Notes under the pieces: generated by a model
The model's input: only the letters and a program-made list of their open reading frames with translations
What the model was told of the DNA's origin: nothing
Database searches by the model: none
Shown here: piece after piece, positions 1 to 64,000 of the stretch
Layout of the letters: every line of letters begins with the position of its first letter
Numbering within the stretch: position 1 is the stretch's first letter
Position numbers and translations under genes: made by a program
Sequence record: ON528738
DNA: 64,000 bases
DNA from: Shigella phage ESh28
Reading direction: 5' to 3' (one strand)

Positions 1-1
1 A

Positions 2-127
2 GTTAAGCATCCGGAAAAATATCCGCAGCTGACCATCCGTGTATCCGGTTATGCAGTTCGCTTTAACTCTCTGACTCCGGAACAGCAGCGCGACGTTATC
101 GCTCGTACCTTCACCGAGAGCTTGTAA
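2..127 (+). CDS. 3' end of GrcA/PFL-like glycyl-radical domain protein (partial, runs off window start)
   Basis: Frame 2 translates to ...[32 protein letters not shown], the glycyl-radical RVSGY motif of the PFL C-terminus/YfiD family; a T4 homolog (Y06I) is described in the literature. Confidence 0.6.
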
Positions 128-348
128 TGGCAAAGATAATTATTGAAGGTTCTGAAGATGTGCTAAATGCTTTCGCCGAGTGGTTTAGTAATTCAGGCGA
201 ACAGCAATTTAATGAAGCATGGAACATGGGTGATATTAATGGAATTTATCCTACGACAGAAATTTCTGTTCAGGGATATGGCATTCATGAACCTATTCGT
301 TTAGTTGAATATGATTTATGCACTGGTGAGGAAGTCAAATATGATTGA
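127..348 (+). CDS. hypothetical protein, 73 aa
   Basis: Track ORF; TAATG stop-start overlap with upstream gene; no recognisable motif. Confidence 0.5.
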   Translation: MAKIIIEGSEDVLNAFAEWFSNSGEQQFNEAWNMGDINGIYPTTEISVQGYGIHEPIRLVEYDLCTGEEVKYD

Positions 349-607
349 AGATATTAAAGGTTATAAGCCACATACCGACGAAAAAATCGGTAAAGTAAAT
401 GCTATCAAAGATGCTGAAGTTCGTTTAGGACTTATCTTTGATGCTTTATACGATGAATTTTGGGAAGCATTTGATAGCTGTGAAGATGATGAACTCGCGA
501 AGAATTATGCTGAAAGCCTCGATCAGTTAACTATTGCTAAAACGAAACTCAAAGAAGCCAGTATGTGGGCTTGCCGTGCTGTGTTCCAACCAGAGGAAAA
601 ATACTAA
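341..607 (+). CDS. hypothetical protein, 88 aa
   Basis: Track ORF 305..607 trimmed to ATG at 341 with upstream GAGGAAG; ATGA overlap with previous ORF; sits at the T4 vs.4 position by synteny (unverified). Confidence 0.5.
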
Positions 608-885
608 TGGCTCAATTAAGTGCAGGGTTTGGTTATGAATATTATACTGCACCTCGTCGTGTATCTGCCGCTCCTAAGAAAATTCAAAGTCTTGATGACT
701 TCCAAGAAGTAATTCGTAATGCTTTCCAGGACTATGCGCGTTATCTTAAAGAAGATTCACAGGACTGCCTCGAAGAAGATGAAATTGCTTACTATGCGCA
801 GCGTCTTGAACAGCTCAAAAATCTACATGAGGTTCGTGCAGAAGTTTCAAAGTCTATGAATAAATTGATCAGATTTAAAGAATAA
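607..885 (+). CDS. hypothetical protein, 92 aa
   Basis: Track ORF 565..885 trimmed to ATG at 607 (TAATG overlap, GAGGAAAAA upstream). Confidence 0.5.
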
Positions 886-918
886 CTGTTTACTTTTCCT
901 CTTGACTGTGGTATAATT
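885..918 (+). promoter_or_regulatory. T4-type early promoter (GTTTAC -35, 18-nt spacer, TGGTATAAT extended -10)
   Basis: gtttac at 888-893, tataat at 912-917, followed by aagaggag RBS and ATG at 945. Confidence 0.55.
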
Positions 919-944
919 TTTCTATCAGTTAAGAGGAGAATAAC

Positions 945-1406
945 ATGACTATCAATACAGAAGTTTTTATCCGTCGAAATAAGCTCCGTCGTCACTTTGA
1001 GTCGGAGTTTCGTCAAATTAACAATGAGATTCGTGAGGCATCAAAAGCAGCAGGGGTCTCATCGTTTCATCTAAAATATTCTCAGCATCTTCTTGATCGT
1101 GCAATTCAACGGGAGATTGATGAGACATATGTTTTTGAATTATTCCATAAAATAAAAGACCATGTTTTAGAAGTTAATGAATTCCTGAGTATGCCTCCAC
1201 GTCCTGACATTGACGAGGATTTTATTGATGGGGTTGAATATCGTCCTGGACGTTTAGAAATCACAGATGGAAATCTTTGGCTTGGATTTACAGTTTGTAA
1301 ACCTAATGCGAAGTTCAAAGACCCGTCACTTCAGTGCAGGATGGCAATTATCAATAGTCGCCGTTTACCAGGAAAGGCTTCTAAAGCAGTAATTAAAACT
1401 CAATGA
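945..1406 (+). CDS. regB: probable RegB endoribonuclease, 153 aa
   Basis: Length and position (upstream of vs/tk cluster, own early promoter) match T4 RegB as I recall it; sequence identity not verified. Confidence 0.5.
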   Translation: MTINTEVFIRRNKLRRHFESEFRQINNEIREASKAAGVSSFHLKYSQHLLDRAIQREIDETYVFELFHKIKDHVLEVNEFLSMPPRPDIDEDFIDGVEYRPGRLEITDGNLWLGFTVCKPNAKFKDPSLQCRMAIINSRRLPGKASKAVIKTQ

Positions 1407-1413
1407 GGTAAGC

Positions 1414-1959
1414 ATGAGAAAAGCACTACTCGCTGGTCTATTGGCCATTTCAATGATGGCACATAGCTCCGAGCATACTTTCAGTAATGTCCAACTCGAT
1501 AACATGCGTTACGCGTATCAATTCGGGGAACAATTTTCTAAGGATGGAAAATATAAAACACACAAAAATATCCACAAGAGCGGATTAGGTCATATAATGG
1601 CTGCTATTTTATGGCAAGAAAGCTCTGGCGGAGTTAATTTAAAATCTAAACCAAAGCATCACGCCTACGGAATGTTCCAAAATTATTTGCCTACTATGCG
1701 AGCAAGAGTTAAGGAACTTGGTTATAATATGACCGATGCTGAAATAAAAAGAATGTTGAATAAACGATCCAATTCAGCTTCCTGGGCGTACATTGAACTT
1801 TCTTATTGGTTAAATATACATAAGGGCGATATAAGAAAAGCAATATCCTCTTATAATTCGGGATGGAATGTTAAAGCTGGTTCTAAATATGCTTCTGAAG
1901 TCCTAGAAAAGGCTAATTACCTTAAAAATAATAAACTTTTGGAAATAGTAAATGACTAA
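1414..1959 (+). CDS. secreted lytic transglycosylase-like (SLT domain) protein, 181 aa
   Basis: N-terminal signal peptide MRKALLAGLLAISMMAHS; motifs ILWQESSGG and AYGMFQ resemble the catalytic Glu-Ser and GLMQ motifs of family-1 lytic transglycosylases. Confidence 0.55.
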   Translation: MRKALLAGLLAISMMAHSSEHTFSNVQLDNMRYAYQFGEQFSKDGKYKTHKNIHKSGLGHIMAAILWQESSGGVNLKSKPKHHAYGMFQNYLPTMRARVKELGYNMTDAEIKRMLNKRSNSASWAYIELSYWLNIHKGDIRKAISSYNSGWNVKAGSKYASEVLEKANYLKNNKLLEIVND

Positions 1960-2299
1960 AATTTTAGTTTTATGTATAGGATTAATTTCATTTTCTGCTT
2001 CTGCGTCAGCAGATACATCATATACTGAAATTAGAGAATATGTAAACCGCACTGCGGCAGATTATTGTGGGAAAAATAAAGCATGCCAAGCTGAATTTGC
2101 ACAGAAATTAATATATGCATATAAAGACGGAGAAAGAGATAAATCAAGCAGATACAAAAACGATACATTATTAAAACGATATGCTAAAAAGTGGAATACC
2201 TTAGAATGTTCAGTTGCGGAGGAGAAAGATAAAGCCGCTTGTCATTCAATGGTTGACCGTTTAGTAGATTCTTATAATCGAGGATTGAGTACTAGATGA
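1952..2299 (+). CDS. small secreted protein, 115 aa (T4 vs position)
   Basis: Signal peptide MTKILVLCIGLISFSASASA; length equals T4 Vs but identity not verified. Confidence 0.5.
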   Translation: MTKILVLCIGLISFSASASADTSYTEIREYVNRTAADYCGKNKACQAEFAQKLIYAYKDGERDKSSRYKNDTLLKRYAKKWNTLECSVAEEKDKAACHSMVDRLVDSYNRGLSTR

Positions 2300-2775
2300 T
2301 TGTAAAATATATCAAGGGCGATATTGTCGCCCTATTTCTTCAAGGTAATATTATTGCGCACGGGTGCAATTGCTTCCACACAATGGGCTCTGGCGTAGCG
2401 GGTCAATTAGCAAGAGCCTATCCCAAAATTTTAGAAATAGATAAAACCACTACCGAGTACGGTTCTCGTGATAAATTAGGCGATATGTCTATTGTTTTTA
2501 AACATAGTCCTACGGGATTTGGTATATGCTATAACCTGTATACACAATACGAACCGGGTCCTAATCTTGATTATGGTGCTTTAGTAAACTGCATGATAGA
2601 ATTAAATCTACAGGCAGAAACCCTTTTGTTTAAACCAGTAATTTACATTCCACGCATAGGTTGTGGTATTGCTGGCGGTGATTGGGATAAGGTTTCTAAA
2701 TTAATCGACATGTTTACTCCTGATATTGATTTGATAGTGGTGGATTATGAAAGTACATTACCCGCATCCGTTTGA
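2296..2775 (+). CDS. macro-domain-like protein (possible ADP-ribose derivative processing), 159 aa
   Basis: KGDI...HGCNC...GSGVAGQLARAYP and later IPRIGCGIAGG resemble macro-domain Gly-rich ADP-ribose binding loops (Poa1p-like variant). Confidence 0.5.
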   Translation: MIVKYIKGDIVALFLQGNIIAHGCNCFHTMGSGVAGQLARAYPKILEIDKTTTEYGSRDKLGDMSIVFKHSPTGFGICYNLYTQYEPGPNLDYGALVNCMIELNLQAETLLFKPVIYIPRIGCGIAGGDWDKVSKLIDMFTPDIDLIVVDYESTLPASV

Positions 2776-2959
2776 TCCTAAAAACAAAGCAGAAATTATT
2801 CGTCAATGGGAACGCATTTGCCGTACTAAATGTCCAATTAATAGTCCACATGATGTAGATAAAGACTACATTGGAACATTCGTTGAATATACCTTTATTG
2901 ATAAGAAAGGTCGTAAACAACATGTAGAAGAATATTGCTTAAAGGTTACATGGTTATGA
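2747..2959 (+). CDS. hypothetical protein, 70 aa
   Basis: Track ORF overlapping end of previous gene in another frame. Confidence 0.4.
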   Translation: MKVHYPHPFDPKNKAEIIRQWERICRTKCPINSPHDVDKDYIGTFVEYTFIDKKGRKQHVEEYCLKVTWL

Positions 2960-3162
2960 GCCAAACTAGTATTCTTAAAAATGCCCACTGTGAAAAGTGT
3001 AAGTGGCCGGTTGTTTTTGCTTTATGTAATGATGAAATGGCTTGTGATTTCGATTATTGGTGCTATTGTTCTAATAAAGGATGCATCAATCATAAAGGTG
3101 AAGGATTTTATTCAGGATTTTATCCTTATCCTGATTTCGTTAAAGAAGGTAAACCAAAATGA
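2950..3162 (+). CDS. Cys-rich small protein, about 70 aa
   Basis: Track ORF 2935..3162 trimmed to internal ATG; many Cys (CEKCKW...CNDEMACDFDYWCYCSNKGC) suggesting metal binding. Confidence 0.4.
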   Translation: MVMSQTSILKNAHCEKCKWPVVFALCNDEMACDFDYWCYCSNKGCINHKGEGFYSGFYPYPDFVKEGKPK

Positions 3163-3332
3163 ATAGTTTTGAGTTACAATACGAAGTGTTACGTGAGCTT
3201 GATAATTTAATTGAACTCGCTGTTAATAAAGGTTTTGCCATTGGAATCGGTCAAAAAGATACTGGTCATTTAACTATGGAAATATTTAAGCAAAAGCGAA
3301 TTATTTTAAAACTCCTGGAAATTAATATATGA
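3159..3332 (+). CDS. hypothetical protein, 57 aa (below track cutoff)
   Basis: ATG at 3159 overlapping previous stop; ends in ATATGA overlap with next gene. Confidence 0.4.
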   Translation: MNSFELQYEVLRELDNLIELAVNKGFAIGIGQKDTGHLTMEIFKQKRIILKLLEINI

Positions 3333-3514
3333 GTCTGAGTAAAGAACAAAAAGATAAATTGTTTGAGCTTATCCATGAACTTCTAGATGAGCATACAGAA
3401 ACAAACACCTTTTATGATGAATACGGCCCGCTATCTCCCGAACAGCAGGAAGAATTTGTTGATCGGTTTGATAAGAAAGAAAATGAATTAATAGCTTATG
3501 TGAATACGCTTTAA
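3329..3514 (+). CDS. hypothetical acidic protein, 61 aa
   Basis: Track ORF, translationally coupled to flanking ORFs. Confidence 0.45.
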   Translation: MSLSKEQKDKLFELIHELLDEHTETNTFYDEYGPLSPEQQEEFVDRFDKKENELIAYVNTL

Positions 3515-3523
3515 GAAGGTGAT

Positions 3524-4105
3524 ATGGCGAGTTTAATTTTTACTTATGCAGCAATGAATGCTGGAAAATCTGCTTCTCTTTTGACTGCTGCGCATAATTA
3601 TAAAGAACGTGGAATGAGTGTATTAGTTCTTAAGCCTGCTATTGATACTCGCGATTCTGTCTGTGAAGTTGTTTCTCGCATTGGAATTAAACAGGAAGCG
3701 AATATTATTACAGATGATATGGATATTTTCGAATTCTATAAATGGGCCGAAGCACAAAAAGATATTCATTGCGTATTTGTAGATGAAGCTCAGTTTTTAA
3801 AAACTGAACAGGTGCACCAATTAAGCCGAATTGTTGATACATATAATGTTCCTGTTATGACTTATGGATTAAGGACTGATTTCGCTGGAAAATTGTTTGA
3901 AGGTTCTAAAGAACTTTTAGCGATTGCAGATAAACTTATTGAACTAAAGGCAGTTTGTCATTGCGGCAAAAAAGCGATTATGACAGCTCGATTAATGGAA
4001 GATGGAACACCAGTTAAAGAAGGTAATCAAATCTGTATTGGTGATGAAATTTATGTTTCTTTGTGCAGAAAACATTGGAATGAATTAACTAAAAAGCTCG
4101 GTTAG
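3524..4105 (+). CDS. tk: thymidine kinase
   Basis: 193 aa; MASLIFTYAAMNAGKSASLL P-loop and C-terminal CHCGKK...C zinc ribbon typical of TK1-type kinases; matches T4 Tk length. Confidence 0.9.
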   Translation: MASLIFTYAAMNAGKSASLLTAAHNYKERGMSVLVLKPAIDTRDSVCEVVSRIGIKQEANIITDDMDIFEFYKWAEAQKDIHCVFVDEAQFLKTEQVHQLSRIVDTYNVPVMTYGLRTDFAGKLFEGSKELLAIADKLIELKAVCHCGKKAIMTARLMEDGTPVKEGNQICIGDEIYVSLCRKHWNELTKKLG

Positions 4106-4114
4106 TGCAAAAGT

Positions 4115-4122
4115 TATAAATA
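4115..4122 (+). promoter_or_regulatory. T4 late promoter core TATAAATA
   Basis: Exact tataaata 25 nt upstream of the ORF starting at 4148; rI is known to be late-expressed. Confidence 0.5.
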
Positions 4123-4147
4123 GGTTTATCTAACTAAAGGGGTATAT

Positions 4148-4360
4148 ATGCTACAATTAACTGAAAAGCAACTTCGCAATCTTACTGTGCTTCAATTAGA
4201 TGAAATTCGTAGGGAAGTTGGAAATATCATTTCAGCTTTGCGTCGAGAAGTATCACTCAACCAATCTCCGGCAGACTATACTAGATTGCGAAATTTTGAA
4301 AAATACCTTGATAAAGTTAAGGCCGTGCATCGGCATAAAGTAAATACAGGACAAAAATGA
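4148..4360 (+). CDS. hypothetical protein, 70 aa (T4 rI.-1 position)
   Basis: Track ORF with GGGG RBS; sits between tk and rI. Confidence 0.5.
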
Positions 4361-4372
4361 TAGGAGGCCTTT

Positions 4373-4666
4373 ATGGCCTTAAAAGCAACGGCACTATTTG
4401 CCATGCTAGGATTGTCATTTGTTTTATCTCCATCGATTGAAGCGAATGTCGATCCTCATTTTGATAAATTTATGGAATCTGGTATTAGGCATGTTTATAT
4501 GCTTTTTGAAAATAAAAGCGTAGAATCGTCTGAACAATTCTATAGTTTTATGAGAACGACCTATAAAAATGACCCGTGCTCTTCTGATTTTGAATGTATA
4601 GAACGAGGCGCGGAGATGGCACAATCATACGCTAGAATTATGAACATTAAATTGGAGACTGAATGA
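4373..4666 (+). CDS. rI: lysis inhibition regulator rI
   Basis: 97 aa, N-terminal signal-anchor MALKATALFAMLGLSFVLSPSIEA; matches T4 RI as recalled; strong RBS taggagg. Confidence 0.85.
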   Translation: MALKATALFAMLGLSFVLSPSIEANVDPHFDKFMESGIRHVYMLFENKSVESSEQFYSFMRTTYKNDPCSSDFECIERGAEMAQSYARIMNIKLETE

Positions 4667-5049
4667 AATTCAGCGACTTTTCACAAAGTGGAAAACCTTC
4701 AAAGGCAGATGAATACTTAGGTTTATTAATGGCTGCACAAGCTTATTTTCATTCTGCACATTTTGAAACTAAAAGTTATGCTAGACACAAAGCATACGAT
4801 TTTATTTTCTCCGAGTTGCCAGATTTGATTGATAAATTTGGTGAGCAATATTTGGGGTATTCTGGTAGAAAATACACGCCTTCAATTCCAGATGCCAGTA
4901 AACTTCCTACCGACACAATTAAAATGATTGATCGCATACTAGACCAATCTAACAGCATTTACAAAGAAATGCCTCCAGCCATCCAAAGCACGATAGATGA
5001 TATTACTGGAATGTTTTACCAGAGTAAGTATCTTCTTTCCCTCGAATAA
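4663..5049 (+). CDS. hypothetical protein, 128 aa (T4 rI.1 position)
   Basis: Track ORF; ATGA overlap with rI; followed by terminator. Confidence 0.55.
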
Positions 5050-5053
5050 CATT

Positions 5054-5077
5054 AGTCTCCTTCGGGAGACTTTTTTC
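5054..5077 (+). terminator. rho-independent terminator (UUCG tetraloop hairpin plus T-run)
   Basis: agtctcc-ttcg-ggagact followed by tttttt. Confidence 0.7.
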
Positions 5078-5084
5078 ATTTTAC

Positions 5085-5118
5085 CGGTTTACTTTCCGTT
5101 TGAGCTGTGGTACTATAC
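5085..5118 (+). promoter_or_regulatory. T4-type early promoter
   Basis: gtttac 5087-5092, tggtactat -10 at 5108-5116, conserved leader acaactatc. Confidence 0.55.
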
Positions 5119-5144
5119 AACTATCGGATAAAGAGGAGAACATC

Positions 5145-5333
5145 ATGAAAATTGAAGCACTCAATCAAGAAGGAAATATCTACGTCATCATTAATGGTGA
5201 TTTTTTCGTCGACATGGATGAAGTTACTAGTGAAGAACTTGTAGAACTTCTTAAGAAACGTTATAATATGTGTGATGAAGTTGCAACTCATATGGCGTGT
5301 GCAATATTCTCTCTTTCATATGTGGTGGAATAA
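5145..5333 (+). CDS. hypothetical protein, 62 aa
   Basis: Track ORF 5100..5333 trimmed to ATG preceded by aagaggag. Confidence 0.5.
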
Positions 5334-5515
5334 TGATTAGTATCGAACAAGCGGATAAGATTAAAGAATTGGTAGCTTTAATTCGTAAAGCAGACGAGGA
5401 GCGCATTAACTTTGCCTTATCAGGTATTGAAGAATTTGAAGCTAAAGTTGATAATGCTTTAGAAGCGTTAGATATGTTTCTTGATGAAATTATCGATCAT
5501 AATACGAGAGTTTAA
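5333..5515 (+). CDS. hypothetical protein, 60 aa
   Basis: Track ORF trimmed to ATG in TAATG overlap. Confidence 0.5.
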   Translation: MISIEQADKIKELVALIRKADEERINFALSGIEEFEAKVDNALEALDMFLDEIIDHNTRV

Positions 5516-5516
5516 T

Positions 5517-5711
5517 ATGCTAACACGCGAACAGTTTGAAAAAATCATTAAATTAGCACGTGATATTGAAATAGATTCATACCAATTAGCAGTTGAGCAT
5601 TGTGAAGGATATTCATACGACGGTATAGAAGCAGCTAAAAAGGATTTGGATAAATCCAAAGCTAAGTTAGTTCAATATCTTGAAATGATTAGGTGGAATA
5701 ATGAAAACTGA
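5517..5711 (+). CDS. hypothetical protein, 64 aa
   Basis: Track ORF trimmed to ATG two nt after previous stop. Confidence 0.5.
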   Translation: MLTREQFEKIIKLARDIEIDSYQLAVEHCEGYSYDGIEAAKKDLDKSKAKLVQYLEMIRWNNEN

Positions 5712-5874
5712 AAAGCAGATGTTTTTAATGAAACTAATTGAAGAATATGCTAATGCAGTTTCTGACTATGAATGTTCTTCTCGGGAAAGAGGTACAGCTT
5801 TCGCCAAAGAAGAAATGAAAATCATGGTTGATGCTCACACAAAGCTTCAGAATTTTATTGAAAACGTCATTTAA
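5701..5874 (+). CDS. hypothetical protein, 57 aa (below track cutoff)
   Basis: ATG at 5701 overlapping end of previous ORF; uninterrupted frame to TAA at 5872-5874. Confidence 0.4.
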   Translation: MKTEKQMFLMKLIEEYANAVSDYECSSRERGTAFAKEEMKIMVDAHTKLQNFIENVI

Positions 5875-5908
5875 TGGTTTACAAGTTGGCAAGGTTATGG
5901 TATAGTAA
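5875..5908 (+). promoter_or_regulatory. T4-type early promoter
   Basis: gtttac 5877-5882, tggtatagt -10 at 5898-5906. Confidence 0.55.
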
Positions 5909-5934
5909 TCTTGTCAACTGCCAAGGAGAAGAGA

Positions 5935-6039
5935 ATGAAAGTTTTGTTTGTTGTGTATGTGATGATTCAATATAATTACCCAATGTTTACTTATAATCTG
6001 GTGAACAACATTATTGATATTATTCAAAGGAGTATGTAA
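5935..6039 (+). CDS. small hydrophobic peptide, 34 aa
   Basis: ATG with aaggagaagag RBS just downstream of early promoter; TAATG overlap with next ORF. Confidence 0.3.
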   Translation: MKVLFVVYVMIQYNYPMFTYNLVNNIIDIIQRSM

Positions 6040-6224
6040 TGACGAGTGAGCAGGCTTTTAAATTAAGAGAATTAATTGAGACGTATAGTAAAGCTGTTCA
6101 TACATCAACAATTATTGATGAATCAGCTTTCTCCGGACATGCTAACAAGATTAAATACAAAACTCTTATGGAAGAAGCTAAAGTAAATCTTGATTCTTAT
6201 ATTGAAACTTTAATTGGTGAATAA
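6039..6224 (+). CDS. hypothetical protein, 61 aa
   Basis: Track ORF, RBS aaggag. Confidence 0.5.
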   Translation: MTSEQAFKLRELIETYSKAVHTSTIIDESAFSGHANKIKYKTLMEEAKVNLDSYIETLIGE

Positions 6225-6225
6225 C

Positions 6226-6492
6226 ATGGGCTTTCCTAAATTAGAAGTAGGTGATTTAATCTTAACAAAATTATGGAATGATGTTCAATCAGTAGAAATC
6301 TGCCAATATCGTGGAGCAACAGGTAATTTGATGTACACGATTTATAATCCAGAAATTTTGTTAGAGTGTCATTTGGAACGCTTTATAAAAGACACCGATA
6401 GTATGCCTTATAGTGTATCAATTGTACGTAAATCTGATACAAAGGAATATTCTAAAATTTTAGAACAAATCAGCGCAAATAAAAAGGATTAA
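6226..6492 (+). CDS. hypothetical protein, 88 aa
   Basis: Track ORF 6214..6492 trimmed to ATG after previous stop. Confidence 0.5.
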   Translation: MGFPKLEVGDLILTKLWNDVQSVEICQYRGATGNLMYTIYNPEILLECHLERFIKDTDSMPYSVSIVRKSDTKEYSKILEQISANKKD

Positions 6493-6493
6493 T

Positions 6494-7027
6494 ATGAAAC
6501 GATTAGTATTAGAAGTTAGTCCACTTTTTGGTGAATTGGCTATAGAAAAAGTAAATAATATGTATCGTTTGACGCAAGAAGACGATATGATGTATTTTAC
6601 ACCTAGTGAAATTATTCATTTAACCCAAATTGAATATCCTTATACTGATAAAATAGTAAGCATCAATGATGAGCACAAAATTCATTTTTATTCTTCATGC
6701 CCAGGATTTAATATTAAAAGTGAGTCAATGTGTTTATCAGTTATCCATTGGGATAGTTTTATAGCTAAGATTAAATATTTTTATTATTCTAATGAAAGAA
6801 AACATAGTTTAAAATGGCTCAAAAATTGCAATGCTATTATTACTAACGCTTGCAATCAGAATGATGAAACTCTTTTAAATGTATCAAAATGTTATGAAGA
6901 TGGAGATGTCTTAACTATTCGTCAAATTGACGATTTTCGATCGCATATTGTCACATTTACCAAAGACGAAGCTATTGCGCTAAAGACTTATCTTGATTCT
7001 GTCATTCCAACTATGATTTCAAAGTGA
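6494..7027 (+). CDS. hypothetical protein, 177 aa (paralog of next gene)
   Basis: Track ORF; C-terminal tail DEAIALKTYLDSVIPTMISK resembles tail of the following ORF. Confidence 0.55.
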   Translation: MKRLVLEVSPLFGELAIEKVNNMYRLTQEDDMMYFTPSEIIHLTQIEYPYTDKIVSINDEHKIHFYSSCPGFNIKSESMCLSVIHWDSFIAKIKYFYYSNERKHSLKWLKNCNAIITNACNQNDETLLNVSKCYEDGDVLTIRQIDDFRSHIVTFTKDEAIALKTYLDSVIPTMISK

Positions 7028-7033
7028 GGAAAT

Positions 7034-7555
7034 ATGTTTATTTCAAGTGAAAGTGGTTTAATTCGTGCTGAATTTAAAAATGACATCTTTCTTATTCAAG
7101 GAGATGATATTATTAAAATGAGTTATGACGAAATCAAGAAAATTTGTCATGCTCTTGAAAGTCATGGAAAAGTGAACGCTGTTATTGATATTGGCGATTT
7201 ATGGGTGACACTTTATGAAGTATCCGAAGGATTTAATATTGAAGATGAAAACAACATCTTAGCTATTGATAAAAGAAGTGATTTGTTTGATGTATTAAAA
7301 GTTTATGAACAGTCAAACGGTGGAAGAAAAGCTGTATTGATTTATCAAAAACCACATTCATGTGGAACTGCTTCAATCATTTCAAATATTGATGATGAAA
7401 CTGATACTTATATGTGTGTTTTAAAAGCTGGTGGTGACCGTCATCCGGATTTTATTTCTATTCGTCAAAACAATGGAGAAATTTCATTATCAAAATCAGA
7501 AGCTGAAGCGATGATTAAGTATTTAACAACCGTTACGCCTTCAATGAAAGGATAG
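7034..7555 (+). CDS. hypothetical protein, 173 aa (paralog of previous gene)
   Basis: Track ORF; C-terminal SEAEAMIKYLTTVTPSMKG resembles tail of upstream ORF. Confidence 0.55.
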   Translation: MFISSESGLIRAEFKNDIFLIQGDDIIKMSYDEIKKICHALESHGKVNAVIDIGDLWVTLYEVSEGFNIEDENNILAIDKRSDLFDVLKVYEQSNGGRKAVLIYQKPHSCGTASIISNIDDETDTYMCVLKAGGDRHPDFISIRQNNGEISLSKSEAEAMIKYLTTVTPSMKG

Positions 7556-7557
7556 TT

Positions 7558-8019
7558 ATGATTATTAATGAAAACTCTTGGCACTATAAATTATTCAAAT
7601 TGTTTAACGATGAATGGCAACGACCTAAGACACTATGCGCATACTTTTGGTCTATTGTTATCCCTACATTTTTCGTTTCTATTTTTGGGTGTGCTATACT
7701 CGTAGGGTTAACAATTATTTGTGCAGAAAGCCTACAACGTTGGCTTATTTTCGGTAGTTTATGGACTTTGCTTCCATCAGCATTTATACTTGCGCTTTTG
7801 GTTGTTTTACTTATTATCGGTTCATTTGTTATTCCTGCACAACTGCGTGAAAAATATAAAGATTATAAATGGAAAAAGGACTATGCTTTACACGTAGAAA
7901 ATATTGATAGAGCGTATAAAGGTTTACCTCCTATTCAACCCAAGAAATCGATTATCGTCGAATTTTTAAAAGCTCGTAAAGCTAAAGTATGTCCTGTTAT
8001 TGAATATAAGGCTGAATGA
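7558..8019 (+). CDS. integral membrane protein, 153 aa
   Basis: Track ORF; several long hydrophobic segments. Confidence 0.55.
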   Translation: MIINENSWHYKLFKLFNDEWQRPKTLCAYFWSIVIPTFFVSIFGCAILVGLTIICAESLQRWLIFGSLWTLLPSAFILALLVVLLIIGSFVIPAQLREKYKDYKWKKDYALHVENIDRAYKGLPPIQPKKSIIVEFLKARKAKVCPVIEYKAE

Positions 8020-9029
8020 TGAAAACAGTAATGAAAAGCTATTTTGGTAGTCATCTTTATGGAACTTCTACCCCAGAATCTGATGTAGATTTTAAAGAAA
8101 TCTTTGTTCCTCCTGCTCGCGATATTCTTATTGGAAATGTTAAAGAGCACATGAGTAAAAATACCAACAACACATCATCTAAAAACACTAAAGATGATAT
8201 TGACCACGAATTGTATAGTCTTAAGTATTTCTTTAAATTAGCAGCAGATGGTGAAACTGTAGCATTGGATATGCTTCACACTCCACCTGAACTAGTGGTT
8301 AAATCTGATTTGCCTGATGTGTGGAAGTTTATTCAAGACAACCGTTCTCGTTTTTATACGACTAACATGAAATCCTATTTAGGATATGTCCGCAAGCAAG
8401 CTTCTAAATATGGTGTCAAGGGTTCTCGTTTGGCTGCATTACGCGATGTATTGAAAGTAGTTAATCAAATCCCTGAGCAATGGGTTGATTACCAAGAAGA
8501 TGGTTCTATTAAGCAGCGTCGTACTAAAGTTGAAGATATTAAGCATCGTCTTCCAGAAAACGAATTCTGTGAATGGGTGTTCCATAATCATGAGAAAACA
8601 GGCCCACAAACGTTCTACACTGTGTTGGGTCGTAAATATCAGACAACGCTTTCTCTTATTGAGCTTAAGCAGTCACTGAACAAATTAGATGCTGAATATG
8701 GTGAACGTGCTCGTAAGGCCGAAGCCAATGAAGGTATTGACTGGAAAGCTCTGAGTCATGCTTGCCGTGGTGGACTCCAACTATTGGAAATTTACAAAAC
8801 TGGTGACTTGGTTTATCCACTCAAAGATGCTCCTTTTATTCTCGACGTGAAGTTGGGTAAGCATCCATTTAAAACGGTTCAAGAGTTTTTGGAAGATGTG
8901 GTCGATCAAGTAGAAGCAGCATCTACTGAAGCTTCTAAGAACGGTATGCAACAAAAAGTAGACATGAGTTTCTGGGATGACTTCCTTGAGAAGGTCTATC
9001 TTGAAAACCACCGAAATTATTATAAATGA
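8016..9029 (+). CDS. Pol-beta-superfamily nucleotidyltransferase-like protein, 337 aa
   Basis: N-terminal GSHLYGTSTPESDVD fits the G[GS]x(9-13)Dx[DE] NTase active-site motif; helical C-terminal region. Confidence 0.55.
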   Translation: MMKTVMKSYFGSHLYGTSTPESDVDFKEIFVPPARDILIGNVKEHMSKNTNNTSSKNTKDDIDHELYSLKYFFKLAADGETVALDMLHTPPELVVKSDLPDVWKFIQDNRSRFYTTNMKSYLGYVRKQASKYGVKGSRLAALRDVLKVVNQIPEQWVDYQEDGSIKQRRTKVEDIKHRLPENEFCEWVFHNHEKTGPQTFYTVLGRKYQTTLSLIELKQSLNKLDAEYGERARKAEANEGIDWKALSHACRGGLQLLEIYKTGDLVYPLKDAPFILDVKLGKHPFKTVQEFLEDVVDQVEAASTEASKNGMQQKVDMSFWDDFLEKVYLENHRNYYK

Positions 9030-9030
9030 T

Positions 9031-9056
9031 AGGGAGCCTTCGGGCTCCCTTTTTTA
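9031..9056 (+). terminator. rho-independent terminator
   Basis: gggagcc-ttcg-ggctccc followed by ttttttatttc. Confidence 0.75.
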
Positions 9057-9077
9057 TTTCAAAAATTTTTCACAAAG

Positions 9078-9111
9078 TTGTTTACAAGCATAAAGCTTTA
9101 TGGTACTATAC
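9078..9111 (+). promoter_or_regulatory. T4-type early promoter with A/T-rich upstream tract
   Basis: gtttac 9080-9085, tggtactat -10 9101-9109, conserved leader caactatcaact. Confidence 0.6.
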
Positions 9112-9143
9112 AACTATCAACTGATACGGATTTGGAGAATAAA

Positions 9144-10112
9144 ATGAAAACTGTAACTATCAATAAGGGTATCTACTTCGGTAAAGAAATCTCTGGAACT
9201 TTTGAGCTCTTAGGCGAATGGTTCCCAGATAATGCTCCGGTAGATGCACAAGGAGATGGTAAAGTTTTTGTTGAAATTGACGGTAAGCGTCGCGGTGTTT
9301 GGGTTTACAAATCAGACATTTCATATGATGGTGTAAAAGTTGAAGAAGTTAAAGAATCATATGAAGATATGAAAACCCGCATTAATAAAAGATTTAATGT
9401 TATGGGAATGATGACGAATGGTATTATTAACGGAAACATTCGTTCATTAATTATCTCTGGTGCGGCGGGTATTGGTAAAACGTATTCTTTAGATAAAGCT
9501 TTAAATAAAGCAAATGATATTGGATACATTGAATATAAAAGCATTAACGGTAAAATCTCTGGTATCGGTCTTTATGAACAGCTTTGGAATAATCGTGAAG
9601 AGAATTCTGTCCTTTTGATTGATGATGTGGATGTTTTCTCTGATATGGACATTCTTAATCTTCTAAAAGCTGCTCTGGACACTGGAGAGACCCGTAAAGT
9701 CTGCTGGAGCACTGCATCTTCTTACTTAGAAGAAAAAGGCATTGAGCGTGAGTTTGAATTTAAAGGAACGATTGTTTTTATCACAAACGTTGACATTGAC
9801 CGCGAATTAGACCGTGGTACTAAACTTGCTCCGCATTTACAAGCATTAGTGTCCCGCTCAGTTTATTTGGATTTGGGTGTTCACACTAATGAAGAAATTA
9901 TGGTCAGGGTTGAAGATGTTATTCTTTCAACTGACATGATGCAAAAGCGCGGTCTTTCTGATGAAGAAACTTATAAAGCATTATCATGGATGAAAGTCAA
10001 TGTTAATCGTTTACGCAATGTTTCACTGCGTACTGCACTTTATCTTGCTGACTTTATTATGACCGACAAAAATGGTTGGGAAGAAATTGCTGAGGTTACT
10101 CTTCTGAAATAA
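9144..10112 (+). CDS. AAA+ family ATPase, 322 aa
   Basis: Track ORF 9078..10112 trimmed to ATG after ttggagaat RBS; Walker A GAAGIGKT and Walker B LLIDDVD. Confidence 0.65.
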   Translation: MKTVTINKGIYFGKEISGTFELLGEWFPDNAPVDAQGDGKVFVEIDGKRRGVWVYKSDISYDGVKVEEVKESYEDMKTRINKRFNVMGMMTNGIINGNIRSLIISGAAGIGKTYSLDKALNKANDIGYIEYKSINGKISGIGLYEQLWNNREENSVLLIDDVDVFSDMDILNLLKAALDTGETRKVCWSTASSYLEEKGIEREFEFKGTIVFITNVDIDRELDRGTKLAPHLQALVSRSVYLDLGVHTNEEIMVRVEDVILSTDMMQKRGLSDEETYKALSWMKVNVNRLRNVSLRTALYLADFIMTDKNGWEEIAEVTLLK

Positions 10113-10213
10113 TTCATAAGAGGCCTTCTATGACAAAAAGGCAGTTCAGAAATAGATTATATGGACTGCCATCAAAAAGATGACTAGAATTAAACTGGTA
10201 AATGGAGGTAATG

Positions 10214-10516
10214 ATGTTATACTCAAAGGCTCGTGAAATTTATGAAACTAAAATTAAAGACGCGGTTCATCAGTTCGCAACGACAATGCGTTGGACAAAT
10301 GACTGGGAATACTCCAAGAATCATAAGAAGCCCTTGGTGACAAGAAAGGCTCATATATTAGTGTTAATAGACCGTGAGCAGATTAAAGCCCGAGAAGCCC
10401 TCCAGAATCATAAAAAGGCTGCCTTTGAATGGTTTATGGATAACACTGCTCCTGAGACTAAGAAAGCAGTGAGCGCTTGGTTCAGTGGAAAAAATTGTGA
10501 AAGAAGTTTCTTTTAG
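10214..10516 (+). CDS. hypothetical protein, about 100 aa
   Basis: Track ORF 10202..10516; start moved to ATG downstream of ggagg. Confidence 0.45.
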   Translation: MLYSKAREIYETKIKDAVHQFATTMRWTNDWEYSKNHKKPLVTRKAHILVLIDREQIKAREALQNHKKAAFEWFMDNTAPETKKAVSAWFSGKNCERSFF

Positions 10517-10550
10517 TTGTTTACAAGACCGTTCCTCTGTGGTACTATAC
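10517..10550 (+). promoter_or_regulatory. T4-type early promoter (cassette repeated at 62184..62217)
   Basis: gtttac 10519-10524, tggtactat 10540-10548; about 65 bp near-identical to 62183..62247. Confidence 0.6.
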
Positions 10551-10576
10551 AACTATCAACTACGGAGGAACAGAAA

Positions 10577-11104
10577 ATGAATGCTAAAGATATTTTCAAC
10601 TTGGTAAACTACAATGATGGTAAATTTAAATCTGAAGCTCAAAGCAAGTTCTTTAATGATGTCTCAATCGGTGGTGAAATCACGGTTGATGGAGGACAAA
10701 TTTACAAATCCCGTTGGAATTGGATCGTTATTATCGATGAGATTGGTATTGTAGAAATTTACAAGAATACGAATAAAAATCGTACATTACACTGGTCTCG
10801 TGATACTAACGAACAGTACAAAAAGGATAAAGCATCTAAATTATCTCGTGTAACTCAAGAAGATATTGAGTTCATCAAGAAAGATATTTTGATGTATGAT
10901 AACTTAATTGCTGAAGAGCAAGCTGTTATTGATAAATTTGACGAGATTAAAGCTTCTCGTGAAATTCCTGATTTTATGAAAGAATCAGTAAATGAACGAT
11001 ACACTCTCATTTCAGAGCGTATTGAAACTTACAAAAAGCAAAGAGCTGAACGCCAAAATACTCTTCGGAAGTTTGAAGAACGGTTAAAGACGGTACTCGC
11101 ATAA
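10577..11104 (+). CDS. hypothetical protein, 175 aa
   Basis: Track ORF 10517..11104 trimmed to ATG following acggagga RBS. Confidence 0.55.
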   Translation: MNAKDIFNLVNYNDGKFKSEAQSKFFNDVSIGGEITVDGGQIYKSRWNWIVIIDEIGIVEIYKNTNKNRTLHWSRDTNEQYKKDKASKLSRVTQEDIEFIKKDILMYDNLIAEEQAVIDKFDEIKASREIPDFMKESVNERYTLISERIETYKKQRAERQNTLRKFEERLKTVLA

Positions 11105-11132
11105 CCGCTTTATACCAAGGATGGTATAATGG
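11105..11132 (+). promoter_or_regulatory. possible early promoter (extended -10 only)
   Basis: atggtataat at 11121-11130; weak -35. Confidence 0.35.
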
Positions 11133-11159
11133 TTCTAAGCCCTTTTAATTGAGATTATT

Positions 11160-11522
11160 ATGAAACAGTTGATAATTAAAAGATTGAATTTATTGATATG
11201 TTGTTTATGTATAGTAATTGCATATGGTTATTACGCAATTAATGATTATATGCATTATAAAGATTATGATGTTACTGTAGTTAATACCATTACAGGAACA
11301 CAAGGAAAGGGGTCTAGTTTATCGTTTATTGCCGTATATGAACTCAAAGACGGTTATAGATTTAGCGAATATATTTCGCCAGAGATGTATTCATCAATAG
11401 AAAAAGGTGATAATATTACTGTAAGTTTACGTCCTTTCGACGTAAAACAGACATTGTTTGATAATATTGTTTGGTTTTTTGGAATGGTATTAGTTCAATC
11501 TGTGTGTGTGGTGCTTATATAG
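11160..11522 (+). CDS. membrane-anchored protein, 120 aa
   Basis: Track ORF; N-terminal hydrophobic helix LNLLICCLCIVIAYGYYAI. Confidence 0.5.
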   Translation: MKQLIIKRLNLLICCLCIVIAYGYYAINDYMHYKDYDVTVVNTITGTQGKGSSLSFIAVYELKDGYRFSEYISPEMYSSIEKGDNITVSLRPFDVKQTLFDNIVWFFGMVLVQSVCVVLI

Positions 11523-11576
11523 TCTGTTCCATCTTATTCTGTATATTTAGTAAAATTGAAATTGAGTGAGGAAAAT

Positions 11577-12464
11577 ATGTCAGTAGTAATTAATAATGTC
11601 AATGCAGTAATTAAATCTTTAGTTAATAAAAAATTGAATGAATGGACTGTACTTCGTCGTGGAGAGCCAGATAAATTTTTTCATAGATTTAACCCAACTT
11701 TGGATTTGAATGTTATTGATAAAGATGTTCATGCTGAAATTTTAGATAAATTTAAAGTTGATATTGGGTTTGGATTAGATAAACATTTACAACGAACAAA
11801 CGGGTCTGGAATGGGTTTATCTAATCGCATTATGAAAGCCCTTAATAAAATTGGAGCATTGTCTCGTATTAACGCGAGTGAAATCCTTCGCAATTATAAT
11901 AAAGGATACGACCTTTATGGTCGACTAATGCCGAAATTATCATTTGACCAAATGATAGCGGATTTGTGGGAAAATCAACGACGATTATTAGCATTAGGCG
12001 CTCGATTAGCTAAAGGTCTAGATAAACAAATGATTTTTAAGACCAATAATACAGAAGACCTTAAATGCTTTAAATTTAGTATTCGCGGAGATGATTATTA
12101 CATCAGAGCTCGCTCTACAGATTATGTTAATATGGGACATCATCTCTGTTTAGCTTTTGAAGTTTTAAAAGAAGCCGGAACATTAGAATATTCGTCTGGT
12201 GCAAAATGCCCGATTGGTTCAAGTTGTATTTTAATTTATCGCCCGGATGAATCCAGTTCATCTAAATTACCTACAAAACCTGTACCAGTTCGTAGTAACG
12301 AAAAACATTCTGAACAAATTGATTATTTTAATAAGCAAATTGAAGAGCTGAATATTTCTATTCAACAGTATGACGATGAAATTTTCAGACTATCTGGATT
12401 GAGTAGTAAAGCTAAATCTGAGCGTGAAAAGTTAATTAAAATTGTTGATTTACTTAAATCTTAA
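11577..12464 (+). CDS. hypothetical protein with C-terminal coiled coil, 295 aa (family member 1 of 4)
   Basis: Track ORF 11556..12464 trimmed to ATG after gtgaggaaaat; C-terminal heptad-like EQIDYFNKQIEELNISIQQYDDEIFRL. Confidence 0.55.
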   Translation: MSVVINNVNAVIKSLVNKKLNEWTVLRRGEPDKFFHRFNPTLDLNVIDKDVHAEILDKFKVDIGFGLDKHLQRTNGSGMGLSNRIMKALNKIGALSRINASEILRNYNKGYDLYGRLMPKLSFDQMIADLWENQRRLLALGARLAKGLDKQMIFKTNNTEDLKCFKFSIRGDDYYIRARSTDYVNMGHHLCLAFEVLKEAGTLEYSSGAKCPIGSSCILIYRPDESSSSKLPTKPVPVRSNEKHSEQIDYFNKQIEELNISIQQYDDEIFRLSGLSSKAKSEREKLIKIVDLLKS

Positions 12465-12472
12465 GGAACACT

Positions 12473-13501
12473 ATGAAAACTCGTTCTCAAATTGAAGATA
12501 TAGTTCGTAATGCCAGCTATACTCGTGATGTTATGACATTTTTGTGCCAAAATAATTTAGACCCTGATAAAGTTAATCGTGATATTCATCACTTTAAGTA
12601 TACGAATAGCAGTGAATGGGTGCGTAATTTTAGTAAAGCAGGGTATATTACGCAAATGACTGCTCGTGAACAGCTCACCGATTTCTGTAAAACTATTGAT
12701 TATAAAAATCCTTTATTTGTTCAAGGCGTTGGTCAGAGTAAGGTTGATTTATCAACAGGATTTTTTAATCCAAATCATTATCGTCTTGAATGGAGATTTA
12801 TTGCTCTATTCCGTAAACAATTAAAGCAAATTTTGTCTACAGCTAGTCGATTAAAAGGTTCTAATATTAACTTAAAGAATCTGAAATTTGATGGTTATAC
12901 TCTTCAAATGGAAGTAAGACCATCTAAAGAAAATAATAGAACTGCACGAATTAGCTTTAAACCTAATACAAAAAATTCTCTTTCAATTTGTGAATGTCTT
13001 AAATCACAGTTGACAGAAGCATTTAAGTATATGGATGTTGTTGCTGCTGTTCAATCTAAGATTTTACCTCGTTTTGAACGATTTAAGTTAGATACAACAT
13101 CATATGAACTTGATATGATCGTTTCATTTAAATACGATTTTTTGAGAAAGGACGAAGTCCCGCAAGAGAAAAAGCAGGAAGTGCAAGATAACTTAAATTT
13201 AAATTTATCCAATTACTTATCAAACGATCCTAAATTTTGGATGTATAGCTCAAGCAATATAGATGCATGTAAACTTAATAAAGTGAGTTTTCTTCCTACT
13301 GAAAATTCAAATTTTAAACCTGTAGAAAAATGGCACGCTGACGCGATTGAGAAGTCTCTTAAGGCAGTAGATGATGAACTCGTTAAAGCGACCAATGAAG
13401 TGCTAGAAGCTGAAAAGGTGTTAGAACAAGCTCAGTCAAGGGTTCAAAATCTGACAAAGCAACGTTCTAAACTGAACAATGCACTAAATGCACTGAACTA
13501 G
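12473..13501 (+). CDS. hypothetical protein with C-terminal coiled coil, 342 aa (family member 2 of 4)
   Basis: Track ORF; C-terminal LKAVDDELVKATNEVLEAEKVLEQAQSRVQNLTKQRSKLNNALNALN. Confidence 0.6.
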   Translation: MKTRSQIEDIVRNASYTRDVMTFLCQNNLDPDKVNRDIHHFKYTNSSEWVRNFSKAGYITQMTAREQLTDFCKTIDYKNPLFVQGVGQSKVDLSTGFFNPNHYRLEWRFIALFRKQLKQILSTASRLKGSNINLKNLKFDGYTLQMEVRPSKENNRTARISFKPNTKNSLSICECLKSQLTEAFKYMDVVAAVQSKILPRFERFKLDTTSYELDMIVSFKYDFLRKDEVPQEKKQEVQDNLNLNLSNYLSNDPKFWMYSSSNIDACKLNKVSFLPTENSNFKPVEKWHADAIEKSLKAVDDELVKATNEVLEAEKVLEQAQSRVQNLTKQRSKLNNALNALN

Positions 13502-13532
13502 TTTACTTTGCCACAAGGATGTGGTATAATGT
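13499..13532 (+). promoter_or_regulatory. T4-type early promoter (near-identical copy at 57398..57431)
   Basis: gtttactttgccacaaggatgtggtataat; gtttac 13501-13506, tataat 13525-13530. Confidence 0.6.
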
Positions 13533-13558
13533 TCTTACTTTCTACTGAGGAGATTAAT

Positions 13559-14560
13559 ATGACTCGTAACGAATATATCAAATCATTCAATAGCGTTATT
13601 GATGATAAAGCTATACCGATGTTTGGTCAAAATATCGTTCTTTCTATTATCAATCAATGGCTCAATAGTGTTGATGCAAGTATTGTTTCTTCTACTAAAT
13701 TTATTCATGAAATTCGTAAAATTTCTAGCCGTGTAGATAAAGATCTTATCAAGAAAACCTTTAAAGAGTCTCGTCTTCTTTCATATTTGGTTAATCGGGA
13801 TATTCTTGGTAATTTTGGGAAAGAAATTAAACGAACCAAAGATGTAGTAGGATATAATTGGTTCGGTGATGTTAATTCTTATCATCTTAATAATAAAGAA
13901 GACCCTGAGAATATTTTTACTCGTCGTTGGATTAGTAATTTCAGACTTTTCAAAGGACAGATTCTAAAATCAGCTTCTAAATTATGTTATGGCGATTATC
14001 GTCAAATTCATCCTTTGGCTTCTGATATGATTATCGTAAAAGAATATGAGCTTGATGAAAATAAAGTAGCTATTTTTGTGAATTATGGATTTTTTACACC
14101 AGAAACTAACCAAAAGAACATCAATAAATTTTTCTCAATTGCTAGCACTATAACTCGTCAATTAGAGACCGCATTACTTTGTATGGAAACAGTAGAAAAT
14201 ATTCATACATATCCTTTTAAGAATATATGCGGTTGGGAAGGATATAAAATTGTAGTTAGTCTTCGTGAAGTGAAATGTACTTATTCACCTACTAGTAAAG
14301 AAATTTACCAACAAAAATGTGATGAAATTGTGAATACTCCTAAAGAAGAAACTACCCTTGAGGAACTAATGGAATGTCTTGACGATTCACCTGAACCGAT
14401 AGAAATTCGTCCAGAAGTTATTGCACTAGAAAAAGCTTATAAAGAAGCTCTAGAAATTTCTAATAAAGCACAGAAAGAATATGAGAAGGCTAAAAGGATT
14501 TGGGAAGAATCTGTTAATCGCCTGGATCGTCTTGAACAAGCTTTACAGTTAATTAAGTAA
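13559..14560 (+). CDS. hypothetical protein with C-terminal coiled coil, 333 aa (family member 3 of 4)
   Basis: Track ORF 13508..14560 trimmed to ATG after ctgaggagatt; C-terminal coiled-coil-like tail. Confidence 0.6.
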   Translation: MTRNEYIKSFNSVIDDKAIPMFGQNIVLSIINQWLNSVDASIVSSTKFIHEIRKISSRVDKDLIKKTFKESRLLSYLVNRDILGNFGKEIKRTKDVVGYNWFGDVNSYHLNNKEDPENIFTRRWISNFRLFKGQILKSASKLCYGDYRQIHPLASDMIIVKEYELDENKVAIFVNYGFFTPETNQKNINKFFSIASTITRQLETALLCMETVENIHTYPFKNICGWEGYKIVVSLREVKCTYSPTSKEIYQQKCDEIVNTPKEETTLEELMECLDDSPEPIEIRPEVIALEKAYKEALEISNKAQKEYEKAKRIWEESVNRLDRLEQALQLIK

Positions 14561-14612
14561 TTTAAAGCCAAGGATGGCTCGGAGTATAAACCATTAACCA
14601 AGTGAGAAGAAT

Positions 14613-15542
14613 ATGAAAACTCGTAAACATTATATTGATTATTTTGACAGTCTTATTACTAAACACCGTAATTATCAGATCGGGCACAGAGCAGTAATCA
14701 ATAATATTCTTCGTGATTTCCTTCAATATGTTGGCCAGGAAAATCATATCTGTAAAGATACTCAAAACGCTTATTCTCATTCGTTAGGCAATTTGCTTCA
14801 ATGGTTTAAACGTTCTCGTCTGTTATCTTCTACTGTAGCTAGTGATAACATTAAAAACTTTATGAAGCCGAGCTTCATTAAATCTGAGACATCTATAACC
14901 GATTTGGTTGAATTTACTATTGTTAACGATGTTAAAAAGACCCATTTGGCTGATTGGTTATCTACCATTCCCGAAACTAAATTTGCTGATAAATTCGCTT
15001 GTCAATTCAATGACCAAGTGAATATGCTTTTTAAGCATGCTCGTAAACTATTTACCGCGGGCGATGACCGTACAAATACAGTTCATGTTAAGGATTGGGT
15101 TATTGCTGATGAAGTAACACACAAGCCAGGTGGTTCATCAGTATTAATTAATATCCAGGTTCCTTATTATTACTCACGTAATCTCGGCACCATGACAGCT
15201 AGAGAAATTAATAAGCACAACAAAACTATTCGTTCGTTGTCTTATAAACTCTGCACGATGGTGGAGATGATGGACGTAGTGGAAATGTATGATGAAACCG
15301 AAGATAATGGTTCAATGTTATACAGTTCACGCATTCTAATTAAACTGAAGAACCCTAATACATATAAGACAGTTGTAAAAGAGCCTAAAGTAGAAAAGGT
15401 TGATAATCTGAGTGAAGAACGTGAATATCTCAATGCCCGTTTGACTGAAGTTGAAAAACAAATTGCAGAACACACCAAATTGTTAAAATCTCTTAATGCA
15501 AAAGCAAATGGTTTACGTAATGCTATTGAGGTATTGAAATGA
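14613..15542 (+). CDS. hypothetical protein with C-terminal coiled coil, 309 aa (family member 4 of 4)
   Basis: Track ORF; C-terminal [44 protein letters not shown]. Confidence 0.6.
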   Translation: MKTRKHYIDYFDSLITKHRNYQIGHRAVINNILRDFLQYVGQENHICKDTQNAYSHSLGNLLQWFKRSRLLSSTVASDNIKNFMKPSFIKSETSITDLVEFTIVNDVKKTHLADWLSTIPETKFADKFACQFNDQVNMLFKHARKLFTAGDDRTNTVHVKDWVIADEVTHKPGGSSVLINIQVPYYYSRNLGTMTAREINKHNKTIRSLSYKLCTMVEMMDVVEMYDETEDNGSMLYSSRILIKLKNPNTYKTVVKEPKVEKVDNLSEEREYLNARLTEVEKQIAEHTKLLKSLNAKANGLRNAIEVLK

Positions 15543-15856
15543 AAAAGCGTCTATTAGAAGACATTGCAGCTTCAAGTAATTCCAGTTTAATTAAAATTAT
15601 TATGGCCGGTGAAGAAGACGATATGGAAATGCGTGGAAAGATTCACGGCTGCGACGATCTAGACTTTAAACCTCCTGCTTGGGATGCTATTATGGCTATG
15701 GTTGAACGTCGCGAAAGGGCTTCTAAAAACGTTCCTAATTGTCCTGAATGCGGTACTGAACAGGTTCAATTGGTCCATTGGCAGACTAGTAATCTTCGTT
15801 ATAAATGCCGTCATTGCAAACACCGATTTAACCGAGAAGAAAATGACAAAGCGTAA
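15539..15856 (+). CDS. zinc-ribbon protein, 105 aa
   Basis: Track ORF; CPECG...CRHCKHRF four-Cys motif. Confidence 0.5.
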
Positions 15857-16085
15857 AGAATATATGGAGGCTGCTGAAAAGGCAGTCCGTGAATTAGCAA
15901 TATCTTATTATAATGAACATGGCAAATTTCCTGATAGATACAGTGTGCTTAAATCTGCTTTAACTCGTTCATACAAAAATATGCTATCAGAAGTAAGTGA
16001 TATTATATACAAACATAAAGAACAAACGGGCCAAAGTCTTGATTACGACGAGACTTTTAAACAAGTACTAGGAATTAAGGAATAA
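15843..16085 (+). CDS. hypothetical protein, 80 aa
   Basis: Track ORF 15684..16085 trimmed to ATG (MTKRKEY) overlapping end of previous gene. Confidence 0.45.
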
Positions 16086-16086
16086 T

Positions 16087-16350
16087 ATGTTTAAAGTATA
16101 TGGTTATGATAGCAACATCCACAAATGCGTATATTGCGATAATGCAAAACGTCTCTTGACTGTGAAGAAACAGCCATTTGAATTTATCAATATTATGCCG
16201 GAAAAAGGTGTTTTTGATGATGAGAAAATCGCTGAGCTTCTGACTAAACTAGGTCGTGATACTCAAATCGGCTTGACGATGCCTCAAGTATTTGCTCCTG
16301 ATGGAAGTCATATTGGTGGATTTGACCAATTGCGGGAATACTTTAAATGA
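16087..16350 (+). CDS. nrdC: phage thioredoxin/glutaredoxin NrdC
   Basis: 87 aa, MFKVYGYDSNIHKCVYCDNAKRLL with CVYC redox motif; matches T4 NrdC as recalled. Confidence 0.85.
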   Translation: MFKVYGYDSNIHKCVYCDNAKRLLTVKKQPFEFINIMPEKGVFDDEKIAELLTKLGRDTQIGLTMPQVFAPDGSHIGGFDQLREYFK

Positions 16351-16562
16351 TTCTCGAAGGAACTGATTATATCCATGATTACCGCGGAAGCGCGGTATAT
16401 GTAGGTGATGAAGTTGCAGTTTATTATGGGTATGGAACTTTGATGACAGCTAAGGTTATTCAAATTAAAAATAATCGTGCTAAACTCGAAGTTTATTATT
16501 CTAATGGTGAAAAGTCTATTTCTAAGTGGAAATATGGCGATTGCATGGTCAAACTGGGGTAA
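16347..16562 (+). CDS. hypothetical protein, 71 aa
   Basis: Track ORF; ATGA overlap with nrdC. Confidence 0.5.
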   Translation: MILEGTDYIHDYRGSAVYVGDEVAVYYGYGTLMTAKVIQIKNNRAKLEVYYSNGEKSISKWKYGDCMVKLG

Positions 16563-16564
16563 AT

Positions 16565-16735
16565 ATGATTTACGATATTAATGCAGCAAGAGCTCCGTCA
16601 ATGGTTACTATTCCAGTTGAAGAATTAGATCGTCTTCATAAAATTGAAGAACTTCTTTGGGAAATTGAATCTGATTTGCCATCAGGATTAGAATCCTGGA
16701 TTGATTATGAAGACCTTAATAAATTGCGAAATTAA
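16565..16735 (+). CDS. hypothetical acidic protein, 56 aa
   Basis: Track ORF 16526..16735 trimmed to ATG after previous stop. Confidence 0.45.
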   Translation: MIYDINAARAPSMVTIPVEELDRLHKIEELLWEIESDLPSGLESWIDYEDLNKLRN

Positions 16736-16745
16736 GTGGTGACAA

Positions 16746-17066
16746 ATGACTATTGAAAATAAATTAGATGTTGATGCAGTTCTGAGTGAAATCATTGAAG
16801 ACCATGATGCATTTTCAGAAAACTATGATTTCGATTTTTCCGATTATCTCAAACCTGTCGAAATAGAAGACTGGGTACAAGACGGCAAATGTCAATATCG
16901 TCAGTGTGTTTATTTTAGTCCAAAACATAACGTTCATGTGGCTGTAAATGAAACTCGCTCAGGTTCTTACCATTCTGACTGGTATTATGCAGTTCCTACT
17001 GTTGAACTGGTTGAGCTTCGAGAACGTGTAGTAACTCAGACAGTACGAGAATGGATTACGCTATAA
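16746..17066 (+). CDS. hypothetical acidic protein, 106 aa
   Basis: Track ORF with gtggtgacaa RBS. Confidence 0.5.
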   Translation: MTIENKLDVDAVLSEIIEDHDAFSENYDFDFSDYLKPVEIEDWVQDGKCQYRQCVYFSPKHNVHVAVNETRSGSYHSDWYYAVPTVELVELRERVVTQTVREWITL

Positions 17067-17189
17067 AACCTTGGTGGGCGGCTAGATGGGAAATTGTAGA
17101 GCCAGAGCCGGAAGAACCGGTTTACACTGATGAAGAAACAGTATATAATGAACCAACGATAAATGACTTAATTGATATGGAGATGGGAC

Positions 17190-17675
17190 ATGATTACAGT
17201 AGATAAGTGGTTTAGAATTAATCGTGCTGATAAAGAGCTATGTAATTACTGGCCGGAACTTAGTGCAGGTACTGTCTTTAAAGTTCGTGAACTTGCAAAA
17301 GAATGCGAAGATGATATAGAACCTGATACTGGAATTATTGAAATTGAACTTTCTGGTGGAAAGATTATTAACATCTACGATAAGCCAACTGCGTATTGGT
17401 GCTTGTGGAATACTGAATCAGTAGAAAATGGTGAAATCGAGGAAGTTGTAGAGAGAACTAATCAAGTTGTTCAGAAGCCTAAAGCCGATTTTCAAGGTGA
17501 ACGTATTCCATACGCATTAGCTAAATTAGCTGCGCAAGAAAATAACGATGGCTATGAAGGTAACCTGATGCAAGCTGCCGCAGAATACATTGAATGGCTT
17601 GAAAATCAAATTTCTTTTTCTGACCAAAAGATTCGGCAATATAAGCGATTGAATCAAATGTTTTACAATACTTGA
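17190..17675 (+). CDS. pin: probable Pin (inhibitor of host Lon protease), 161 aa
   Basis: Track ORF 17172..17675 trimmed to second ATG; length and position between nrdC and gene 49 match T4 pin; identity unverified. Confidence 0.5.
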   Translation: MITVDKWFRINRADKELCNYWPELSAGTVFKVRELAKECEDDIEPDTGIIEIELSGGKIINIYDKPTAYWCLWNTESVENGEIEEVVERTNQVVQKPKADFQGERIPYALAKLAAQENNDGYEGNLMQAAAEYIEWLENQISFSDQKIRQYKRLNQMFYNT

Positions 17676-17685
17676 AAATAATAAA

Positions 17686-17716
17686 TACCCTTATCTATTT
17701 AAGGTAAGGGTTTATT
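17686..17716 (+). terminator. putative terminator hairpin
   Basis: accctta/taagggt 7-bp stem with 11-nt loop followed by ttatt. Confidence 0.45.
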
Positions 17717-18190
17717 ATGTTATTGACTGGCAAATTATATAAAGAAGAAAAACAGAAATTTTATGATGCACAAAACGGTAAATGCTTAATTTGCCAACGA
17801 GAACTAAATCCTGATGTTCAAGCTAATCACCTCGACCATGACCATGAATTAAATGGACCAAAAGCAGGAAAGGTACGTGGATTGCTTTGTAATCTCTGCA
17901 ATGCCGCAGAAGGTCAAATGAAACATAAATTTAATCGTTCTGGCTTAAAGGGGCAAGGTGTTGATTATCTTGAATGGTTAGAAAATTTACTTACTTATTT
18001 AAAATCCGATTACACCCAAAATAATATTCACCCTAACTTTGTTGGAGATAAATCAAAGGAATTTTCTCGTTTAGGAAAAGAGGAAATGATGGCCGAGATG
18101 CTTCAAAGAGGATTTGAATATAATGAATCTGACACCAAAACACAATTAATAGCTTCATTTAAGAAGCAGCTTAGAAAGAGTTTAAAATGA
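17717..18190 (+). CDS. 49: endonuclease VII (Holliday junction resolvase)
   Basis: 157 aa, MLLTGKLYKEEKQKFYDAQNGKCLICQREL with Cys-rich zinc site; matches T4 gp49. Confidence 0.9.
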   Translation: MLLTGKLYKEEKQKFYDAQNGKCLICQRELNPDVQANHLDHDHELNGPKAGKVRGLLCNLCNAAEGQMKHKFNRSGLKGQGVDYLEWLENLLTYLKSDYTQNNIHPNFVGDKSKEFSRLGKEEMMAEMLQRGFEYNESDTKTQLIASFKKQLRKSLK

Positions 18191-20004
18191 CAATTGAAAA
18201 AGAAATTGAAGGATTGATTCATAAAACTAATAAAGACCTTTTGAACGAGAATGCTAATAAAGATTCTCGTGTTTTTCCAACTCAACGGGACCTTATGGCT
18301 GGTATTGTGTCTAAACACATTGCCAAAAATATGGTCCCGTCTTTTATTATGAAAGCGCATGAAAGCGGAATTATTCATTTCCATGATATTGATTATTCCC
18401 CTGCTCTTCCATTTACTAATTGTTGTTTAGTAGATTTAAAAGGAATGCTTGAAAACGGATTTAAGCTAGGTAATGCACAGATTGAAACTCCTAAATCAAT
18501 TGGAGTTGCTACTGCAATTATGGCACAAATTACTGCGCAAGTTGCTTCTCACCAATACGGCGGAACGACTTTTGCGAATGTAGATAAAGTACTTTCTCCT
18601 TATGTTAAACGCACCTATGCAAAACATATTGAGGATGCAGAAAAATGGCAAATCGCTGATGCGTTGAATTATGCTCAATCTAAAACAGAAAAAGATGTAT
18701 ACGATGCATTCCAAGCTTATGAATATGAAGTAAATACTCTCTTTAGTTCAAACGGACAGACTCCTTTTGTAACAATTACATTTGGTACGGGAACTGACTG
18801 GACTGAACGAATGATTCAGAAAGCAATTCTGAAAAATCGTATTAAAGGTCTTGGTCGTGATGGGATAACTCCTATTTTCCCTAAGCTTGTTATGTTCGTC
18901 GAAGAAGGTGTTAATCTTTATAAAGACGATCCGAACTATGATATTAAGCAACTTGCTCTAGAGTGCGCAAGTAAAAGAATGTATCCTGATATTATTTCAG
19001 CTAAGAACAATAAAGCTATCACTGGCTCATCTATTCCTGTTTCTCCAATGGGTTGTCGTAGTTTCTTGAGCGTGTGGAAAGATTCGACTGGTAATGAAAT
19101 TCTTGATGGACGTAATAATCTTGGCGTTGTAACACTGAATCTTCCTCGTATTGCGTTAGATTCTTATATTGGAACACAGTTCAATGAACAGAAATTTATC
19201 GAATTGTTCAATGAACGAATGGATTTATGTTTTGAAGCTTTGATGTGTAGAATTAGTTCCTTAAAAGGAGTTAAAGCGACTGTTGCTCCTATTCTTTACC
19301 AAGAAGGTGCATTTGGGGTTCGTCTTAAACCTGATGACGATATAATTGAGTTATTTAAAAACGGTAGAAGTTCAGTGTCTCTAGGATACATTGGTATTCA
19401 CGAATTGAATATTCTTGTCGGTCGTGATATTGGACAGGAAATTTTAACTAAAATGAATGCTCGTCTTAAACGGTGGACTGAAAGAACCGGATTTGCTTTT
19501 AGCTTGTATTCTACTCCTGCTGAAAACCTTTGTTATCGCTTCTGTAAACTTGATACAGAAAAATACGGAAGTGTAAAGGATGTTACTGATAAAGGATGGT
19601 ACACTAATAGTTTCCATGTTTCAGTAGAAGAAAATATTACTCCGTTTGAAAAGATTTCTCGTGAAGCGCCATATCATTTCATTGCGACAGGTGGTCACAT
19701 TTCTTATGTTGAACTTCCTGATATGAAAAATAATCTAAAAGGTCTTGAGGCCGTATGGGATTATGCTGCACAGCATTTAGATTATTTTGGTGTTAACATG
19801 CCAGTAGATAAGTGTTTTACATGCGGAAGTACCCATGAAATGACTCCTACTGAAAACGGATTTGTTTGTTCTATTTGTGGAGAAACTGATCCTAAAAAGA
19901 TGAATACCATAAGAAGAACATGTGGTTATTTGGGAAATCCGAACGAGCGCGGATTTAATCTAGGTAAAAATAAAGAAATCATGCATAGGGTTAAACACCA
20001 ATGA
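18187..20004 (+). CDS. nrdD: anaerobic ribonucleoside-triphosphate reductase NrdD (intron-less)
   Basis: 605 aa contiguous ORF; C-terminal RRTCGYLG glycyl-radical motif and CxxC zinc ribbon. Confidence 0.95.
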   Translation: MTIEKEIEGLIHKTNKDLLNENANKDSRVFPTQRDLMAGIVSKHIAKNMVPSFIMKAHESGIIHFHDIDYSPALPFTNCCLVDLKGMLENGFKLGNAQIETPKSIGVATAIMAQITAQVASHQYGGTTFANVDKVLSPYVKRTYAKHIEDAEKWQIADALNYAQSKTEKDVYDAFQAYEYEVNTLFSSNGQTPFVTITFGTGTDWTERMIQKAILKNRIKGLGRDGITPIFPKLVMFVEEGVNLYKDDPNYDIKQLALECASKRMYPDIISAKNNKAITGSSIPVSPMGCRSFLSVWKDSTGNEILDGRNNLGVVTLNLPRIALDSYIGTQFNEQKFIELFNERMDLCFEALMCRISSLKGVKATVAPILYQEGAFGVRLKPDDDIIELFKNGRSSVSLGYIGIHELNILVGRDIGQEILTKMNARLKRWTERTGFAFSLYSTPAENLCYRFCKLDTEKYGSVKDVTDKGWYTNSFHVSVEENITPFEKISREAPYHFIATGGHISYVELPDMKNNLKGLEAVWDYAAQHLDYFGVNMPVDKCFTCGSTHEMTPTENGFVCSICGETDPKKMNTIRRTCGYLGNPNERGFNLGKNKEIMHRVKHQ

Positions 20005-20471
20005 ATTATGATAGATTTTATCCTTGTGATTTTGTGAATGGCCCTGGTTGCAGGGTCGTTCTTTTCGTCACAGGTTGTTTGCATAAATGCGAAGGGTGTT
20101 ATAATAAATCAACATGGAATGCTAGAAATGGTATTCCATTCACTGGAGAGACACTAGAACAATTAATTGAATGTTTGAATAATGATTATATAGAAGGATT
20201 AACTATAACCGGAGGAGACCCTCTCTATCCTGACAATCGAGATGTTATTCATTGCATTGTTCAAACAGTAAAAAATCTTTATCCCAATAAAAGCATTTGG
20301 TTGTGGACAGGATATAAGTTTGAAGATATTAAACAACTAGAAATGCTTAAATATGTTGATGTTATTATTGATGGGAAGTATGAGAAAAATCTTCCGACTA
20401 AAAAGCTGTGGCGAGGATCAGATAATCAGCGACTTTGGTCAAATACCGATGGGGTGTGGAAACATGATTAA
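20001..20471 (+). CDS. nrdG: anaerobic RNR activating enzyme NrdG (radical SAM)
   Basis: 156 aa; Cys-rich N-terminus GCLHKCEGC; ATGA overlap with nrdD. Confidence 0.9.
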   Translation: MNYDRFYPCDFVNGPGCRVVLFVTGCLHKCEGCYNKSTWNARNGIPFTGETLEQLIECLNNDYIEGLTITGGDPLYPDNRDVIHCIVQTVKNLYPNKSIWLWTGYKFEDIKQLEMLKYVDVIIDGKYEKNLPTKKLWRGSDNQRLWSNTDGVWKHD

Positions 20472-20585
20472 ATTGAATTATATTATGGATACTATAAATG
20501 ATATGATTTTTCATTTTGGTCCAGAATTTTATTCACAGTATAGTTTAGTGCTTATCAATGCTTGGTTAATTAATTAAGGGTAAAT

Positions 20586-20798
20586 ATGTATAAATTTCGT
20601 AAAGGTTTAGCTGATTTTCTTACAACTGTAACATTCTTTCTGTTTATGGCAGTTGGAGCTATTTTCCTTATTCCTTTTATTGTTATATTTTTCGTAATTA
20701 GTTTAATTTCTCCAGAAAAAGGACTATCTTCTAGCGAGTTCAATGAGCGTCTGGATAAAATTACTAACAAGCTGAATGCTGCTCTTAGTAAGGAATAG
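20586..20798 (+). CDS. small membrane protein, 70 aa
   Basis: Track ORF; hydrophobic core FLFMAVGAIFLIPFIVIFFVISLI. Confidence 0.5.
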   Translation: MYKFRKGLADFLTTVTFFLFMAVGAIFLIPFIVIFFVISLISPEKGLSSSEFNERLDKITNKLNAALSKE

Positions 20799-20800
20799 TT

Positions 20801-21109
20801 GTGAAACAAAATAAGATTGAAGTCTATGGAATTCCAGATGAAGTAGGTCGTTGTCCTGGATGTCAATCAGTTACAAAACTTCTAAAGGAGCTCAATGCTC
20901 CTTTTACTTTCTATAAAGTTCTTACAAATAATGGTAAGATTGAGTATGATCGTCCACTGATTGTATCTCTTGCTAAACGTGCTGGATTCACATCTCTTAA
21001 CATTCGTTATCCAGTCATTTTCATTAATGATTCTAGACAAAAGAACATTAAACACTTCAAAGAAACTCTCATTTCACTTGGATATGATAGAGATATCATA
21101 GAAGACTAA
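20801..21109 (+). CDS. nrdH: glutaredoxin-like protein NrdH
   Basis: 102 aa, CPGC redox motif near N-terminus; GTG start with aagga RBS; position next to nrdG. Confidence 0.7.
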   Translation: MKQNKIEVYGIPDEVGRCPGCQSVTKLLKELNAPFTFYKVLTNNGKIEYDRPLIVSLAKRAGFTSLNIRYPVIFINDSRQKNIKHFKETLISLGYDRDIIED

Positions 21110-21111
21110 GA

Positions 21112-21134
21112 CGGGCCCTCTGGGCCTTTCTTTC
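21112..21134 (+). terminator. rho-independent terminator
   Basis: ggccc-tct-gggcc hairpin followed by tttctttc. Confidence 0.55.
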
Positions 21135-21205
21135 TTACATTCTGTATATTACCATTCTAAGCTATCGTTCCCTTCTTATCATTCCCTAAAATAATTTTCA
21201 CAAAG

Positions 21206-21239
21206 TTGTTTACAACAAGTTCAAACCGTGGTATTATTA
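21206..21239 (+). promoter_or_regulatory. T4-type early promoter
   Basis: gtttac 21208-21213, tggtattat 21229-21237, preceded by A/T tract ttttcacaaag. Confidence 0.55.
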
Positions 21240-21267
21240 ATACATGAATTGCCTTTGAGGAATTGAT

Positions 21268-21444
21268 ATGGTTGATAAAGAGATTAAAATTGACCAGTAC
21301 TATCGTGTTAACGGACATATCGTTATTGTTACAGCAGTCGATGATTTAGATGTTCATTATACTGTAATTAAATGGAACAAACGTATGATTTGTGACCGTG
21401 TTGTATTTAGTTCAGTTGCTAAGGAAATTAAACTCCATGGGTAA
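21268..21444 (+). CDS. hypothetical protein, 58 aa (below track cutoff)
   Basis: ATG at 21268 after ctttgaggaattg RBS; overlaps start of next ORF. Confidence 0.35.
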   Translation: MVDKEIKIDQYYRVNGHIVIVTAVDDLDVHYTVIKWNKRMICDRVVFSSVAKEIKLHG

Positions 21445-21730
21445 AACGTATCGTCGTAAAGACTTAAAAGTGCGTGATTATGACTATTTCGGAAAGCGTA
21501 AAGCTCCTGATGGGGTAAGTCATAAAGATATGGTTGAAAACATTTTTCGCTCAGATAAATGGCGTAGAATGAAAGGTATTGATTCAGAAGTTAAAGATGA
21601 GCTAAATCGCCAATTACGTGGTGAAGTAAGAAAGTTGAAAAAATCAGTTTACATTGACGATGATTTTGATTATAATACATCTCAACGAGTTGCTAAGCGC
21701 AAATCAAACGAGTGTTATCGTTACAGCTGA
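21437..21730 (+). CDS. hypothetical basic protein, 97 aa
   Basis: Track ORF 21392..21730 trimmed to ATG (MGKTYRRK); Lys/Arg-rich. Confidence 0.5.
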   Translation: MGKTYRRKDLKVRDYDYFGKRKAPDGVSHKDMVENIFRSDKWRRMKGIDSEVKDELNRQLRGEVRKLKKSVYIDDDFDYNTSQRVAKRKSNECYRYS

Positions 21731-21737
21731 GGAAAAT

Positions 21738-21869
21738 ATGAATATCAAACGAATGCTTTTTAAGCAAGGACTATACACTTTAAATGTTGCACCAAAAGGC
21801 GATACAACTAAGTGGTCAGTAAATGACTGGATTAAATTCATTGATGAAAACGGTAATTGGAAAATTTAA
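21738..21869 (+). CDS. hypothetical small protein, 43 aa
   Basis: Track ORF 21654..21869 trimmed to ATG after gaggaaaat RBS. Confidence 0.3.
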   Translation: MNIKRMLFKQGLYTLNVAPKGDTTKWSVNDWIKFIDENGNWKI

Positions 21870-22070
21870 ATGAATCCTGAATCTAAATTATCGCAACGAA
21901 TTGCTGAAGCTCGTCGCCAGTTCTTTGAAAATATGATAGCCCAAGGTATTGATGACGAAGTTTTTCTAAACTGGTTTTGGAATCACAAATATTCAAGTTG
22001 CTCAGGAGCAATATTAATATCAGCCGCAATGATGTACGAAGGCTGGAAGGGTGCCAAAAAGTTTAGCTAA
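21870..22070 (+). CDS. hypothetical protein, 66 aa
   Basis: Track ORF; TAAATG overlap; followed by terminator. Confidence 0.5.
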   Translation: MNPESKLSQRIAEARRQFFENMIAQGIDDEVFLNWFWNHKYSSCSGAILISAAMMYEGWKGAKKFS

Positions 22071-22088
22071 GGGCTTCGGCCCTTTTTG
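22069..22088 (+). terminator. rho-independent terminator
   Basis: aagggc-ttcg-gccctt followed by ttttt. Confidence 0.7.
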
Positions 22089-22122
22089 GATAATAAAATT
22101 TTAATGCAATTGAGGATAATGT

Positions 22123-22449
22123 ATGACTATTCAAATTAAAAACGCCATCAATTCTTACGCATATGATAAAGTAGTTTCTTTGCTAGAAAAAGGCGATATT
22201 GTAACTCCTCAAATTTTGGATAAATGGGAAAAAGAGCTTCATCAAACGATGAAACAGAATGATCAGAAGATTGGACGCAATACTGTCCGTGAATTGTTGG
22301 TTCAATATATCTTGTCAGAATTTGATGTTAAAGCTTTTGGTGTAGAATCTAAAGCTTATCAAAAGCATGAAATTTCCGATAAAACTATTCGTCGCATGAA
22401 AAATCAACGCAAGAAAAAATTTGCAGACCTGAAAATTACTAAGGTATAA
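22123..22449 (+). CDS. hypothetical protein, 108 aa
   Basis: Track ORF with gaggataatgt RBS. Confidence 0.5.
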   Translation: MTIQIKNAINSYAYDKVVSLLEKGDIVTPQILDKWEKELHQTMKQNDQKIGRNTVRELLVQYILSEFDVKAFGVESKAYQKHEISDKTIRRMKNQRKKKFADLKITKV

Positions 22450-22451
22450 TT

Positions 22452-22667
22452 ATGAACGAAGCTCTTATTAACGATTTACGTCTTGCTGGGTATGAAGTAA
22501 ATACAAATGGCATTGGTTTAACTCAAATTGAAGGAAATGGATTCATCCTTGAGTATGAATTTAGCCAATGGTGGTTATACGCTAATTACGGCGAATTGAT
22601 TGAATATGTTGATCAATTTGATTCACTAGATGCAGCTCTTGAAGCGGCTAAGTTGATGAATGCATGA
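22452..22667 (+). CDS. hypothetical protein, 71 aa
   Basis: Track ORF. Confidence 0.5.
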   Translation: MNEALINDLRLAGYEVNTNGIGLTQIEGNGFILEYEFSQWWLYANYGELIEYVDQFDSLDAALEAAKLMNA

Positions 22668-22933
22668 AATTTATTAATATTTCTATTACTATTGAAAATT
22701 ATGGCATTTTCTATGTTGATCAATACATGAAAATTTCATTTTTCCCAAATAAGACTGGTGTTGGATATTGGGAAAGCCATGTTTCTGAATTAAATGAAAG
22801 TGAATATGTTAGTACACATGAAAAGTTTTTAGACTTTTTATATCATGCTGATCTAACTAGTCATTATATAGATATTCATGAATTTAAAAAGATGATGGAG
22901 AAAGTATTCCAAGCATACTGTTTACTTAGATAA
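22664..22933 (+). CDS. hypothetical protein, 89 aa
   Basis: Track ORF; ATGA overlap. Confidence 0.5.
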   Translation: MKFINISITIENYGIFYVDQYMKISFFPNKTGVGYWESHVSELNESEYVSTHEKFLDFLYHADLTSHYIDIHEFKKMMEKVFQAYCLLR

Positions 22934-22946
22934 CTGATATCCTCTA

Positions 22947-22982
22947 TGCTTTAAGATAGATCTTCAAATATTATGATATAAT
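22947..22982 (+). promoter_or_regulatory. possible MotA-dependent middle promoter upstream of gene 55
   Basis: MotA-box-like tgcttta at 22947-22953 with A/T-rich -10 candidates downstream; flanked by two ATAGATCT copies. Confidence 0.3.
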
Positions 22983-23011
22983 AGATCTATGAATTGAGCT
23001 AAGAGGTGAAA

Positions 23012-23569
23012 ATGTCAGAAACTAAGCCTAAATATAATTACGTAAACAATAAAGAGCTTTTACAAGCTATTATTGATTGGAAAACAGAATTAGCAAATAA
23101 TAAAGACCCAAATAAAGTAGTTCGTCAGAATGATACTATCGGATTAGCCATTATGCTTATTGCAGAAGGCTTATCTAAACGTTTTAACTTTTCAGGATAC
23201 ACCCAATCTTGGAAACAAGAAATGATTGCAGATGGTATAGAAGCTTCTATTAAGGGGCTTCACAATTTTGATGAAACGAAATATAAAAACCCACATGCAT
23301 ATATAACTCAAGCTTGTTTTAATGCATTCGTCCAACGTATTAAAAAAGAACGTAAGGAAGTTGCAAAGAAATATAGTTACTTCGTTCACAATGTCTATGA
23401 CAGTCGTGACGACGATATGGTTGCGTTAGTAGATGAAACTTTTATTCAAGACATCTATGATAAAATGACGCATTACGAAGAATCAACCTATAGAACACCG
23501 GGGGCTGAAAAGAAAAGTGTTGTAGACGATTCTCCTAGTTTGGATTTTTTATATGAGGCTAACGATTAA
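23012..23569 (+). CDS. 55: late-transcription sigma factor gp55
   Basis: 185 aa, [23 protein letters not shown]; matches T4 gp55. Confidence 0.9.
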
Positions 23570-23771
23570 CCTCTCCGGATTCTTGGAAGAAATACCTGAA
23601 GTTGAAGCTATTCCCTATTTACTTAAAATGTATCTCAGGGAAGTTTTAGCTCTTGACATTGATATTGATCCAGAAAATCCGTATGATACCGCTTTTAAAT
23701 CTAATGGTGTAGAATTAAACTATCGGTATCATTTAACAGATGATGATTTTTATTTTATATTAGAGAAATAA
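23553..23771 (+). CDS. hypothetical protein, 72 aa
   Basis: Track ORF overlapping gp55 3' end; no clear RBS. Confidence 0.3.
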
Positions 23772-23772
23772 T

Positions 23773-24090
23773 ATGACTGATAAACCCGAAATTAATGATG
23801 AAGTGGAAAAGCTTATTTCTTCTATTGAAGAAAAGAACCGTCTTGAAGCAGAAAGAAAAGCAAATAAGTTATTGTCTAAAAACAAACGCGAACTGAATCG
23901 TCTTTATAAGCACGCTCAGATCGCAGCTGAAAATAATAATTTTGCTCAATACGAATATGCTATCAAGAAAAGTCGGGATATTCTAAAACAGCCATATAAC
24001 GATGAACTCATCAGTATTCTTTGGAAGACTACTAGATCGCAAATTGAGGATATGATTGATGCTTACACACGTAAAATTCAAGCGTCTTAA
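23773..24090 (+). CDS. hypothetical protein, 105 aa
   Basis: Track ORF. Confidence 0.5.
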   Translation: MTDKPEINDEVEKLISSIEEKNRLEAERKANKLLSKNKRELNRLYKHAQIAAENNNFAQYEYAIKKSRDILKQPYNDELISILWKTTRSQIEDMIDAYTRKIQAS

Positions 24091-24262
24091 AATTAATGCA
24101 GGATTTACTGAATCTTTGAATGGTCATCTTTGTGTGAAAATTTCTGAAAAAGAATACCATGATAGTTCAATTAAAGAAGTTAATCCTCCTATTGTAAGAG
24201 CAGACCCTAATATGAAAGTGTGGGTTGATTCCTATCAAGTCAAAAAATGGTGGCAACTGTGA
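24059..24262 (+). CDS. hypothetical protein, 67 aa
   Basis: Track ORF 24056..24262 (TTG) trimmed to adjacent ATG; gagga RBS. Confidence 0.4.
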   Translation: MLTHVKFKRLKINAGFTESLNGHLCVKISEKEYHDSSIKEVNPPIVRADPNMKVWVDSYQVKKWWQL

Positions 24263-24265
24263 AAG

Positions 24266-24439
24266 ATGAACACCCAGACTTCTGAAATAGATTATAATAA
24301 AATTCGTTCCTCTAAAGAGGAAATGATGAGACGCTTTAAAGAGTCTCATGATAAAGCTAAAGCAGAAGGAACTATAAAATATAAGCGCATAAAATTTAAA
24401 AGTTCTAACGAGCCTCTGTACGGCGTATTATGCGGATAG
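24266..24439 (+). CDS. hypothetical protein, 57 aa (below track cutoff)
   Basis: ATG 3 nt after previous stop; ends just before terminator. Confidence 0.35.
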   Translation: MNTQTSEIDYNKIRSSKEEMMRRFKESHDKAKAEGTIKYKRIKFKSSNEPLYGVLCG

Positions 24440-24460
24440 GAGCTTCGGCTCCTATATTGC
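24437..24460 (+). terminator. terminator-like UUCG hairpin
   Basis: taggagc-ttcg-gctccta followed by tatt. Confidence 0.5.
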
Positions 24461-24505
24461 TTTATAAATTTTTGGTAAAATAAACCAAAACAAAGAGGAT
24501 ATTAA

Positions 24506-25708
24506 ATGAAAGTATGTATTTTTATGGCTCGAGGTCTTGAAGGTTGTGGTGTAACAAAATTCTCACTCGAGCAACGTGATTGGTTTATTAAAAATGGTCA
24601 TGAAGTGACTTTGGTTTATGCTAAAGATAAATCATTTACTCGTAATTGCGCGCATGATTATAAATCATTTTCAATTCCGGTTTTATTGGCAAAAGAATAT
24701 GATAAAACACTTAAGCTGGTAAATGATTGTGATATTCTAATTATCAATTCAGTTCCTGCTACTTCGGTTGAAGAAGACACTATTAATAACTATAAAAAAA
24801 TTATTGATAACATTAAACCTTCTGTTCGTGTTGTAGTTTATCAGCATGACCATTCTTCTCTTTCTTTGCGTCGAAATTTGGGATTAGAAGAAACTGTTCG
24901 TCGAGCTGATGTTATTTTTAGCCATTCTGATAATGGCGATTTTAATAAAGTTCTGATGAAAGAATGGTATCCAGAAACTGTTTCTCTGTTTGATGATATT
25001 GAAGAAGCACCGACAGTATATAACTTTCAGCCTCCTATGGATATTGCGAAGGTTCGGTCAACCTACTGGAAAGATGTTTCTGAAATTAACATGAATATCA
25101 ACCGTTGGATTGGTCGTACGACTACATGGAAAGGTTTTTATCAGATGTTTGATTTTCACGAAAAACATCTTAAACCTGCAGGACTAAGTACTATTATGGA
25201 AGGTCTGGAACGTTCTCCAGCGTTCATTCCCATTAAAGAAAAAGGAATTCCATACGAGTATTATCGTCTTCATCAAGTAGACCAAATTAAAATTGCTCCT
25301 AATTTGCCAACGCAAATTCTTGACCGTTATGTAAATAGCGAAATGCTTGAACGCATGAGTAAATCCGGATTTGGTTATCAGCTGAGTAAGTTGGACAAAA
25401 AATATCTACAACGTTCTTTAGAATATACTCATCTCGAGCTTGGTGCATGTGGAACAATTCCGGTATTTTGGAAATCTACTGGCGAAAATTTAAAATTCCG
25501 TGTTGATAATACTCCTTTGACCTCGCATGATAGCGGTATCATTTGGTTTGATGAAAATGACATGGAATCAACATTTGAACGTATTAAAGAACTGTCATCT
25601 GACCGAACTCTTTATGACCGCGAACGCGAAAAAGCTTATGAATTTTTGTATCAGCATCAAGATTCAAGCTTCTGCTTTAAAGAACAGTTTGACATTATTA
25701 CAAAATAA
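24506..25708 (+). CDS. agt: DNA alpha-glucosyltransferase
   Basis: 400 aa, MKVCIFMARGLEGCGVTKFSLEQRDWFIKNGHEV; matches T4 alpha-gt as recalled. Confidence 0.9.
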   Translation: MKVCIFMARGLEGCGVTKFSLEQRDWFIKNGHEVTLVYAKDKSFTRNCAHDYKSFSIPVLLAKEYDKTLKLVNDCDILIINSVPATSVEEDTINNYKKIIDNIKPSVRVVVYQHDHSSLSLRRNLGLEETVRRADVIFSHSDNGDFNKVLMKEWYPETVSLFDDIEEAPTVYNFQPPMDIAKVRSTYWKDVSEINMNINRWIGRTTTWKGFYQMFDFHEKHLKPAGLSTIMEGLERSPAFIPIKEKGIPYEYYRLHQVDQIKIAPNLPTQILDRYVNSEMLERMSKSGFGYQLSKLDKKYLQRSLEYTHLELGACGTIPVFWKSTGENLKFRVDNTPLTSHDSGIIWFDENDMESTFERIKELSSDRTLYDREREKAYEFLYQHQDSSFCFKEQFDIITK

Positions 25709-25730
25709 AGGGCTTCGGCCCTTTAGCTTT
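25708..25730 (+). terminator. rho-independent terminator
   Basis: aagggc-ttcg-gccctt followed by tagcttt. Confidence 0.6.
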
Positions 25731-25747
25731 ATACGGAGTTTGATATA

Positions 25748-25888
25748 ATGATATTTCTTGGATATGTGATACTTTTTCTTGCATTTTATCTATTCACTAG
25801 AGCATGTTGGATTGGGTTCTTTAGCACACCAGATGGGTTTATTTCAATAATTTTATTTTGCATTTCAATGACGGTTCTTGATATATGA
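25748..25888 (+). CDS. small hydrophobic protein, 46 aa
   Basis: ATG at 25748; ATATGA overlap with gene 47 start. Confidence 0.35.
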   Translation: MIFLGYVILFLAFYLFTRACWIGFFSTPDGFISIILFCISMTVLDI

Positions 25889-26904
25889 AAATTTTAAATT
25901 TAGGTGATTGGCATTTAGGCGTTAAAGCTGATGATGAGTGGATTCGCGGTATTCAAATTGATGGAATTAAGCAAGCGATAGAATATTCTAAGAAAAATGG
26001 AATTACGGTATGGATTCAATACGGTGATATTTTTGATGTGCGAAAAGCGATCACGCATAAAACTATGGAGTTTGCCCGTGAAATAGTTCAAATGCTTGAT
26101 GGTGCTGGAATCAAATTACATACTATTGTAGGAAATCACGATCTCCACTACAAAAATGTAATGCATCCAAATGCCTCTACTGAGCTTTTGGCTAAATATC
26201 CTAATGTTAAAGTATATGATAAGCCTACTACAGTAGATTTTGACGGATGTTTAATTGATTTAATTCCTTGGATGTGTGAAGAAAATACTGGTGAAATTCT
26301 TGAACACATCAAAACTTCATCTGCTTCTTTTTGTGTTGGTCACTGGGAGCTGAATGGATTTTATTTTTATAAAGGAATGAAATCTCACGGTCTTGAACCT
26401 GATTTCCTTAAGACTTATAAAGAAGTGTGGTCTGGTCACTTCCATACTATCTCTGAGGCTGCTAACGTCAGATATATTGGGACACCATGGACACTAACTG
26501 CAGGTGACGAGAATGACCCTCGTGGGTTCTGGATGTTTGATACAGAAACAGAACGAATGGAATTTATTCCAAACAATACTACCTGGCATCGTAGAATTCA
26601 TTATCCATTTAAAGGAAAAATTGACTATAAAGATTTTACAAATCTATCAGTACGTGTTATAGTAACTGAGGTAGACAAAAATCTGACGAAGTTCGAATCT
26701 GAACTAGAAAAAGTTGTGCATTCATTACGAGTTGTGTCAAAAATTGATAACTCTGTCGAGTCAGATGAAAGTGAAGAAGTTGAAGTTCAATCTCTTCAGA
26801 CGTTGATGGAAGAATACATTAATGCAATTCCAGACATCACTGATTCTGACCGCGAAGCACTTATTCAATATGCAAATCAGTTATATGTAGAGGCAACACA
26901 ATGA
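25885..26904 (+). CDS. 47: recombination nuclease subunit gp47 (Mre11-like)
   Basis: 339 aa; phosphoesterase motifs GDWHLG, GDIFD, GNHD, GHWE. Confidence 0.9.
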   Translation: MKILNLGDWHLGVKADDEWIRGIQIDGIKQAIEYSKKNGITVWIQYGDIFDVRKAITHKTMEFAREIVQMLDGAGIKLHTIVGNHDLHYKNVMHPNASTELLAKYPNVKVYDKPTTVDFDGCLIDLIPWMCEENTGEILEHIKTSSASFCVGHWELNGFYFYKGMKSHGLEPDFLKTYKEVWSGHFHTISEAANVRYIGTPWTLTAGDENDPRGFWMFDTETERMEFIPNNTTWHRRIHYPFKGKIDYKDFTNLSVRVIVTEVDKNLTKFESELEKVVHSLRVVSKIDNSVESDESEEVEVQSLQTLMEEYINAIPDITDSDREALIQYANQLYVEATQ

Positions 26905-27164
26905 CTTTTGATGAATTTAAAAATGTTATGATGAGTCAGCATTTTGAATGCGAAGTAAAAGATGATATTGGGCATAAAGAAATTATTGAATATTGGTTTG
27001 AACCGCTAGAGGTTGAAGATAATTGTATTAAAAAGGTTACAGTCTGCACTGACTGGGCTGTATCTTTTAACTTCAACATTTTAGATAATGACACACCTAA
27101 ATCATTACGAGATATGGCTGTATCTTGTATTAAGGATGCATACTGTGAAGTTTTCGACATTTGA
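26901..27164 (+). CDS. hypothetical protein, 87 aa
   Basis: Track ORF; ATGA overlap with gene 47. Confidence 0.5.
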   Translation: MTFDEFKNVMMSQHFECEVKDDIGHKEIIEYWFEPLEVEDNCIKKVTVCTDWAVSFNFNILDNDTPKSLRDMAVSCIKDAYCEVFDI

Positions 27165-27351
27165 CATTAATGATGAATTCATAGCAAATATTGATTATAC
27201 TGAAGAAGATTCCAGATATGTTGGAATAATTTATATTACATCAAAAACAGCACAAGGTGTTGTTTGCATGGCTGAATTTGATGAATACTTTCTAGATTAT
27301 GATGATATGATAGAATGGTCTAAAAGATACATTAAAAGGAATCTTTTGTGA
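27136..27351 (+). CDS. hypothetical protein, 71 aa
   Basis: Track ORF 27088..27351 trimmed to ATG after ttaagga RBS. Confidence 0.4.
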   Translation: MHTVKFSTFDINDEFIANIDYTEEDSRYVGIIYITSKTAQGVVCMAEFDEYFLDYDDMIEWSKRYIKRNLL

Positions 27352-29030
27352 AAAATTTTAAACTAAACCGAGTTAGGTATCAAAATATAATGTCAGTAGG
27401 TGGAAATCCTATTGACATTCAATTAGATAAGGTTCAAAAAACTCTTATTACTGGACGAAATGGCGGTGGTAAGTCTACTATGTTAGAAGCCATCACATTT
27501 GGGCTTTTTGGCAAGCCATTTCGTGATGTAAAGAAAGGTCAATTAATAAACAGCACAAATAAGAAAGAACTTTTAGTTGAACTGTGGATGGAATATGATG
27601 AGAAAAAGTACTACATCAAAAGAGGACAAAAACCAAACGTTTTCGAAATCACCGTTAACGGTACACGTCTTAATGAATCTGCCAGCAGTAAAGATTTCCA
27701 AGCAGAATTTGAACAGCTTATCGGAATGTCATATGCCAGTTTCAAGCAGATTGTTGTCCTTGGTACAGCAGGGTATACCCCTTTCATGGGTTTGTCGACC
27801 CCTGCACGAAGAAAGCTTGTGGAAGACCTGCTTGAGGTAGGAACATTAGCTGAAATGGATAAGCTTAATAAAGCACTAATACGTGAATTAAATTCACAAA
27901 ACCAAGTGCTTGATGTTAAAAAAGATAGTATTATCCAACAAATTAAAATATATAATGATAACGTTGAACGCCAGAAAAAATTAACGGGTGACAATCTTAC
28001 TCGTCTGCAAAATATGTATGATGATTTGGCAAAAGAAGCTAGAACGCTAAAATCGGAAATAGAAGAAGCTAATGAAAGATTAGTTAATATTGTTTTAGAC
28101 GAAGACCCGACTGATGCATTTAATAAAATCGGTCAAGAAGCAGTTTTAATTAAATCAAAAATTGACTCGTACAATAAAGTCATTAATATGTATCACGAAG
28201 GTGGATTATGTCCAACCTGTTTGTCACAATTAAGTTCCGGTGATAAAGTTGTTTCTAAAATTAAAGATAAAGTTTCTGAATGTACGCATTCGTTTGAACA
28301 GCTTTCAACACACCGTGATAATTTAAAAGTTCTTGTTGATGAATACCGAGATAATATTAAAACTCAGCAGTCGTTGGCAAATGATATTCGCAATAAAAAG
28401 CAATCTCTAATCACGACGGTAGATAAAGCTAAAAAAGTTAAAGCAGCTATAGAAAAAGCATCTTCTGAGTTTATTGACCATGCTGATGAAATAGCACTGC
28501 TTCAAGAAGAACTTGATAAAATTGTTAAGACAAAAACTAATTTAGTAATGGAAAAATACCACCGAGGAATTTTGACTGATATGCTCAAAGATTCTGGTAT
28601 TAAAGGTGCTATTATTAAAAAGTACATTCCATTATTCAATAAGCAGATTAACCATTATCTTAAAATAATGGAAGCGGATTATGTGTTTACATTAGATGAA
28701 GAATTTAATGAGACAATTAAATCCCGTGGTCGTGAAGATTTTAGTTATGCTTCATTTAGTGAAGGTGAAAAGGCACGAATCGATATTGCTCTTTTATTTA
28801 CTTGGCGTGATATTGCTTCTATCGTATCTGGTGTTAGTATTAGTACATTAATACTCGATGAAGTGTTTGATGGGTCATTTGATGCCGAAGGTATTAAAGG
28901 TGTAGCTAATATTATAAATTCAATGAAAAACACTAATGTCTTTATAATTTCGCATAAAGACCATGACCCGCAAGAATATGGTCAGCATCTTCAAATGAAG
29001 AAAGTTGGTCGATTTACTGCAATGGTTTAA
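27348..29030 (+). CDS. 46: recombination ATPase gp46 (Rad50/SbcC-like)
   Basis: 560 aa, GTG start; Walker A GRNGGGKST, long coiled coil with CPTC zinc hook, signature SEGE and Walker B LILDEVFD. Confidence 0.9.
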   Translation: MKNFKLNRVRYQNIMSVGGNPIDIQLDKVQKTLITGRNGGGKSTMLEAITFGLFGKPFRDVKKGQLINSTNKKELLVELWMEYDEKKYYIKRGQKPNVFEITVNGTRLNESASSKDFQAEFEQLIGMSYASFKQIVVLGTAGYTPFMGLSTPARRKLVEDLLEVGTLAEMDKLNKALIRELNSQNQVLDVKKDSIIQQIKIYNDNVERQKKLTGDNLTRLQNMYDDLAKEARTLKSEIEEANERLVNIVLDEDPTDAFNKIGQEAVLIKSKIDSYNKVINMYHEGGLCPTCLSQLSSGDKVVSKIKDKVSECTHSFEQLSTHRDNLKVLVDEYRDNIKTQQSLANDIRNKKQSLITTVDKAKKVKAAIEKASSEFIDHADEIALLQEELDKIVKTKTNLVMEKYHRGILTDMLKDSGIKGAIIKKYIPLFNKQINHYLKIMEADYVFTLDEEFNETIKSRGREDFSYASFSEGEKARIDIALLFTWRDIASIVSGVSISTLILDEVFDGSFDAEGIKGVANIINSMKNTNVFIISHKDHDPQEYGQHLQMKKVGRFTAMV

Positions 29031-29044
29031 TTTATAAGAGATTA

Positions 29045-29068
29045 TGCTTTAATTTATTAGAGTATAAT
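29045..29068 (+). promoter_or_regulatory. possible middle promoter (MotA box plus -10)
   Basis: tgcttta at 29045-29051, tataat at 29063-29068 inside short inverted repeat tagag/ctcta. Confidence 0.35.
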
Positions 29069-29085
29069 CTCTATGGAGGAAAAAC

Positions 29086-29274
29086 ATGGAATATTCAACC
29101 GGACAGCATCTATTAACTATTCCTGAAATAAAACGATATATTCTGAGAAATAATTTTTCTAATGAAGAGCATATAGTTACTGAATCTATGCTTAGGAATG
29201 CATTTAAAGCAGAATATACAAAAATAATGTCCAATAGAAATGAAGCTTGGACTGTTACTGATTATTATGACTAA
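29086..29274 (+). CDS. hypothetical protein, 62 aa (T4 45.2 position)
   Basis: Track ORF with ggagg RBS. Confidence 0.5.
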   Translation: MEYSTGQHLLTIPEIKRYILRNNFSNEEHIVTESMLRNAFKAEYTKIMSNRNEAWTVTDYYD

Positions 29275-29283
29275 AGGTGTATT

Positions 29284-29673
29284 ATGACTAAAATTACTGT
29301 GAATTATACTGTTGATGTAAAAGATATTCAGCCAAAACACGTGCGTTCTGACTCAAATCCGCAAAACCAAAATAAAATTCGTCGAGCATGGGTTTTGTCT
29401 CTTTCTGATAACGCAATGGAAGTTATTCAGAACAAAATTAAATCTGCACCTGCTCGTCATGCGTATTATGAAGCTATCGATCGTGAAGTAAGTAATAAAT
29501 GGATTGAATTAATGCGCAAACATACTGCAGAATCTCTAAACGCCGGTGCTAAATTTATTATGACTTCATGTGGTGAACGCCTTGAAGATGAATATTGCGG
29601 TAATGCAGATGAACGCCTAATTGTTGCTGCTCAAATTGTTGCTGAAACAATTGCGGCTGATTTTAATCGTTAA
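29284..29673 (+). CDS. rpbA: probable RNA polymerase-binding protein RpbA, 129 aa
   Basis: Length and position immediately upstream of gene 45 match T4 rpbA; identity unverified. Confidence 0.45.
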
Positions 29674-29674
29674 T

Positions 29675-29697
29675 TGCTTTATTAAATTAGTTATAAA
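29675..29697 (+). promoter_or_regulatory. possible middle promoter upstream of gene 45
   Basis: MotA-box-like tgcttta at 29675-29681, A/T-rich -10 tataaa at 29692-29697. Confidence 0.35.
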
Positions 29698-29728
29698 ATT
29701 AAATCTCATTTGAATTGAAGGAAATTAC

Positions 29729-30415
29729 ATGAAACTGTCTAAAGATACTACTGCTCTGCTTAAAAATTTCGCTACTATTAACTCCGGTATTATGCTTAAA
29801 TCCGGTCAATTTATTATGACTCGCGCAGTTAATGGTACAACTTATGCGGAAGCAAATATTTCTGACGTTATTGATTTTGATGTAGCAATTTACGATTTAA
29901 ACGGTTTTCTCGGTATTCTGTCTCTAGTTAATGATGACGCAGAAATTTCCCAGTCAGAAGATGGAAATATTAAAATTGCTGATGCTCGCTCAACAATTTT
30001 TTGGCCAGCAGCCGATCCGAGTACAGTAGTTGCTCCTAATAAACCGATTCCATTCCCGGTAGCATCTGTTGTTACTGAAATTAAAGCTGAAGACCTTCAA
30101 CAACTGTTGCGTGTATCTCGTGGTCTACAAATTGATACAATTGCTATCACGGTAAAAGAAGGTAAAATCGTAATTAACGGTTTTAATAAAGTAGAAGATT
30201 CTGCTTTGACTCGTGTTAAATATTCTTTGACTCTTGGTGATTATGATGGTGAAAATACATTTAATTTCATTATCAATATGGCAAATATGAAAATGCAACC
30301 AGGAAATTATAAACTTCTGCTCTGGGCAAAAGGTAAACAAGGTGCTGCTAAATTTGAAGGTGAACACGCGAATTATGTAGTAGCTCTTGAAGCTGATTCT
30401 ACCCACGATTTTTAA
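29729..30415 (+). CDS. 45: sliding clamp gp45
   Basis: 228 aa, MKLSKDTTALLKNFATINSGIMLKSGQFIMTRAV; matches T4 gp45. Confidence 0.9.
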   Translation: MKLSKDTTALLKNFATINSGIMLKSGQFIMTRAVNGTTYAEANISDVIDFDVAIYDLNGFLGILSLVNDDAEISQSEDGNIKIADARSTIFWPAADPSTVVAPNKPIPFPVASVVTEIKAEDLQQLLRVSRGLQIDTIAITVKEGKIVINGFNKVEDSALTRVKYSLTLGDYDGENTFNFIINMANMKMQPGNYKLLLWAKGKQGAAKFEGEHANYVVALEADSTHDF

Positions 30416-30416
30416 T

Positions 30417-30440
30417 AGAGGGCTTCGGCCCTTTATAATT
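30417..30440 (+). terminator. terminator-like UUCG hairpin
   Basis: agggc-ttcg-gccct followed by ttataatt. Confidence 0.55.
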
Positions 30441-30466
30441 TACACTAAAATTTGAATGAGGAAATT

Positions 30467-31426
30467 ATGATTACCGTAAATGAAAAAGAACACATTCTTG
30501 AACAGAAATATCGTCCATCTACTATCGATGAATGTATTCTTCCCGCCTTTGATAAAGAAACCTTTAAATCTATTACAAGTAAAGGTAAGATTCCACATAT
30601 TATTCTTCATTCTCCTTCTCCAGGAACAGGTAAAACAACTGTAGCAAAAGCATTGTGTCATGATGTAAATGCTGATATGATGTTTGTGAATGGATCAGAT
30701 TGTAAAATTGATTTCGTTCGTGGTCCTTTGACTAATTTTGCCAGCGCCGCTTCATTTGATGGTCGTCAAAAAGTAATCGTTATTGATGAATTTGACCGCT
30801 CAGGATTAGCAGAATCTCAGCGACATCTTCGTTCCTTTATGGAAGCTTATAGTTCGAACTGTAGTATTATTATTACTGCTAACAATATTGATGGTATTAT
30901 TAAACCACTTCAGTCACGCTGCCGAGTTATTACGTTCGGTCAACCGACCGATGAAGATAAAATTGAAATGATGAAGCAGATGATTCGTCGATTGACTGAA
31001 ATCTGTAAACATGAAGGTATTGCTATAGCTGATATGAAAGTTGTAGCAGCTTTGGTTAAAAAGAATTTTCCTGATTTTCGTAAAACTATTGGCGAGCTCG
31101 ATAGTTATTCATCTAAAGGTGTTTTGGATGCTGGTATTTTATCACTGGTTACTAACGATCGTGGTGCTATTGATGATGTTCTTGAGTCTCTCAAAAATAA
31201 AGATGTTAAACAACTCAGAGCTTTAGCACCAAAATATGCAGCTGATTATTCGTGGTTCGTGGGTAAACTTGCCGAAGAAATCTATACACGTGTAACACCA
31301 CAGAGTATTATTCGTATGTACGAAATTGTCGGCGAAAATAATCAGTATCATGGAATTGCGGCTAATACTGAATTGCATCTAGCTTATCTTTTCATTCAGT
31401 TAGCATGTGAAATGCAGTGGAAGTGA
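30467..31426 (+). CDS. 44: clamp loader large subunit gp44
   Basis: Track ORF 30452..31426 trimmed to ATG after gaggaaatt; 319 aa; Walker A GTGKTT, Walker B DEFD. Confidence 0.9.
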
Positions 31427-31427
31427 T

Positions 31428-31991
31428 ATGAGCTTATTTGAAGATGATATTCAATTAAACGAGCATCAAGTTGCTTGGTATTCAAAAGATTGGACAGCTG
31501 TCCAATCCGCTGCTGATTCTTTTAAAGAAAAAGCTGAAAATGAGTTTTTTGAAATAATTGGAGCTATTAATAATAAAACTAAATGCTCTATTGCTCAAAA
31601 AGATTATTCAAAATTCATGGTTGAAAATGCATTATCACAATTTCCGGAGTGCATGCCAGCTGTATATGCTATGAATTTAATTGGATCAGGTTTAAGCGAT
31701 GAAGCCCATTTTAATTATCTGATGGCTGCAGTTCCTCGTGGTAAAAGATATGGTAAATGGGCAAAACTAGTTGAAGATTCCACCGAAGTATTGATTATTA
31801 AGTTACTTGCTAAGCGGTATCAAGTTAATACAAATGATGCAATTAACTATAAATCAATTCTTACTAAAAATGGAAAACTACCTTTAGTATTAAAAGAACT
31901 AAAAGGTTTAGTCACGGATGATTTTTTGAAAGAAGTGACTAAGAACGTAAAAGAACAGAAACAACTCAAAAAACTAGCATTGGAATGGTAA
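31428..31991 (+). CDS. 62: clamp loader small subunit gp62
   Basis: Track ORF 31407..31991 trimmed to ATG; 187 aa; position between 44 and regA. Confidence 0.85.
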
Positions 31992-31992
31992 A

Positions 31993-32361
31993 ATGATTGA
32001 AATTACTCTTAAAAAACCTGAAGATTTTCTGAAAGTAAAAGAAACTTTGACTCGTATGGGAATTGCTAATAATAAAGATAAAGTTCTGTATCAGTCCTGT
32101 CATATTCTTCAGAAAAAAGGACTATACTATATCGTTCATTTTAAAGAAATGCTTCGTATGGATGGACGTCAAGTTGAAATGACAGAAGAAGATGAAGTTC
32201 GTCGTGATTCGATTGCATGGCTGTTAGAAGATTGGGGACTGATTGAAATCGTCCCTGGTCAAAGAACTTTTATGAAAGATTTAACTAATAACTTCCGAGT
32301 TATTTCTTTTAAACAAAAACATGAATGGAAACTCGTTCCTAAATATACGATTGGTAATTAA
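31993..32361 (+). CDS. regA: translational repressor RegA
   Basis: 122 aa; position between 62 and 43, length matches T4 RegA. Confidence 0.85.
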   Translation: MIEITLKKPEDFLKVKETLTRMGIANNKDKVLYQSCHILQKKGLYYIVHFKEMLRMDGRQVEMTEEDEVRRDSIAWLLEDWGLIEIVPGQRTFMKDLTNNFRVISFKQKHEWKLVPKYTIGN

Positions 32362-32363
32362 GC

Positions 32364-32386
32364 AAGGGGCTTCGGCCCCTTATTTG
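32364..32386 (+). terminator. rho-independent terminator
   Basis: aggggc-ttcg-gcccct followed by tattt. Confidence 0.7.
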
Positions 32387-32402
32387 GAGTATAATATATC
32401 AA

Positions 32403-32440
32403 GAGCCTAATAACTCGGGCTATAAACTAAGGAATATCTA
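32403..32440 (+). promoter_or_regulatory. gene 43 translational operator (autoregulatory RNA hairpin overlapping the RBS)
   Basis: agccu-AAUAACUC-gggcu hairpin (5-bp stem, 8-nt loop) followed by aaggaa SD and ATG at 32440; loop matches the T4 gp43 operator as recalled. Confidence 0.6.
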
Positions 32441-35136
32441 TGAAAGAATTTTATATCTCTATCGAAACAGTCGGAAATAATATTGTTGAACGTTATATTG
32501 ACGAAAATGGAAAGGAACGTACTCGCGAAGTAGAATATCTTCCGACTATGTTTAGACATTGTAAGGAAGAATCAAAATACAAAGACATTTACGGTAAAAA
32601 CTGCGCTCCTCAAAAATTTCCATCAATGAAAGATGCACGAGATTGGATGAAACGAATGGAAGACATCGGTCTCGAAGCTCTCGGTATGAACGATTTTAAA
32701 CTCGCTTATATCAGTGATACATACGGTTCAGAAATTGTTTATGACCGAAAATTTGTTCGTGTAGCTAACTGTGACATTGAGGTTACTGGTGATAAATTTC
32801 CTGACCCAATGAAAGCTGAATATGAAATTGATGCTATCACTCATTACGATTCAATTGATGATCGTTTTTATGTTTTCGACCTTTTGAATTCAATGTATGG
32901 TTCAGTATCAAAATGGGATGCAAAGTTAGCTGCTAAGCTTGACTGTGAAGGTGGTGATGAAGTTCCTCAAGAAATTCTTGACCGAGTAATTTATATGCCA
33001 TTCGATAATGAGCGTGATATGCTCATGGAATATATTAATCTTTGGGAACAGAAACGACCTGCTATTTTTACTGGTTGGAATATTGAGGGATTTGACGTTC
33101 CGTATATCATGAATCGTGTTAAAATGGTTCTCGGTGAACGTAGTATGAAACGCTTCTCTCCAATCGGTCGAGTAAAATCTAAACTTATCCAAAATATGTA
33201 CGGTAGCAAAGAAATTTATTCTATTGATGGCGTATCTATTCTTGATTATTTAGATTTGTATAAGAAATTCGCATTTACTAATTTGCCGTCATTCTCTTTG
33301 GAATCAGTTGCTCAGCATGAAACCAAAAAAGGTAAATTACCATACGACGGTCCTATTAATAAACTTCGTGAGACTAATCATCAACGATACATTAGTTATA
33401 ACATCATTGACGTAGAATCAGTTCAAGCAATTGATAAAATTCGCGGGTTTATCGATCTAGTTTTAAGTATGTCTTATTACGCTAAAATGCCTTTTTCCGG
33501 TGTAATGAGTCCTATTAAAACCTGGGATGCTATTATTTTTAACTCATTGAAAGGTGAACATAAGGTTATTCCTCAACAAGGTTCGCACGTTAAACAAAGT
33601 TTTCCGGGTGCATTTGTATTTGAACCTAAACCAATTGCTCGTCGATATATTATGAGTTTTGACTTGACGTCTCTGTATCCGAGCATTATTCGTCAGGTTA
33701 ACATTAGTCCTGAGACTATTCGTGGTCAGTTTAAAGTTCATCCAATTCATGAATATATCGCAGGAACAGCTCCTAAACCGAGTGATGAATATTCTTGTTC
33801 TCCGAATGGATGGATGTACGATAAGCATCAAGAAGGTATCATTCCAAAGGAAATCGCTAAAGTATTTTTCCAGCGTAAAGATTGGAAAAAGAAAATGTTC
33901 GCTGAAGAAATGAATGCCGAAGCTATTAAAAAGATTATTATGAAAGGCGCAGGGTCTTGTTCAACTAAACCAGAAGTTGAACGATATGTTAAGTTCAGTG
34001 ATGATTTCTTAAATGAACTATCGAATTATACTGAATCTGTTCTCAATAGTTTGATTGAAGAATGTGAAAAAGCAGCTACACTTGCTAACACAAATCAGCT
34101 GAACCGTAAAATTCTTATTAACAGTCTTTACGGTGCTCTTGGTAATATTCATTTCCGTTACTATGATTTGCGAAATGCTACTGCTATCACAATTTTCGGC
34201 CAAGTTGGTATTCAGTGGATTGCTCGTAAAATTAATGAATATCTGAATAAAGTATGCGGAACTAATGGTGAAGATTTCATCGCAGCAGGTGATACTGATT
34301 CGGTATATGTTTGTGTAGATAAAGTTATTGAAAAAGTCGGTCTTGACCGATTCAAAGAGCAGAACGATTTGGTTGAATTTATGAATCAGTTCGGTAAGAA
34401 AAAGATGGAACCTATGATTGATGTTGCATATCGTGAGTTATGCGATTATATGAATAACCGCGAGCATCTGATGCATATGGACCGTGAAGCTATTTCTTGC
34501 CCTCCGCTTGGTTCAAAGGGTGTCGGTGGATTTTGGAAAGCGAAAAAGCGTTATGCTCTGAACGTTTATGATATGGAAGATAAGCGATTTGCTGAACCGC
34601 ATTTAAAAATCATGGGTATGGAAACTCAGCAAAGTTCAACGCCTAAAGCGGTCCAAGAAGCTCTTGAAGAAAGTATCCGTCGTATTCTTCAAGAAGGCGA
34701 AGAGTCTGTCCAAGAATACTACAAGAACTTCGAGAAAGAATATCGTCAACTTGACTATAAAGTTATCGCTGAAGTAAAAACTGCGAACGATATAGCGAAA
34801 TATGACGATAAAGGTTGGCCAGGATTTAAATGCCCGTTCCACATTCGTGGTGTGCTAACTTATCGTCGAGCTGTTAGTGGTCTGGGTGTAGCTCCAATTT
34901 TGGATGGAAATAAAGTAATGGTTCTTCCATTACGTGAAGGAAATCCATTTGGTGACAAGTGCATTGCTTGGCCATCGGGTACAGAACTTCCAAAAGAAAT
35001 TCGTTCTGATGTGCTATCTTGGATTGACCACTCAACTTTGTTCCAAAAATCGTTTGTTAAACCGCTTGCGGGTATGTGTGAATCGGCTGGCATGGACTAT
35101 GAAGAAAAAGCTTCGTTAGACTTCCTGTTTGGCTGA
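32440..35136 (+). CDS. 43: DNA polymerase gp43 (family B)
   Basis: 898 aa; MKEFYISIETVGNNIVERYIDENGKERTREVEYLPTMFRH, exonuclease and polymerase motifs (DIE, YGDTDS); matches T4 gp43. Confidence 0.95.
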   Translation: MKEFYISIETVGNNIVERYIDENGKERTREVEYLPTMFRHCKEESKYKDIYGKNCAPQKFPSMKDARDWMKRMEDIGLEALGMNDFKLAYISDTYGSEIVYDRKFVRVANCDIEVTGDKFPDPMKAEYEIDAITHYDSIDDRFYVFDLLNSMYGSVSKWDAKLAAKLDCEGGDEVPQEILDRVIYMPFDNERDMLMEYINLWEQKRPAIFTGWNIEGFDVPYIMNRVKMVLGERSMKRFSPIGRVKSKLIQNMYGSKEIYSIDGVSILDYLDLYKKFAFTNLPSFSLESVAQHETKKGKLPYDGPINKLRETNHQRYISYNIIDVESVQAIDKIRGFIDLVLSMSYYAKMPFSGVMSPIKTWDAIIFNSLKGEHKVIPQQGSHVKQSFPGAFVFEPKPIARRYIMSFDLTSLYPSIIRQVNISPETIRGQFKVHPIHEYIAGTAPKPSDEYSCSPNGWMYDKHQEGIIPKEIAKVFFQRKDWKKKMFAEEMNAEAIKKIIMKGAGSCSTKPEVERYVKFSDDFLNELSNYTESVLNSLIEECEKAATLANTNQLNRKILINSLYGALGNIHFRYYDLRNATAITIFGQVGIQWIARKINEYLNKVCGTNGEDFIAAGDTDSVYVCVDKVIEKVGLDRFKEQNDLVEFMNQFGKKKMEPMIDVAYRELCDYMNNREHLMHMDREAISCPPLGSKGVGGFWKAKKRYALNVYDMEDKRFAEPHLKIMGMETQQSSTPKAVQEALEESIRRILQEGEESVQEYYKNFEKEYRQLDYKVIAEVKTANDIAKYDDKGWPGFKCPFHIRGVLTYRRAVSGLGVAPILDGNKVMVLPLREGNPFGDKCIAWPSGTELPKEIRSDVLSWIDHSTLFQKSFVKPLAGMCESAGMDYEEKASLDFLFG

Positions 35137-35148
35137 TAGAATAAATCT

Positions 35149-35171
35149 AGGGACCTCCAGGTCCCTTTTTC
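35149..35171 (+). terminator. rho-independent terminator
   Basis: agggacc-tcca-ggtccct followed by ttttt. Confidence 0.7.
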
Positions 35172-35251
35172 ATACAAGTAATATAAATCTATACTTATGA
35201 AAAAGAGATGATTCTGGACCCTTTGGATTCCCTAAAAATTTTTTCACAAAA

Positions 35252-35285
35252 CCGTTTACATCCCTGTTCTTCTATGGTACTATAC
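35252..35285 (+). promoter_or_regulatory. T4-type early promoter
   Basis: gtttac 35254-35259, tggtactat 35275-35283, leader nearly identical to the one at 9100-9146. Confidence 0.6.
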
Positions 35286-35320
35286 AACTATCAACTACTG
35301 ATACGGATTTGGAGAATGAA

Positions 35321-35701
35321 ATGAAAATCGCTATTTTGGTTATTGCATTAGGTCTTACTGGTTGTGTAGCTCAAGGACCGGTAGTAAATCAGTCTGATGT
35401 AGGAAAAATTGTAAACTGTTCAAGCAAGTTTTATAATCCTAATGTCAAGTGTTATAAAGAAGCTCCAAAGCAGACAGTAGAACAAATGCAGGCGAATTTT
35501 GACGAAGCTATTCGTCCAGATGAATCTGCTCAAGCATATCGTAATTCGGATGTAATTACACGCGAAGAAAAAATTGAAAACTACTGTGCAGAACTTTGGG
35601 CAAATTGGGCTAATAATTATCAATGGCGTACAGGTAAAAATGCTCCGATGGAGTATGTAGTGAATTCTTATAATTCATGTGTAAAAAATTTGACTAAGTG
35701 A
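35321..35701 (+). CDS. lipoprotein, 126 aa
   Basis: Track ORF 35309..35701 trimmed to ATG; signal peptide with lipobox LTGC. Confidence 0.55.
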   Translation: MKIAILVIALGLTGCVAQGPVVNQSDVGKIVNCSSKFYNPNVKCYKEAPKQTVEQMQANFDEAIRPDESAQAYRNSDVITREEKIENYCAELWANWANNYQWRTGKNAPMEYVVNSYNSCVKNLTK

Positions 35702-35708
35702 GGAAAAC

Positions 35709-35960
35709 ATGGAAACTTTAGTAGCAGGTTCAATTTTTATGGTTTTAGTTTCAGGTGTGTTGGCTATTATTATATACATGCTTCCATGGTTCATTGCCTT
35801 GATGCGTGGGTCAAAATCGACAGTAGGAATCTTTTTCACATCTTTACTGTTTAACTGGTCAATTATTGGTTGGTTTATTACATTTATTTGGTCAATTGCG
35901 GGTGAAACTAAAAAGTCTGCACAACCAAATCAGGTAATTATCATCAGAGAGAAGGAATGA
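35709..35960 (+). CDS. imm: superinfection immunity membrane protein Imm
   Basis: 83 aa, two hydrophobic helices; length and position between 43 and 42 match T4 imm. Confidence 0.7.
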   Translation: METLVAGSIFMVLVSGVLAIIIYMLPWFIALMRGSKSTVGIFFTSLLFNWSIIGWFITFIWSIAGETKKSAQPNQVIIIREKE

Positions 35961-36106
35961 AAAGCAAAATTATAACAGTGTTGCTTTTAATCTTGATGAT
36001 TATAATAAGTATATACTATAGTGTAACGGTTCCTCCTATGATTCCAACTATTATTTTAGGTTGGGGTTTATTACTGTTACAAGTTAAATATGAATGTATC
36101 AATTGA
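35957..36106 (+). CDS. small membrane peptide, 49 aa
   Basis: ATGA overlap with imm stop; strongly hydrophobic. Confidence 0.35.
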   Translation: MKSKIITVLLLILMIIISIYYSVTVPPMIPTIILGWGLLLLQVKYECIN

Positions 36107-36113
36107 GGTTTAA

Positions 36114-36854
36114 ATGATTAGTGACTCTATGACAGTTGAAGAAATCCGTCTTCATTTGGGGCTTGCATTAAAAGAAAAAGATTTCGTAGTTGATAAAACT
36201 GGTGTTAAAACTATTGAAATTATTGGCGCATCATTTGTAGCAGATGAACCGTTTATTTTTGGCGCTCTTAATGATGAATACATTCAGCGTGAACTTGAAT
36301 GGTACAAGTCTCAAAGTCTGTTTGTTAAAGATATTCCAGGTGAAACACCAAAGATTTGGCAGCAGGTAGCATCTTCTAAAGGCGAAATTAACTCGAATTA
36401 TGGTTGGGCTATTTGGTCAGAAGATAACTATGCCCAGTATGATATGTGTTTAGCTGAACTTGGTCAAAATCCTGATTCTCGACGTGGCATCATGATTTAT
36501 ACTCGTCCATCTATGCAGTTTGACTACAATAAAGATGGTATGTCAGATTTCATGTGTACGAATACAGTACAGTACCTGATTCGTGATAAGAAAGTCAATG
36601 CAGTAGTAAGCATGCGCTCAAATGACGTGGTCTTCGGATTCCGCAATGATTATGCATGGCAAAAATACGTACTAGATAAATTAGTATCTGATTTGAATGC
36701 AGGCGATTCAACTCGTCAGTATAAAGCAGGTTCTATTATATGGAATGTCGGAAGTCTTCATGTATATTCTCGTCATTTTTACTTGGTTGATCATTGGTGG
36801 AATACTGGCGAAACTCATATTGTGAAAAAAGATTATAACGGTGAGTGGAAATGA
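36114..36854 (+). CDS. 42: dCMP hydroxymethylase gp42
   Basis: 246 aa; thymidylate-synthase-like fold; matches T4 gp42. Confidence 0.9.
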   Translation: MISDSMTVEEIRLHLGLALKEKDFVVDKTGVKTIEIIGASFVADEPFIFGALNDEYIQRELEWYKSQSLFVKDIPGETPKIWQQVASSKGEINSNYGWAIWSEDNYAQYDMCLAELGQNPDSRRGIMIYTRPSMQFDYNKDGMSDFMCTNTVQYLIRDKKVNAVVSMRSNDVVFGFRNDYAWQKYVLDKLVSDLNAGDSTRQYKAGSIIWNVGSLHVYSRHFYLVDHWWNTGETHIVKKDYNGEWK

Positions 36855-37693
36855 TTCAATTCGTAATTCCAAGCTATCAACGTGTAGGGGCAGTTTCTGC
36901 CCTTGATATGTTTCCGACTGATTATGAACCGCATATTGTAGTGCGTGAACACGAAGAAAAAGCTTATTATGATGCCTATGGGTCTAGAGCTAAAATTATA
37001 ACTATTCCTGATGATGTTAATGGAATTTCCGGTACTCGTAAAGCAATTACTGATATGTATGCAGGTCAACGAATCTGGATGATTGACGATGATACTACTA
37101 TTCGTATGAGTTCAATACGAAAAAGAGATGATCGCCGATGTGTAGATAAAATTAATCAATTAACTCGTGAACAGTTCTATGAATTGATTCAATACGTTGA
37201 GGATGCCATGGATTGTGGGTATTATCATGGCCATGCTCGTCTACCAATTTTTAAAATTACTTCATCTTGGGGTAATTATCGTGAAAATTCATATGGATTC
37301 ACAAATACATGGTATGACCTTGGAAAACTTACGACAGAACAAATTGGGTATGGAAAAATTGATTTATGTGAAGATATGTATGCATTTCTCAATTTAATTA
37401 ATCAAGGTTATCCGCATTTGGCCTTGTTCAAATATCTGGTTGTATCTGGAAAAGCACAGGCTCCTGGCGGGTGCAGTTCAATTCGTAGTAATTCTAAACA
37501 TAATAGAGCGCTTGAGCAAATCAATAGAGAGTTTCCAGAGCAAGCTCGTTGGAAAACTTCTAATATTGAAAAACGAAAATCGTTGGGTGAAGAAGACGAA
37601 CCATTAAAGGTTCTTCGCATGTGTGTTTCGCGCAAAGAAAAATCAGAAGCATTTCATAAGTTTAATGTTATTCATCCAATAGCAGTTGATTAA
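36851..37693 (+). CDS. putative DNA sugar-transferase (GT-A-like, DxD motif) at the beta-gt locus
   Basis: Track ORF 36845..37693 trimmed to ATG; 280 aa; VIPSYQR and IWMIDDD motifs; unlike T4 beta-gt (351 aa) as recalled. Confidence 0.6.
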   Translation: MIQFVIPSYQRVGAVSALDMFPTDYEPHIVVREHEEKAYYDAYGSRAKIITIPDDVNGISGTRKAITDMYAGQRIWMIDDDTTIRMSSIRKRDDRRCVDKINQLTREQFYELIQYVEDAMDCGYYHGHARLPIFKITSSWGNYRENSYGFTNTWYDLGKLTTEQIGYGKIDLCEDMYAFLNLINQGYPHLALFKYLVVSGKAQAPGGCSSIRSNSKHNRALEQINREFPEQARWKTSNIEKRKSLGEEDEPLKVLRMCVSRKEKSEAFHKFNVIHPIAVD

Positions 37694-37770
37694 TGCCTAA
37701 ATTTATTGTGTTATAATTACTCTATCTTTAACCAGTGAGGAAAATATAATGATGCCTATGGAAAAAATGA

Positions 37771-38952
37771 ATGTCTATTGCAGATTTAAAATCCCGTTTG
37801 ATTAAAGCTTCCACTTCTAAAATGACTGCTGAACTGACTACATCTAAATTCTTTAATGAAAAGGATGTAATTCGTACAAAAATTCCAATGCTTAATATTG
37901 CTATTTCTGGTGCGATTGATGGCGGTATGCAGTCTGGTTTAACTATTTTCGCAGGGCCTTCTAAACACTTTAAATCAAATATGTCTTTGACTATGGTTGC
38001 GGCATATTTAAACAAATATCCTGACGCGGTTTGTCTATTCTATGATAGTGAATTTGGTATTACTCCAGCTTATTTGCGATCCATGGGAGTTGACCCGGAA
38101 CGAGTAATTCATACGCCAATCCAGTCAGTTGAACAGCTGAAAATTGATATGGTGAATCAGCTTGAAGCTATTGAGCGCGGTGAAAAAGTTATTGTATTCA
38201 TCGACTCAATCGGTAATATGGCTTCTAAGAAAGAAACGGAAGATGCCTTGAATGAAAAATCTGTGGCAGATATGACTCGTGCTAAATCACTGAAGTCATT
38301 ATTCCGTATTGTTACTCCTTACTTTAGCATTAAAAATATTCCATGTGTTGCGGTTAACCATACAATTGAAACAATTGAAATGTTTAGTAAAACCGTGATG
38401 ACAGGTGGTACAGGCGTAATGTATTCGGCTGATACCGTATTCATTATCGGTAAGCGTCAGATTAAAGATGGTTCTGATCTTCAGGGGTATCAATTTGTTC
38501 TAAATGTAGAAAAATCTCGTACCGTTAAAGAAAAAAGTAAATTCTTTATTGATGTTAAATTTGATGGTGGTATCGATCCTTATTCTGGATTGTTAGATAT
38601 GGCTCTAGAATTAGGATTTGTGGTAAAACCTAAAAATGGCTGGTATGCTCGTGAATTTCTTGATGAAGAAACTGGCGAGATGATTCGCGAAGAAAAATCT
38701 TGGCGCGCAAAAGATACCAACTGCACTACATTCTGGGGTCCTTTATTTAAGCATCAACCATTCCGAGATGCTATTAAACGTGCTTATCAGTTAGGTGCTA
38801 TTGATAGTAATGAAATTGTTGAAGCTGAAGTTGATGAATTGATTAACTCAAAGGTTGAAAAATTTAAATCTCCGGAAAGTAAAAGTAAATCAGCTGCTGA
38901 TTTAGAAACTGACCTCGAGCAGTTAAGTGATATGGAAGAATTTAATGAATAA
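37771..38952 (+). CDS. uvsX: recombinase UvsX (RecA-like)
   Basis: 393 aa; Walker A GPSKHFKS, C-terminal acidic tail; matches T4 UvsX. Confidence 0.9.
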   Translation: MSIADLKSRLIKASTSKMTAELTTSKFFNEKDVIRTKIPMLNIAISGAIDGGMQSGLTIFAGPSKHFKSNMSLTMVAAYLNKYPDAVCLFYDSEFGITPAYLRSMGVDPERVIHTPIQSVEQLKIDMVNQLEAIERGEKVIVFIDSIGNMASKKETEDALNEKSVADMTRAKSLKSLFRIVTPYFSIKNIPCVAVNHTIETIEMFSKTVMTGGTGVMYSADTVFIIGKRQIKDGSDLQGYQFVLNVEKSRTVKEKSKFFIDVKFDGGIDPYSGLLDMALELGFVVKPKNGWYAREFLDEETGEMIREEKSWRAKDTNCTTFWGPLFKHQPFRDAIKRAYQLGAIDSNEIVEAEVDELINSKVEKFKSPESKSKSAADLETDLEQLSDMEEFNE

Positions 38953-39289
38953 AGATGATTTAGACTTAGATCTAGAAATTATCGATGAATCCCCCTCTTC
39001 GGAGGGGGAAGAAGAAAGAAAAGAACGTCTTTTTAATGAATCTCTTAAGATAATTAAATCCGCTATGGAAAATGTTATCCAGGAGATTGTCATTAAACTA
39101 GAAGATGGTTCTACGCATATAGTATATGTAACAAAACTGGATTGGGTTAATGGAAAGGTTGTAATGGACTTTGCTGTTCTTGACCAAGAAAGAAAAGCTG
39201 AGTTAGCTCCTCATGTAGAAAAATGTATTACAATGCAACTACAAGATGCATTTAATAAAAGGTCAAAGAAAAAATTTAAATTCTTTTAA
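38945..39289 (+). CDS. 40: probable gene 40 product, about 114 aa
   Basis: Track ORF 38927..39289 trimmed to ATG overlapping uvsX stop; position between uvsX and 41. Confidence 0.5.
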   Translation: MNKDDLDLDLEIIDESPSSEGEEERKERLFNESLKIIKSAMENVIQEIVIKLEDGSTHIVYVTKLDWVNGKVVMDFAVLDQERKAELAPHVEKCITMQLQDAFNKRSKKKFKFF

Positions 39290-39298
39290 GGAGTAAGT

Positions 39299-40726
39299 GT
39301 GGTAGAAATTATTCTTTCTCATCTCATATTTGATCAAGCTTATTTTTCAAAAGTTTGGCCATATATGGATTCAGAATATTTTGAAAGTGGTCCAGCTAAA
39401 AATACGTTCAAATTAATTAAATCTCATGTTAATGAGTATCATAGCGTTCCATCTATTAATGCGTTAAATGTTGCATTAGAAAATAGTTCATTTACTGAAA
39501 CGGAATATTCTGGTGTAAAAACACTTATTTCAAAACTAGCCGATTCTCCAGAAGACCACAGCTGGTTAATAAAAGAAACAGAAAAATATGTTCAGCAAAG
39601 GGCGATGTTTAATGCTACGTCTAAAATAATCGAAATTCAAACTAATGCTGAGCTTCCTCCGGAAAAACGAAATAAGAAAATGCCGGATGTTGGTGCTATT
39701 CCTGACATCATGCGTCAAGCATTATCAATTTCATTTGATAGCTACGTTGGTCATGATTGGATGGATGACTACGAAGCACGCTGGCTATCTTATATGAATA
39801 AAGCTCGTAAGGTTCCATTTAAACTCAGAATTCTAAACAAAATTACTAAAGGCGGAGCTGAGACTGGAACACTGAACGTTTTAATGGCTGGTGTTAACGT
39901 TGGTAAATCATTAGGACTTTGTTCATTAGCAGCAGATTATTTGCAGCTTGGTCATAACGTTCTTTATATCTCCATGGAAATGGCAGAAGAAGTCTGTGCT
40001 AAGCGTATTGATGCTAATATGCTTGATGTTTCTCTTGATGACATTGATGATGGGCATATTTCTTACGCTGAGTATAAAGGAAAAATGGAAAAATGGCGCG
40101 AGAAATCTACTCTCGGTCGTTTAATCGTTAAACAGTATCCTACTGGTGGAGCAGACGCTAATACATTCAGGTCTCTCTTGAACGAATTGAAGCTCAAAAA
40201 GAATTTTGTTCCAACAATCATTATTGTCGACTATCTAGGTATTTGTAAATCTTGCCGCATTAGAGTTTATTCAGAAAATAGTTACACAACTGTTAAAGCT
40301 ATTGCAGAGGAATTGCGTGCTCTGGCTGTTGAAACCGAAACTGTTCTTTGGACTGCAGCACAGGTCGGTAAACAAGCTTGGGACTCTTCTGATGTTAACA
40401 TGAGCGATATTGCAGAATCTGCCGGTCTTCCAGCAACGGCTGATTTTATGCTTGCGGTCATTGAAACCGAGGAGCTAGCAGCTGCTGAACAACAACTTAT
40501 TAAGCAAATCAAATCACGATATGGCGATAAGAATAAGTGGAATAAGTTTTTGATGGGTGTTCAAAAGGGAAATCAGAAATGGGTAGAAATTGAACAAGAT
40601 TCTACTCCAACCGAAGTGAGTGAAGTAGCAGGTTCACAACAGATTCAGGCTGAACAGAATCGCTATCAAAGAAACGAATCAGCTCGAGCTCAGTTAGATG
40701 CTTTGGCAAATGAATTAAAATTTTAG
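39299..40726 (+). CDS. 41: replicative DNA helicase gp41 (DnaB-like)
   Basis: 475 aa, GTG start; MVEIILSHLIFDQAYF, Walker A GVNVGKS; matches T4 gp41. Confidence 0.9.
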   Translation: MVEIILSHLIFDQAYFSKVWPYMDSEYFESGPAKNTFKLIKSHVNEYHSVPSINALNVALENSSFTETEYSGVKTLISKLADSPEDHSWLIKETEKYVQQRAMFNATSKIIEIQTNAELPPEKRNKKMPDVGAIPDIMRQALSISFDSYVGHDWMDDYEARWLSYMNKARKVPFKLRILNKITKGGAETGTLNVLMAGVNVGKSLGLCSLAADYLQLGHNVLYISMEMAEEVCAKRIDANMLDVSLDDIDDGHISYAEYKGKMEKWREKSTLGRLIVKQYPTGGADANTFRSLLNELKLKKNFVPTIIIVDYLGICKSCRIRVYSENSYTTVKAIAEELRALAVETETVLWTAAQVGKQAWDSSDVNMSDIAESAGLPATADFMLAVIETEELAAAEQQLIKQIKSRYGDKNKWNKFLMGVQKGNQKWVEIEQDSTPTEVSEVAGSQQIQAEQNRYQRNESARAQLDALANELKF

Positions 40727-40757
40727 TTTACAAGCTGACAAGACTATGGTATAGTAG
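40724..40757 (+). promoter_or_regulatory. T4-type early promoter
   Basis: gtttac 40726-40731, tggtatagt 40747-40755; -10 lies within inverted repeat caagacta/tagtcttg. Confidence 0.6.
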
Positions 40758-40784
40758 TCTTGTTGGTTAAATGAGGAGATTGTT

Positions 40785-40967
40785 ATGGAATTGGTAAAGG
40801 TAGTTTTTATGGGGTGGTTTAAGAATGAAAGTATGTTTACTAAAGAAATCACAATGATGAAAGATGACGTTCAATGGGCTACTACTCAATATGCTGAAGT
40901 TAATAAAGCATTAGTTAAAGCTTTCATTGATGACAAGAAAGTATGTGAAGTGGATTGCCGAGGATAA
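40785..40967 (+). CDS. dmd: Dmd antitoxin (inhibitor of RnlA/LsoA)
   Basis: 60 aa, MELVKVVFMGWFKNESMF; length, own early promoter and position next to gene 41 match T4 dmd (61.5). Confidence 0.7.
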   Translation: MELVKVVFMGWFKNESMFTKEITMMKDDVQWATTQYAEVNKALVKAFIDDKKVCEVDCRG

Positions 40968-40968
40968 T

Positions 40969-41226
40969 ATGCATATTGTTTTATTTAAACCTACTCCATA
41001 TAACGTCAGGAAAAATACTCAATTCAAAGCACTTATTGCAGATACGTGGGAATTGGTGTTAGATATTCCAGCAGAAGAAAGTCCTCCATTTGGTCGAGTG
41101 GAATTTATTAAGTTTGCTGTACGTCCTACGAAGAGACAGATTCGTCAGTGTAAAAGGTATTTTCGTAAAATCGTTAAGCTAGAGAAACAGTTTGTAACAT
41201 GTGATTATGCAGAAGTTTTAAAATAG
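40969..41226 (+). CDS. hypothetical protein, 85 aa (T4 61.4 position)
   Basis: Track ORF 40927..41226 trimmed to ATG after cgaggataat. Confidence 0.5.
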   Translation: MHIVLFKPTPYNVRKNTQFKALIADTWELVLDIPAEESPPFGRVEFIKFAVRPTKRQIRQCKRYFRKIVKLEKQFVTCDYAEVLK

Positions 41227-41260
41227 CTGTTTACTTTTGTTGGAAATTGATATACTATAT
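41227..41260 (+). promoter_or_regulatory. T4-type early promoter
   Basis: gtttac 41229-41234, tatactatat -10 region. Confidence 0.5.
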
Positions 41261-41286
41261 AAACATAAACTACTGAGGAGATTATC

Positions 41287-41580
41287 ATGAAAAAATTTAT
41301 CTTTGCTACAATTTTTGCTTTAGCTTCTTGTGCTGCTCAGCCTGCTATGGCAGGATATGATAAAGATTTGTGTGAATGGTCTATGACTGCAGATCAGACT
41401 GAAGTTGAAACTCAAATTGAAGCGGATATTATGAATATCGTTGAGCGCGATCGTCCTGAAATGAAAGCTGAAGTGCAAAAACAACTTAAGTCTGGTGGTG
41501 TAATGCAGTATAATTATGTTCTGTATTGCGATAAAAACTTTAATAACAAAAATATCGTAACCGAAATCACAGGCGAATAA
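41287..41580 (+). CDS. sp: spackle periplasmic protein Sp
   Basis: 97 aa, signal peptide MKKFIFATIFALASCAAQPAMA; matches T4 Sp (61.3) as recalled. Confidence 0.7.
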   Translation: MKKFIFATIFALASCAAQPAMAGYDKDLCEWSMTADQTEVETQIEADIMNIVERDRPEMKAEVQKQLKSGGVMQYNYVLYCDKNFNNKNIVTEITGE

Positions 41581-41581
41581 T

Positions 41582-42214
41582 ATGATTTATTATATGCACA
41601 AAAATCCACCGTTTAAATACGGTAAATTTCCTGATGCACAATGTTATAACATAACGCCTGATGAAAATAACCGTGGATATCTTATTGGCACAATTTTTGT
41701 AATTGTTAAAGATAACGAAATCGTTGCCTGGGCAGATTTTAAAGGTACAACATATGATGTTAATCCGGTGCCTTTCACATATTACAATTTAATGGATTTG
41801 GCATACGATTATAATTGGTTTAATCATGACACGTTGGCTCATATTGAAGGTGTAGGATTTGACATCTCTTATTCTAGCTACTCATTGTGTCCTATGAGTC
41901 GGGCTCATAAAGAACCTGAATATTTTTCATTTAGGAAACGTGTAAACTTTAAACGCAACACAGAGTATGTCGGTGGAATCTTTGTTAAAGATAATCGAAT
42001 TACTCGCATTATTTATCCTTTGGGCTGTGGTCAAAAAGATATTGATGTTGATTTAGACTTTACTGAAAACATCATTAATCATATTGCTTCTGTGTATTTT
42101 GGTATCGATCACAAAATTGTAATATGTGGATATGAATTACCGTTTGAAGAACAACCTAAAGTAAAAGTTTCTATTGACGATCAAATTTTTAATGCTTTTA
42201 TGAATAAAGGTTAA
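41582..42214 (+). CDS. 61.2-like protein, 210 aa (possible anti-DarT factor AdfA homolog)
   Basis: Track ORF; position matches T4 61.2; shares VKDN motif and 14-aa C-terminal tail with the next ORF. Confidence 0.5.
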   Translation: MIYYMHKNPPFKYGKFPDAQCYNITPDENNRGYLIGTIFVIVKDNEIVAWADFKGTTYDVNPVPFTYYNLMDLAYDYNWFNHDTLAHIEGVGFDISYSSYSLCPMSRAHKEPEYFSFRKRVNFKRNTEYVGGIFVKDNRITRIIYPLGCGQKDIDVDLDFTENIINHIASVYFGIDHKIVICGYELPFEEQPKVKVSIDDQIFNAFMNKG

Positions 42215-42215
42215 T

Positions 42216-42572
42216 ATGTATAGTTCTGAATTTTCATATTTAAAAATGGAAAAAATTTCATACGATTTTATAGATGAAAAGGTTTATTACAGTTTCCATG
42301 AACCACGTTTTAATAGTGAGGTTGGGTTTATTGTAGTAAAAGACAATTTCATTTTAAAGATATATTCGGCATTAAAGGATTTTCACTACGAAAATATTAA
42401 CCTAAAATTTGATAAAGAAAACGTTCGTAATTGTGCAGTAACAATTACAGGAAATAAAGGCACATGTGTTATGCTATCTGATGAAATTAATGATTTGCTA
42501 AATGATGCCGAAAAGGTTGCTATTCCATCTATTGATGACCAAATTTTTAATGCTTTTATGAATAGAGGTTAA
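42216..42572 (+). CDS. truncated paralog of the 61.2-like gene, 118 aa
   Basis: Track ORF; ends in SIDDQIFNAFMNRG, near-identical to the preceding gene's SIDDQIFNAFMNKG. Confidence 0.5.
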   Translation: MYSSEFSYLKMEKISYDFIDEKVYYSFHEPRFNSEVGFIVVKDNFILKIYSALKDFHYENINLKFDKENVRNCAVTITGNKGTCVMLSDEINDLLNDAEKVAIPSIDDQIFNAFMNRG

Positions 42573-42573
42573 T

Positions 42574-42738
42574 ATGAAAACATATAAAGAATTTATTAAA
42601 GAAGATATGGTAGCTGGAGATTCAGGTGGTAATCCTGAAAATATCTCTACTGGAACAACATCAGGTGCTGTAGTAAATAAAGGTCCTGAACAGATTCCTA
42701 AAAAGAAAAAAGAGGAATCTAAAGAAAAAGAAGAGTAA
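42574..42738 (+). CDS. hypothetical Lys/Glu-rich protein, 54 aa (T4 61.1 position)
   Basis: ATG 2 nt after previous stop; ends 2 nt before primase start. Confidence 0.4.
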   Translation: MKTYKEFIKEDMVAGDSGGNPENISTGTTSGAVVNKGPEQIPKKKKEESKEKEE

Positions 42739-42740
42739 AA

Positions 42741-43769
42741 ATGTCATCAATACCTTGGATTGATAATGAGTTTGCGTATCGTGCATTAGCTCATTTACCT
42801 AAATTCACACAAGTAAATAATAGTTCAACTTTTAAATTGCGGTTTAGATGCCCTGTTTGTGGAGATTCAAAAACCGACCAGAATAAAGCTCGTGGATGGT
42901 ATTATGGTGATAATAATGAAGGAAATATTCATTGTTATAACTGTAACTATCATGCACCAATCGGAATATATTTAAAGGAGTTTGAACCTGATTTATATCG
43001 TGAGTATATCTTTGAAATAAGAAAAGAAAAAGGTAAAAGTCGTCCAATAGAAAAACCTAAAGAACTTCCTAAACAACCTGAGAAGAAAATAATTAAATCT
43101 CTTCCGTCATGCGTTAGATTAGATAAACTGGCGGAAGACCATCCAATTATAAAATATGTAAAAGCTCGTTGTATTCCAAAGGATAAATGGAAATTTCTTT
43201 GGTTTACAACCGAATGGCCTAAATTAGTTAATAGCATAGCACCGGGAACATACAAAAAGGAAATTTCTGAGCCTCGTCTTGTTATTCCAATTTATAATGC
43301 TAACGGAAAAGCCGAGTCTTTTCAAGGACGCGCATTAAAGAAAGATGCTCCTCAAAAATATATCACCATCAAAGCTTATCCTGAGGCAACAAAAATTTAC
43401 GGTGTTGAACGAGTTAAAGATGGTGATGTATATGTTCTAGAAGGACCTATAGATTCGCTTTTTATTGAAAATGGTATAGCTATTACGGGTGGTCAATTAG
43501 ACCTAGAAGTTGTTCCATTTAAAGATAGACGAGTGTGGGTTTTAGATAATGAACCTCGTCATCCTGACACTATCAAGCGAATGACTAAATTAGTTGATGC
43601 AGGAGAAAGGGTTATGTTTTGGGATAAATCTCCCTGGAAATCAAAAGATGTTAATGATATGATTAGAAAGGAAGGTGCAACCCCTGAACAAATTATGGAA
43701 TATATGAAAAATAATATTGCCCAGGGGTTGATGGCTAAAATGCGGCTATCTAAATATGCTAAGATTTAA
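42741..43769 (+). CDS. 61: DNA primase gp61
   Basis: 342 aa; zinc ribbon CPVCGDSKTD...CYNCNYH and Toprim domain; matches T4 gp61. Confidence 0.9.
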   Translation: MSSIPWIDNEFAYRALAHLPKFTQVNNSSTFKLRFRCPVCGDSKTDQNKARGWYYGDNNEGNIHCYNCNYHAPIGIYLKEFEPDLYREYIFEIRKEKGKSRPIEKPKELPKQPEKKIIKSLPSCVRLDKLAEDHPIIKYVKARCIPKDKWKFLWFTTEWPKLVNSIAPGTYKKEISEPRLVIPIYNANGKAESFQGRALKKDAPQKYITIKAYPEATKIYGVERVKDGDVYVLEGPIDSLFIENGIAITGGQLDLEVVPFKDRRVWVLDNEPRHPDTIKRMTKLVDAGERVMFWDKSPWKSKDVNDMIRKEGATPEQIMEYMKNNIAQGLMAKMRLSKYAKI

Positions 43770-43966
43770 ATCAACCCAACTAAAGCAAATGCTAAATCTA
43801 CGAATGTATCAAGAGTAACTATTGGAATATTAATACCATGTGCAATTGCAACAGGTGATAGAATAAAGTTCCAGAGTAAAATTCCTACCATAGCAGAAAT
43901 AGTAAAAGCTATACGTTTTTTATTACCTTTTATGGCATTAACAAGTGCCATTAATTTTTGTACCAT
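43766..43966 (-). CDS. antisense small membrane protein, 66 aa
   Basis: Only intergenic minus-strand ORF; AAGGAGG 5 nt upstream of ATG; two hydrophobic helices; convergent with primase. Confidence 0.45.
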   Translation of the reverse strand: MVQKLMALVNAIKGNKKRIAFTISAMVGILLWNFILSPVAIAHGINIPIVTLDTFVDLAFALVGLI

Positions 43967-44039
43967 ATGTCCTCCTTATTGCTTTATATATTTATTGTAT
44001 AATTAATCTACTAACCCATGAATTGAAAGGAAAAATAAC

Positions 44040-44558
44040 ATGCCACATTTCAACGAATGTAGTCAACTGATCGAAGGTGCTGATAAAGCTCAAAATGAAT
44101 ATTGGGATATTCTCGGTGATGAAAAAGACCCGCTGCAGGTAATGCTTGACATGCAGAAATCTCTACAGATTCGTTTAGCTAAAGATAAACCTGAATATAA
44201 CCGTCATCCTGATGATTTGGCTACTGCAGGTGAAGTTGTTGATTGGCTGCGTAATCAGAAAGATTACATTGATGATGAATTCCGTGAACTTCTGACTTCT
44301 CTTGGTGGTATGAGCAATGGTGAAAAAGATGCATCTGCTGTATGGAAGCCTTGGAAGTCGCAGCATGGTGAACGCCGTGAAACTCTAATTACTGATTTGT
44401 CTCCTCAAGACCAGTTGGAAATTAAATTCGAAATGATTGATATTCTTCATTTCGTTCTGAACATGTTCCAAGGTCTTGGTCTTACGGCTGAAGAAATCTT
44501 TAAACTTTATTATCTGAAAAATGCTGAAAACTTCGCTCGTCAAGATCGAGGTTATTAA
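44040..44558 (+). CDS. 56: dCTP pyrophosphatase gp56 (MazG-like)
   Basis: 172 aa; position and length match T4 gp56. Confidence 0.8.
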   Translation: MPHFNECSQLIEGADKAQNEYWDILGDEKDPLQVMLDMQKSLQIRLAKDKPEYNRHPDDLATAGEVVDWLRNQKDYIDDEFRELLTSLGGMSNGEKDASAVWKPWKSQHGERRETLITDLSPQDQLEIKFEMIDILHFVLNMFQGLGLTAEEIFKLYYLKNAENFARQDRGY

Positions 44559-44602
44559 TGGCTCGTTTAAATAAACGACGACTTAAAAGCCGTGAGAATT
44601 AT

Positions 44603-44610
44603 TATAAATA
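44603..44610 (+). promoter_or_regulatory. T4 late promoter core TATAAATA (soc)
   Basis: Exact tataaata about 30 nt upstream of soc ATG. Confidence 0.65.
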
Positions 44611-44640
44611 ATCATGTAATTTAAATAAAAGGAGAATTAC

Positions 44641-44886
44641 ATGGCTAGTACTCGCGGTTATGTTAATATCAAAACATTTGAGCAGAAATTAGATGGAAAT
44701 AAGAAAATTGAAGGAAAGGAAATTTCAGTAGCTTTCCCTCTTTATTCTGACGTTCACAAAATTTCTGGCGCTCATTACCAGACATTCCCTTCAGAAAAAG
44801 CAGCATATACTACTGTATATGAAGAAAATCAACGTGCTGCATGGATTGCTGCAAACGAAGATTTGTGGAAAGTAACTGGTGGTTAA
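44641..44886 (+). CDS. soc: small outer capsid protein Soc
   Basis: 81 aa, MASTRGYVNIKTFEQKLDGNKKIEGKEISVAFPLY; matches T4 Soc. Confidence 0.85.
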   Translation: MASTRGYVNIKTFEQKLDGNKKIEGKEISVAFPLYSDVHKISGAHYQTFPSEKAAYTTVYEENQRAAWIAANEDLWKVTGG

Positions 44887-44892
44887 TAATTC

Positions 44893-44919
44893 AAGGACTC
44901 CTTCGGGAGTCCTTTTTTC
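44893..44919 (+). terminator. rho-independent terminator
   Basis: ggactcc-ttcg-ggagtcc followed by tttttt. Confidence 0.75.
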
Positions 44920-44926
44920 ATTTAAA

Positions 44927-44960
44927 CGGTTTACTTTCCAAAATGAGTATGGTATAATAG
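44927..44960 (+). promoter_or_regulatory. T4-type early promoter
   Basis: gtttac 44929-44934, tggtataat 44950-44958. Confidence 0.6.
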
Positions 44961-44984
44961 ATTTATCTTATAGAGGAGAGCACT

Positions 44985-45197
44985 ATGTTAAATCGCTGGA
45001 TTAAACCAAATGAAGACCTCCAGAAGGTTCTTGATAAAGCTATCTCTGATAAATGGGGTATGAAAAGCTGGGATTGTGATGTCGTTACGCATTCATTCAT
45101 GATGCATGCAGATGGTTCAGTCGAGTTCAATGCTGAAATGCGATACACTGACTGGGGTGGATTTCAAAGAGTCGAATTTCAAAGAGGCTTTTTATAA
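44985..45197 (+). CDS. hypothetical protein, 70 aa
   Basis: Track ORF with gaggagag RBS. Confidence 0.5.
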   Translation: MLNRWIKPNEDLQKVLDKAISDKWGMKSWDCDVVTHSFMMHADGSVEFNAEMRYTDWGGFQRVEFQRGFL

Positions 45198-45529
45198 TGT
45201 TTATCTTTAATTGGTTTAAAAGTTTCTTTACGGATTTTTTCTCTACAACTCCTGGAGAAGGTGTAGTTCCTATTTCAAATGACTATCTTCCTTTAACTGT
45301 AGTTGAATATGTTTATATGGGAGATGGAACAGTAGAAGCAGTCACTATGACTTACGAAGAAGCCCAAGAATATTATAAAAATCCTTGGCGATGGTCAGTA
45401 CCTGCATCTTCTAACGAAGTTAAAAGTTCTAATTCTTCATATGATACAAATGTCCCTGTTCACATATGGGCAGGTGATTCATGCGGAAGTTCTTGTGATT
45501 CTAGTTGTTCATCTACATCTTGCGATTGA
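45197..45529 (+). CDS. hypothetical protein with Cys/Ser-rich C-terminal tail, 110 aa
   Basis: Track ORF; hydrophobic N-terminus and C-terminal [15 protein letters not shown]. Confidence 0.5.
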
Positions 45530-45537
45530 GGAAAATT

Positions 45538-46023
45538 ATGGAAGCAATTTTGTTTGAAATGTATATTAGCAGTAATAGTATGTCGTTTGCTAAAGACGTT
45601 CCAATTACAGTAGCAGTAATGATTGATAAAAGATATGACAATAACATGTATCTAGTAGAAGATTTTATTTCAATGCCAGTTCCAGAAGATGTTGAAATAA
45701 AACTTAAAAAGATCGGAATTATTGAAACTGTACAAAATTCTCCATTTATGTCAATTCAAGCATTTACTAAATCTAGCTATATTGATGTTAGTGAAGCATA
45801 TTATAATAATAAACCATTGTCCTTCTATTCATATGATTCAATATATGACTGGAAAATAGATAAGGGAAATAAATTTATAATTACGGACGAAAGTGCGCTA
45901 TCATATTTTATTACCTCTTTATGGAATAATTTAAATCCAAATTTGCTAAAAATTCATGAATTTGACGATGCTCCTACTATTGTTTTAGGTAAAACAAATG
46001 AAAGTTCTGAAGAAAATGTTTGA
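45538..46023 (+). CDS. hypothetical protein, 161 aa (length equals T4 mrh)
   Basis: Track ORF 45505..46023 trimmed to ATG after gaggaaaatt. Confidence 0.5.
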
Positions 46024-46201
46024 ATGGTTCAATAGACCAAACTCAATGTATATTGATGATGGTTGGGTTGAACAGGCAAATAAAGAAATGCAGAACGAAT
46101 CAGAAGAATGGATGAAATCAATGATTAGTGCCGAGAAAGAAAAGAAATTAGAACGCTCAGCGCTTAAATTGATGAGAGACATCTATGGGGATAAATCATG
46201 A
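45998..46201 (+). CDS. hypothetical protein, 67 aa
   Basis: Track ORF overlapping end of previous gene; start uncertain (alternative ATG 46016). Confidence 0.4.
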
Positions 46202-46362
46202 ACAGAGATATGACGTTAGAAGAGGCTAAAGCTAAAGCAAATGAAGCATTGGATTTGCTTCTTAAAATCGGTAGTAAAATGATGGAAGAAAATGAGAAAT
46301 ATATCCAGGAAAACAAAATTCCTGACGGCCCGTTAGTAGGCAAGAGGAAATCACATGATTGA
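46198..46362 (+). CDS. hypothetical protein, 54 aa (below track cutoff)
   Basis: ATGA overlap with previous stop; overlaps next start. Confidence 0.35.
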
Positions 46363-46825
46363 AGTAGCAAAACATTATTCAATAGAATTTATGTCTAAAG
46401 AAGGTAAATCAGTAAATACGCTTGATAAAAAGTGCTCATTAATTATTCCTTTAGCAGAAAATCCAGATCTTTTAATTAAAGATATAAAAGAAAGAAAATA
46501 TCCAGAAAATGTTATTCTAATTATAAAGCATACTGAAGATATTTTGCAGAATACAGATTCACCATTTTCTTCTTCTGAAGCTTTAACTATTAAAGGCTAT
46601 AAAAGAGCTCATGAATATGGTCTTTTTGACATGTTTGAAGACGATAAAGTTAAATTAGCGAGTCAACCTTCTAAAAGTAAAACATTCATTATTGAAGATA
46701 TTAAAGATATAAATGCATTTGTTAAGATGGTCTGGGCTCATTTTGACGTTGGACTACGCTGGAGAATGTCCGAAGAAGAAAGAAAGATTATTGAAGCTAA
46801 TCGTTATTTTGGTTTTTATCGTTAG
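46355..46825 (+). CDS. hypothetical protein, 156 aa
   Basis: Track ORF with agagga RBS. Confidence 0.5.
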
Positions 46826-46833
46826 GAATTAGT

Positions 46834-47016
46834 ATGGATTTATTTGAGATGTTAGAAGATAATCATTCTACGAATATCCAGAATGATTCTAGTGATTATA
46901 AGAAAGAGTACCGTATAGTATTACAGAATTATGGAATTGAAGCCCCAGACGCTCTTCTAGAAGAACTAGCTTCATACCATCTTGACCCTCCGCCCTGGGC
47001 TCCCTGGGCAAAATAA
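46834..47016 (+). CDS. hypothetical protein, 60 aa
   Basis: Track ORF; GC-rich 3' end encoding LDPPPWAPWAK. Confidence 0.45.
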   Translation: MDLFEMLEDNHSTNIQNDSSDYKKEYRIVLQNYGIEAPDALLEELASYHLDPPPWAPWAK

Positions 47017-47025
47017 TTCAAAAAG

Positions 47026-47059
47026 TTGTTTACTTTCCTTTCTAACGATGATATGATAG
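47026..47059 (+). promoter_or_regulatory. T4-type early promoter
   Basis: gtttac 47028-47033, tatgat -10 at 47052-47057. Confidence 0.5.
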
Positions 47060-47083
47060 CTTCTGAAGTATACGGAGGCTATC

Positions 47084-47707
47084 ATGATTATTAATCCTGT
47101 AGATGTTGAACAATTATCTATAAAAGCTGAAAGCGTTGATTTTCAATATGATATGTATAAAAAGGTCTGTGAAAAATTTACTGACTTCGAGCAGTCAGTT
47201 CTTTGGCAATGTATGGAAGCTAAAAAGAATGAAGCTCTTCACCGGCAGTTGAATAAAATCATTAAAAAGCATTTAACTAAATCACCTTATCAGCTATATC
47301 GTGGTATATCAAAATCGACAAAAGAGCTCATTAAAGGTTTACAAGTTGGAGAAGTGTTTTCAACGAACAGAGTAGATTCATTTACTACTAGTTTGCATAC
47401 AGCGTGTTCTTTTTCTTATGCTGAATATTTTACTGAAACAATACTTCGCTTAAAAACTGATAAAGCTTTTAATTACTCTGACCATATCAGCGATATTATA
47501 CTTTCTTCTCCTAATACTGAGTTTAAGTATACATATGAAGATACTGATGGATTAGATTCAGAACGTACTGATAACTTAATGATGATTGTGCGTGAACAAG
47601 AATGGATGATTCCAATTGGAAAGTATAAAATAACTTCTATTTCAAAAGAAAAATTACACGATTCATTTGGAACATTTAAAGTGTATGATATTGAGGTAGT
47701 TGAATGA
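47084..47707 (+). CDS. modB: ADP-ribosyltransferase ModB
   Basis: 207 aa; R-S-E ART motifs (YRG, TTS, EQEWMIP); length and order match T4 modB. Confidence 0.65.
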   Translation: MIINPVDVEQLSIKAESVDFQYDMYKKVCEKFTDFEQSVLWQCMEAKKNEALHRQLNKIIKKHLTKSPYQLYRGISKSTKELIKGLQVGEVFSTNRVDSFTTSLHTACSFSYAEYFTETILRLKTDKAFNYSDHISDIILSSPNTEFKYTYEDTDGLDSERTDNLMMIVREQEWMIPIGKYKITSISKEKLHDSFGTFKVYDIEVVE

Positions 47708-48306
47708 AATATTCAGCAATGCAATTAAAAGATTTTAAAATCAAATCAATGGATGCATCTGTGCGTGCTTCTATTCGTGAAGAATTACTTTCTGAAGGAT
47801 TTAATTTATCTGAAATTGAACTTTTAATTCATTGTATTACTAATAAGCCAGACGATCATTCTTGGTTAAATGAAATAATCAAATCTCGTTTGGTTCCAAA
47901 CGATAAACCTCTTTGGAGAGGTGTTCCAGCTGAGACTAAGCAGGTGTTAAATCAAGGAATTGATATTATTACATTTGATAAAGTCGTATCAGCTTCATAT
48001 GATAAAAATATAGCTCTACATTTTGCTTCTGGATTAGAATACAATACACAAGTTATTTTTGAATTCAAAGCTCCTATGGTATTTAATTTCCAGGAGTATG
48101 CTATAAAAGCTCTACGTTGTAAAGAATACAGTCCAAGTTTTAAATTTCCGGATAGCCATCGTTATCGTAATATGGAATTAGTTTCAGATGAACAGGAAGT
48201 AATGATACCAGCTGGAAGTGTATTTAGAATTGCGGATAGATATGAGTATAAAAAGTATTCAACATACACTATCTATACTCTTGATTTTGAAAGATTTAAT
48301 CTATAA
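47704..48306 (+). CDS. modA: ADP-ribosyltransferase ModA
   Basis: 200 aa; R-S-E ART motifs (WRG, SAS, EQEVMIP); length and order match T4 modA. Confidence 0.65.
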   Translation: MKYSAMQLKDFKIKSMDASVRASIREELLSEGFNLSEIELLIHCITNKPDDHSWLNEIIKSRLVPNDKPLWRGVPAETKQVLNQGIDIITFDKVVSASYDKNIALHFASGLEYNTQVIFEFKAPMVFNFQEYAIKALRCKEYSPSFKFPDSHRYRNMELVSDEQEVMIPAGSVFRIADRYEYKKYSTYTIYTLDFERFNL

Positions 48307-48360
48307 TGGAAGGACTTAGATTCATTATACCATGAAAGTTTTAAAGCATTTTTCATAAAG

Positions 48361-48394
48361 TTGTTTACAAGCTGAAGTAAAAATGATATAGTAT
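48361..48394 (+). promoter_or_regulatory. T4-type early promoter
   Basis: gtttac 48363-48368, tatagt -10 at 48387-48392. Confidence 0.5.
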
Positions 48395-48421
48395 AAGTAG
48401 TTAACCGTCCGTGAGAAAAAT

Positions 48422-49168
48422 ATGAAACTGTCTAAAAATCAAATTCGTAAAATTACACGTCGTTTAGAGCACACTCAGGCATCGGCTAAAAGACGTTCTA
48501 AAGATTTTAACTTAGACTTCAATTACATTAAGAACATTTTAGATCAGAAAGTTTGCGCTTACTCGGGAGAACCTTTTGATAATCGTATTGAAGGAGAGAA
48601 ATTATCGTTAGAACGTTTTGATAATAACATTGGATACATTAAAGGGAATGTTATTGCAGTAAAGAAAAAGTATAATACATTTCGTTCTGATTATACTTTA
48701 GAAGAGTTGATTGAAAAGCGTGATTTATTTGCTTTGCGAATTGGTCGTTCATCTGCGAAAAAAGTTCATAAACTAAATTTAGATGAAAAGAAATGGGCTA
48801 AAATCAAAAAGACTTATAATCAAATTAAAGCTATACAGAAAAAGCGTGAAAATCGAATTGAACACATTTCTCAGCTTTCTAAATCAAAACAAACTTCTGA
48901 CGTTAAGCTAACGATTATAGCACTTAAAGCTCGTATTGATGGTTCTCGTATAGCAGAAGGCGCTGAAGTTGTTAAATTGAACGTTCTTCTTAAAGGCTCG
49001 GATTGGAAAATTGTGAAAAAGTTGTCAGAAGCAGAAATGCAATATGATATGTGTGATAAAATTATTCAAGGTGTAGAGCGGTATCAAAACTTATCATTTA
49101 TTGATAAACTCAAATTAAAAAGAGGATACCCGCTAAACTGTTCAATTTTTAAACTTATCCGAGGATAA
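48422..49168 (+). CDS. hypothetical protein, 248 aa (T4 srd position)
   Basis: Track ORF; position between modA and dda; identity to Srd unverified. Confidence 0.5.
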   Translation: MKLSKNQIRKITRRLEHTQASAKRRSKDFNLDFNYIKNILDQKVCAYSGEPFDNRIEGEKLSLERFDNNIGYIKGNVIAVKKKYNTFRSDYTLEELIEKRDLFALRIGRSSAKKVHKLNLDEKKWAKIKKTYNQIKAIQKKRENRIEHISQLSKSKQTSDVKLTIIALKARIDGSRIAEGAEVVKLNVLLKGSDWKIVKKLSEAEMQYDMCDKIIQGVERYQNLSFIDKLKLKRGYPLNCSIFKLIRG

Positions 49169-49169
49169 T

Positions 49170-49481
49170 ATGGTTTATGTATATGCGATAGTTTACCGAG
49201 ACAAAGACGGATTTACGGCGCCAGTTCCACTTGATGAACATCGTCCTGCTGTATTTTTTGAATGGAATATTGCTGATAAAGTATTTACCACTCTTAAAGA
49301 GCAGTATCAATTAGCTTTAGGTAAGGGAATTCCAAGATTAGTTGAGACTCCACGTAAATTTTGGTTTAATAAAATAGAAGTTAAACATGTTAAGCCTGAC
49401 GTAGACACACAAAGATTATATCAGCGAATTTTAGATACTGGGCGTATTGTTAGTATACCAATTGCAGGGAATTTACGATGA
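49170..49481 (+). CDS. hypothetical protein, 103 aa
   Basis: Track ORF; ATGA overlap with dda. Confidence 0.5.
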   Translation: MVYVYAIVYRDKDGFTAPVPLDEHRPAVFFEWNIADKVFTTLKEQYQLALGKGIPRLVETPRKFWFNKIEVKHVKPDVDTQRLYQRILDTGRIVSIPIAGNLR

Positions 49482-50797
49482 CATTTGATGATTTGACCGA
49501 AGGCCAGAAAAATGCCTTTAACATCGTTATGAGGGCTATTAAAGAAAAGAAACATCATGTAACTATTAATGGACCTGCTGGTACTGGTAAGACTACTCTT
49601 ACTAAGTTCATCATTGAAGCTTTAATATCAACAGGCGAAACTGGTATCATTTTGGCAGCTCCTACACATGCAGCTAAAAAGATTCTTTCAAAACTGTCGG
49701 GGAAAGAAGCGAGTACTATTCACAGTATTCTTAAAATTAACCCAGTTACGTATGAAGAAAACGTTCTTTTTGAACAGAAGGAAGTACCAGATTTAGCTAA
49801 ATGCAGGGTATTAATCTGCGACGAAGTGTCAATGTATGATAGAAAGCTATTTAAAATTCTGCTTTCAACTATTCCACCTTGGTGTACTATAATTGGAATA
49901 GGTGATAATAAGCAAATTAGACCTGTTGATCCAGGAGAAAATACTGCTTATATCAGTCCATTCTTTACACACAAAGATTTTTATCAGTGTGAACTTACTG
50001 AAGTTAAACGCAGTAATGCTCCTATTATTGATGTAGCTACTGATGTTCGCAACGGTAAGTGGATTTATGATAAAGTTGTTGACGGGCATGGAGTACGTGG
50101 ATTTACTGGTGATACCGCTTTACGCGATTTTATGGTAAATTATTTTTCAATTGTCAAATCTTTAGATGATTTGTTTGAAAATCGCGTAATGGCATTTACG
50201 AATAAATCTGTTGATAAGTTAAATAGCATTATTCGTAAAAAGATTTTTGAAACTGATAAAGATTTTATTGTCGGTGAAATTATTGTAATGCAGGAACCAT
50301 TAATTAAAACATATAAAATTGATGGAAAGCCTGTGTCAGAAATTATTTTTAATAACGGACAATTAGTTCGTATTATAGAAGCAGAGTATACATCAACCTT
50401 TGTTAAAGCTCGTGGTGTTTCTGGAGAATATCTAATTCGTCATTGGGATTTAACAGTAGAAACTTACGGCGATGATGAATATTATCGTGAAAAGATTAAA
50501 ATAATTTCATCTGATGAAGAACTGTATAAGTTTAACTTATTTTTAGGTAAAACGGCAGAAACTTATAAAAATTGGAACAAAGGCGGAAAAGCTCCATGGA
50601 GTGATTTTTGGGATGCTAAATCACAGTTTAGTAAAGTGAAAGCACTTCCTGCATCAACATTCCATAAAGCGCAGGGCATGTCTGTAGACCGTGCTTTCAT
50701 TTATACGCCTTGTATTCATTATGCAGATGCTGAATTGGCTCAACAACTTCTTTATGTTGGTGTTACCCGTGGTCGTTATGATGTGTTTTATGTGTGA
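49478..50797 (+). CDS. dda: DNA helicase Dda (SF1B)
   Basis: 439 aa; Walker A GPAGTGKTT, helicase motifs; matches T4 Dda. Confidence 0.9.
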   Translation: MTFDDLTEGQKNAFNIVMRAIKEKKHHVTINGPAGTGKTTLTKFIIEALISTGETGIILAAPTHAAKKILSKLSGKEASTIHSILKINPVTYEENVLFEQKEVPDLAKCRVLICDEVSMYDRKLFKILLSTIPPWCTIIGIGDNKQIRPVDPGENTAYISPFFTHKDFYQCELTEVKRSNAPIIDVATDVRNGKWIYDKVVDGHGVRGFTGDTALRDFMVNYFSIVKSLDDLFENRVMAFTNKSVDKLNSIIRKKIFETDKDFIVGEIIVMQEPLIKTYKIDGKPVSEIIFNNGQLVRIIEAEYTSTFVKARGVSGEYLIRHWDLTVETYGDDEYYREKIKIISSDEELYKFNLFLGKTAETYKNWNKGGKAPWSDFWDAKSQFSKVKALPASTFHKAQGMSVDRAFIYTPCIHYADAELAQQLLYVGVTRGRYDVFYV

Positions 50798-50803
50798 GGC
50801 TAT

Positions 50804-51064
50804 ATGATTAACATCAATTCAAAATATTTAAATCGTCTAATAGATGGTATAAGGAAGCATACTAATAAGCAAGATAATCTTAATGTTATGGTAACAGGAG
50901 CTGAGCTCCTTCATAAGCTTTATCTTATAAGTGATACTATATTAGCAATTAAACGAATTGAAAAACAATCATATCACAGTAATACAGATACGGTAATTAC
51001 ACTAGATGAAAGTGTCTGTAAATTACTAATTAAATTTGAGGAAGCTATTCGTGGAAATAACTAA
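50804..51064 (+). CDS. hypothetical protein, 86 aa
   Basis: Track ORF. Confidence 0.5.
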   Translation: MININSKYLNRLIDGIRKHTNKQDNLNVMVTGAELLHKLYLISDTILAIKRIEKQSYHSNTDTVITLDESVCKLLIKFEEAIRGNN

Positions 51065-51296
51065 AGATCAGTTTTATCTTCTTCAGGATAAAGTTAGCGA
51101 AATTTATGAAATAGCTTATAGTAAAAATCGCAAAAACGTGAAAATTGAATCAGGCAAGTTAATGCTTCAATTGGAAGAAATTGAACGAGATTTGATTGCG
51201 TTAGAATTCTTTTGTGGTGAAGTAAAAACTGTTACAATCAGTGATTACATTTTAGGTGAAATTAGCCATCTTTATAAGGCGGTTATTAATGATTGA
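51051..51296 (+). CDS. hypothetical protein, about 81 aa
   Basis: Track ORF 51036..51296 (TTG) trimmed to GTG after gaggaag RBS; start uncertain. Confidence 0.4.
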   Translation: MEITKDQFYLLQDKVSEIYEIAYSKNRKNVKIESGKLMLQLEEIERDLIALEFFCGEVKTVTISDYILGEISHLYKAVIND

Positions 51297-51531
51297 ATTA
51301 AGTTGGTGTCAGTTTAAATCTCTTATGACAAATGTTAAAGCTGTCATTGAGAAAAATTCTGGTCCTGAAAATATTACTATTCGCGAAAAAGCTTTAAAGA
51401 TAATATACAGTCTTGAAGAGATGCAAAAAGATATTGAATCTATGGCAAAATTTATTGATGAACCTATTAATAAAGTTTATATTCAAGACTATACTGTAGG
51501 TCAAATTCGCGATTTAGCAAGGAAAATTTAA
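51289..51531 (+). CDS. hypothetical protein, 80 aa (paralog of previous ORF)
   Basis: Track ORF 51256..51531 (GTG) trimmed to ATG after aaggcgg; C-terminal ...YIQDYTVGQIRDL resembles previous ORF's ...TISDYILGEISHL. Confidence 0.4.
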   Translation: MIELSWCQFKSLMTNVKAVIEKNSGPENITIREKALKIIYSLEEMQKDIESMAKFIDEPINKVYIQDYTVGQIRDLARKI

Positions 51532-52214
51532 TGTTTGATTTTATTATAGATTTTGAAACAATGGGAAGTGGTGAAAAAGCAGCTGTTATTGATTTAGCTG
51601 TAATTGCTTTTGACCCTAACCCAGAAGTAGTTGAAACATTTGATGAATTAGTTTCACGCGGCATTAAAATCAAATTTGATTTAAAAAGCCAAAAAGGACA
51701 TCGTCTTTTTACTAAAAGCACTATCGAATGGTGGAAAAATCAGTCTCCTGAAGCTCGAAAAAATATTGCACCATCAGATGAAGATGTAAGCACCATCGAT
51801 GGTATTGCAAAATTTAATGATTACATCAATGCACATAATATCGATCCTTGGAAATCTCAAGGCTGGTGCCGTGGAATGTCGTTTGATTTTCCAATTTTAG
51901 TCGATCTCATTCGTGATATTCAACGTCTTAATGGTGTTTCTGAGAATGAGCTTGACACATTTAAGTTAGAACCATGTAAATTCTGGAATCAGCGTGATAT
52001 TCGTACCAGAATTGAAGCACTTCTGCTTGTTCGTGATATGACCACGTGTCCTCTTCCAAAAGGAACTTTAGATGGATTCGTTGCGCATGATTCTATTCAT
52101 GACTGTGCGAAAGACATCCTGATGATGAAGTATGCTTTGCGCTATGCTATGGGTCTTGAAGACGCTCCATCAGAGGAAGAATGCGATCCTCTGTCTCTTC
52201 CAACAAAACGATAA
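51531..52214 (+). CDS. dexA: exonuclease A DexA (DEDD 3'-5' exonuclease)
   Basis: 227 aa, MFDFIIDFETMG exo motif I; matches T4 DexA. Confidence 0.85.
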   Translation: MFDFIIDFETMGSGEKAAVIDLAVIAFDPNPEVVETFDELVSRGIKIKFDLKSQKGHRLFTKSTIEWWKNQSPEARKNIAPSDEDVSTIDGIAKFNDYINAHNIDPWKSQGWCRGMSFDFPILVDLIRDIQRLNGVSENELDTFKLEPCKFWNQRDIRTRIEALLLVRDMTTCPLPKGTLDGFVAHDSIHDCAKDILMMKYALRYAMGLEDAPSEEECDPLSLPTKR

Positions 52215-52218
52215 AAAG

Positions 52219-52252
52219 TTGTTTACTTCCTCGGTTAGTTGTGGTATTATAA
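52219..52252 (+). promoter_or_regulatory. T4-type early promoter
   Basis: gtttac 52221-52226, tggtattat 52242-52250. Confidence 0.55.
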
Positions 52253-52277
52253 CACCATAGCTACTGAGGATAATAAA

Positions 52278-52790
52278 ATGAAAATTTATCGTGTTGAATC
52301 ATCGTTTAGCGCATTAAATGATGATAGTGGTATAGTGAAAATTAGGCAAGAGTTGTGCGTTCAATCAACTCCTTATCGTGGATTTGATTCTATGAAAACT
52401 CGAACTTGGCTAAAATTTTGCGGTATTAATTCATCGTCATTTCATCATCATAGCGATAATTATGAAAGCCATGAAAGTATTCCTATTCCACACGATGATA
52501 AGTTATTAGTTGAAAATGCTAATGATGTTATTAAAACTAAATGGAATAAAGATTATTCACAATTTGAAAATTATATTCCGTTGTGGCTTATTGCATTATA
52601 TCATTTTGCTTTCGCTAGTGAATATGATATGATGAGATGGTTCACCCGAGAAGAGCGTGAAGACTTAAAAGATCGTGGAATGTACATTGCGATTTATGAA
52701 GTTCCTGAAGATGAAGTTATCATTGGCGGGCACCAAGTAATGTTCCGTAAATCCCATGCTGAACTTGTAGATTTTATTGAAATGAGATAA
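52278..52790 (+). CDS. hypothetical protein, 170 aa
   Basis: Track ORF 52239..52790 trimmed to ATG after ctgaggataat. Confidence 0.5.
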   Translation: MKIYRVESSFSALNDDSGIVKIRQELCVQSTPYRGFDSMKTRTWLKFCGINSSSFHHHSDNYESHESIPIPHDDKLLVENANDVIKTKWNKDYSQFENYIPLWLIALYHFAFASEYDMMRWFTREEREDLKDRGMYIAIYEVPEDEVIIGGHQVMFRKSHAELVDFIEMR

Positions 52791-52792
52791 TT

Positions 52793-53338
52793 ATGAAATT
52801 TAATTATAATCTTGAATACACACCGAATCCTGTAGATAAACTGATTGATTTTGATGTTATAAGCACTTATGTATGCCCTGTTAAACCACTGGAAATTAAG
52901 GAACCTACTATGACTACCGCTATTGAAATCGGCAAAACCTACAAACTGGTTGAACCTAAAATTAAAACTAATGCCTTGATTTCTGGTCATAAAACTCTGA
53001 CTGATGTTTTTGGCGAAGGCGAATTTATTGTTGAAGAATTTGCCAAAAGTGAGTGGTTTGACAAATCTTACGTCATCCACGGTCGCCGGTTAGATAATAA
53101 CAAAATAAAGAAAAACCTGGTTTATGAAGATGAGTTCATCCTGTTCCAAGAAGTTGAAGAACAAGACCCTACAGACCTGTTGTGTGCTGCTGTGTCTATC
53201 CGTCGTCCTTTTGATAATCCTATCTGTGGTTGGGTAACAGACCAGTGGATTGAAGATGGTGTTGAGCTTCTGAACGTTGTCCATGCAGGAGATTTTAGTG
53301 TAGTACCTCGTAGTGCGGTGGTAGCTATTTTGAATTAA
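52793..53338 (+). CDS. MotB-like paralog, 181 aa
   Basis: Track ORF; C-terminal ICGWVTDQWIEDGVELLNVVHAGDFSVVP parallels the next gene's MCGYITDQWVEDGVKLYNVVFLGTYKVIP. Confidence 0.55.
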   Translation: MKFNYNLEYTPNPVDKLIDFDVISTYVCPVKPLEIKEPTMTTAIEIGKTYKLVEPKIKTNALISGHKTLTDVFGEGEFIVEEFAKSEWFDKSYVIHGRRLDNNKIKKNLVYEDEFILFQEVEEQDPTDLLCAAVSIRRPFDNPICGWVTDQWIEDGVELLNVVHAGDFSVVPRSAVVAILN

Positions 53339-53372
53339 TAGTTTACAAACTCTTGGGACCAGAGTATAATGG
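53339..53372 (+). promoter_or_regulatory. T4-type early promoter
   Basis: gtttac 53341-53346, gagtataat -10 at 53362-53370 inside gggacca/tggtcct inverted repeat. Confidence 0.6.
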
Positions 53373-53414
53373 TCCTGTGGAGTATAAAATCTTTTTAACA
53401 AGTGAGAGATAACT

Positions 53415-53903
53415 ATGATTATTAATATTGGTGAAATTGCTCGTGTATCTGATAAATCCTGCTCTAAAGCAGCAGGAAAATTGGTCGAAATTGTAAGCAT
53501 TCAGCTTAAACACGGTGTTAAAGATGAAGATTCTGAAGTAAAAGTGCGTATCATTCCTAAAGATGGAAAGTCTAAACCTCAGTTTGGCTATGTTCGTGCG
53601 AAATTTCTTGAATCTGCGTTTTTGAAAGCTGTTCCCGCTAAAGGAATTGAAACGATTGATACTTCGCATGTAGGTGTAGACTTTAAGTGGAAACTCGGTC
53701 AAGCTATTAAGTTCATTGCTCCTTGTGAATTTAAATTTATCAAAGATGATGGAAAGGCTGCTTATACTCGCGCTATGTGTGGATACATTACCGATCAATG
53801 GGTAGAAGATGGCGTTAAGTTGTACAACGTGGTATTTTTAGGAACATACAAAGTCATTCCTGAAAGTTGGATTAAACACTATAGCAATGCTCTCTATGCA
53901 TAA
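53415..53903 (+). CDS. motB: probable MotB, 162 aa
   Basis: Length and position (own early promoter, between dexA and 39) match T4 motB; identity unverified. Confidence 0.5.
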   Translation: MIINIGEIARVSDKSCSKAAGKLVEIVSIQLKHGVKDEDSEVKVRIIPKDGKSKPQFGYVRAKFLESAFLKAVPAKGIETIDTSHVGVDFKWKLGQAIKFIAPCEFKFIKDDGKAAYTRAMCGYITDQWVEDGVKLYNVVFLGTYKVIPESWIKHYSNALYA

Positions 53904-53926
53904 AGTTTAAAATTTTTTCATAAAAC

Positions 53927-53960
53927 TATATACATCAGTAGTTGATTATGGTACTATATC
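53927..53960 (+). promoter_or_regulatory. possible early promoter with conserved leader cassette
   Basis: tggtactat -10 at 53950-53958 and leader caatatcaactactgata...ttggagaataaaATG as at 9100 and 35277; -35 weak. Confidence 0.4.
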
Positions 53961-54075
53961 AATATCAACTACTGATATAGAAAACAACTTGGAGAATAAA
54001 ATGGATAATTCGTTAAAGGTGCTGATACTCTTCTGAAACGCATCGCTCCAATGTTCAATTAATGAGGAAATTGTA

Positions 54076-54291
54076 ATGAAACGTAAAATTGTTCAGAACT
54101 GCACTAATGACGAATTTGAAGATGTATTATTTGATCCAGATTTGGTAGTAGTTCAAAAGGAACATACTAGCAAGTTTACTCACTTGACTTCTGTTTATGT
54201 GTATGAGAAAGTCGGTGATAAACAGCCAATTTACGGTGTATTTCGTGAAATTACTGAAGACGGCACAACTTACTGGAAGGAAATTTATTAA
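54076..54291 (+). CDS. hypothetical protein, 71 aa (length and position of T4 cef)
   Basis: Track ORF with gaggaaatt RBS. Confidence 0.5.
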
Positions 54292-54695
54292 TGGCTATTA
54301 AATTTGAAGTTAATAAATGGTATCAATTTAAAAATAAACAAGCTCAAGAAAATTTTATTAAAGACCATATTGATAACGGAATCTATGCACGACGTTTAGG
54401 TATGGAGCCTTTTAAAATTTTAGATGTTGACTATTACGGGCGTCCTACTAAAATTGTGACATCCACAGGTGTACTTAAACGTTGTGCCGGCGCTGATATC
54501 CTTGACGAAAACTTTATCTGGCTCTCTACTAACGAAGCTGAGTTCTTTAATGAAGTGGAAAATCCATACCAAGCTTCTGAAGAGCAAGAACAGATAGAAG
54601 ATTTCACAGAATTCCCGGTCATGAAAGTTACTATCGAAAATAACGACCAGGCATGGTCCTTGTATCAGATGTTGAAAGCTCACTTTAAGGAATAA
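54291..54695 (+). CDS. hypothetical protein, 134 aa
   Basis: Track ORF; TAATG overlap. Confidence 0.5.
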
Positions 54696-54697
54696 TT

Positions 54698-54874
54698 ATG
54701 CCAATGTATGATTATAAATGCCAATCCGAAGATTGCGGGCATGAATATGAAAAAATTAAAAAGATTTCTGAACGAGAAAATGATGTTTGCCCTAAATGTC
54801 ATCGTTTGTCTACTCGTCGGCCTTCTGCTCCTAAGCATGTGAATGGTGGTTTTTACGACTTACTTAAAGGGTGA
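54698..54874 (+). CDS. FmdB-like zinc-ribbon protein, 58 aa (below track cutoff)
   Basis: MPMYDYKCQSEDCGHEYE...CPKCH matches the FmdB-family putative regulatory zinc ribbon pattern. Confidence 0.5.
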   Translation: MPMYDYKCQSEDCGHEYEKIKKISERENDVCPKCHRLSTRRPSAPKHVNGGFYDLLKG

Positions 54875-54876
54875 TT

Positions 54877-55248
54877 ATGTTTAAAATCGGTAAGAAATAT
54901 CGTATTCGCGAAGGCGAAGAAAAGAAATATCTAATGTCTGCTATTTATAGGAATGGTTCTATTAATGCTGTAATATCTACAAGCGAATTTATCGTTGAAG
55001 ATATGAAAGGTAATAATGTTACAATGATTAGTACAGCATCTGGAAATGATGGAAAAATTCTTCACAGTTTTCAGAGTAATGTTCTAATTTATGATGAAGA
55101 ATTTGACTTCTTCGAAGAAGTTCCTGAAGATTTTGATTTTGAATGCACCATCACTATGAAATCTGGTGACCCTCTTTCATTTACGGTTAAAGATGAAAGA
55201 AGTCGCTTGAGAATTATTAGTCTTCTTCAAGCCATTAAATTTGAGTGA
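54877..55248 (+). CDS. hypothetical protein, 123 aa
   Basis: Track ORF 54871..55248 (GTG) trimmed to ATG. Confidence 0.5.
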   Translation: MFKIGKKYRIREGEEKKYLMSAIYRNGSINAVISTSEFIVEDMKGNNVTMISTASGNDGKILHSFQSNVLIYDEEFDFFEEVPEDFDFECTITMKSGDPLSFTVKDERSRLRIISLLQAIKFE

Positions 55249-55252
55249 AATT

Positions 55253-55513
55253 ATGAAATATGTTAATCGTTCTATCGCGGCATTAGTATTAGCAGTATCT
55301 TTAGTAGGATGTACTGATGCTGATAATGCAACCAAAGTTTTGTCTTCAAGTGGTTTTACTAATATTGAAATCACTGGATATAATTGGTTCGGTTGCTCTG
55401 AAAATGATTTCCAGCATACTGGATTTCGTGCTATTGGACCTACCGGGCAGAAAGTAGAAGGAACAGTATGTTCTGGTCTATTCTTCAAGGATTCGACTAT
55501 CCGTTTTAAATAA
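55253..55513 (+). CDS. small lipoprotein, 86 aa
   Basis: Track ORF 55241..55513 trimmed to ATG; signal peptide with lipobox LVGC. Confidence 0.5.
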   Translation: MKYVNRSIAALVLAVSLVGCTDADNATKVLSSSGFTNIEITGYNWFGCSENDFQHTGFRAIGPTGQKVEGTVCSGLFFKDSTIRFK

Positions 55514-55532
55514 AAGGCCTTCGGGCCTTTAG
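55513..55532 (+). terminator. rho-independent terminator
   Basis: aggcc-ttcg-ggcct followed by ttagcttt. Confidence 0.6.
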
Positions 55533-55582
55533 CTTTATGATTACCGGAGTATAATATTCCCGAAACCAAACGAGGATAAGTG

Positions 55583-57400
55583 ATGATTAAGAATGAAATT
55601 AAAATTCTGAGCGATATTGAACATATCAAAAAGCGTAGCGGCATGTACATTGGTTCTTCTGCTAATGAAATGCATGAGCGCTTTCTGTTTGGTAAATGGG
55701 AAAGTGTTCAGTATGTACCTGGTCTTGTTAAGCTTATTGATGAAATTATCGATAACTCAGTAGATGAAGGTATTCGTACTAAGTTTAAATTCGCAAATAA
55801 AATTAATGTTACTATTAAAAACAATCAAGTAACAGTTGAAGATAACGGTCGTGGTATTCCGCAAGCGATGGTTAAAACACCTACCGGTGAAGAAATTCCT
55901 GGTCCTGTTGCTGCCTGGACTATTCCAAAAGCAGGTGGTAACTTCGGTGATGATAAAGAACGCGTCACTGGTGGTATGAATGGTGTTGGTTCTAGTTTGA
56001 CAAATATTTTTTCTGTGATGTTTGTCGGTGAAACTGGCGACGGTCAAAATAATATTGTAGTTCGTTGTTCAAATGGCATGGAAAATAAATCGTGGGAAGA
56101 TATTCCTGGAAAATGGAAAGGAACTCGCGTTACTTTCATTCCTGATTTTATGTCATTTGAAACTAATGAGCTATCTCAAGTTTATCTTGACATTACGCTA
56201 GATCGTCTTCAGACACTTGCAGTAGTTTATCCTGATATTCAATTTACCTTTAATGGTAAAAAGGTTCAGGGTAATTTTAAGAAATACGCACGCCAATATG
56301 ATGAGCATGCTATCGTTCAAGAACAAGAAAACTGTTCTATTGCGGTTGGTCGTTCACCGGATGGTTTTCGTCAATTAACATACGTCAATAACATTCATAC
56401 TAAGAATGGTGGCCATCACATTGACTGTGTTATGGATGATATTTGTGAAGACCTTATTCCACAAATCAAACGTAAATTTAAAATTGACGTAACTAAAGCA
56501 CGTGTTAAAGAATGTTTGACTATCGTTATGTTTGTTCGTGATATGAAAAACATGCGATTTGACTCTCAAACTAAAGAGCGTCTGACTTCTCCATTTGGTG
56601 AAATCCGTAGTCATATTCAGCTTGATGCTAAAAAGATTTCACGTGCTATTTTAAATAATGAAGCGATTTTAATGCCAATTATTGAAGCTGCCTTGGCTCG
56701 TAAATTGGCGGCAGAAAAAGCAGCAGAAACTAAAGCAGCTAAAAAGGCTTCTAAAGCTAAGGTTCATAAACATATCAAAGCGAATCTTTGTGGTAAAGAT
56801 GCTGACACTACTCTTTTCTTGACTGAGGGTGATTCTGCTATCGGATATCTTATTGATGTTCGTGATAAAGAACTTCACGGTGGTTATCCATTGCGTGGTA
56901 AAGTTCTCAACAGTTGGGGTATGTCATATGCTGATATGCTTAAAAACAAAGAACTGTTTGATATTTGCGCAATCACTGGATTAGTTCTTGGTGAAAAAGC
57001 TGAAAACTTGAATTATCATAATATTGCTATTATGACTGATGCTGACCATGATGGTCTAGGAAGCATTTATCCTTCTCTGCTCGGATTTTTTAGTAATTGG
57101 CCAGAATTGTTTGAGCAAGGACGAATTCGCTTTGTCAAAACTCCTGTAATCATCGCTCAGGTCGGTAAAAAACAAGAATGGTTTTATACAGTCGCTGAAT
57201 ATGAGAGTGCTAAAGATGCTCTACCTAAACATAGCATCCGTTATATTAAGGGACTTGGCTCTTTGGAAAAATCTGAATATCGTGAGATGATTCAGAACCC
57301 AGTATATGATGTTGTTAAACTTCCTGAGAACTGGAAAGAGCTTTTTGAAATGCTCATGGGAGATAATGCTGACCTTCGCAAAGAATGGATGAGCCAGTAG
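55583..57400 (+). CDS. 39: DNA topoisomerase II large subunit gp39, unsplit (GyrB-like ATPase plus Toprim)
   Basis: 605 aa; GHKL ATPase motifs (EDNGRGIP) and Toprim EGDSA...DADHDG in one ORF. Confidence 0.9.
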   Translation: MIKNEIKILSDIEHIKKRSGMYIGSSANEMHERFLFGKWESVQYVPGLVKLIDEIIDNSVDEGIRTKFKFANKINVTIKNNQVTVEDNGRGIPQAMVKTPTGEEIPGPVAAWTIPKAGGNFGDDKERVTGGMNGVGSSLTNIFSVMFVGETGDGQNNIVVRCSNGMENKSWEDIPGKWKGTRVTFIPDFMSFETNELSQVYLDITLDRLQTLAVVYPDIQFTFNGKKVQGNFKKYARQYDEHAIVQEQENCSIAVGRSPDGFRQLTYVNNIHTKNGGHHIDCVMDDICEDLIPQIKRKFKIDVTKARVKECLTIVMFVRDMKNMRFDSQTKERLTSPFGEIRSHIQLDAKKISRAILNNEAILMPIIEAALARKLAAEKAAETKAAKKASKAKVHKHIKANLCGKDADTTLFLTEGDSAIGYLIDVRDKELHGGYPLRGKVLNSWGMSYADMLKNKELFDICAITGLVLGEKAENLNYHNIAIMTDADHDGLGSIYPSLLGFFSNWPELFEQGRIRFVKTPVIIAQVGKKQEWFYTVAEYESAKDALPKHSIRYIKGLGSLEKSEYREMIQNPVYDVVKLPENWKELFEMLMGDNADLRKEWMSQ

Positions 57401-57431
57401 TTTACTTTACCACAAGGATGTGGTATAATTA
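57398..57431 (+). promoter_or_regulatory. T4-type early promoter (copy of 13499..13532)
   Basis: gtttactttaccacaaggatgtggtataat, one mismatch to the copy at 13501. Confidence 0.6.
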
Positions 57432-57454
57432 ATTGGGCAAATGAGGATATTAGA

Positions 57455-57658
57455 ATGAAATCATATAAAGTAAATTTAGAACTTTTTGATAAAGCAGTTC
57501 ATCGAGAATATAGAATCATTCAACGCTTTTTCGATATGGGAGAAGCCGAAGAATTTAAAAACCGCTTTAAAGATATTAGAGATAAAATTCAATCCGACAC
57601 CGCAACTAAAGATGAACTACTAGAAGTTGCTGAAGTTATTAAACGCAATATGAATTAA
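57455..57658 (+). CDS. hypothetical protein, 67 aa (T4 rIIA.1 position)
   Basis: Track ORF with gaggatatt RBS. Confidence 0.5.
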
Positions 57659-57668
57659 TGAGGAAATT

Positions 57669-59846
57669 ATGATTATCACCACTGAAAAAGAAACAATTCT
57701 TGGTAATGGTTCTAAATCAAAAGCATTTAGCATCACAGCATCTCCTAAAGTATTTAAAATTCTGTCATCTGATTTGTATACAAACAAAATTCGCGCAGTA
57801 GTCCGTGAATTGATTACCAACATGATTGATGCCCATGCTCTCAATGGAAATCCTGAAAAATTTATCATTCAAGTTCCTGGACGTTTAGATCCACGATTTG
57901 TTTGCCGAGATTTTGGTCCAGGTATGAGTGATTTTGATATTCAGGGTGATGATAATTCTCCTGGTTTGTATAATTCATACTTCAGTTCATCTAAGGCTGA
58001 ATCTAACGATTTCATTGGCGGATTTGGTTTAGGTTCTAAATCTCCGTTTAGTTATACTGATACATTTAGTATTACTTCATATCATAAAGGCGAAATTCGT
58101 GGTTATGTAGCTTACATGGATGGTGATGGTCCGCAAATTAAACCTACATTCGTAAAAGAAATGGGTCCAGACGATAAAACTGGTATTGAAATCGTAGTTC
58201 CAGTTGAAGAAAAAGACTTTAGAAACTTTGCTTATGAAGTTTCTTATATCATGCGACCATTCAAAGATTTGGCTATCATTAATGGTCTTGACCGCGAAAT
58301 TGATTATTTTCCGGATTTTGATGATTATTACGGTGTAAATCCAGAAAGATACTGGCCTGATCGCGGTGGATTATATGCTATCTATGGCGGTATTGTTTAT
58401 CCTATTGATGGTGTTATTAGAGACCGCAACTGGTTAAGCATTCGCAATGAAGTGAATTACATTAAGTTTCCAATGGGTTCACTGGATATTGCTCCATCAC
58501 GCGAAGCTCTTTCACTGGACGATCGCACTCGCAAAAATATTATTGAACGAGTTAAAGAACTCAGTGAGAAAGCATTTAATGAAGATGTAAAACGATTTAA
58601 AGAATCTACATCTCCTCGTCACACATATCGTGAATTGATGAAGATGGGATATTCTGCTCGAGATTATATGATTAGTAATTCAGTCAAATTCACGACTAAA
58701 AATCTGTCATATAAAAAGATGCAGAGCATGTTTGAACCTGATAGTAAGTTATGCAACGCGGGAGTTGTGTATGAAGTAAATCTTGACCCTCGACTGAAAC
58801 GCATTAAGCAAAGCCATGAAACTTCAGCCGTTGCATCAAGTTATCGTCTGTTTGGTATTAATACAACAAAAATTAATATCGTTATTGATAATATTAAAAA
58901 TCGTGTTAATATTGTCCGCGGATTAGCACGAGCGTTAGATGATAGTGAATTTAATAACACTTTGAATATTCATCATAATGAGCGTCTTCTGTTTATTAAT
59001 CCAGAAGTAGAATCGCAGATTGATTTACTTCCTGATATTATGGCGATGTTTGAAAGTGATGAAGTTAACATTCATTATTTGTCAGAAATTGAAGCTTTAG
59101 TTAAAAGCTATATTCCAAAGGTAGTTAAAAGTAAAGCTCCTCGTCCTAAAGCTGCTACAGCATTTAAGTTTGAAATTAAAGACGGACGCTGGGAAAAAGA
59201 GGAACTATTTACGCTCACATCAGAAGCAGATGAAATTACTGGTTATGTAGCGTATATGCATCGTTCTGATATTTTCTCTATGGATGGTACTACATCTCTT
59301 TGTCATCCATCTATGAATATTTTGATTCGTATGGCTAATCTTATTGGCATTAATGAATTTTATGTTATTCGTCCGCTTTTACAGAAAAAGGTAAAAGAAC
59401 TCGGTCAGTGCCAATGTATTTTTGAAGCTTTGCGTGATTTATATGTAGATGCTTTTGATGATGTAGATTATGATAAGTACGTAGGTTATTCAAGTTCAGC
59501 TCAACGATATATTGATAAAATTATCAAGTATCCTGAACTAGATTTTATGATGAAGTACTTCAGTGTAGATGAAGTTTCTGAAGAATATACACGACTCGCT
59601 AATATGGTTAGTTCATTACAGGGTGTATATTTTAATGGTGGAAAAGATACCATCGGTCATGACATCTGGACAGTAACTAATCTTTTTGATGTATTATCAA
59701 ATAATGCTTCAAAAAATAGTGATAAAATGGTTGCTGAGTTTACCAAGAAATTCCGTATTGTTTCCGACTTCATTGGTTATCGCAATTCTTTAAGCGATGA
59801 TGAAGTTTCCCAAATCGCTAAAACTATGAAGGCCCTTGCGGCCTAA
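57669..59846 (+). CDS. rIIA: rIIA
   Basis: 725 aa; N-terminal GHKL-like ATPase motifs; matches T4 rIIA length and position. Confidence 0.9.
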
Positions 59847-59857
59847 TAAGGAAAATT

Positions 59858-60796
59858 ATGTACAATATTAAATGCCTGACCAAAAACGAACAAGCTGAAA
59901 TTGTTAAATTGTATTCAAGTGGTAATTACACCCAACAGGAATTGGCTGATTGGCAAGGTGTATCGGTTGACACAATCCGTCGTGTTTTGAAAAATGCTGA
60001 AGAAGCTAAACGCTCTAAAGTTACTATTAGTGGTGATATTACAGTTAAAGTTAATAGCGATGCAGTTATTGCTCCAGTTGCTAAATCTGACATTATTTGG
60101 AATGCATCTAAAAAATTCATTTCAATTACTGTTGACGGTGTAACTTATAATGCAACTCCTAATACTCATTCAAACTTCCAGGAAATTCTTAATCTGCTCG
60201 TAGCAGATAAGTTAGAAGAAGCGGCACAAAAAATTAATGTTCGTCGCGCTGTTGAAAAATATATTTCCGGTGATGTTCGAATTGAAGGTGGAAGCTTGTT
60301 CTATCAAAATATTGAATTGCGGTCTGGTTTGGTTGATCGTATTCTTGATTCGATGGAAAAAGGTGAAAACTTTGAATTTTATTTTCCGTTCTTGGAAAAT
60401 CTGCTGGAAAACCCAAGCCAGAAAGCGGTATCTCGACTCTTTGATTTCTTGGTAGCAAACGATATTGAAATTACAGAAGATGGTTACTTCTATGCTTGGA
60501 AAGTAGTTCGCAGCAATTACTTTGACTGTCACTCAAATACCTTTGATAACAGTCCGGGTAAAGTAGTTAAAATGCCGCGTACTCGCGTGAATGACGATGA
60601 TACACAAACTTGTTCTCGTGGTCTGCATGTGTGTTCTAAATCTTATATTCGTCACTTTGGCAGTTCAACCAGCCGAGTTGTAAAAGTTAAAGTGCATCCG
60701 CGTGATGTAGTATCAATTCCGATTGATTACAACGATGCTAAAATGCGTACCTGCCAATACGAAGTAGTTGAAGACGTTACTGAACAATTTAAATAA
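59858..60796 (+). CDS. rIIB: rIIB
   Basis: 312 aa, MYNIKCLTKNEQAEIVKLYSSGNYTQQELADW; matches T4 rIIB. Confidence 0.9.
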   Translation: MYNIKCLTKNEQAEIVKLYSSGNYTQQELADWQGVSVDTIRRVLKNAEEAKRSKVTISGDITVKVNSDAVIAPVAKSDIIWNASKKFISITVDGVTYNATPNTHSNFQEILNLLVADKLEEAAQKINVRRAVEKYISGDVRIEGGSLFYQNIELRSGLVDRILDSMEKGENFEFYFPFLENLLENPSQKAVSRLFDFLVANDIEITEDGYFYAWKVVRSNYFDCHSNTFDNSPGKVVKMPRTRVNDDDTQTCSRGLHVCSKSYIRHFGSSTSRVVKVKVHPRDVVSIPIDYNDAKMRTCQYEVVEDVTEQFK

Positions 60797-60815
60797 GGGC
60801 TTCGGCCCTTAACTG
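60795..60815 (+). terminator. terminator-like UUCG hairpin (no clear U tract)
   Basis: aagggc-ttcg-gccctt followed by aactg. Confidence 0.4.
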
Positions 60816-60824
60816 AGGAAAATT

Positions 60825-61019
60825 ATGTTAGGTTATCAAGCACGAGTAAAAGAAGAATACGATCAATTAATGCTCAAAATTAATGCACTGAGCAAATTTT
60901 TAGAAAGCGCAAAGTTTCTAACAGTTAATGCAGTTGAGCAAGAACTGTTACTTTCGCAGTTTATCTCAATGAAATCTTATGCTGAATGTCTAGAGAAAAG
61001 AATTGCACAATTCAAATAA
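60825..61019 (+). CDS. hypothetical protein, 64 aa
   Basis: Track ORF with gaggaaaatt RBS. Confidence 0.5.
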   Translation: MLGYQARVKEEYDQLMLKINALSKFLESAKFLTVNAVEQELLLSQFISMKSYAECLEKRIAQFK

Positions 61020-61020
61020 A

Positions 61021-61045
61021 ATAAGGGCTTCGGCCCTTTTGTTTT
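61021..61045 (+). terminator. rho-independent terminator
   Basis: aagggc-ttcg-gccctt followed by ttgtttt. Confidence 0.7.
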
Positions 61046-61105
61046 AAGAGAAATTATGATTTATTATATGAATACCAGTGATTCAGACATAAAAGGAAAG
61101 TTTAA

Positions 61106-61663
61106 ATGCAGAAAACGAATCCGGGGTTACAGAGACTATTTCAGATTCCGACATTTACCCTATCGAACAGTGACTTGACTAGTGAAATGAAGGTCAAAAT
61201 TGTTGATACTGCAAGATACTCTTTAAAACAAAACCCAAATCAGGATAAGGCAGAAGTTATCGAAAGATGCCGTATCGCGGTGTACGCAGAGTTTTTTGTA
61301 GCAGATTGGTTGAGCGGGTATGTTAACAAAGGCCAAGAGGATGTTAATGACCCGTATACATACGCATGGGATGTATTGGCGCATCCAAGATACTGCGGGC
61401 TTCGTGTAGAAGTTAAGACACATCAAACTGACTCACGTTGGATTTCTGTAACAACAGGATGCAGCGGAGAGTATCCATATGGTTCTGGAATAAATCTAGG
61501 GCCCATTCTGAATCATCAGGTCGCTGACTGTATAATTATATTCAACACTAAAGAAATTCATCCAGGTGTCATCCAGTACACTCCGAAGTTCATCGGTGAT
61601 AGAGAAGACCTTCGTAAGGTTGTAAGAAAAAGCAACTACAACGGATGGTATCTTTCCATTTAA
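61106..61663 (+). CDS. denB: endonuclease IV DenB
   Basis: 185 aa; length and position next to rIIB match T4 denB. Confidence 0.75.
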   Translation: MQKTNPGLQRLFQIPTFTLSNSDLTSEMKVKIVDTARYSLKQNPNQDKAEVIERCRIAVYAEFFVADWLSGYVNKGQEDVNDPYTYAWDVLAHPRYCGLRVEVKTHQTDSRWISVTTGCSGEYPYGSGINLGPILNHQVADCIIIFNTKEIHPGVIQYTPKFIGDREDLRKVVRKSNYNGWYLSI

Positions 61664-61677
61664 AAATTTTCACAAAA

Positions 61678-61711
61678 CAGTTTACATACCACAAGGACTG
61701 TGGTACTATAC
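61678..61711 (+). promoter_or_regulatory. T4-type early promoter
   Basis: gtttac 61680-61685, tggtactat 61701-61709, leader caactatcagctacggagga. Confidence 0.6.
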
Positions 61712-61736
61712 AACTATCAGCTACGGAGGAGTAAAA

Positions 61737-62000
61737 ATGAAATTTAAATTTTATTACGCTAAACATAAAATAACTGATGAGTTTGTGTCAGTTGAATATT
61801 CTAGCGACGATGAAGGTATGATTTATACTCGCTTGGGACTATCGCATTGGGAGTCTGATACGCCTTATTTTTCAACTCCCGAAGAAATTACACGCTTAGT
61901 TAATGGTCATATGAATGACCACTGGAATGTAATTCTTTCAGATAGTCTTAAAGCGGCTATTAATAGTAATGAAATGAAAATCGCTGAGATTGAACTATGA
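61737..62000 (+). CDS. hypothetical protein, 87 aa
   Basis: Track ORF with ggaggagt RBS. Confidence 0.5.
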   Translation: MKFKFYYAKHKITDEFVSVEYSSDDEGMIYTRLGLSHWESDTPYFSTPEEITRLVNGHMNDHWNVILSDSLKAAINSNEMKIAEIEL

Positions 62001-62183
62001 GTTCATTGTGGTGGTGTTTTGTTTGGTTAATTAGTATTCCAGTAATTTGTTTAACATTTACTTTTGTGATGAGGTTATTATGAAAATTTTGAATTCTGTA
62101 CTTATTGCTTGTGCGTGGTGGGTTGCGCAAGTTTCAGCAGTAGTAGTTGGTATTCACATTTATTACGAATATTTTTAAAAAAG

Positions 62184-62217
62184 TTGTTTACAAGACTGTT
62201 CCTCTGTGGTACTATAC
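62184..62217 (+). promoter_or_regulatory. T4-type early promoter (cassette copy of 10517..10550)
   Basis: gtttac 62186-62191, tggtactat 62207-62215; one mismatch to the cassette at 10515-10579. Confidence 0.6.
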
Positions 62218-62243
62218 AACTATCAACTACGGAGGAACAGAAA

Positions 62244-62357
62244 ATGAAAAAGATTGTTAAAGCTATATGGAATGTAGTTATAATACTAGTAGTTTTGAGT
62301 ATATTCCCAATCGTTTTAATGATTGATGTATTAAACGCTTACTTTGGATTTATGTGA
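62244..62357 (+). CDS. small membrane peptide, 37 aa
   Basis: ATG with acggagga RBS in the cassette; the longer track ORF 62109..62357 reads through the promoter. Confidence 0.35.
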   Translation: MKKIVKAIWNVVIILVVLSIFPIVLMIDVLNAYFGFM

Positions 62358-62364
62358 GGAAAAT

Positions 62365-62562
62365 ATGAAGCGTAAACGTAGTGCTTTTACATTTATGGAA
62401 TGGTTTTTCGATAATATTTTTCCGGCTTTATTCATTTTCATGCTGATTTTCGCCTTAGGTTCAGTTGTAGTTGGAATCTATTTGATGGCGGTTGTCGGAA
62501 TGGACATTCATCAAAATGGCTTGAAATCTGTGGTTGAAACAATTTGGAATGGTGTAAAATAA
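62365..62562 (+). CDS. small membrane protein, 65 aa
   Basis: Track ORF 62344..62562 trimmed to ATG after gtgaggaaaat; hydrophobic. Confidence 0.45.
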   Translation: MKRKRSAFTFMEWFFDNIFPALFIFMLIFALGSVVVGIYLMAVVGMDIHQNGLKSVVETIWNGVK

Positions 62563-62669
62563 TGAATTTACTAAGCATTTGGTTTTATATTCTCATGTTT
62601 TACGTTGGTGCAAATTTTCCGTATTGGATGGGATGGTCAACAACTGCATTTGGATTTTATACTCCCTGA
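62562..62669 (+). CDS. small hydrophobic peptide, 35 aa
   Basis: TAATG overlap with previous ORF; low confidence. Confidence 0.25.
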   Translation: MNLLSIWFYILMFYVGANFPYWMGWSTTAFGFYTP

Positions 62670-62677
62670 GGTGAATT

Positions 62678-62893
62678 ATGAAAATTTTTAAAGATGTAAA
62701 AGTTGGCGAAATTTTTTGCTTAGATAGTGGTGATCAGTTAATTCGTATTTCACCTCTTAAGAGCACTAGTGAGAAAATGACAGTTAACGCTACTTTAGCA
62801 AATAACAGCAATGAACGCTTCTGTATTGAAAATGATACTGAAACTTATACCGTAGAAGAGTTCTGGGAATTGAGCGTCGACTGCGACGATTAA
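62678..62893 (+). CDS. hypothetical protein, 71 aa
   Basis: Track ORF with gaggtgaatt RBS. Confidence 0.5.
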   Translation: MKIFKDVKVGEIFCLDSGDQLIRISPLKSTSEKMTVNATLANNSNERFCIENDTETYTVEEFWELSVDCDD

Positions 62894-62953
62894 TTTATTG
62901 GCCGTGTGTATTCATGCGGCCTTGGAGTAGAAAATAATTTAGAGGAAATTAAT

Positions 62954-63409
62954 ATGAAATACATGACTGTTACTGATCTGAATAATGCAGGTGCTACTGT
63001 TATTGGTACAATCAAGGGCGGTGAATGGGTTTTTGGAACTCCGCATAAAGATATTTTATCTAACCCTGGATTTTACTTTTTAGTGAGTAAATTTGGTGGT
63101 CCATTTGATAGTCCGTGTGTATCTGCACGATTTTATGTAGGTAATCAGCGTTCTAAGCAAGGATTCAGTGCAGTTCTAAGTCATATTCGCCAGCGTCGAT
63201 CTCAGCTTGCGCGTACTATTGCAAATAACAATGTTCCATACACGGTATTTTATCTACCTGCTTCTAAGATGAAACCTCTGACGACGGGATTTGGAAAAGG
63301 TCAGTTAGCTTTAGCGTTTACTCGTAATCATCATTCTGAGTATCAAACGCTTGAAGAAATGAATCGTATGTTGGCTGATAACTTTAAATTTGTTTTGCAG
63401 GCATATTAA
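62954..63409 (+). CDS. ndd: nucleoid disruption protein Ndd
   Basis: Track ORF 62906..63409 trimmed to ATG after agaggaaatt; 151 aa, [25 protein letters not shown]; matches T4 Ndd. Confidence 0.8.
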
Positions 63410-63489
63410 TGAGTAATTTCCATAACGAACATGTAATGCAGTTCTATCGTAACAATCTTAAAACTAAAGGCGTCTTCGGACGCCAGTGA
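63409..63489 (+). CDS. stp: Stp peptide (activator of host PrrC anticodon nuclease), 26 aa
   Basis: [26 protein letters not shown]; TAATG overlap with ndd; matches T4 Stp as recalled. Confidence 0.65.
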
Positions 63490-63496
63490 GGAAAAT

Positions 63497-63655
63497 ATGA
63501 ATATTGCGAAACTATTAGGAGTTATTTCATTTATTTGTTGGATAGTAGCATGTGTTTTAACTATCTGTATTGATGCTAGCAGTGTGTTTTCACAAGCTTT
63601 AGCCCAGGGTATGTGTGCATATTTAACATTTGTGTTGTTATCTACCAATGATTAA
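63497..63655 (+). CDS. small membrane protein, 52 aa (T4 ac position)
   Basis: ATG after gtgaggaaaat RBS; two hydrophobic segments. Confidence 0.4.
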   Translation: MNIAKLLGVISFICWIVACVLTICIDASSVFSQALAQGMCAYLTFVLLSTND

Positions 63656-63788
63656 GAAAATCTTGGGCTATTCATTAGCCCTTGCTACTTTATTGGTAGC
63701 GCTATATTATGGAGTAATGTTCGGATTAATTCAAGTCGTGCTTTTCATTTCTGATGTTATTATGGCACTACATTCACTAGTATGGTAA
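63648..63788 (+). CDS. small membrane peptide, 46 aa
   Basis: ATG overlapping previous ORF end; hydrophobic. Confidence 0.3.
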   Translation: MIKKILGYSLALATLLVALYYGVMFGLIQVVLFISDVIMALHSLVW

Positions 63789-63792
63789 ATTT

Positions 63793-64000
63793 ATGCAACT
63801 GAATAATCGCGATTTAAAAAGTATCATTGATAATGAAGCACTGGCTTATGCTATGTACACGGTTGAAAATCGTGCTATTCCAAATATGATTGATGGATTT
63901 AAGCCAGTTCAACGGTTTGTTATTGCTCGAGCTCTTGATTTGGCACGAGGAAATAAAGATAAGTTTCACAAACTCGCTTCTATTGCAGGTGGTGTAGCGG
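63793..64000 (+). CDS. 52: DNA topoisomerase II medium subunit gp52 (GyrA-like), 5' part only
   Basis: MQLNNRDLKSIIDNEALAYAMYTVENRAIPNMIDGFKPVQRFVIARAL, GyrA/ParC N-terminal signature; ORF runs off window end. Confidence 0.85.
   Translation, partial: MQLNNRDLKSIIDNEALAYAMYTVENRAIPNMIDGFKPVQRFVIARALDLARGNKDKFHKLASIAGGVA

Follow-up and report, generated by a model that had tools for sequence, protein, structure and literature searches.

Why does a T4-type phage carry nearly the same early promoter, leader, and ribosome-binding site at two loci 52 kb apart, and what would a hairpin able to cover the SD do in each copy? We addressed this question in a 64,000-nucleotide stretch of Shigella phage ESh28 (ON528738), referred to below as the window and numbered from its first letter. 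In a BLAST search of phage genomes, both loci matched about 500 Tequatrovirus records at 92 to 99% identity, and the stretch belongs to this T4-like genus, its + strand corresponding to the minus strand of T4. Copy 1 is the early promoter of nrdC.8; copy 2, in the ndd.5/ndd.4 locus 3' of rIIB, denB.1, and denB, is the early promoter of ndd.4. Both cassettes are also present in T4.

The original prediction described a 65-bp promoter-leader-RBS cassette that is duplicated 52 kb apart with one base different. A pattern search of the window for the 65-mer, allowing up to 3 mismatches, returned exactly two matches, 10515-10579 (0 mismatches) and 62182-62246 (1 mismatch), where 100 shuffles gave an expectation of 0. 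Each copy contains a TTTACA -35, a 17-bp spacer, TGG TACTAT, the SD GGAGG, and an ATG. Thus, both the duplication and the composition of the cassette were confirmed, with the correction that the coordinates first given for copy 2 (62183-62247) were one base off. The identity spans 67 nt (10515-10581 versus 62182-62248; 66/67, 99%) and ends at ATGAA, beyond which the flanks are coding sequence unrelated between the copies. The elements of copy 2 are those of copy 1 shifted by +51667. At least seven members of the cassette family, carrying GTTTAC-N15-TGGTACTATACAACTATC, occur in the window, and copies 1 and 2 are the most alike pair. The features of the two loci are as follows.

9080-9109, + strand: nrdC.10 early promoter, upstream; likely read-through source for copy 1
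10202-10516, + strand: upstream ORF nrdC.9, stop codon at 10514-10516
10515-10581, + strand: cassette copy 1, comprising early promoter, leader, SD, and ATGAA; lies between nrdC.9 (stop) and nrdC.8 (start)
10520-10525, + strand: copy 1 -35 hexamer TTTACA (GTTTAC at 10519-10524)
10531-10543, + strand: copy 1 5' arm GTTCCTCTGTGGT, in the -35/-10 spacer, with the anti-SD tract CCTC
10540-10548, + strand: copy 1 extended -10, TGG plus TACTAT (TG at 10540-10541, hexamer at 10543-10548)
10544-10558, + strand: copy 1 loop, 15 nt, enclosing five of the six -10 bases and the predicted start site
About 10553-10556, + strand: copy 1 predicted transcription start, placed by the usual sigma-70 spacing
10559-10571, + strand: copy 1 3' arm ACTACGGAGGAAC, with the SD GGAGG at 10564-10568
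10577-11104, + strand: nrdC.8 coding sequence, 175 aa, served by copy 1 (ATG at 10577)
61680-61709, + strand: early promoter after denB; likely read-through source for copy 2
62182-62248, + strand: cassette copy 2, flanked by the ndd.5 stop (62176-62178) and the start of ndd.4
62187-62192, + strand: copy 2 -35 hexamer TTTACA
62196-62210, + strand: copy 2 5' arm CTGTTCCTCTGTGGT, 15 nt
62210-62215, + strand: copy 2 -10 hexamer TACTAT
62226-62240, + strand: copy 2 3' arm ACTACGGAGGAACAG, with the SD GGAGG at 62231-62235
62244-62357, + strand: ndd.4 coding sequence, 37 aa, a predicted small membrane protein

Both copies have the hallmarks of a T4 early promoter, GTTTAC(A/T), a 17-bp spacer, TGn, and TAnnnT, at 10520-10548 and 62187-62215. 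An A/T-rich UP-like region (-40 to -60) lies upstream of each; that of copy 1, gaaagaagtttcttttagtt, is less A/T-rich than that of copy 2, cgaatatttttaaaaaagtt, because it overlaps the end of nrdC.9. In phage SA21RB, GenBank annotators labelled the ndd.4 copy as a T4 early promoter. RNA from farther upstream may also cross the cassettes: a terminator scan detected no terminator-like sites between the upstream early promoters (at 9080 and 61680) and copies 1 and 2, and read-through into both copies is plausible. The promoter after denB is itself the neighbouring member of the cassette family, 506 bp upstream of copy 2. The stop codons of nrdC.9 and ndd.5 precede the stems of copies 1 and 2 by 14 and 17 nt, respectively, so that terminating ribosomes should not melt the stem. 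In T4, middle promoters have been mapped just downstream of the two loci, PnrdC.7 at 53325 and Pndd.3 at 166702, and serve the next genes (PMC2988021), which would thus be independent of the translation of read-through RNA.

In copy 1, a stem of 13 bp with two G-U pairs joins 10531-10543 to 10559-10571; in copy 2, positions 62196-62210 pair with 62226-62240 in a stem of 15 bp, two outer pairs longer because of the single C-to-T difference between the copies. The hairpin foreseen in the original prediction is therefore real but larger than the 10 bp with one G-U pair that had been assigned to it. Likewise, of the -10 box and start site placed in the loop, the predicted start and five of the six bases of the -10 hexamer do lie there, but the hexamer as a whole does not. 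The GUGGU/ACUAC segment of the stem, approximately 5 of the 13 pairs, derives from motifs kept across the promoter family for other reasons. No Rfam covariance model matched 10300-10800 with E <= 1.

Since the 5' arm lies inside the -35/-10 spacer, a transcript from the cassette's own promoter cannot contain it. We compared the predicted folding of read-through RNA with that of the locally initiated leader. The minimum free energies of read-through RNA were -21.7 kcal/mol (copy 1) and -24.6 kcal/mol (copy 2), with z-scores of -3.55 and -3.78, and 0 of 200 shuffles were as stable, whereas the local leader was essentially unstructured (-2.3 kcal/mol; z = -0.26). Opening the segment from the SD to the AUG was predicted to cost 15.4 kcal/mol in read-through RNA versus 4.2 kcal/mol in local RNA for nrdC.8, and 16.0 versus 1.5 kcal/mol for ndd.4. 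These energies, the position of the 5' arm, and the Dhakavirus orthologues described below bear out, at the computational level, the predicted sequestration of the SD in read-through RNA and its exposure in local RNA.

The specificity of this pairing was evaluated in a set of cassettes defined by GTTTAC-N15-TGnTAnnnT followed by an SD and ATG, drawn from the window, T4, and IMG/VR loci and clustered to 59 nonredundant members. The IMG/VR pattern scan for GTTTAC-N15-TGGTACTAT included, among the matches listed, many chance matches in unrelated contigs, and its matches were used only after the SD and ATG requirement and the clustering of near duplicates; IMG/VR is poor in Tequatroviruses, with 8 nrdC.8 loci and 9 cassette matches. 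Pairing between a cassette's own spacer and its own leader reached -16 kcal/mol or better in 15% of the 59 cassettes (the IMG/VR part coming from the matches listed), compared to 0.56% of mismatched spacer-leader pairs in the same set of listed matches (permutation P < 1e-5). Two hairpin geometries were present in the 59-cassette set: the 3' arm either directly follows the -10 box, with the SD outside the stem, or lies over the SD. In many family members, the hairpin encloses the -10 box alone.

Strong masking of the SD by a cassette's own upstream half alone was confined to a discrete subset, T4 nrdC.8, regB, modB, and a motB.2-like gene. In the T4 nrdC.8 cassette, taken as the type representative, the SD-to-AUG segment cost 15.8 kcal/mol to open in read-through RNA versus 3.6 kcal/mol in local RNA, and none of the 57 foreign halves masked the SD as strongly as its own upstream half (rank 0/57). 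The corresponding energies were 18.6 versus 4.7 kcal/mol for regB, 20.0 versus 4.0 kcal/mol for modB, and 15.1 versus 4.7 kcal/mol for the motB.2-like gene, each with a rank of 0/57. Across the 112 + strand starts of the window, strong context-dependent masking affected 4/14 early-promoter starts versus 2/98 others (Fisher P = 0.002). One of these two others is gene 49, a published promoter-in-hairpin case that was thereby recovered as a positive control (ddG, 12.2); the second is gene 55, where a middle-type promoter lies within the hairpin. A second positive control, soc, was absent from the masked starts in the window. The 3' arm falls on the SD or the AUG in five genes of the window. Furthermore, mismatches in the stems comprised 28 G-T versus 8 A-C on the sense strand (P = 6e-4), an excess more readily explained by pairing in sense RNA than in duplex DNA.

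The orthologous nrdC.9/nrdC.8 intergenic site carries four different hairpins in four genera. In Dhakavirus nrdC.8 orthologues, the arms ATCTCCAGTAG and CTACTGGAGGT mask the SD (17.7 to 19.5 versus 2.7 to 4.5 kcal/mol); when the Dhakavirus and Tequatrovirus stems were anchored on GGAG, six pairs were changed on both sides, and all were still paired. The Mosigvirus and Gaprivervirus orthologues have hairpins around the -10 box, AGGTCTAT with ATAGACCT and AGTATGGGGA with TTCCCATACT, respectively, which leave the SD unmasked (6.4 versus 4.3 and 1.8 to 2.8 versus 3.5 kcal/mol), and masking is thus not a universal feature of the stem-loop. The regB hairpin masks the SD in three lineages (77% and 67 to 68% protein identity to the window RegB), across which 5 pairs were changed on both sides. 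Covariation in regB and nrdC.8 was read from an SD-anchored pair table, MAFFT having put the regB 3' arms out of register. Within Tequatrovirus, 13 core pairs were always paired in 11 alleles from both loci, and 4 variable pairs switched only between Watson-Crick and G-U; no pair was changed on both sides among these 11 alleles. With changes that are exclusively one-sided and wobble preserving, shuffle controls are uninformative for this allele set; the alleles agree with the model without deciding in its favour.

The near-identity of the two copies is not shared by T4, in which the ndd.4 and nrdC.8 cassettes have 8 differences, in the arm, the loop, and the 3' arm, versus 1 in the ESh28 window. 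The window-type ndd.4 allele was found at >=99% identity in 28/505 Tequatrovirus records, the T4 allele matching at 93%. Depending on the phage, a given loop variant (ACAAC or TACCC) or arm variant may be found at one locus or the other, a mosaic that is expected from gene conversion in both directions. From these sequence comparisons, the near-identity most plausibly reflects gene conversion, the ndd.4 cassette having apparently been overwritten by the nrdC.8 cassette in the ESh28 lineage. The denB-ndd.6 interval, which starts at the neighbouring cassette, contains 0, 1, and 2 ORFs in T4, the ESh28 window, and SA21RB, respectively. Excision of a mini-circle between copies 1 and 2 was considered and rejected, as the 51.7 kb between them hold essential replication genes; at this spacing of 52 kb, sequence exchange is possible, but viable excision is not.

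The sequences, geometry, thermodynamics, covariation, and allele mosaic are observed, whereas the use of the promoters, the presence and quantity of read-through RNA, and the effect on translation are inferences. We estimate at about 0.6 the probability that the hairpin of the early-promoter cassette hides the SD in read-through RNA only and so gates the translation of nrdC.8 and ndd.4. Each copy would be a PeSL cassette, in which a strong T4 early promoter of the sigma-70 type is joined to a leader and RBS. RNA initiated at this promoter would lack the 5' arm, leaving the SD open and nrdC.8 or ndd.4 translated. RNA arriving from upstream would carry both arms, and the resulting 13- to 15-bp hairpin would bury the SD and leave the downstream cistron untranslated. 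Such RNA could originate from the nrdC.10 early promoter, from that near denB, and, at later times, from middle-mode or delayed-early transcription. The net result would be that translation of nrdC.8 and ndd.4 is tied to the brief period in which their own early promoters fire.

Alternatively, the stem-loop might act as an attenuator, a terminator, or a 3'-end stabilizer for upstream transcripts, its overlap with the SD being incidental. Such a role has experimental precedent in an RB49 PeSL stem-loop, which reduced lacZ expression to the same degree as did the rrnB T1 terminator (PMC2839356), and agrees with GenBank records of SA21RB and SA35RD, which annotate the hairpins, overlapping the early promoter, as "rho-independent terminator (WebGeSTer)." Hairpins are also kept without SD masking in Mosigvirus and Gaprivervirus, and -10-only hairpins are found in many family members. 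In the ESh28 cassettes, however, the stem is followed by AGAAAATGAA rather than a U-tract, and the loop is 15 nt long; moreover, the compensatory changes in Dhakavirus nrdC.8 and in the three regB lineages hold the stem exactly over the SD, and the 3' arm is on the SD or the AUG in five genes of the window. We consider this explanation unlikely as a replacement for gating, and the two are compatible, given that a cistron left untranslated might itself trigger Rho-dependent termination.

Shielding from RegB is a further candidate function and, in our view, an improbable one: the hairpin would protect the GGAG of the SD from RegB, and from subsequent decay by RNase E/G, in read-through RNA, thereby preserving the message of genes farther downstream, while the exposed SD of local RNA would be cut. 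RegB cleaves GGAG in the SDs of early genes, its own included (PMC3014915); GGAG is present in the 3' arm of either cassette, and regB itself has the same hairpin layout. The proposal is purely inferential, however, and here it is indistinguishable from translational masking, with which it would act together. The least probable account, to which we give very little weight, is that the complementarity is a functionless by-product or a DNA-level palindrome or cruciform that affects the promoter. The GTGGT and ACTAC part of the stem does correspond to the extended -10 and a leader motif common to the family, a pyrimidine-rich spacer facing a purine-rich SD could also give rise to pairing, and CTCY or TTCC tracts are frequent in the spacers of the family. 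Nevertheless, the own-versus-chimera comparisons control for both composition and shared motifs (P < 1e-5; rank 0/57), and pairs have changed on both sides across genera. At the DNA level, the bias of 28 G-T versus 8 A-C on the sense strand favours sense RNA, and a 15-nt loop makes cruciform extrusion unlikely on the basis of DNA energetics.

Translational gating may extend beyond the two copies. In a more general reading, held tentatively and, with all its parts taken together, at somewhat less than even odds, SD-covering PeSL stem-loops would be an unrecognized general layer of temporal control in T4 rather than terminators. Anti-SDs hidden in promoter spacers would restrict the translation of immediate-early genes to transcripts from their own promoters. 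The genes concerned would include regB, modB, the motB.2-like gene, nrdC.8, and ndd.4, several of them likely toxic, and their synthesis would end at early-promoter shut-off despite continuing read-through transcription. The design would recur around middle (gene 55) and late (e, soc, and 49) promoters, and the hairpin might also conceal GGAG from RegB.

If this is correct, part of the early-to-middle switch of T4-type phages would be written in promoter spacers, and each such gene would carry its own translational off-switch for any foreign transcript. PeSL sequence conservation would have a functional reason beyond recombination, and hairpins now annotated as terminators would be reinterpreted. 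Gating would also help to explain the abrupt stop in the synthesis of some early proteins; early-promoter shut-off has been described as not fully understood (PMC3014915). The inferred gene conversion, in turn, would be a concrete case of dispersed regulatory cassettes homogenizing across 52 kb.

As promoters, the ESh28 cassettes do not differ from the T4 early ("uber"; UP/-35/TGn/-10) promoters, with which they share GTTTAC, the 17-bp spacer, TGn, A/T-rich upstream sequence, and additional conservation 3' of the -10 box (PMC2988021); what is added is that the otherwise "free" spacer is constrained by pairing with the leader. The hairpins resemble intrinsic terminators in being stable intergenic stem-loops, called terminators by WebGeSTer in two GenBank records, but the true terminators of the window consist of GGGCTTCGGCCC followed by a T-run. 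An intrinsic terminator was rejected at the cassettes, where the terminator scan makes no call, the loop extends over 15 nt, and no U-tract is present in the tail AGAAAATG.

PeSL elements of T4-type phages were described by Arbiol et al. in 2010 (PMC2839356) and Comeau et al. in 2014 (PMC4122927), and the match to these recombination modules suggested in the original prediction holds. Like them, the cassettes have a sigma-70-type early promoter with AT-rich sequence upstream, a stem-loop between the -35 and -10 boxes or over the -10 box, and a 3' SD with ATG, and copies 1 and 2 both have this composite structure as intergenic units of about 60 to 100 bp. PeSLs are repeated in hyperplastic regions beside small nonessential ORFs of unknown function; the window has at least seven related copies, and copies 1 and 2 are situated among hypothetical ORFs, in the nrdC.x and ndd.x clusters, respectively. 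Insertions, deletions, and replacements among close relatives, also typical of PeSLs, are seen in the denB-ndd.6 interval and in the alleles common to both loci. In Fig. 6A of PMC4122927 and its legend, the ndd.4/.5 site of T4 and PST is itself given as an example of PeSL-mediated exchange. Two differences stand out: a terminator or attenuator role was assigned to PeSLs (PMC2839356), whereas in the ESh28 cassettes the 3' arm is the SD and no U-tract is present; and the PST legend places the stem-loops just upstream of the promoter (PMC4122927), whereas the ESh28 stem spans the -10 box. A word search of PMC2839356 found no mention of translation or ribosomes. In our literature search, whose scope did not extend to the 2003 T4 genome review or to older papers on T4 promoters, no description of SD masking by T4 early-promoter stem-loops was found. 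Thus, the promoters, the PeSL class, and promoter-in-hairpin gating are published, while a translational reading of the early stem-loop, as proposed from these models, appears to be new.

The closest functional parallel is provided by T4 e, soc, 49, and I-TevI, in which a hairpin with an internal late promoter gates translation (PMC3014915). In both systems, the SD, the AUG, or both are paired in the long RNA, and RNA from the embedded promoter lacks the 5' strand and is translatable, the ESh28 case being predicted. By geometry, and assuming that the promoter is used, the embedded start site of the cassettes lies downstream of the 5' helix strand, the 5' arm of copy 1 (10531-10543) lying in the spacer. 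The embedded promoter in the published genes is the late promoter TATAAATA, whereas the ESh28 cassettes have an early sigma-70 promoter (GTTTAC-N15-TGnTAnnnT) and lack TATAAATA; they would therefore work like this family without being members of it. With an early rather than a late promoter inside the hairpin, the temporal logic would be reversed, translation being confined to the earliest period of infection instead of being delayed.

The early promoter of regB has the same layout as the cassettes preceding nrdC.8 and ndd.4, with TTTTCCTCTTGACTG in the −35/−10 spacer paired with CAGTTAAGAGGAGAA at the Shine-Dalgarno (SD) sequence. The computed cost of opening the region from the SD to the AUG is 18.6 kcal/mol in read-through RNA versus 4.7 kcal/mol in the local transcript. 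By sequence comparison, three lineages retain the regB hairpin, with changes on both sides of the stem at 5 pairs. Hairpins that cover an SD or gene start are also predicted at three further sites in the window.

887-945: regB promoter and leader (regB ATG at 945)
47047-47092: modB promoter (modB ATG at 47084)
52228-52270: promoter of a motB.2-like ORF (ATG at 52278)
22934-23018: start of gene 55, encoding the late sigma factor (ATG at 23012)

The modB stem comprises 19 bp, and here the extended −10 (GATGATATGATAGCTTCTG) is itself the partner of the SD, the start ATG, and the initial codons of modB; the opening cost is 20.0 versus 4.0 kcal/mol (read-through versus local), and the fold has a z score of −3.5. 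At the motB.2-like ORF, spacer and SD form a stem of 17 bp (z = −5.4). Across the promoter and leader, 59 nt match T4 with 100% identity, and the ORF beyond them diverges from T4 motB.2, which suggests a gene replacement that begins at the cassette.

The start of gene 55 is predicted to be masked by a two-tier hairpin, in which the anti-SD ATCCTCT pairs with AGAGGT as the outer tier and the inner stem surrounds the −10 box of a middle-type promoter with a MotA box (ATGCTTTAA). The effect of context (ddG) is 11.4 kcal/mol at this start. The gene 55 hairpin is the cassette design again, but with a middle promoter.

At three other promoters, the spacer is likewise complementary to leader sequence.

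5877-5915 and 40726-40765: two related early promoters, the second being that of dmd
53909-53977: promoter of the cassette family whose −35, TATACA, is atypical

In the two related promoters, the spacer and the bases at the very start of the transcript form stems of 13 to 15 bp that place the −10 box inside a 6-nt loop, and the SD remains free; the two differ by a both-sided change at one pair (T-A versus C-G). The atypical member, which was not captured by the regular expression used for promoter collection, carries the spacer TCAGTAGTTGAT, a perfect 12-bp complement of the leader motif ATCAACTACTGA.

The interval between denB and ndd.6 is a hyperplastic spot bordered by the cassette at 61680.

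61737-62000: 87-aa ORF between denB and ndd.6

T4 lacks this ORF except for its last 8 codons, which are joined to another leader at a junction coinciding with a short AAATG repeat. In SA21RB/ime09, an additional 68-aa ORF precedes it.

Two short direct repeats have the appearance of gene ends or starts that were duplicated.

42170-42218 and 42528-42576: 49 nt, 94% identity, with GGTTAATATG at the end and 358 bp between the copies
30455-30500 and 57657-57702: 46 nt, 83% identity, around AATGAGGAAATTATGATTA

The 67-nt cassette itself is present at 95.5% identity in PV654520.1, a 142-kb record labelled Pseudomonas phage, which is either a T4-like genome under an unexpected host label or a contaminated record.

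A hairpin with a UUCG loop, GGGCTTCGGCCC, recurs as a family in the window, and T-runs come after most members.

GGGCTTCGGCCC hairpins: 9031-9050, 22068-22101, 25702-25732, 30412-30442, 55508-55538, 60794-60827, and 61017-61055

These are the canonical intrinsic terminators of the window, and the cassette hairpin is very different from them in appearance.

Follow-up and report, generated by a model that had tools for sequence, protein, structure and literature searches.

The open reading frame at 36851..37693 (+ strand) of the DNA analyzed here, a 64,000-nucleotide window of Shigella phage ESh28, almost certainly encodes a beta-glucosyl-HMC-alpha-glucosyltransferase (ba-gt, also g-gt or TAGT) of the type found in T2 and T6, where the enzyme glucosylates alpha-glucosylated hmC (PMC13216743). 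The 280-residue protein was matched over its full length by PHROG 842, 'beta-glucosyl-HMC-alpha-glucosyltransferase' (E=1.1e-87), and scored 38.0 bits against Pfam PF20691 (TET-associated glycosyltransferase, TAGT), above the gathering score of 27.5 bits and across profile positions 2-205 of 205. It aligned without gaps over 280/280 residues with the T2 protein (97.9% identity, 6 differences), for which two independent records (PV958097.1 and AP018813.1) give an identical sequence, and with the T6 protein (97.1% identity, 8 differences); these two enzymes are UniProt entries Q06717 and Q06718 (PMC6024577). Phages Solly and TB37 share one enzyme sequence, which lies 4 residues away from the ESh28 protein, and the enzyme of phage Geo differs from the ESh28 protein at 7 residues. 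A first-pass annotation had described a 280-residue protein with VIPSYQR and IWMIDDD motifs between gene 42 and uvsX, had classed it as a GT-A nucleotide-sugar transferase, and had suggested a T2/T6-style second sugar (gentiobiosylation) as one possible role. The protein and its motifs are as described, the 97-98% identity to the T2/T6 enzyme bears out the suggested role, and the fold assignment agrees with the structural comparison given below. No point counted against the identification.

The reading frame runs uninterrupted for 280 codons from ATG at 36851 to TAA at 37693, and it is not a chance ORF, since it is conserved in the 688 phage records in which tblastn detected ba-gt. An in-frame GTG lies two codons upstream (36845); the ATG at 36851 is the annotated start in T2, Solly, TB37 and Geo. 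As read from the sequence, the translation initiation region (36840..36854, + strand) contains a GGTGA Shine-Dalgarno sequence at 36840-36844, 6 nt before the ATG, and an ATGA at 36851-36854 in which the stop codon of gene 42 and the ba-gt start overlap. T2, Solly, TB37 and Geo have this overlap in their annotations as well. Through it ba-gt is probably translationally coupled to gene 42, and the gene would be expressed early. A promoter scan of 35900-38000 gave no convincing sigma-70 promoter for ba-gt itself. A terminator scan of the same interval found none after ba-gt, and the sole terminator-like hairpin on the + strand, a stable one, was inside the ORF, within codons 10-21 (36879..36912, + strand). 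Its core is a 9-bp stem, TAGGGGCAG/CTGCCCTTG, at 36885-36905, and the 91-nt context folds at a dG of -25.8 kcal/mol (z=-3.0 versus shuffles). Record LR215724 annotates a 'terminator' under the ba-gt gene, and the hairpin may modulate expression downstream of gene 42.

The flanking genes are gene 42 (36114..36854, + strand), encoding a dCMP hydroxymethylase with 96.7% identity to T4 gp42, and uvsX (37771..38952, + strand), whose product is 90.5% identical to T4 UvsX. The order 42, ba-gt, uvsX is that of T2, T6, Solly, TB37 and Geo, and the 24 kb around ba-gt are about 97% identical to Tequatrovirus genomes such as ESh32, Jbel, AR1, RB51 and Solly. Upstream, between imm and gene 42, a 49-residue hydrophobic ORF is found at 35957-36106; the records of T2, Solly, TB37 and Geo list it as a hypothetical or phage protein, and the equivalent interval of ~150 nt in T4 and T6 has no annotated gene.

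VIPSYQR (residues 5-11; 36863..36883, + strand) overlaps a model strand at residues 2-6, and IWMIDDD (residues 75-81; 37073..37093, + strand) sits at the end of a model strand spanning residues 74-79. In an alignment of 10 family members, P7, S8, Y9 and R11 of the first motif and D79, D80 and D81 of the second are invariant. VIPSYQR is the kind of nucleotide-binding motif that GT2-like GT-A enzymes typically carry on strand 1, and D79-D81 would be the DxD motif that binds metal and UDP-sugar. Across homologs down to 28% identity, 40 alignment columns are invariant, and the ESh28 protein keeps 40/40. A homolog search of 5.8 billion proteins returned 11 clusters only, all of the PF20691 phage type. 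The family alignment accordingly comprised 10 full-length sequences, and the same shallow depth lay behind the structure model.

A sequence search of the PDB found no solved relative below E=1, and the fold was therefore tested on a predicted structure. The AlphaFold2 model had a mean pLDDT of 72 and a pTM of 0.74; its first 80 residues reached pLDDT 83-94. Because the alignment held only 10 sequences, confidence was only moderate overall and, along the chain, past residue 125. Foldseek against the PDB retrieved TarS of S. aureus, the fucosyltransferase WrtF, TarP, the chondroitin polymerase K4CP, RmlT and the ABO transferases (best E 1.8e-4), with TM-scores that were modest at 0.35-0.42. All of the top structural matches were GT-A enzymes or nucleotidyltransferases, and the model forms a single GT-A domain. 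By this model, the ESh28 enzyme has a GT-A fold with a conserved DxD, matching GT2 inverting transferases. GT2 enzymes invert configuration (CAZy), and GT2-like inversion in the modeled enzyme would fit a beta-1,6 bond formed from UDP-alpha-glucose. The AlphaFold2/Foldseek result independently repeats, again from a predicted structure, a published conclusion on T6 TAGT, whose AF3 model was placed in the GT-A fold as a sister of GT2 and for which TarP came closest among cellular representatives (PMC13216743).

In T-even phages, gp42 and gp56 swap C for hmC, alpha-gt glucosylates about 70-75% of the hmC, and in T2 and T6 ba-gt adds a beta-1,6-linked second glucose to give gentiobiosyl-hmC (PMC6024577, PMC13216743, PMC11078745). 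The 64-kb window combines ba-gt with an intact alpha-gt and the hmC synthesis genes 42 and 56, and it holds no beta-gt. The alpha-gt gene (24506..25708, + strand) encodes 400 residues that align ungapped with T4 alpha-gt at 91.2% identity, and its product would make the alpha-glucosyl-hmC acceptor; the RB-series phages that carry ba-gt show the same 91% value against T4 (PMC6024577). Gene 56 (44040..44555, + strand) encodes the dCTPase/dUTPase, which by tblastn matched T4 gp56 along the entire protein at 73.8% identity.

These genes would make up the following pathway. The gp42 enzyme would make hmdCMP and gp56 would exclude dCTP from the pool, and DNA would be built with 5-hydroxymethylcytosine. 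Next, alpha-gt would place an alpha-linked glucose, donated by UDP-glucose, on about three quarters of the hmC, and the ba-gt enzyme would link a second glucose beta-1,6 to the first, giving alpha-gentiobiosyl-hmC. Within the active site the nucleotide would be bound at the N-terminal VIPSYQR strand-loop, residues 79-81 (DDD) would hold a divalent metal and the UDP diphosphate, and the sugar would be inverted on transfer, from alpha in UDP-alpha-Glc to beta in the glycoside formed. Identity, synteny, predicted fold and partner genes are results of the analysis above; from homology and from published T6 deletion mutants we infer both the activity and the linkage, namely UDP-Glc + alpha-glucosyl-hmC DNA -> beta-1,6-glucosyl-alpha-glucosyl-hmC DNA. 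According to published work on T6, the second glucose would hide alpha-glucosyl-hmC from defences that read it. Deletion of ba-gt from T6 left a genome with alpha-glucosyl-hmC only and increased sensitivity to the Brig1 glycosylase (PMC11078745). The DNA of the T6 deletion mutant also became a substrate for the deglucosylase BapA, which is inactive on gentiobiosyl-hmC (bioRxiv 10.64898/2026.02.25.707755).

That the ESh28 modification is alpha-gentiobiosyl-hmC is close to certain, and we infer its proportions from relatives with measured DNA. By LC-MS, Solly and TB37 DNA contains about 1/3 5-hmdC, about 2/3 alpha-gentiobiosyl-hmdC and a trace of alpha-glucosyl-hmdC, and in Geo DNA the ratio of hmdC, alpha-glucosyl-hmdC and alpha-gentiobiosyl-hmdC is 1:2:2 (PMC13390438). 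Beta-glucosyl-hmC was absent from all three; the authors credited the second glucose to the ba-gt gene and the missing beta form to the missing beta-gt (PMC13390438). For ESh28 we predict about 25-35% bare hmC, no beta-glucosyl-hmC, and a remainder of alpha-glucosyl- or gentiobiosyl-hmC, with the gentiobiosyl form most likely the major one, as in T6, Solly and TB37. The Solly/T6 pattern is predicted because R11 and P251 are shared and because dam is absent, as in the Solly group. In a tblastn search across the window, T4 dam, segA, segF and mobB were missing, and the T4 neighbors 56, uvsX and alpha-gt were present. In its lack of dam the window resembles the Solly group, not the Geo group, of the Durham phages.

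Near-identical enzymes accompany very different gentiobiosyl shares: 5% in T2, about 40% in the Geo group and about 67-72% in the Solly group and T6. The cause of these differences may lie outside the ba-gt gene. The low value of T2 also bears on whether the ESh28 gene, though present, might yield an inactive or weak enzyme and DNA that is essentially alpha-monoglucosylated, as in T2. We consider this outcome unlikely. T2 does produce only about 5% gentiobiosyl-hmC despite its near-identical gene (PMC6024577, PMC11078745), and two T6 laboratory records carry lesions in ba-gt, from which it follows that the gene is dispensable in the laboratory. However, the ESh28 ORF is intact and full length, keeps all of the invariant residues, and carries neither the T2 substitutions R11H and P251S nor the T6 lesions. 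Moreover, the Solly and TB37 enzymes, 4 residues off, accompany about two-thirds gentiobiosyl-hmC (PMC13390438), which argues for an active ESh28 enzyme.

The T2 and T6 alleles merit description in their own right. In both T2 records, R11H and P251S are the only differences between the T2 enzyme and that of Solly and TB37. R11H replaces a residue of the nucleotide-binding motif VIPSYQR (codon 11 of the ESh28 gene, 36881-36883) that no family member varies, even at 28% identity. R11H is a candidate, as judged from the alignment, for the cause of the about 5% gentiobiosyl-hmC in T2 versus about 70% in T6 and Solly. One T6 record (MH550421.1) has a TAG (amber) at ba-gt codon 10 and an annotated CDS of 261 residues that starts at Met20; another (AP018814.1) has lost one Asp of the DDD in frame, giving IWMIDDTT and a protein of 279 residues. 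These T6 lesions are either the result of drift in laboratory stocks or sequencing errors, and the shortened form may have spread into reference databases.

Relative to T2, T6, Solly and TB37, the ESh28 enzyme has four residues of its own (A60S, M89I, V101I and A273V), of which I89 and I101 are also present in Geo. All four changes are conservative and none falls at an invariant alignment position. It is very unlikely that they alter how much second glucose is added or which sites are preferred; if they did, ESh28 would have a ratio of hmC, glucosyl-hmC and gentiobiosyl-hmC unlike those of T2, T6, Geo and Solly, and the modified-base ratio would be governed by ba-gt and not by alpha-gt or the level of expression.

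These four substitutions relative to the measured phages are also one of two grounds for asking whether this T2/T6-family allele moves a different sugar or uses another acceptor, either hmC directly or beta-glucosyl-hmC. The other ground is that TAGT homologs in other phages also occur with beta-GT or alone (PMC13216743), and the specificity of the family is therefore not uniform. We regard such a change as highly improbable here. The enzyme is 97-98.6% identical to those of phages with measured gentiobiosyl-hmC (PMC13390438), the substitutions (A/S, M/I, V/I, A/V) are conservative and away from invariant positions, and the partner is alpha-gt, as in T2 and T6. In addition, with a gp42 at 96.7% identity to the T4 hydroxymethylase, the base is hmC. 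The first-pass annotation had correctly recognized the alpha-gt gene as T4-like; its alternative of another sugar found no support, given the presence of alpha-gt and of a T4-like gp42. A Tevenvirinae arabinosyl-transferase system of the RB69 or Bas46-47 type, in which an arabinosyltransferase and a sugar-nucleotide synthesis cluster replace the glucosyltransferases, was considered and rejected on the presence in the window of alpha-gt and ba-gt, as in glucosylating phages, and of a T4-like gp42 (96.7%).

There is a negligible probability that the protein is homologous to T4 beta-gt, has diverged strongly and still places one beta-glucose on hmC: it shares the locus of T4 b-gt and bears the label 'beta glucosyl transferase' in several database records, but this reading is refuted by BLASTP, which found no similarity (best E=9, over 8 residues), and by structural matches that are GT-A, versus the GT-B fold of T4 beta-gt (PMC13216743), and phages with ba-gt have no beta-glucosyl-hmC (PMC13390438). 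The first-pass annotation was thus right to separate the protein from T4 beta-gt. PF09198, the T4 beta-gt family, gave no match to the ESh28 protein at E<=1, and tblastn of T4 beta-gt against the whole 64-kb window gave nothing better than E=1.5.

At the same locus T4 has a 351-residue b-gt followed by segA. When the T4 segA and b-gt DNA was compared with the window by blastn, only the flanking genes and a 25-nt relic were recovered. The relic corresponds to the last codons and stop of ba-gt (37671..37695, + strand; blastn E=1.5e-6), a 96%-identical copy of which lies at about 24238-24262 of T4 (NC_000866), directly upstream of segA. Apart from this relic, homology between the window and T4 ends at 36836, 15 nt short of the gene 42 end, and picks up again at 37783 within uvsX. 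This arrangement suggests a T4 lineage in which a TAGT gene once occupied the locus and was replaced by beta-gt; segA would have inserted in a separate event. The pairing of alpha-GT with beta-GT has been viewed as recent (PMC13216743), with which the T4 relic agrees.

The distribution of the two genes shows ba-gt to be the normal occupant of the 42/uvsX locus in Tequatrovirus and T4 to be the exception. Megablast found ba-gt in 478 phage records, with nucleotide identities of 95-99% in 420, and the larger tblastn set includes about 200 T4-like phages of Klebsiella, Enterobacter and Salmonella at 60-80% and Serratia phages at 48%. Copies of at least 90% identity were present in 472 phage records for ba-gt and in 29 for T4-type beta-gt, the latter being mostly T4 itself and its laboratory derivatives. 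In a published survey, alpha-GT and beta-GT occurred together in only 6 of 753 GT-bearing phage genomes, and the usual pairing was alpha-GT or beta-GT with TAGT (PMC13216743). Likewise, RB3, 5, 6, 7, 9, 10, 14, 27, 32, 33, 51 and 68 have an alpha-gt about 91% identical to that of T4, no beta-gt, and a ba-gt 98-99% identical to that of T2 (PMC6024577).

Annotation labels at the 42/uvsX locus are unreliable in both directions. The T4-type b-gt of RB55 (KM607002.1) and RB59 (KM607003.1) is mislabeled 'beta-glucosyl-HMC-alpha-glucosyl-transferase', and in many records the TAGT gene is labeled 'beta glucosyl transferase', 'glucosyl transferase' or 'hypothetical protein'. The neighboring gp42 is widely labeled 'thymidylate synthase' in public records.

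The identification of ba-gt is correct but already known, in that the enzyme has been named, cloned and genetically tested; its locus, fold class, distribution and knockout phenotype are all published, and no new biology is added here. The use of the result lies in annotation and in the choice of phages for therapy or as enzymology standards. The gene marks a phage with predicted hypermodification of its DNA, in the form of alpha-gentiobiosyl-hmC and no beta-glucosyl-hmC. Gentiobiosyl-hmC predicts partial shielding from Brig1 and from deglucosylation by BapA, and because some bare hmC would be left, sensitivity to Brig3 and to GmrSD/BrxU-type enzymes is also predicted.

Among known systems, the bacterial GT2 GT-A transferases (S. 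aureus TarS and TarP, WrtF, the cellulose synthase BcsA, and K4CP) are only 10-16% identical to the phage enzyme and act on other acceptors (teichoic acid, glycans). They offer no clear counterpart to the last ~90 residues of the phage enzyme, a C-terminal part that presumably binds DNA. T4 b-gt (PF09198) shares with ba-gt the locus 3' of gene 42, the donor UDP-glucose, inverting beta transfer and the phage DNA substrate; it differs in having a GT-B fold, versus the GT-A fold predicted by the model for ba-gt, and in its acceptor, which is hmC itself rather than alpha-glucosyl-hmC. In T4 the next gene after b-gt is segA, for a homing endonuclease; segA is absent from the window. The gene order in Solly, TB37 and Geo, Tequatrovirus isolates of the Durham collection distinct from ESh28, is identical to that of the window. 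The T2 and T6 enzymes are like the ESh28 enzyme in length (280 residues), locus, ATGA overlap, alpha-gt partner, motifs and predicted GT-A fold. The T2-specific R11H and P251S and the Y40N, D55G and R106H of T6 are absent from the ESh28 enzyme, and the residues at which it differs from these two enzymes carry no sign of functional change.

Follow-up and report, generated by a model that had tools for sequence, protein, structure and literature searches.

An RNA hairpin kept by selection at the uvsX-gene 40 boundary of Shigella phage ESh28, a probable transcript-boundary element already described in T4

Intercistronic hairpins that stabilise mRNA block 3' exonucleases and set differential expression, as exemplified by the malE-malF REP of Escherichia coli and by Rhodobacter puf. 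A further class of stem-loop, the C(UUCG)G hairpins of T4 mRNA, reportedly goes back to Tuerk et al. in 1988. The UUCG tetraloop itself was first recognised in T4 mRNA (Hall, 2015, PMC4371310). The closest described system is the uvsX-40-41 operon of T4, in which polycistronic RNA from upstream early promoters and from the middle promoter PuvsX has been published to span all three genes. According to Fig. 5B of PMC12152347, which relays Hinton (1989; J Biol Chem 264:14432, 14440), an in vivo RNA 3' end is found directly after a stem-loop in this operon, and more RNA ends at the site in rho-mutant infections, as related in the same paper. Kim et al. (2025, PMC12152347) studied the 358 nt upstream of T4 gene 41 and reported that a reporter carrying this region is raised about 2.6-fold by GoF(D25Y), via a longer RNA half-life. 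The effects of rho and of GoF have been argued to be post-transcriptional (PMC2988021, PMC12152347), as Rop rescues and GoF(D25Y) lengthens RNA half-life, and the review by Hinton (PMC2988021) knows of no nuclease acting at the uvsX-40 site. A literature search for Term-seq or cappable-seq 3'-end maps of T4 returned nothing usable.

The locus considered here belongs to Shigella phage ESh28 (sequence record ON528738), of which one stretch of 64,000 nt, hereafter the window, was analysed; it is 98.4% identical to T4 and 99.8% identical to Escherichia phage vB_EcoM_G29 (Tequatrovirus). The features of the locus are collected in Table 1. The TAA stop of uvsX (38950-38952) and the ATG of gene 40 (38945) overlap in ATGAATAA (38945-38952), an arrangement that is identical in the T4 annotation, and because this overlap leaves no intergenic spacer the hairpin lies in coding sequence, its stem starting 38 nt past the uvsX stop and 46 nt into the gene 40 ORF. 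It spans gene 40 codons 16-22 (TCC CCC TCT TCG GAG GGG GAA), which encode SPSSEGE within the variable acidic N-terminal tail of gp40, outside the Pfam core. The reading frame of gene 40 extends 5' to a GTG at 38927, six codons before the annotated ATG. Upstream of uvsX, a 282-aa ORF on the + strand (36845-37693) has a Pfam match to TAGT (TET-associated glycosyltransferase) in the place where T4 has the segA homing endonuclease, so that the phage departs from T4 in gene content and possibly in DNA glucosylation. At the other end of the locus, 12 nt past the gene 41 stop, a 9-bp hairpin (ACAAGACTA-TGGTATAG-TAGTCTTGT, 40738-40763; -14.6 kcal/mol for the extended form in T4) lies partly within a sigma-70-like promoter match at 40727-40755 (10/12, with TG).

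Table 1. Positions in the 64,000-nt window of the hairpin, its parts, the neighbouring genes and the other hairpins of the same loop class.
Feature	Position	Strand	Remarks
uvsX (RecA-like recombinase)	37771..38952	+	Pfam T4_UVSX_C, RecA; cistron upstream of hairpin
gene 40 (head vertex assembly chaperone, 114 aa)	38945..39289	+	Pfam Phage_head_chap, residues 44-99
gene 41 (replicative helicase)	39299..40726	+	Pfam DnaB_C; cistron downstream of hairpin
hairpin UCCCCCUC-UUCG-GAGGGGGA	38990..39009	+	8 bp = 7 core pairs and closing U-A; C(UUCG)G tetraloop
5' arm CCCCCUC	38991..38997	+	parts of codons S16, P17 and S18
UUCG tetraloop	38998..39001	+	third base of S18 and codon S19
3' arm GAGGGGG	39002..39008	+	codons E20, G21 and first base of E22; rare GAG, GGG
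A/G-rich tail AGAAGAAAGAAAAGAA	39010..39025	+	place of the U tract in an intrinsic terminator; region of the published 3' end
12 further C(UUCG)G hairpins	5054, 9031, 22069, 24436, 25706, 30419, 32364, 44893, 55513, 60794, 61023, 63469	+	

The 358 nt upstream of T4 gene 41 correspond to positions 38941-39298 of the window, an interval whose only strong compact stem-loop is the one at 38990-39009, the runners-up being imperfect 38-44-nt structures of -11.2 and -9.7 kcal/mol. As the sole such structure in the interval, the hairpin can, we infer, safely be equated with the published T4 uvsX-40-41 stem-loop. The element is already described in T4 and is not a new kind of element; what the present comparison adds, and what was not found described in the literature examined, is covariation and family-wide positional conservation, together with a turnover of stem sequences and a movement of the hairpin between coding and non-coding sequence. 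In the record of Escherichia phage vB_Eco_NR1 (LR990704.1; L114 619-640), a 'terminator' is annotated at the hairpin, on the other strand from gene 40, in what looks like an automatic prediction.

The core of the stem joins 38991-38997 to 39002-39008 by six C-G pairs and one U-A pair and is closed below by a further U-A pair, 38990:39009; as DNA it reads TCCCCCTC-TTCG-GAGGGGGA. The wobble positions of the 5' arm, 38992 and 38995, pair with the wobble positions 39007 and 39004. Folded alone, the hairpin has a minimum free energy of -15.9 to -16.7 kcal/mol, and inside the 358-nt interval from the end of uvsX to gene 41 it forms with a pairing probability of 0.998-1.0. No U tract follows the stem, as the next 8 nt (AGAAGAAA) hold 0/8 T; a consensus terminator scan did not call the hairpin, and an Rfam covariance-model scan of window positions 36000-42000 (E <= 10) placed no family at the site. 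The initial annotation, which had described a GC-rich, seven-pair UUCG hairpin inside the 5' end of gene 40, encoding SPSSEGE and devoid of a U tract, is thus borne out at 38990-39009, as is its remark that the hairpin stands out in an AT-rich genome.

Several measures put the hairpin beyond chance. In stability it ranks first among 243 entries for perfect hairpins in the 64-kb window, counting stems of 6 bp or more. Hairpins of 7 or more perfect pairs, at least 6 of them G-C, occur twice in the window as against 0.07 times in dinucleotide shuffles; if 5 G-C pairs suffice, the count is 7 as against 0.33. By the codon usage of 48 long ORFs of the window, the stem draws on CCC (2.2% of Pro), GGG (5.9% of Gly) and GAG (15% of Glu), and the hairpin further includes the rare Ser codons TCC (4.1%) and TCG (5.3%). 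When the peptide ESPSSEGEE is recoded synonymously with usage weighting, only about 2e-6 to 5e-6 of the encodings are at least as stable as the actual one, which lies ~1 kcal/mol or less from the best possible stability, the median over encodings being about -6 kcal/mol. Shuffling of the 28-121-nt segment around the hairpin gave a z of only about -2 to -2.5; this null was set aside because it keeps the G-run/C-run composition that is itself the anomaly, and the window rank, the whole-window shuffles and the synonymous recoding were relied on instead.

The structure of the hairpin is under strong selection. Eleven distinct sequences in the same codon register could be compared, from Tequatrovirus, Mosigvirus, Karamvirus, Gelderlandvirus, a Jiaodavirus-like Klebsiella phage and Erwinia phage Cronus, and all 7 core pairs are paired in all 11 sequences of these six phage groups, with 0 unpaired cells. 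Compensatory double changes are present at 4 of the 7 core pairs, and the observed values were matched in 0/500 shuffles. At pair 38995:39004, which joins two wobble positions, CCC/GAG has become CCU/GAA in Mosigvirus, and at the likewise wobble-wobble pair 38992:39007, UCC/GGG has become UCU/GGA in the Jiaodavirus-like Klebsiella phage; such changes are silent in the protein, and only pairing can explain them. The 20-nt hairpin is identical in T4 (L001), and among relatives the loop varies (UUCG, UUUG, UCAG and GGAA, with CGAA in Shigella phage SHBML-50-1) while the stem is retained.

Some individual records depart from this picture in detail. In SHBML-50-1 (KX130864.1; L115 101-160), the same stem carries a reverse-complemented loop, TTCG to CGAA, homologous to window positions 38998-39001 and in frame (SPSEEGE), which may have arisen by a small inversion of the hairpin loop at the palindrome or be an artefact of assembly; seven phage records share the same 90-95% identity band. 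In L015 (about 801-825) and L043 (IMGVR_UViG_2974573174_000001), the 5' arm has C4 in place of C5, which shortens the stem and shifts the frame at the gene 40 N-terminus; the cause may be a sequencing error in the homopolymer or a natural frameshift.

Beyond the phages that share this stem, it is the position of a hairpin that recurs. Among 18 genus-level loci of 1.2-3.8 kb, 14 have their top local hairpin 4-61 nt past the uvsX stop, and in 2 more a hairpin there is a near-tie for the top. Tegunavirus and Acinetobacter Lazarusvirus have no strong hairpin after uvsX. In Tegunavirus BRC001 (L026 756-773) and Acinetobacter phage AB-Navy4 (L028 753-772), a UUCG hairpin lies between genes 40 and 41. 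Among 80 IMG/VR loci, phylogenetically non-independent and found with a 12-sequence UvsX C-terminal alignment, the top hairpin falls -15 to +90 nt from the uvsX stop in 55, where position alone predicts ~6%. At least 15 unrelated stems occur near the uvsX stop, coding or intergenic, among them CCCCCUC/GAGGGGG, GAGGGUC/GACCCUC, GGCGGAA/UUCCGCC, GGAGGGAGC/GCUCCUUCU, GGAAUCCUC/GAGGAUUCC, GAGGCUCC/GGAGCUUC and CUGGCUGGG/CUCAGCCAG, and the peptides they encode include SPSSEGE, EEGPSDPR, AEGAKAPS, EESSDEDS, NEAPKGAS, SLAGETQPV and others. In genomes that keep uvsX and gene 40 free of overlap, the hairpin falls between the genes, as in Morganella MP1, Shewanella Thanatos-2, Citrobacter IME-CF2, Slopekvirus phiEap-3, Aeromonas Asswx_1 and loci L061, L076 and L083-87. 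As the stems differ in sequence, in peptide and in coding status, the conserved trait is a stable stem-loop bordering uvsX on its downstream side. It was considered whether the N-terminal tail of gp40 arose by overprinting of a former intergenic spacer, an idea weakened by MP1, which has both an acidic tail and an intergenic hairpin. In several genera, a second recurrent hairpin of -8 to -13 kcal/mol is found within gene 41, ~35-85 nt from its 5' end (L017 845-869, L018 855-879, L020 845-869, L023 874-902, L024 847-875, L025 844-872); its equivalent in the window would be just inside gene 41, and it may be structural or may reflect the conserved peptide DQAYFSKVWP.

The hairpin belongs to the C(UUCG)G mRNA hairpin class of T4. 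It possesses the C-UUCG-G hexamer with a C-G closing pair and complementary arms (7-8 perfect pairs), and it carries UUCG, not CGAA, on the transcribed strand, although the intercistronic location of the class is replaced by one within gene 40. Over the 64-kb window, UUCG-loop hairpins number 13 on the + (mRNA) strand against 2 weak ones on the - strand. Of the 13, 11 lie between genes, one shares sequence with the 3' end of a short ORF and one faces an ORF of the - strand, and the hairpin at 38990-39009 is the only UUCG hairpin deep inside a confirmed gene. About half of the 12 further members listed in Table 1 are followed by a U run in the manner of a terminator and the rest are bare; the bare hairpins at 60794 and 63469 directly precede a GAGG Shine-Dalgarno sequence. 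In the relatives, + strand loops are mostly UUCG or GNRA, the complements of which have no special stability, and some relatives have G-U pairs (L022/L073, L046). The strand asymmetry, the UUCG/GNRA loops and the G-U pairs together argue that the functional form is the sense RNA, and not the DNA or an antisense transcript.

Taken together, these data allow a model in which the hairpin is probably the uvsX-distal transcript-boundary element of the uvsX-40-41 operon, acting as a 3'-end-protecting or leaky barrier. This model proposes that the stem-loop folds in polycistronic RNA when no ribosome is passing gene 40 codons 16-22, and that RNAs cut or degraded further downstream would be shortened 3'-to-5' up to the hairpin base, where exonucleases would stall and leave a stable uvsX message ending just past the stem-loop. 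The 3' end is itself published, as relayed in PMC12152347, and the trimming would be the route by which it arises. In this manner, the amount of uvsX message could be uncoupled from that of the 40-41 message as infection proceeds, possibly for a stoichiometric purpose. The level of gene 41 mRNA would then depend on RNA continuing beyond the hairpin site, and the mRNA for gp41 would become sensitive to RNA-binding factors such as Rho or GoF(D25Y), through which the published rho and GoF phenotypes may be linked to the hairpin. Folding would, in addition, compete with ribosomes brought into gene 40 by coupling to uvsX. A barrier of this kind is in keeping with a structure that is retained by selection both in its pairing and in its position. 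RNA 3' ends do occur here, in T4 directly after the stem-loop as PMC12152347 relays, and the stem pairing that the initial annotation had proposed to follow across T-even phages covaries at 4 of the 7 core pairs without a broken pair; its leading suggestion, that of a 3' stabiliser or 3'-end element of uvsX RNA, is on these two grounds the best supported.

Alternatively, the hairpin may be a non-canonical terminator or attenuator, at which polymerase pauses and releases without a U tract to an extent set by Rho and Nus factors, thereby limiting entry into 40-41, which we consider unlikely though deserving of weight. The 3' end directly past the stem-loop and its increase in rho mutants, as PMC12152347 relates them, could be read in this way. 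Moreover, the intergenic counterparts often possess a U tract and are terminator-like in L061, L076, L085-87 and Thanatos-2, so that the ancestral role could be termination, and U-rich tails follow some in-ORF versions, in Dhakavirus (GUUAUUAU) and in L072 (UAUUUCUG). In the unrelated Erwinia jumbo phage vB_EamM_ChrisDB (NC_031126.1; L116 about 298-340), the identical 20-nt hairpin TCCCCCTCTTCGGAGGGGGA is intergenic, is followed by TTTTACTTTTCTTTTTTT and is terminator-like. However, the G-C-rich stem-loop of a canonical terminator is here not joined by a U tract 0-2 nt past the stem, all Tequatrovirus copies having zero U in the 8 nt that follow. RNA-seq of T4 at 5 min (PMC6024815 Table S1) gives 54,139 reads over the 1176 nt of uvsX (46.0 reads/nt), 13,723 over the 345 nt of gene 40 (39.8 reads/nt) and 61,535 over the 1428 nt of gene 41 (43.1 reads/nt), and thus at this single early time point the marked downstream drop of a terminator is not seen; the flat profile shows that any effect of the hairpin is small early in infection. 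As the U tract is lacking, the 5-min density is flat and the rho and GoF effects are argued in later work to be post-transcriptional, a barrier is favoured over an efficient terminator, while a weak, factor-dependent contribution from pausing or termination is possible beside the barrier role. A role chiefly in tuning the translation of gene 40, by slowing ribosomes that reinitiate from uvsX and so keeping gp40 low, appears improbable. The location at codons 16-22 would suit it, as would the weak SD-like GGAAGA of gene 40, which together with the uvsX overlap suggests coupling, and uvsX and 40 share an RNA/protein timing class (PMC9697503). However, the structure is beyond the initiation footprint, and intergenic hairpins upstream of the gene 40 RBS (MP1, Thanatos-2, IME-CF2, phiEap-3, Asswx_1) cannot affect its elongation, nor does the hairpin precede gene 40 in Tegunavirus and Lazarusvirus. 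Given these intergenic and post-gene-40 versions, modulation of gene 40 translation cannot be the conserved function, and it may be a side effect in T4-type phages.

Readings that deny the sense RNA a function of its own fare worse. It is very improbable that the element is a DNA palindrome, an antisense (- strand) terminator or an endonuclease target for RegB (GGAG) or RNase III. The 'terminator' placed opposite gene 40 in the vB_Eco_NR1 record and the somewhat U-rich - strand tail UUCAUCGAUAAUUUCU could be cited for an antisense role, the putative loop inversion of SHBML-50-1 would show that self-recombination at the palindrome is possible, and GGAG is present in the stem. Against these stand the 13-to-2 strand asymmetry and the confinement of UUCG/GNRA loops to the + strand. 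There are, further, no - strand genes or late promoter nearby, as a scan of the window for the late promoter TATAAATA found only 4115, 44603 and 54942, none near the hairpin, the last being the nearest on the - strand. RegB was rejected on the grounds that GGAG is lost in Mosigvirus (GGAAGGGG, GGAA) and is buried in the stem, and RNase III on the grounds that an 8-bp stem is too short; and as the stems differ completely between genera, no sequence-specific site is conserved. The initial annotation had also offered an RNase processing site and a modulator of gene 40 translation, and comparison of sequences between phages makes either less likely as the conserved function. Finally, the inverted repeat might be nothing but a by-product of the conserved gp40 peptide PS-x-EGE, as SPS[SQLE]EGE is common to Tequatro-, Mosig-, Karam-, Gelderland- and Jiaoda-like phages and the peptide alone tends to some hairpin, to judge from the median encoding. 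This reading is effectively excluded: the stability of the actual encoding, written in the rarest codons, is reached by only 2-5 synonymous encodings per million, wobble positions that pair with one another have changed in a compensatory and synonymous manner, hairpins at the same place in other genera go with entirely different peptides or with non-coding DNA, and the stretch concerned is not part of the conserved Pfam core of gp40.

That phages across Straboviridae retain a hairpin at the end of uvsX, built from many unrelated stems, speaks for a functionally important boundary between the messages for recombinase and helicase. A broader interpretation, which is tentative and rather doubtful as a whole, would see a family-wide, position-specific 'uvsX boundary' RNA element, a conditional attenuator or stabiliser that sets the recombinase:helicase mRNA ratio via host Rho and the phage LSm-like GoF, that is formed by at least 15 unrelated stems, that moves between intergenic and coding sequence, and that shapes the N-terminal peptide of gp40, Pro/Ser codons being complementary to Glu/Gly codons. 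If true, the unexplained nusD/goF phenotype would thereby have a cis target. The effect of Rho alleles and of GoF(D25Y) on gene 41 mRNA has been a question since 1989, for which the hairpin is the obvious candidate cis element; in its own right, it illustrates cleanly how an RNA structure can prevail over codon usage within a gene.

In comparison with known systems, the ESh28 hairpin has the same locus and the same sequence as the T4 uvsX-40-41 stem-loop, from which it does not differ in substance. With the C(UUCG)G hairpins of T4 mRNA it shares the CUUCGG, the C-G closing pair, the inverted repeat and the transcribed strand, and unlike the other 12 of the window it is in a gene and is the most G-C-rich and most stable. 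Canonical terminators, such as that of ChrisDB and those at 5054, 9031 and 44893 of the window, resemble it in their G-C-rich stem, stable tetraloop and location after a stop codon; it differs from them in its T-free tail and in the essentially absent drop in RNA-seq density at 5 min. By analogy with the malE-malF REP and Rhodobacter puf, it would be a stable stem-loop 3' of an abundantly needed upstream cistron, with the 3' end at the base of the stem, but unlike these it lies within translated sequence, where its folding would compete with ribosomes.

Follow-up and report, generated by a model that had tools for sequence, protein, structure and literature searches.

AdfA, the product of T4 gene 61.2 (gp61.2, Pfam family PF23813), has been described in earlier studies (PMC11825919, PMC9391042). 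Few phage proteins are known to inhibit DarT toxins; AdfA is one of them, and how it acts is poorly understood. In the RB69 protein the substitution R164H brings about DarT1 neutralisation (PMC11825919). AdfB from ICP1 and AdfN (gp30.3, NADAR) are likewise phage anti-DarT factors, and several such factors are layered in one phage (PMC11825919). Earlier work suggested that the region holding dmd and tifA is an anti-TA island (PMC9391042). T4 recombination operates at homologies under 50 bp (PMC2839356) and, at the dmd-tifA locus, at 6-10 bp (PMC9391042). The dmd-tifA amplification and deletion described by Srikant, Guegler and Laub (2022) share with the locus studied here both the anti-toxin island and the recombination machinery, with copy number changing via short flanking homologies (PMC9391042). 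Those events, however, arose in laboratory evolution, at 6-10-bp microhomologies and with tandem arrays, whereas the locus reported here has a 49-bp natural repeat and a presence/absence polymorphism across natural isolates.

In PeSL shuffling (Arbiol et al. 2010) direct repeats of ~50-100 bp flank small accessory genes, and whole genes are excised or inserted by homologous recombination with their neighbours undamaged (PMC2839356). PeSLs are intergenic cassettes of a promoter and a stem-loop, in contrast to the present repeat, which consists of coding sequence and a stop/start junction. The T-even internal proteins Ip1-3 offer another parallel, as counter-defence proteins that have only a short constant terminal peptide in common, act on different targets and are encoded by polymorphic cassettes at fixed loci (PMC12373910, PMC3012670). 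Their constant peptide is N-terminal, is cleaved and directs packaging, whereas the tail of the AdfA family is C-terminal and predicted to form a tethered amphipathic helix; the AdfA-family bodies also appear distantly homologous to one another, unlike those of Ip1-3.

In the window, the whole 64-kb stretch of phage DNA analysed here, two adjacent plus-strand ORFs at 41582-42214 (210 aa) and 42216-42572 (118 aa) follow sp (Table 1). The original prediction had described them as neighbours with a common tail and stop/start junction inside an anti-defence cluster, the first being the homolog of T4 61.2. This description holds: the tails lie in a 49-nt direct repeat identical at 46 of 49 positions, which had been placed an immaterial 3-4 nt off, and the cluster is the anti-toxin island. 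The first ORF lies directly 3' of sp within the dmd-tifA-sp-61.x island, is covered from end to end by PF23813 (residues 1-210 on profile 1-211; 456.4 bits, cut-off 27) and falls into phrog_3781 (E 4e-137). On this profile evidence it is full-length AdfA/gp61.2, with 77% identity to T4 AdfA and 83% to RB69 AdfA. Its H167 (CAT) occupies the place of RB69 R164 and of the T4 His, which corresponds to the DarT1-neutralising state of that residue. The AF2 model, with a pLDDT of only 68, has a strand-strand-strand-strand-helix pattern that occurs twice.

Table 1. Coordinates of the genes and repeat copies at and around the slot between sp and 61.1 in the window
Feature	Position	Strand	Basis
dmd (61.5), anti-RnlA/LsoA factor, first in the anti-toxin island	40785..40967	+	Pfam Dmd E 1.6e-46; RB51 annotation; role from PMC9391042
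61.4 / tifA homolog (ToxN inhibitor in T4)	40969..41226	+	DUF7279 match; coordinates from RB51 annotation; function from PMC9391042
sp (spackle), conserved left neighbour of the variable slot	41287..41580	+	Pfam T4_Spackle E 3.5e-45
adfA (61.2), 210 aa, two tandem alpha/beta domains and constant tail	41582..42214	+	PF23813, phrog_3781, AF2 model
His167 codon CAT, equivalent to RB69 AdfA R164	42080..42082	+	alignment with annotated RB69 gp61.2
Repeat copy 1: codons of AdfA S197-G210 (tail helix), stop, 1 nt, ATG of the short ORF; Shine-Dalgarno-like AAGG inside	42170..42218	+	
Short AdfA-family paralog (RB32ORF033c type, phrog_4122), 118 aa: one alpha/beta domain, linker, constant tail	42216..42572	+	PF23813, phrog_4122, AF2, dN/dS
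Repeat copy 2: codons of short-ORF S105-G118, stop, 1 nt, ATG of 61.1; Shine-Dalgarno GAGG inside	42528..42576	+	
61.1 (54 aa), downstream gene, 1 nt after the preceding stop	42574..42738	+	

The short ORF shares with AdfA the locus, the tail and a domain with a VKDN hairpin. Unlike AdfA, which has two domains in 208-216 residues, it comprises a single domain in 118 residues, has its specificity position occupied by Asn, is assigned to a PHROG of its own (phrog_4122, "RB32ORF033c", E 7e-73) and occurs independently of adfA. Its AF2 model is a single domain (pLDDT 82, pTM 0.71), and a body dN/dS of 0.2-0.36 indicates purifying selection. Judged from its sequence, it is an old, independently selected one-domain paralog and not a fragment of the neighbouring adfA.

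The distribution of the gene is consistent with this assignment. We found the short ORF in 336 records by tblastn, in about 294 Tequatrovirus records at an identity of at least 80%, and intact at 95-100% identity in about 270. A census by megablast junction queries, whose figures are approximate, gave a contiguous adfA-to-short junction in about 157 records and a contiguous sp-to-short junction, the short ORF standing alone, in about 141, T2 included; since 241-nt junction queries can be inflated by the joining of pieces, these counts rest on the contiguous adfA-to-short and the 96-nt sp-to-short queries. Three natural states exist: T4 has adfA alone, T2 has the short gene alone, and this window, RB51 and slur14 have both. 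In Gaprivervirus sp is followed directly by orthologs with 44-50% identity, and more distant ones occupy the same position in two uncultured T4-like lineages. A HMMER search of 1.84 billion representatives returned only 10 matches, all T4-like, and a word-indexed protein search missed the Gaprivervirus orthologs.

It is extremely unlikely that the short ORF has lost its function and is a remnant in decay. A single record, BCH953P2, does have an in-frame stop at codon 9, but the ORF is intact in the roughly 270 records noted above, its dN/dS (0.22-0.36) and confident predicted fold point to function, and its ribosome-binding site has been kept after adfA loss. In T2-type genomes a single 615-bp deletion has removed adfA and left TAGAGGTTAGT before the short ORF; these are the last 11 nt of the AdfA tail, which with their Shine-Dalgarno sequence serve as the ribosome-binding site of the short ORF.

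The original prediction had taken the second ORF for a truncated paralog of the first, produced by a partial tandem duplication that is now diversifying. Such a duplication would be recent and local, the truncated copy would be diverging and the repeat of 45-49 bp would be its undiverged edge. The two genes are indeed adjacent, on the same strand, and share the tail, the stop/start junction and the VKDN motif that had been noticed (FVIVKDN and IFVKDN in AdfA, IVVKDN in the short ORF). Pfam also places the short ORF on the C-terminal half of AdfA, at 34.1 bits against the gathering threshold of 27, covering profile 113-211 only and relying heavily on the tail. BLASTP aligned AdfA 111-210 with residues 21-118 of the short ORF at 36% identity (E 2e-9), and the similarity extends past the 14-residue tail. 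Outside the tail, however, identity is 32% for amino acids, 45% for nucleotides and 36% at third positions (78 aligned codons). The bodies of the pair are saturated at synonymous sites, the same codon being used at 8 of 25 identical residues, so the near-identical tail is a constrained, homogenised C-terminal motif rather than the trace of a young duplication. The separate PHROG, the Gaprivervirus and more divergent orthologs, and the roughly 141 records with the short ORF alone after sp all argue against a recent origin. With the tail removed, the short ORF also fits the N-terminal AdfA domain (z 5.7) at least as well as the C-terminal one (z 4.2). We consider a recent duplication very improbable; the ORF is a shorter paralog, as had been proposed, but one conserved as an independent gene and not a truncated copy of its neighbour.

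Proteins encoded in the slot after spackle differ in their bodies and have a constant tail in common. AdfA and the short protein share a tail of 14 residues, SIDDQIFNAFMN(K/R)G, with the C-terminal ends SIDDQIFNAFMNKG in AdfA and SIDDQIFNAFMNRG in the short ORF, which thus carries the conserved motif S[IV]DDQIFNAFM[NK][RK][GD]. A third class of ~145 aa, found in Dhakavirus and Gaprivervirus, has one domain and the same tail. In P0064 and P0060 the bodies are at most about 47% identical to their nearest relatives from cultured phages, and DDQIFNAFMNRG is identical. Tail dN is about 0, at a between-lineage dS of 0.35-1.0. Scans of IMG/VR (16 loci) and of metagenomes (12 loci) recovered the same three tail-bearing classes only, and NCBIfam holds no model for any of them. 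The capsid targeting sequence MKTYQEFIAE is absent from AdfA, which starts MIYYMHKN, and from the short protein, which starts MYSSEFSY. The product of 61.1 starts MKTYKEFIKE, which resembles the capsid targeting sequence, and is the only one of the three proteins to do so.

Several origins or partners for the tail were considered and set aside. A bacterial origin, or mimicry of an antitoxin, was rejected, as none of 185,579 bacterial and archaeal species genomes matched a degenerate DDQIFNAFM pattern. The tail was also compared with the C-termini of gp43 (SLDFLFG in the window) and gp55. The idea of a gp45 sliding-clamp motif was dropped as unsupported, only the S-[LI]-D start resembling SIDDQIF. 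In E. coli the beta-clamp motif is QL[SD]LF and the SSB tip is DDDIPF; the resemblance of the tail to either is poor.

Between classes, pairwise BLASTP detects the tail only. Using the model of the short protein, Foldseek retrieved the Gaprivervirus short protein (E 7e-11), AdfA (1e-4) and the 145-aa protein of VR25 (1.2e-4). With the tails removed, hhalign scores exceeded those of column shuffles (z 2.3-5.7), and in the AF2 models the order of secondary structure is common to both AdfA halves and the short ORF. These results suggest that the bodies of the three classes are homologous, although the profile scores are weak (pairwise P from 6e-4 to 0.05), the alignments shallow (Neff about 1.5-2) and the models predicted.

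The two copies of the repeat lie 358 nt apart, start to start. Each opens precisely with the tail's Ser codon (S197 and S105) and runs through GGT TAA T ATG to the start of the next gene. Back-translated degenerate DDQIFNAFM found only these two sites in the window, against a mean of 0.00 in 100 shuffles. Could the repeat be a mere by-product of purifying selection on the peptide, with no role in recombination and with presence and absence of the genes due to unrelated illegitimate deletions? Its peptide is invariant across genera and its synonymous sites vary (CAA/CAG, GCT/GCC/GCA, TTT/TTC, AGA/CGA), as such selection would predict, and so does the tail dN of about 0; the T2-type deletion of adfA, moreover, is not bounded by the long repeat. 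Within the window, however, identical residues use the same codon at 10 of 12 positions in the tail against 8 of 25 in the body (Fisher p = 0.005), an excess of which a bias to T- or A-ending codons could explain part. Across phages, tail haplotypes group by clade and downstream neighbour rather than by gene class, and different gene classes have the same clade-specific synonymous and N/K states. T4 and slur14 differ here by one indel of exactly 358 bp, the repeat period, between flanks that are 97-98% identical. T4 AdfA carries the tail haplotype with which the short gene otherwise terminates before 61.1: an identical stretch of 45 nt closes AdfA in T4-type genomes and the short gene in others, in every case ahead of 61.1, with which the haplotype forms one linkage block. 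We therefore regard selection on the peptide alone as a rather unlikely account of the repeat. The tail would instead serve both as a functional peptide and, through its code, as a cassette junction.

The conserved 49 bp could also act in cis as DNA or RNA, for instance as a promoter, a terminator or a folded RNA, and not reflect a protein feature. The last ~12 nt do provide the downstream gene with its Shine-Dalgarno sequence and start codon, and the Tequatrovirus repeat contains AATGCTTTT, 12 nt and TAATAT, a likeness to a MotA box and -10 element seen by eye only. RNA folding at both junctions, however, was no better than in shuffles (z 0.14 and 0.04), no terminator-like site turned up, and sigma-70-like promoter sites stood at chance level (16 against 12.7 +/- 3.6); the repeat thus lacks the promoter and stem-loop of PeSLs. 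The TGCTT core is lost in the tails of Gaprivervirus (GCC) and Mosigvirus (GCA), with the peptide retained. A cis element thus seems a very unlikely explanation.

What the short protein acts on is a further question. One candidate role is that of a minimal DarT1 inhibitor, which would substitute for AdfA in phages such as T2. Its score above the Pfam AdfA threshold, its possession of the tail and of the domain that bears the AdfA specificity position, and the retention of its gene where adfA has been deleted would all fit such a role. Yet the tail contributes a large part of the Pfam score, and more distant short-class proteins reach just 22.5-26.1 bits, under the cut-off. The position of RB69 R164, His in the neutralising form, is Asn (N72) in the short ORF and Asp in the short proteins of VR25, P0060 and P0064. 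T2 has been treated as lacking adfA, and its DarTG1 resistance was mapped to adfN: in crosses of T2 with RB69-delta-adfA selected on DarTG1, the one region that all chimeras had in common was that of adfN (30.3) (PMC11825919). The short-gene locus was thus not common to them, a weak argument, from two T2 chimeras, against neutralisation of DarT1 by the short protein. We find a DarT1-inhibiting role doubtful; most likely the short protein would be another toxin-binding counter-defence factor, with a target different from the DarT1 of AdfA. The tail itself is also informative. Wild-type RB69 AdfA does not associate with DarT1 although its tail is intact (PMC11825919), which indicates that the tail alone is not the DarT1-binding element.

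Taken together, we think it probable that the T-even slot between sp and 61.1 is occupied by members of one small, phage-only protein family with a predicted counter-defence role, the short gene being an old paralog within it. In each member an alpha/beta domain that evolves fast, made up of a sheet of five strands with a VKDN hairpin followed by a helix, would be joined through a short linker to a near-invariant C-terminal helix with the consensus S-[IV]-D-D-Q-I-F-N-A-F-M-[NK]-[RK]-[GD]; AdfA would have two such domains, and the 118-aa and ~145-aa classes one each. The 49-bp repeat would combine the code for the constant tail with the stop/start junction and the ribosome-binding site of the next gene. 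Its DNA identity would have two causes, the very strong purifying selection seen on the peptide and the homogenisation of neighbouring tails by recombination or gene conversion to which the codon statistics point. As the repeats directly flank the short gene, homologous recombination of the T4 type could remove, add or exchange entire genes with the frame preserved. The exact indel boundaries suggest that recombination at the repeats gave rise to the three natural states, the T4 state being reached by either deletion or insertion. The constant tail may be a shared handle on a common partner, or be necessary but not sufficient for toxin binding.

A bolder proposal, which we offer as tentative, is that the DDQIFNAFM helix is a portable handle that tethers interchangeable, fast-evolving toxin-binding domains to a conserved partner. 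Its encoding DNA would be the in-frame recombination site of anti-toxin cassettes, the one-domain gene of T2 would neutralise a toxin other than DarT1, and AdfA would be a fusion of two domains. The partner that reads the handle could be a phage protein associated with replication or ssDNA, or a conserved surface of ADP-ribosyltransferase toxins.

These findings do not overturn current views; they extend a known family and a known principle of recombination. Since AdfA has a repeated domain and a constant tail, and single-domain versions exist, the family provides minimal constructs for mapping toxin binding. T2, scored as lacking adfA, still has a family member, which matters when genotype is correlated with DarTG sensitivity. 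A coding repeat that acts as a cassette junction would explain the in-frame reshuffling of T-even counter-defence genes in the proposed anti-TA island, and would be the C-terminal counterpart of the leader system of the internal proteins.

The window, a Tequatrovirus segment, shows 98% identity with phages RB51 and RB68 over 41200-42800. Within it lies the slot between sp (spackle) and 61.1, and the region with dmd and tifA has been proposed as an anti-TA island (PMC9391042). Here the slot holds two genes, adfA and a short gene, and the 210-aa, 118-aa and 61.1 ORFs are joined by the same junctions of stop, one base and ATG. The C-termini, SIDDQIFNAFMNKG in AdfA and SIDDQIFNAFMNRG in the short ORF, share a tail of 14 residues. 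A repeat search revealed a 49-nt direct repeat (42170-42218 and 42528-42576), identical at 46 of 49 positions and 358 nt apart, whose 5' edge is exactly the tail Ser codon and whose 3' edge is the ATG of the following gene. In the window a degenerate DDQIFNAFM pattern occurs at these two tail sites only, where chance would give none. The common tail and stop-start junction of the original prediction are real and non-random.

Genes of the slot region in the window, and related features in compared loci (L-numbers)
Feature	Coordinates	Strand	Remark
41 helicase		+	first in gene order
dmd	40785-40967	+	after 41 helicase
61.4/tifA	40969-41226	+	
sp	41287-41580	+	
210-aa ORF (AdfA)	41582-42214	+	directly after sp
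118-aa ORF (short gene)	42216-42572	+	
61.1	42574-42738	+	
61 primase	42741-43769	+	
T2-type deletion remnant	L002 (T2) 1970-2003; L007 (fFiEco06) 1552-1563		
homing-endonuclease genes in relatives	L010 3743-3906; L011 3586-3945; L041 871-1491		

Folding and site scans of the repeat gave no sign of RNA structure, a terminator or an above-chance promoter. Each Tequatrovirus tail (42187-42216 and 42545-42574 in the window) carries AATGCTTTT, 12 nt and then TAATAT. By eye this arrangement looks like the MotA box and -10 element of a candidate T4 middle promoter; Gaprivervirus and Mosigvirus tails lack the TGCTT core. The top sigma-70-like site of the region (40727-40755; TTTACA, 17 nt, TG-TATAGT) sits just upstream of dmd and, as a putative promoter, agrees with the early promoter described for dmd-tifA in T4. 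Several relatives have homing-endonuclease genes, one HNH gene included, that adjoin the primase gene or sit between gene 41 and dmd and are an additional source of local recombination. The start of gp61.1 (42574-42603), a 54-aa protein, acidic and basic, encoded inside the anti-toxin island, reads MKTYKEFIKE; it matches MKTYQEFIAE, the capsid targeting sequence of T4 internal proteins, at 8 of 10 positions and retains the I-x-E cleavage context. Such a leader-like start makes it conceivable that gp61.1 might be packaged and injected. In the literature collection searched, no published account of this resemblance was found.

The first ORF had been taken for the homologue of T4 gp61.2, and its product indeed aligns over its full length with Pfam AdfA (PF23813) at 456 bits, making it a member of an already known family. 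AdfA, the new name of gp61.2, neutralises DarT1, with which it associates. The RB69 protein gains this activity through the substitution R164H, and T4 has a natural His there (PMC11825919). Alignment with the annotated RB69 protein places H167 of the window (CAT, 42080-42082) opposite R164. Natural phages vary at this position: the window and T4 have His, most Mosigvirus have Arg, and Sf21-like Tequatrovirus alleles have Asn (NNINNIAS), as read from the window codon and loci L008, L030, L031, L005 and L045. The window allele is also mosaic: the N-terminal ~55 aa (41582-41750) are of Mosigvirus/RB69 type (MIYYMHKNPPFKYGKFPDAQCYNITPDENN), unlike T4 (MLYQMHKCKDTYKYKGAQCYIINRENAG), and identity over the whole protein is 77% with T4 AdfA and 83% with RB69 AdfA.

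The second ORF was predicted to be a paralogue produced by partial tandem duplication. The paralogy stands. BLASTP aligns residues 21-118 with AdfA 111-210 at 36% identity, and the RB51 annotation reads "RB32ORF033c, similar to gp61.2". The match to PF23813 (34.1 bits) covers profile positions 113-211 only and passes the Pfam threshold only through the tail half; neither the AdfA architecture nor its specificity residue was found. The short protein is best described as a one-domain variant of the AdfA family and forms its own protein family, phrog_4122, of unknown function. With the tail excluded, the two genes share 32% amino acid, 45% nucleotide and 36% third-position identity (78 codons). 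Searched by tblastn, the short protein was matched in 336 phage records, and in about 294 of these the identity was at least 80%. The adfA-to-short junction is contiguous in 157 records, and in 141, T2 and fFiEco06 among these, sp runs directly into the short gene without adfA. The T2 gene annotated "61.2" is the short gene, T4 has adfA alone in the slot, and slur14 has a T4-type adfA allele plus the short gene. Gaprivervirus (VR25, DK-13; the related P8, M719-6WT.2) carry orthologues 44-50% identical, and two uncultured T4-like lineages (P0060, P0064) carry more divergent ones as the sole such gene directly after sp. We therefore reject a young partial duplication of adfA, given the low body identity, the 141 records in which the short gene stands alone and the distant orthologues; the gene is conserved independently. 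Its wide occurrence without adfA, the dN/dS of 0.22-0.36 across orthologue bodies and the confident AF2 fold (pLDDT 82, pTM 0.71) show that it is functional and independently maintained. In Tequatrovirus BCH953P2 (L009 1501-1854) codon 9 of the gene is an in-frame stop (after MYSLNFHI), pointing to a rare pseudogene or else to a sequencing error.

The short AF2 model contains five strands (8-17, 22-29, 34-42, 45-51, 56-64), a helix (67-78), a strand and a second helix; a low-confidence linker (102-104) leads to the tail, which forms a helix of its own (106-115, pLDDT about 55). In the AdfA model (pLDDT 68) the strands-then-helix order occurs twice, with VKDN hairpins at 38-51 and 127-147, H167 in the second helix (162-173) and the tail again a terminal helix. 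Against viral models, Foldseek with the short model recovered the Gaprivervirus short protein (E 7e-11), AdfA (1e-4) and the VR25 145-aa protein (1.2e-4). Tail-less profile-profile scores among the AdfA N-half, AdfA C-half, short and 145 classes exceeded column-shuffled controls (z 2.3-5.7), the observed score being reached by 0-1 of 24 shuffles. Together these results provide moderate evidence for one ancestral domain common to both AdfA halves and the other two classes, and suggest that AdfA may have arisen by duplication or fusion of the domain, instead of the short gene by truncation. No solved structure resembling the short/AdfA domain was found, in agreement with the literature, which describes AdfA as having no structural relatives (PMC11825919).

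The 145 class is a third bearer of the tail. Its ~145-aa protein (phrog_8539), encoded after sp in Dhakavirus and Gaprivervirus, matched no Pfam family and also ends in S[IV]DDQIFNAFM[NK]R[GD]; in Gaprivervirus the short gene follows, so two tail-bearing genes are adjacent again. The tail is unchanged between P0057 and VR25, whose bodies are merely 35% identical, and in P0064, whose body is barely alignable. Retention on such diverged bodies, with dN about 0 and dS 0.35-1.0 between lineages, points to very strong selection on the peptide itself. The family is tiny and phage-confined: it has 10 representatives in a set of 1.84 billion proteins, the motif pattern was matched in none of 185,579 bacterial and archaeal genomes, and IMG/VR and metagenome scans for the tail yielded no class beyond the known three.

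Peptide selection accounts for the amino-acid identity of the tails, yet apparently not for all of their nucleotide identity: codon choice agrees at 10 of the 12 identical residues in the window tails but at only 8 of 25 in the bodies (Fisher p = 0.005). When 45 loci were compared, tail haplotypes sorted by phage clade and downstream neighbour rather than gene class. GCC and AAG-CGA are common to the 145-type and short tails of Gaprivervirus, GCT and AAT-A(G/A)A to the AdfA and short tails of Tequatrovirus, and the Asp-Asp variants GAC GAT, GAT GAC and GAT GAT are shuffled between AdfA and short tails. The commonest 45-nt haplotype always immediately precedes 61.1, closing the short gene at 10 loci and adfA at 4 T4-type loci. 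Over 1.5 kb, T4 and slur14 differ by a single indel of exactly 358 bp, the repeat period, with flanks 97-98% identical; this is the expected outcome of unequal crossing-over between the two tails, or of the reverse insertion. T2-type phages differ from slur14 by a single 615-bp deletion, which removed adfA and left TAGAGGTTAGT before the short ORF, eleven bases of the AdfA-tail end whose GAGG Shine-Dalgarno now serves as the short-gene ribosome-binding site. The remnant argues that the T2 state derives from a two-gene state with short-gene expression preserved; T2 is listed as naturally without an adfA homologue (PMC11825919). For T4 recombination homologies < 50 bp suffice (PMC2839356), and it has reshaped the dmd-tifA locus via 6-10-bp microhomologies (PMC9391042). 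A 61.4/TifA-like ORF (MFVLTQFSKA...) follows the tail-bearing gene in Gaprivervirus and Dhakavirus (L003 (VR25) 2359-2580; L036), and a 65-aa ORF (MTTAICTGSK...) does so in Mosigvirus and some Gaprivervirus-like phages; the tail junction is thus joined to at least three downstream genes. From the shared haplotypes and the two indel footprints we infer that the repeat, a constrained coding motif also homogenised by homologous recombination, is probably itself a substrate for this recombination and an in-frame cassette junction.

The closest analogues of this organisation are the T-even internal proteins, which have only a terminal leader in common and distinct anti-defence targets (PMC12373910, PMC3012670), and PeSL modular shuffling, where flanking repeats move genes (PMC2839356), although PeSL hallmarks are absent from the window repeat. 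The tail is insufficient for DarT1 binding, since wild-type RB69 AdfA has it and does not associate with DarT1 (PMC11825919). A role as a short motif that docks onto a conserved partner fits its invariance, its amphipathic I-F-x-x-F-M face, its acidic cap and the low-confidence helix on its tether. As a clamp motif the tail failed direct comparison with gp43 and gp55 of the window. That the tail is at once a docking handle and a cassette junction is a tentative idea that we consider rather unlikely.

The DarT1 studied so far is probably not the target of the short protein, because the residue aligned with R164H is Asn in the window and Asp in other short proteins and, more weakly, because T2, with the short gene only, owes its DarTG1 resistance to adfN (PMC11825919). 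DarTG1-selected crosses with T2, among few chimeras, did not bring in this locus (PMC11825919). From its family, location and selection, the most likely role of the short protein is that of a further counter-defence factor that binds a toxin.
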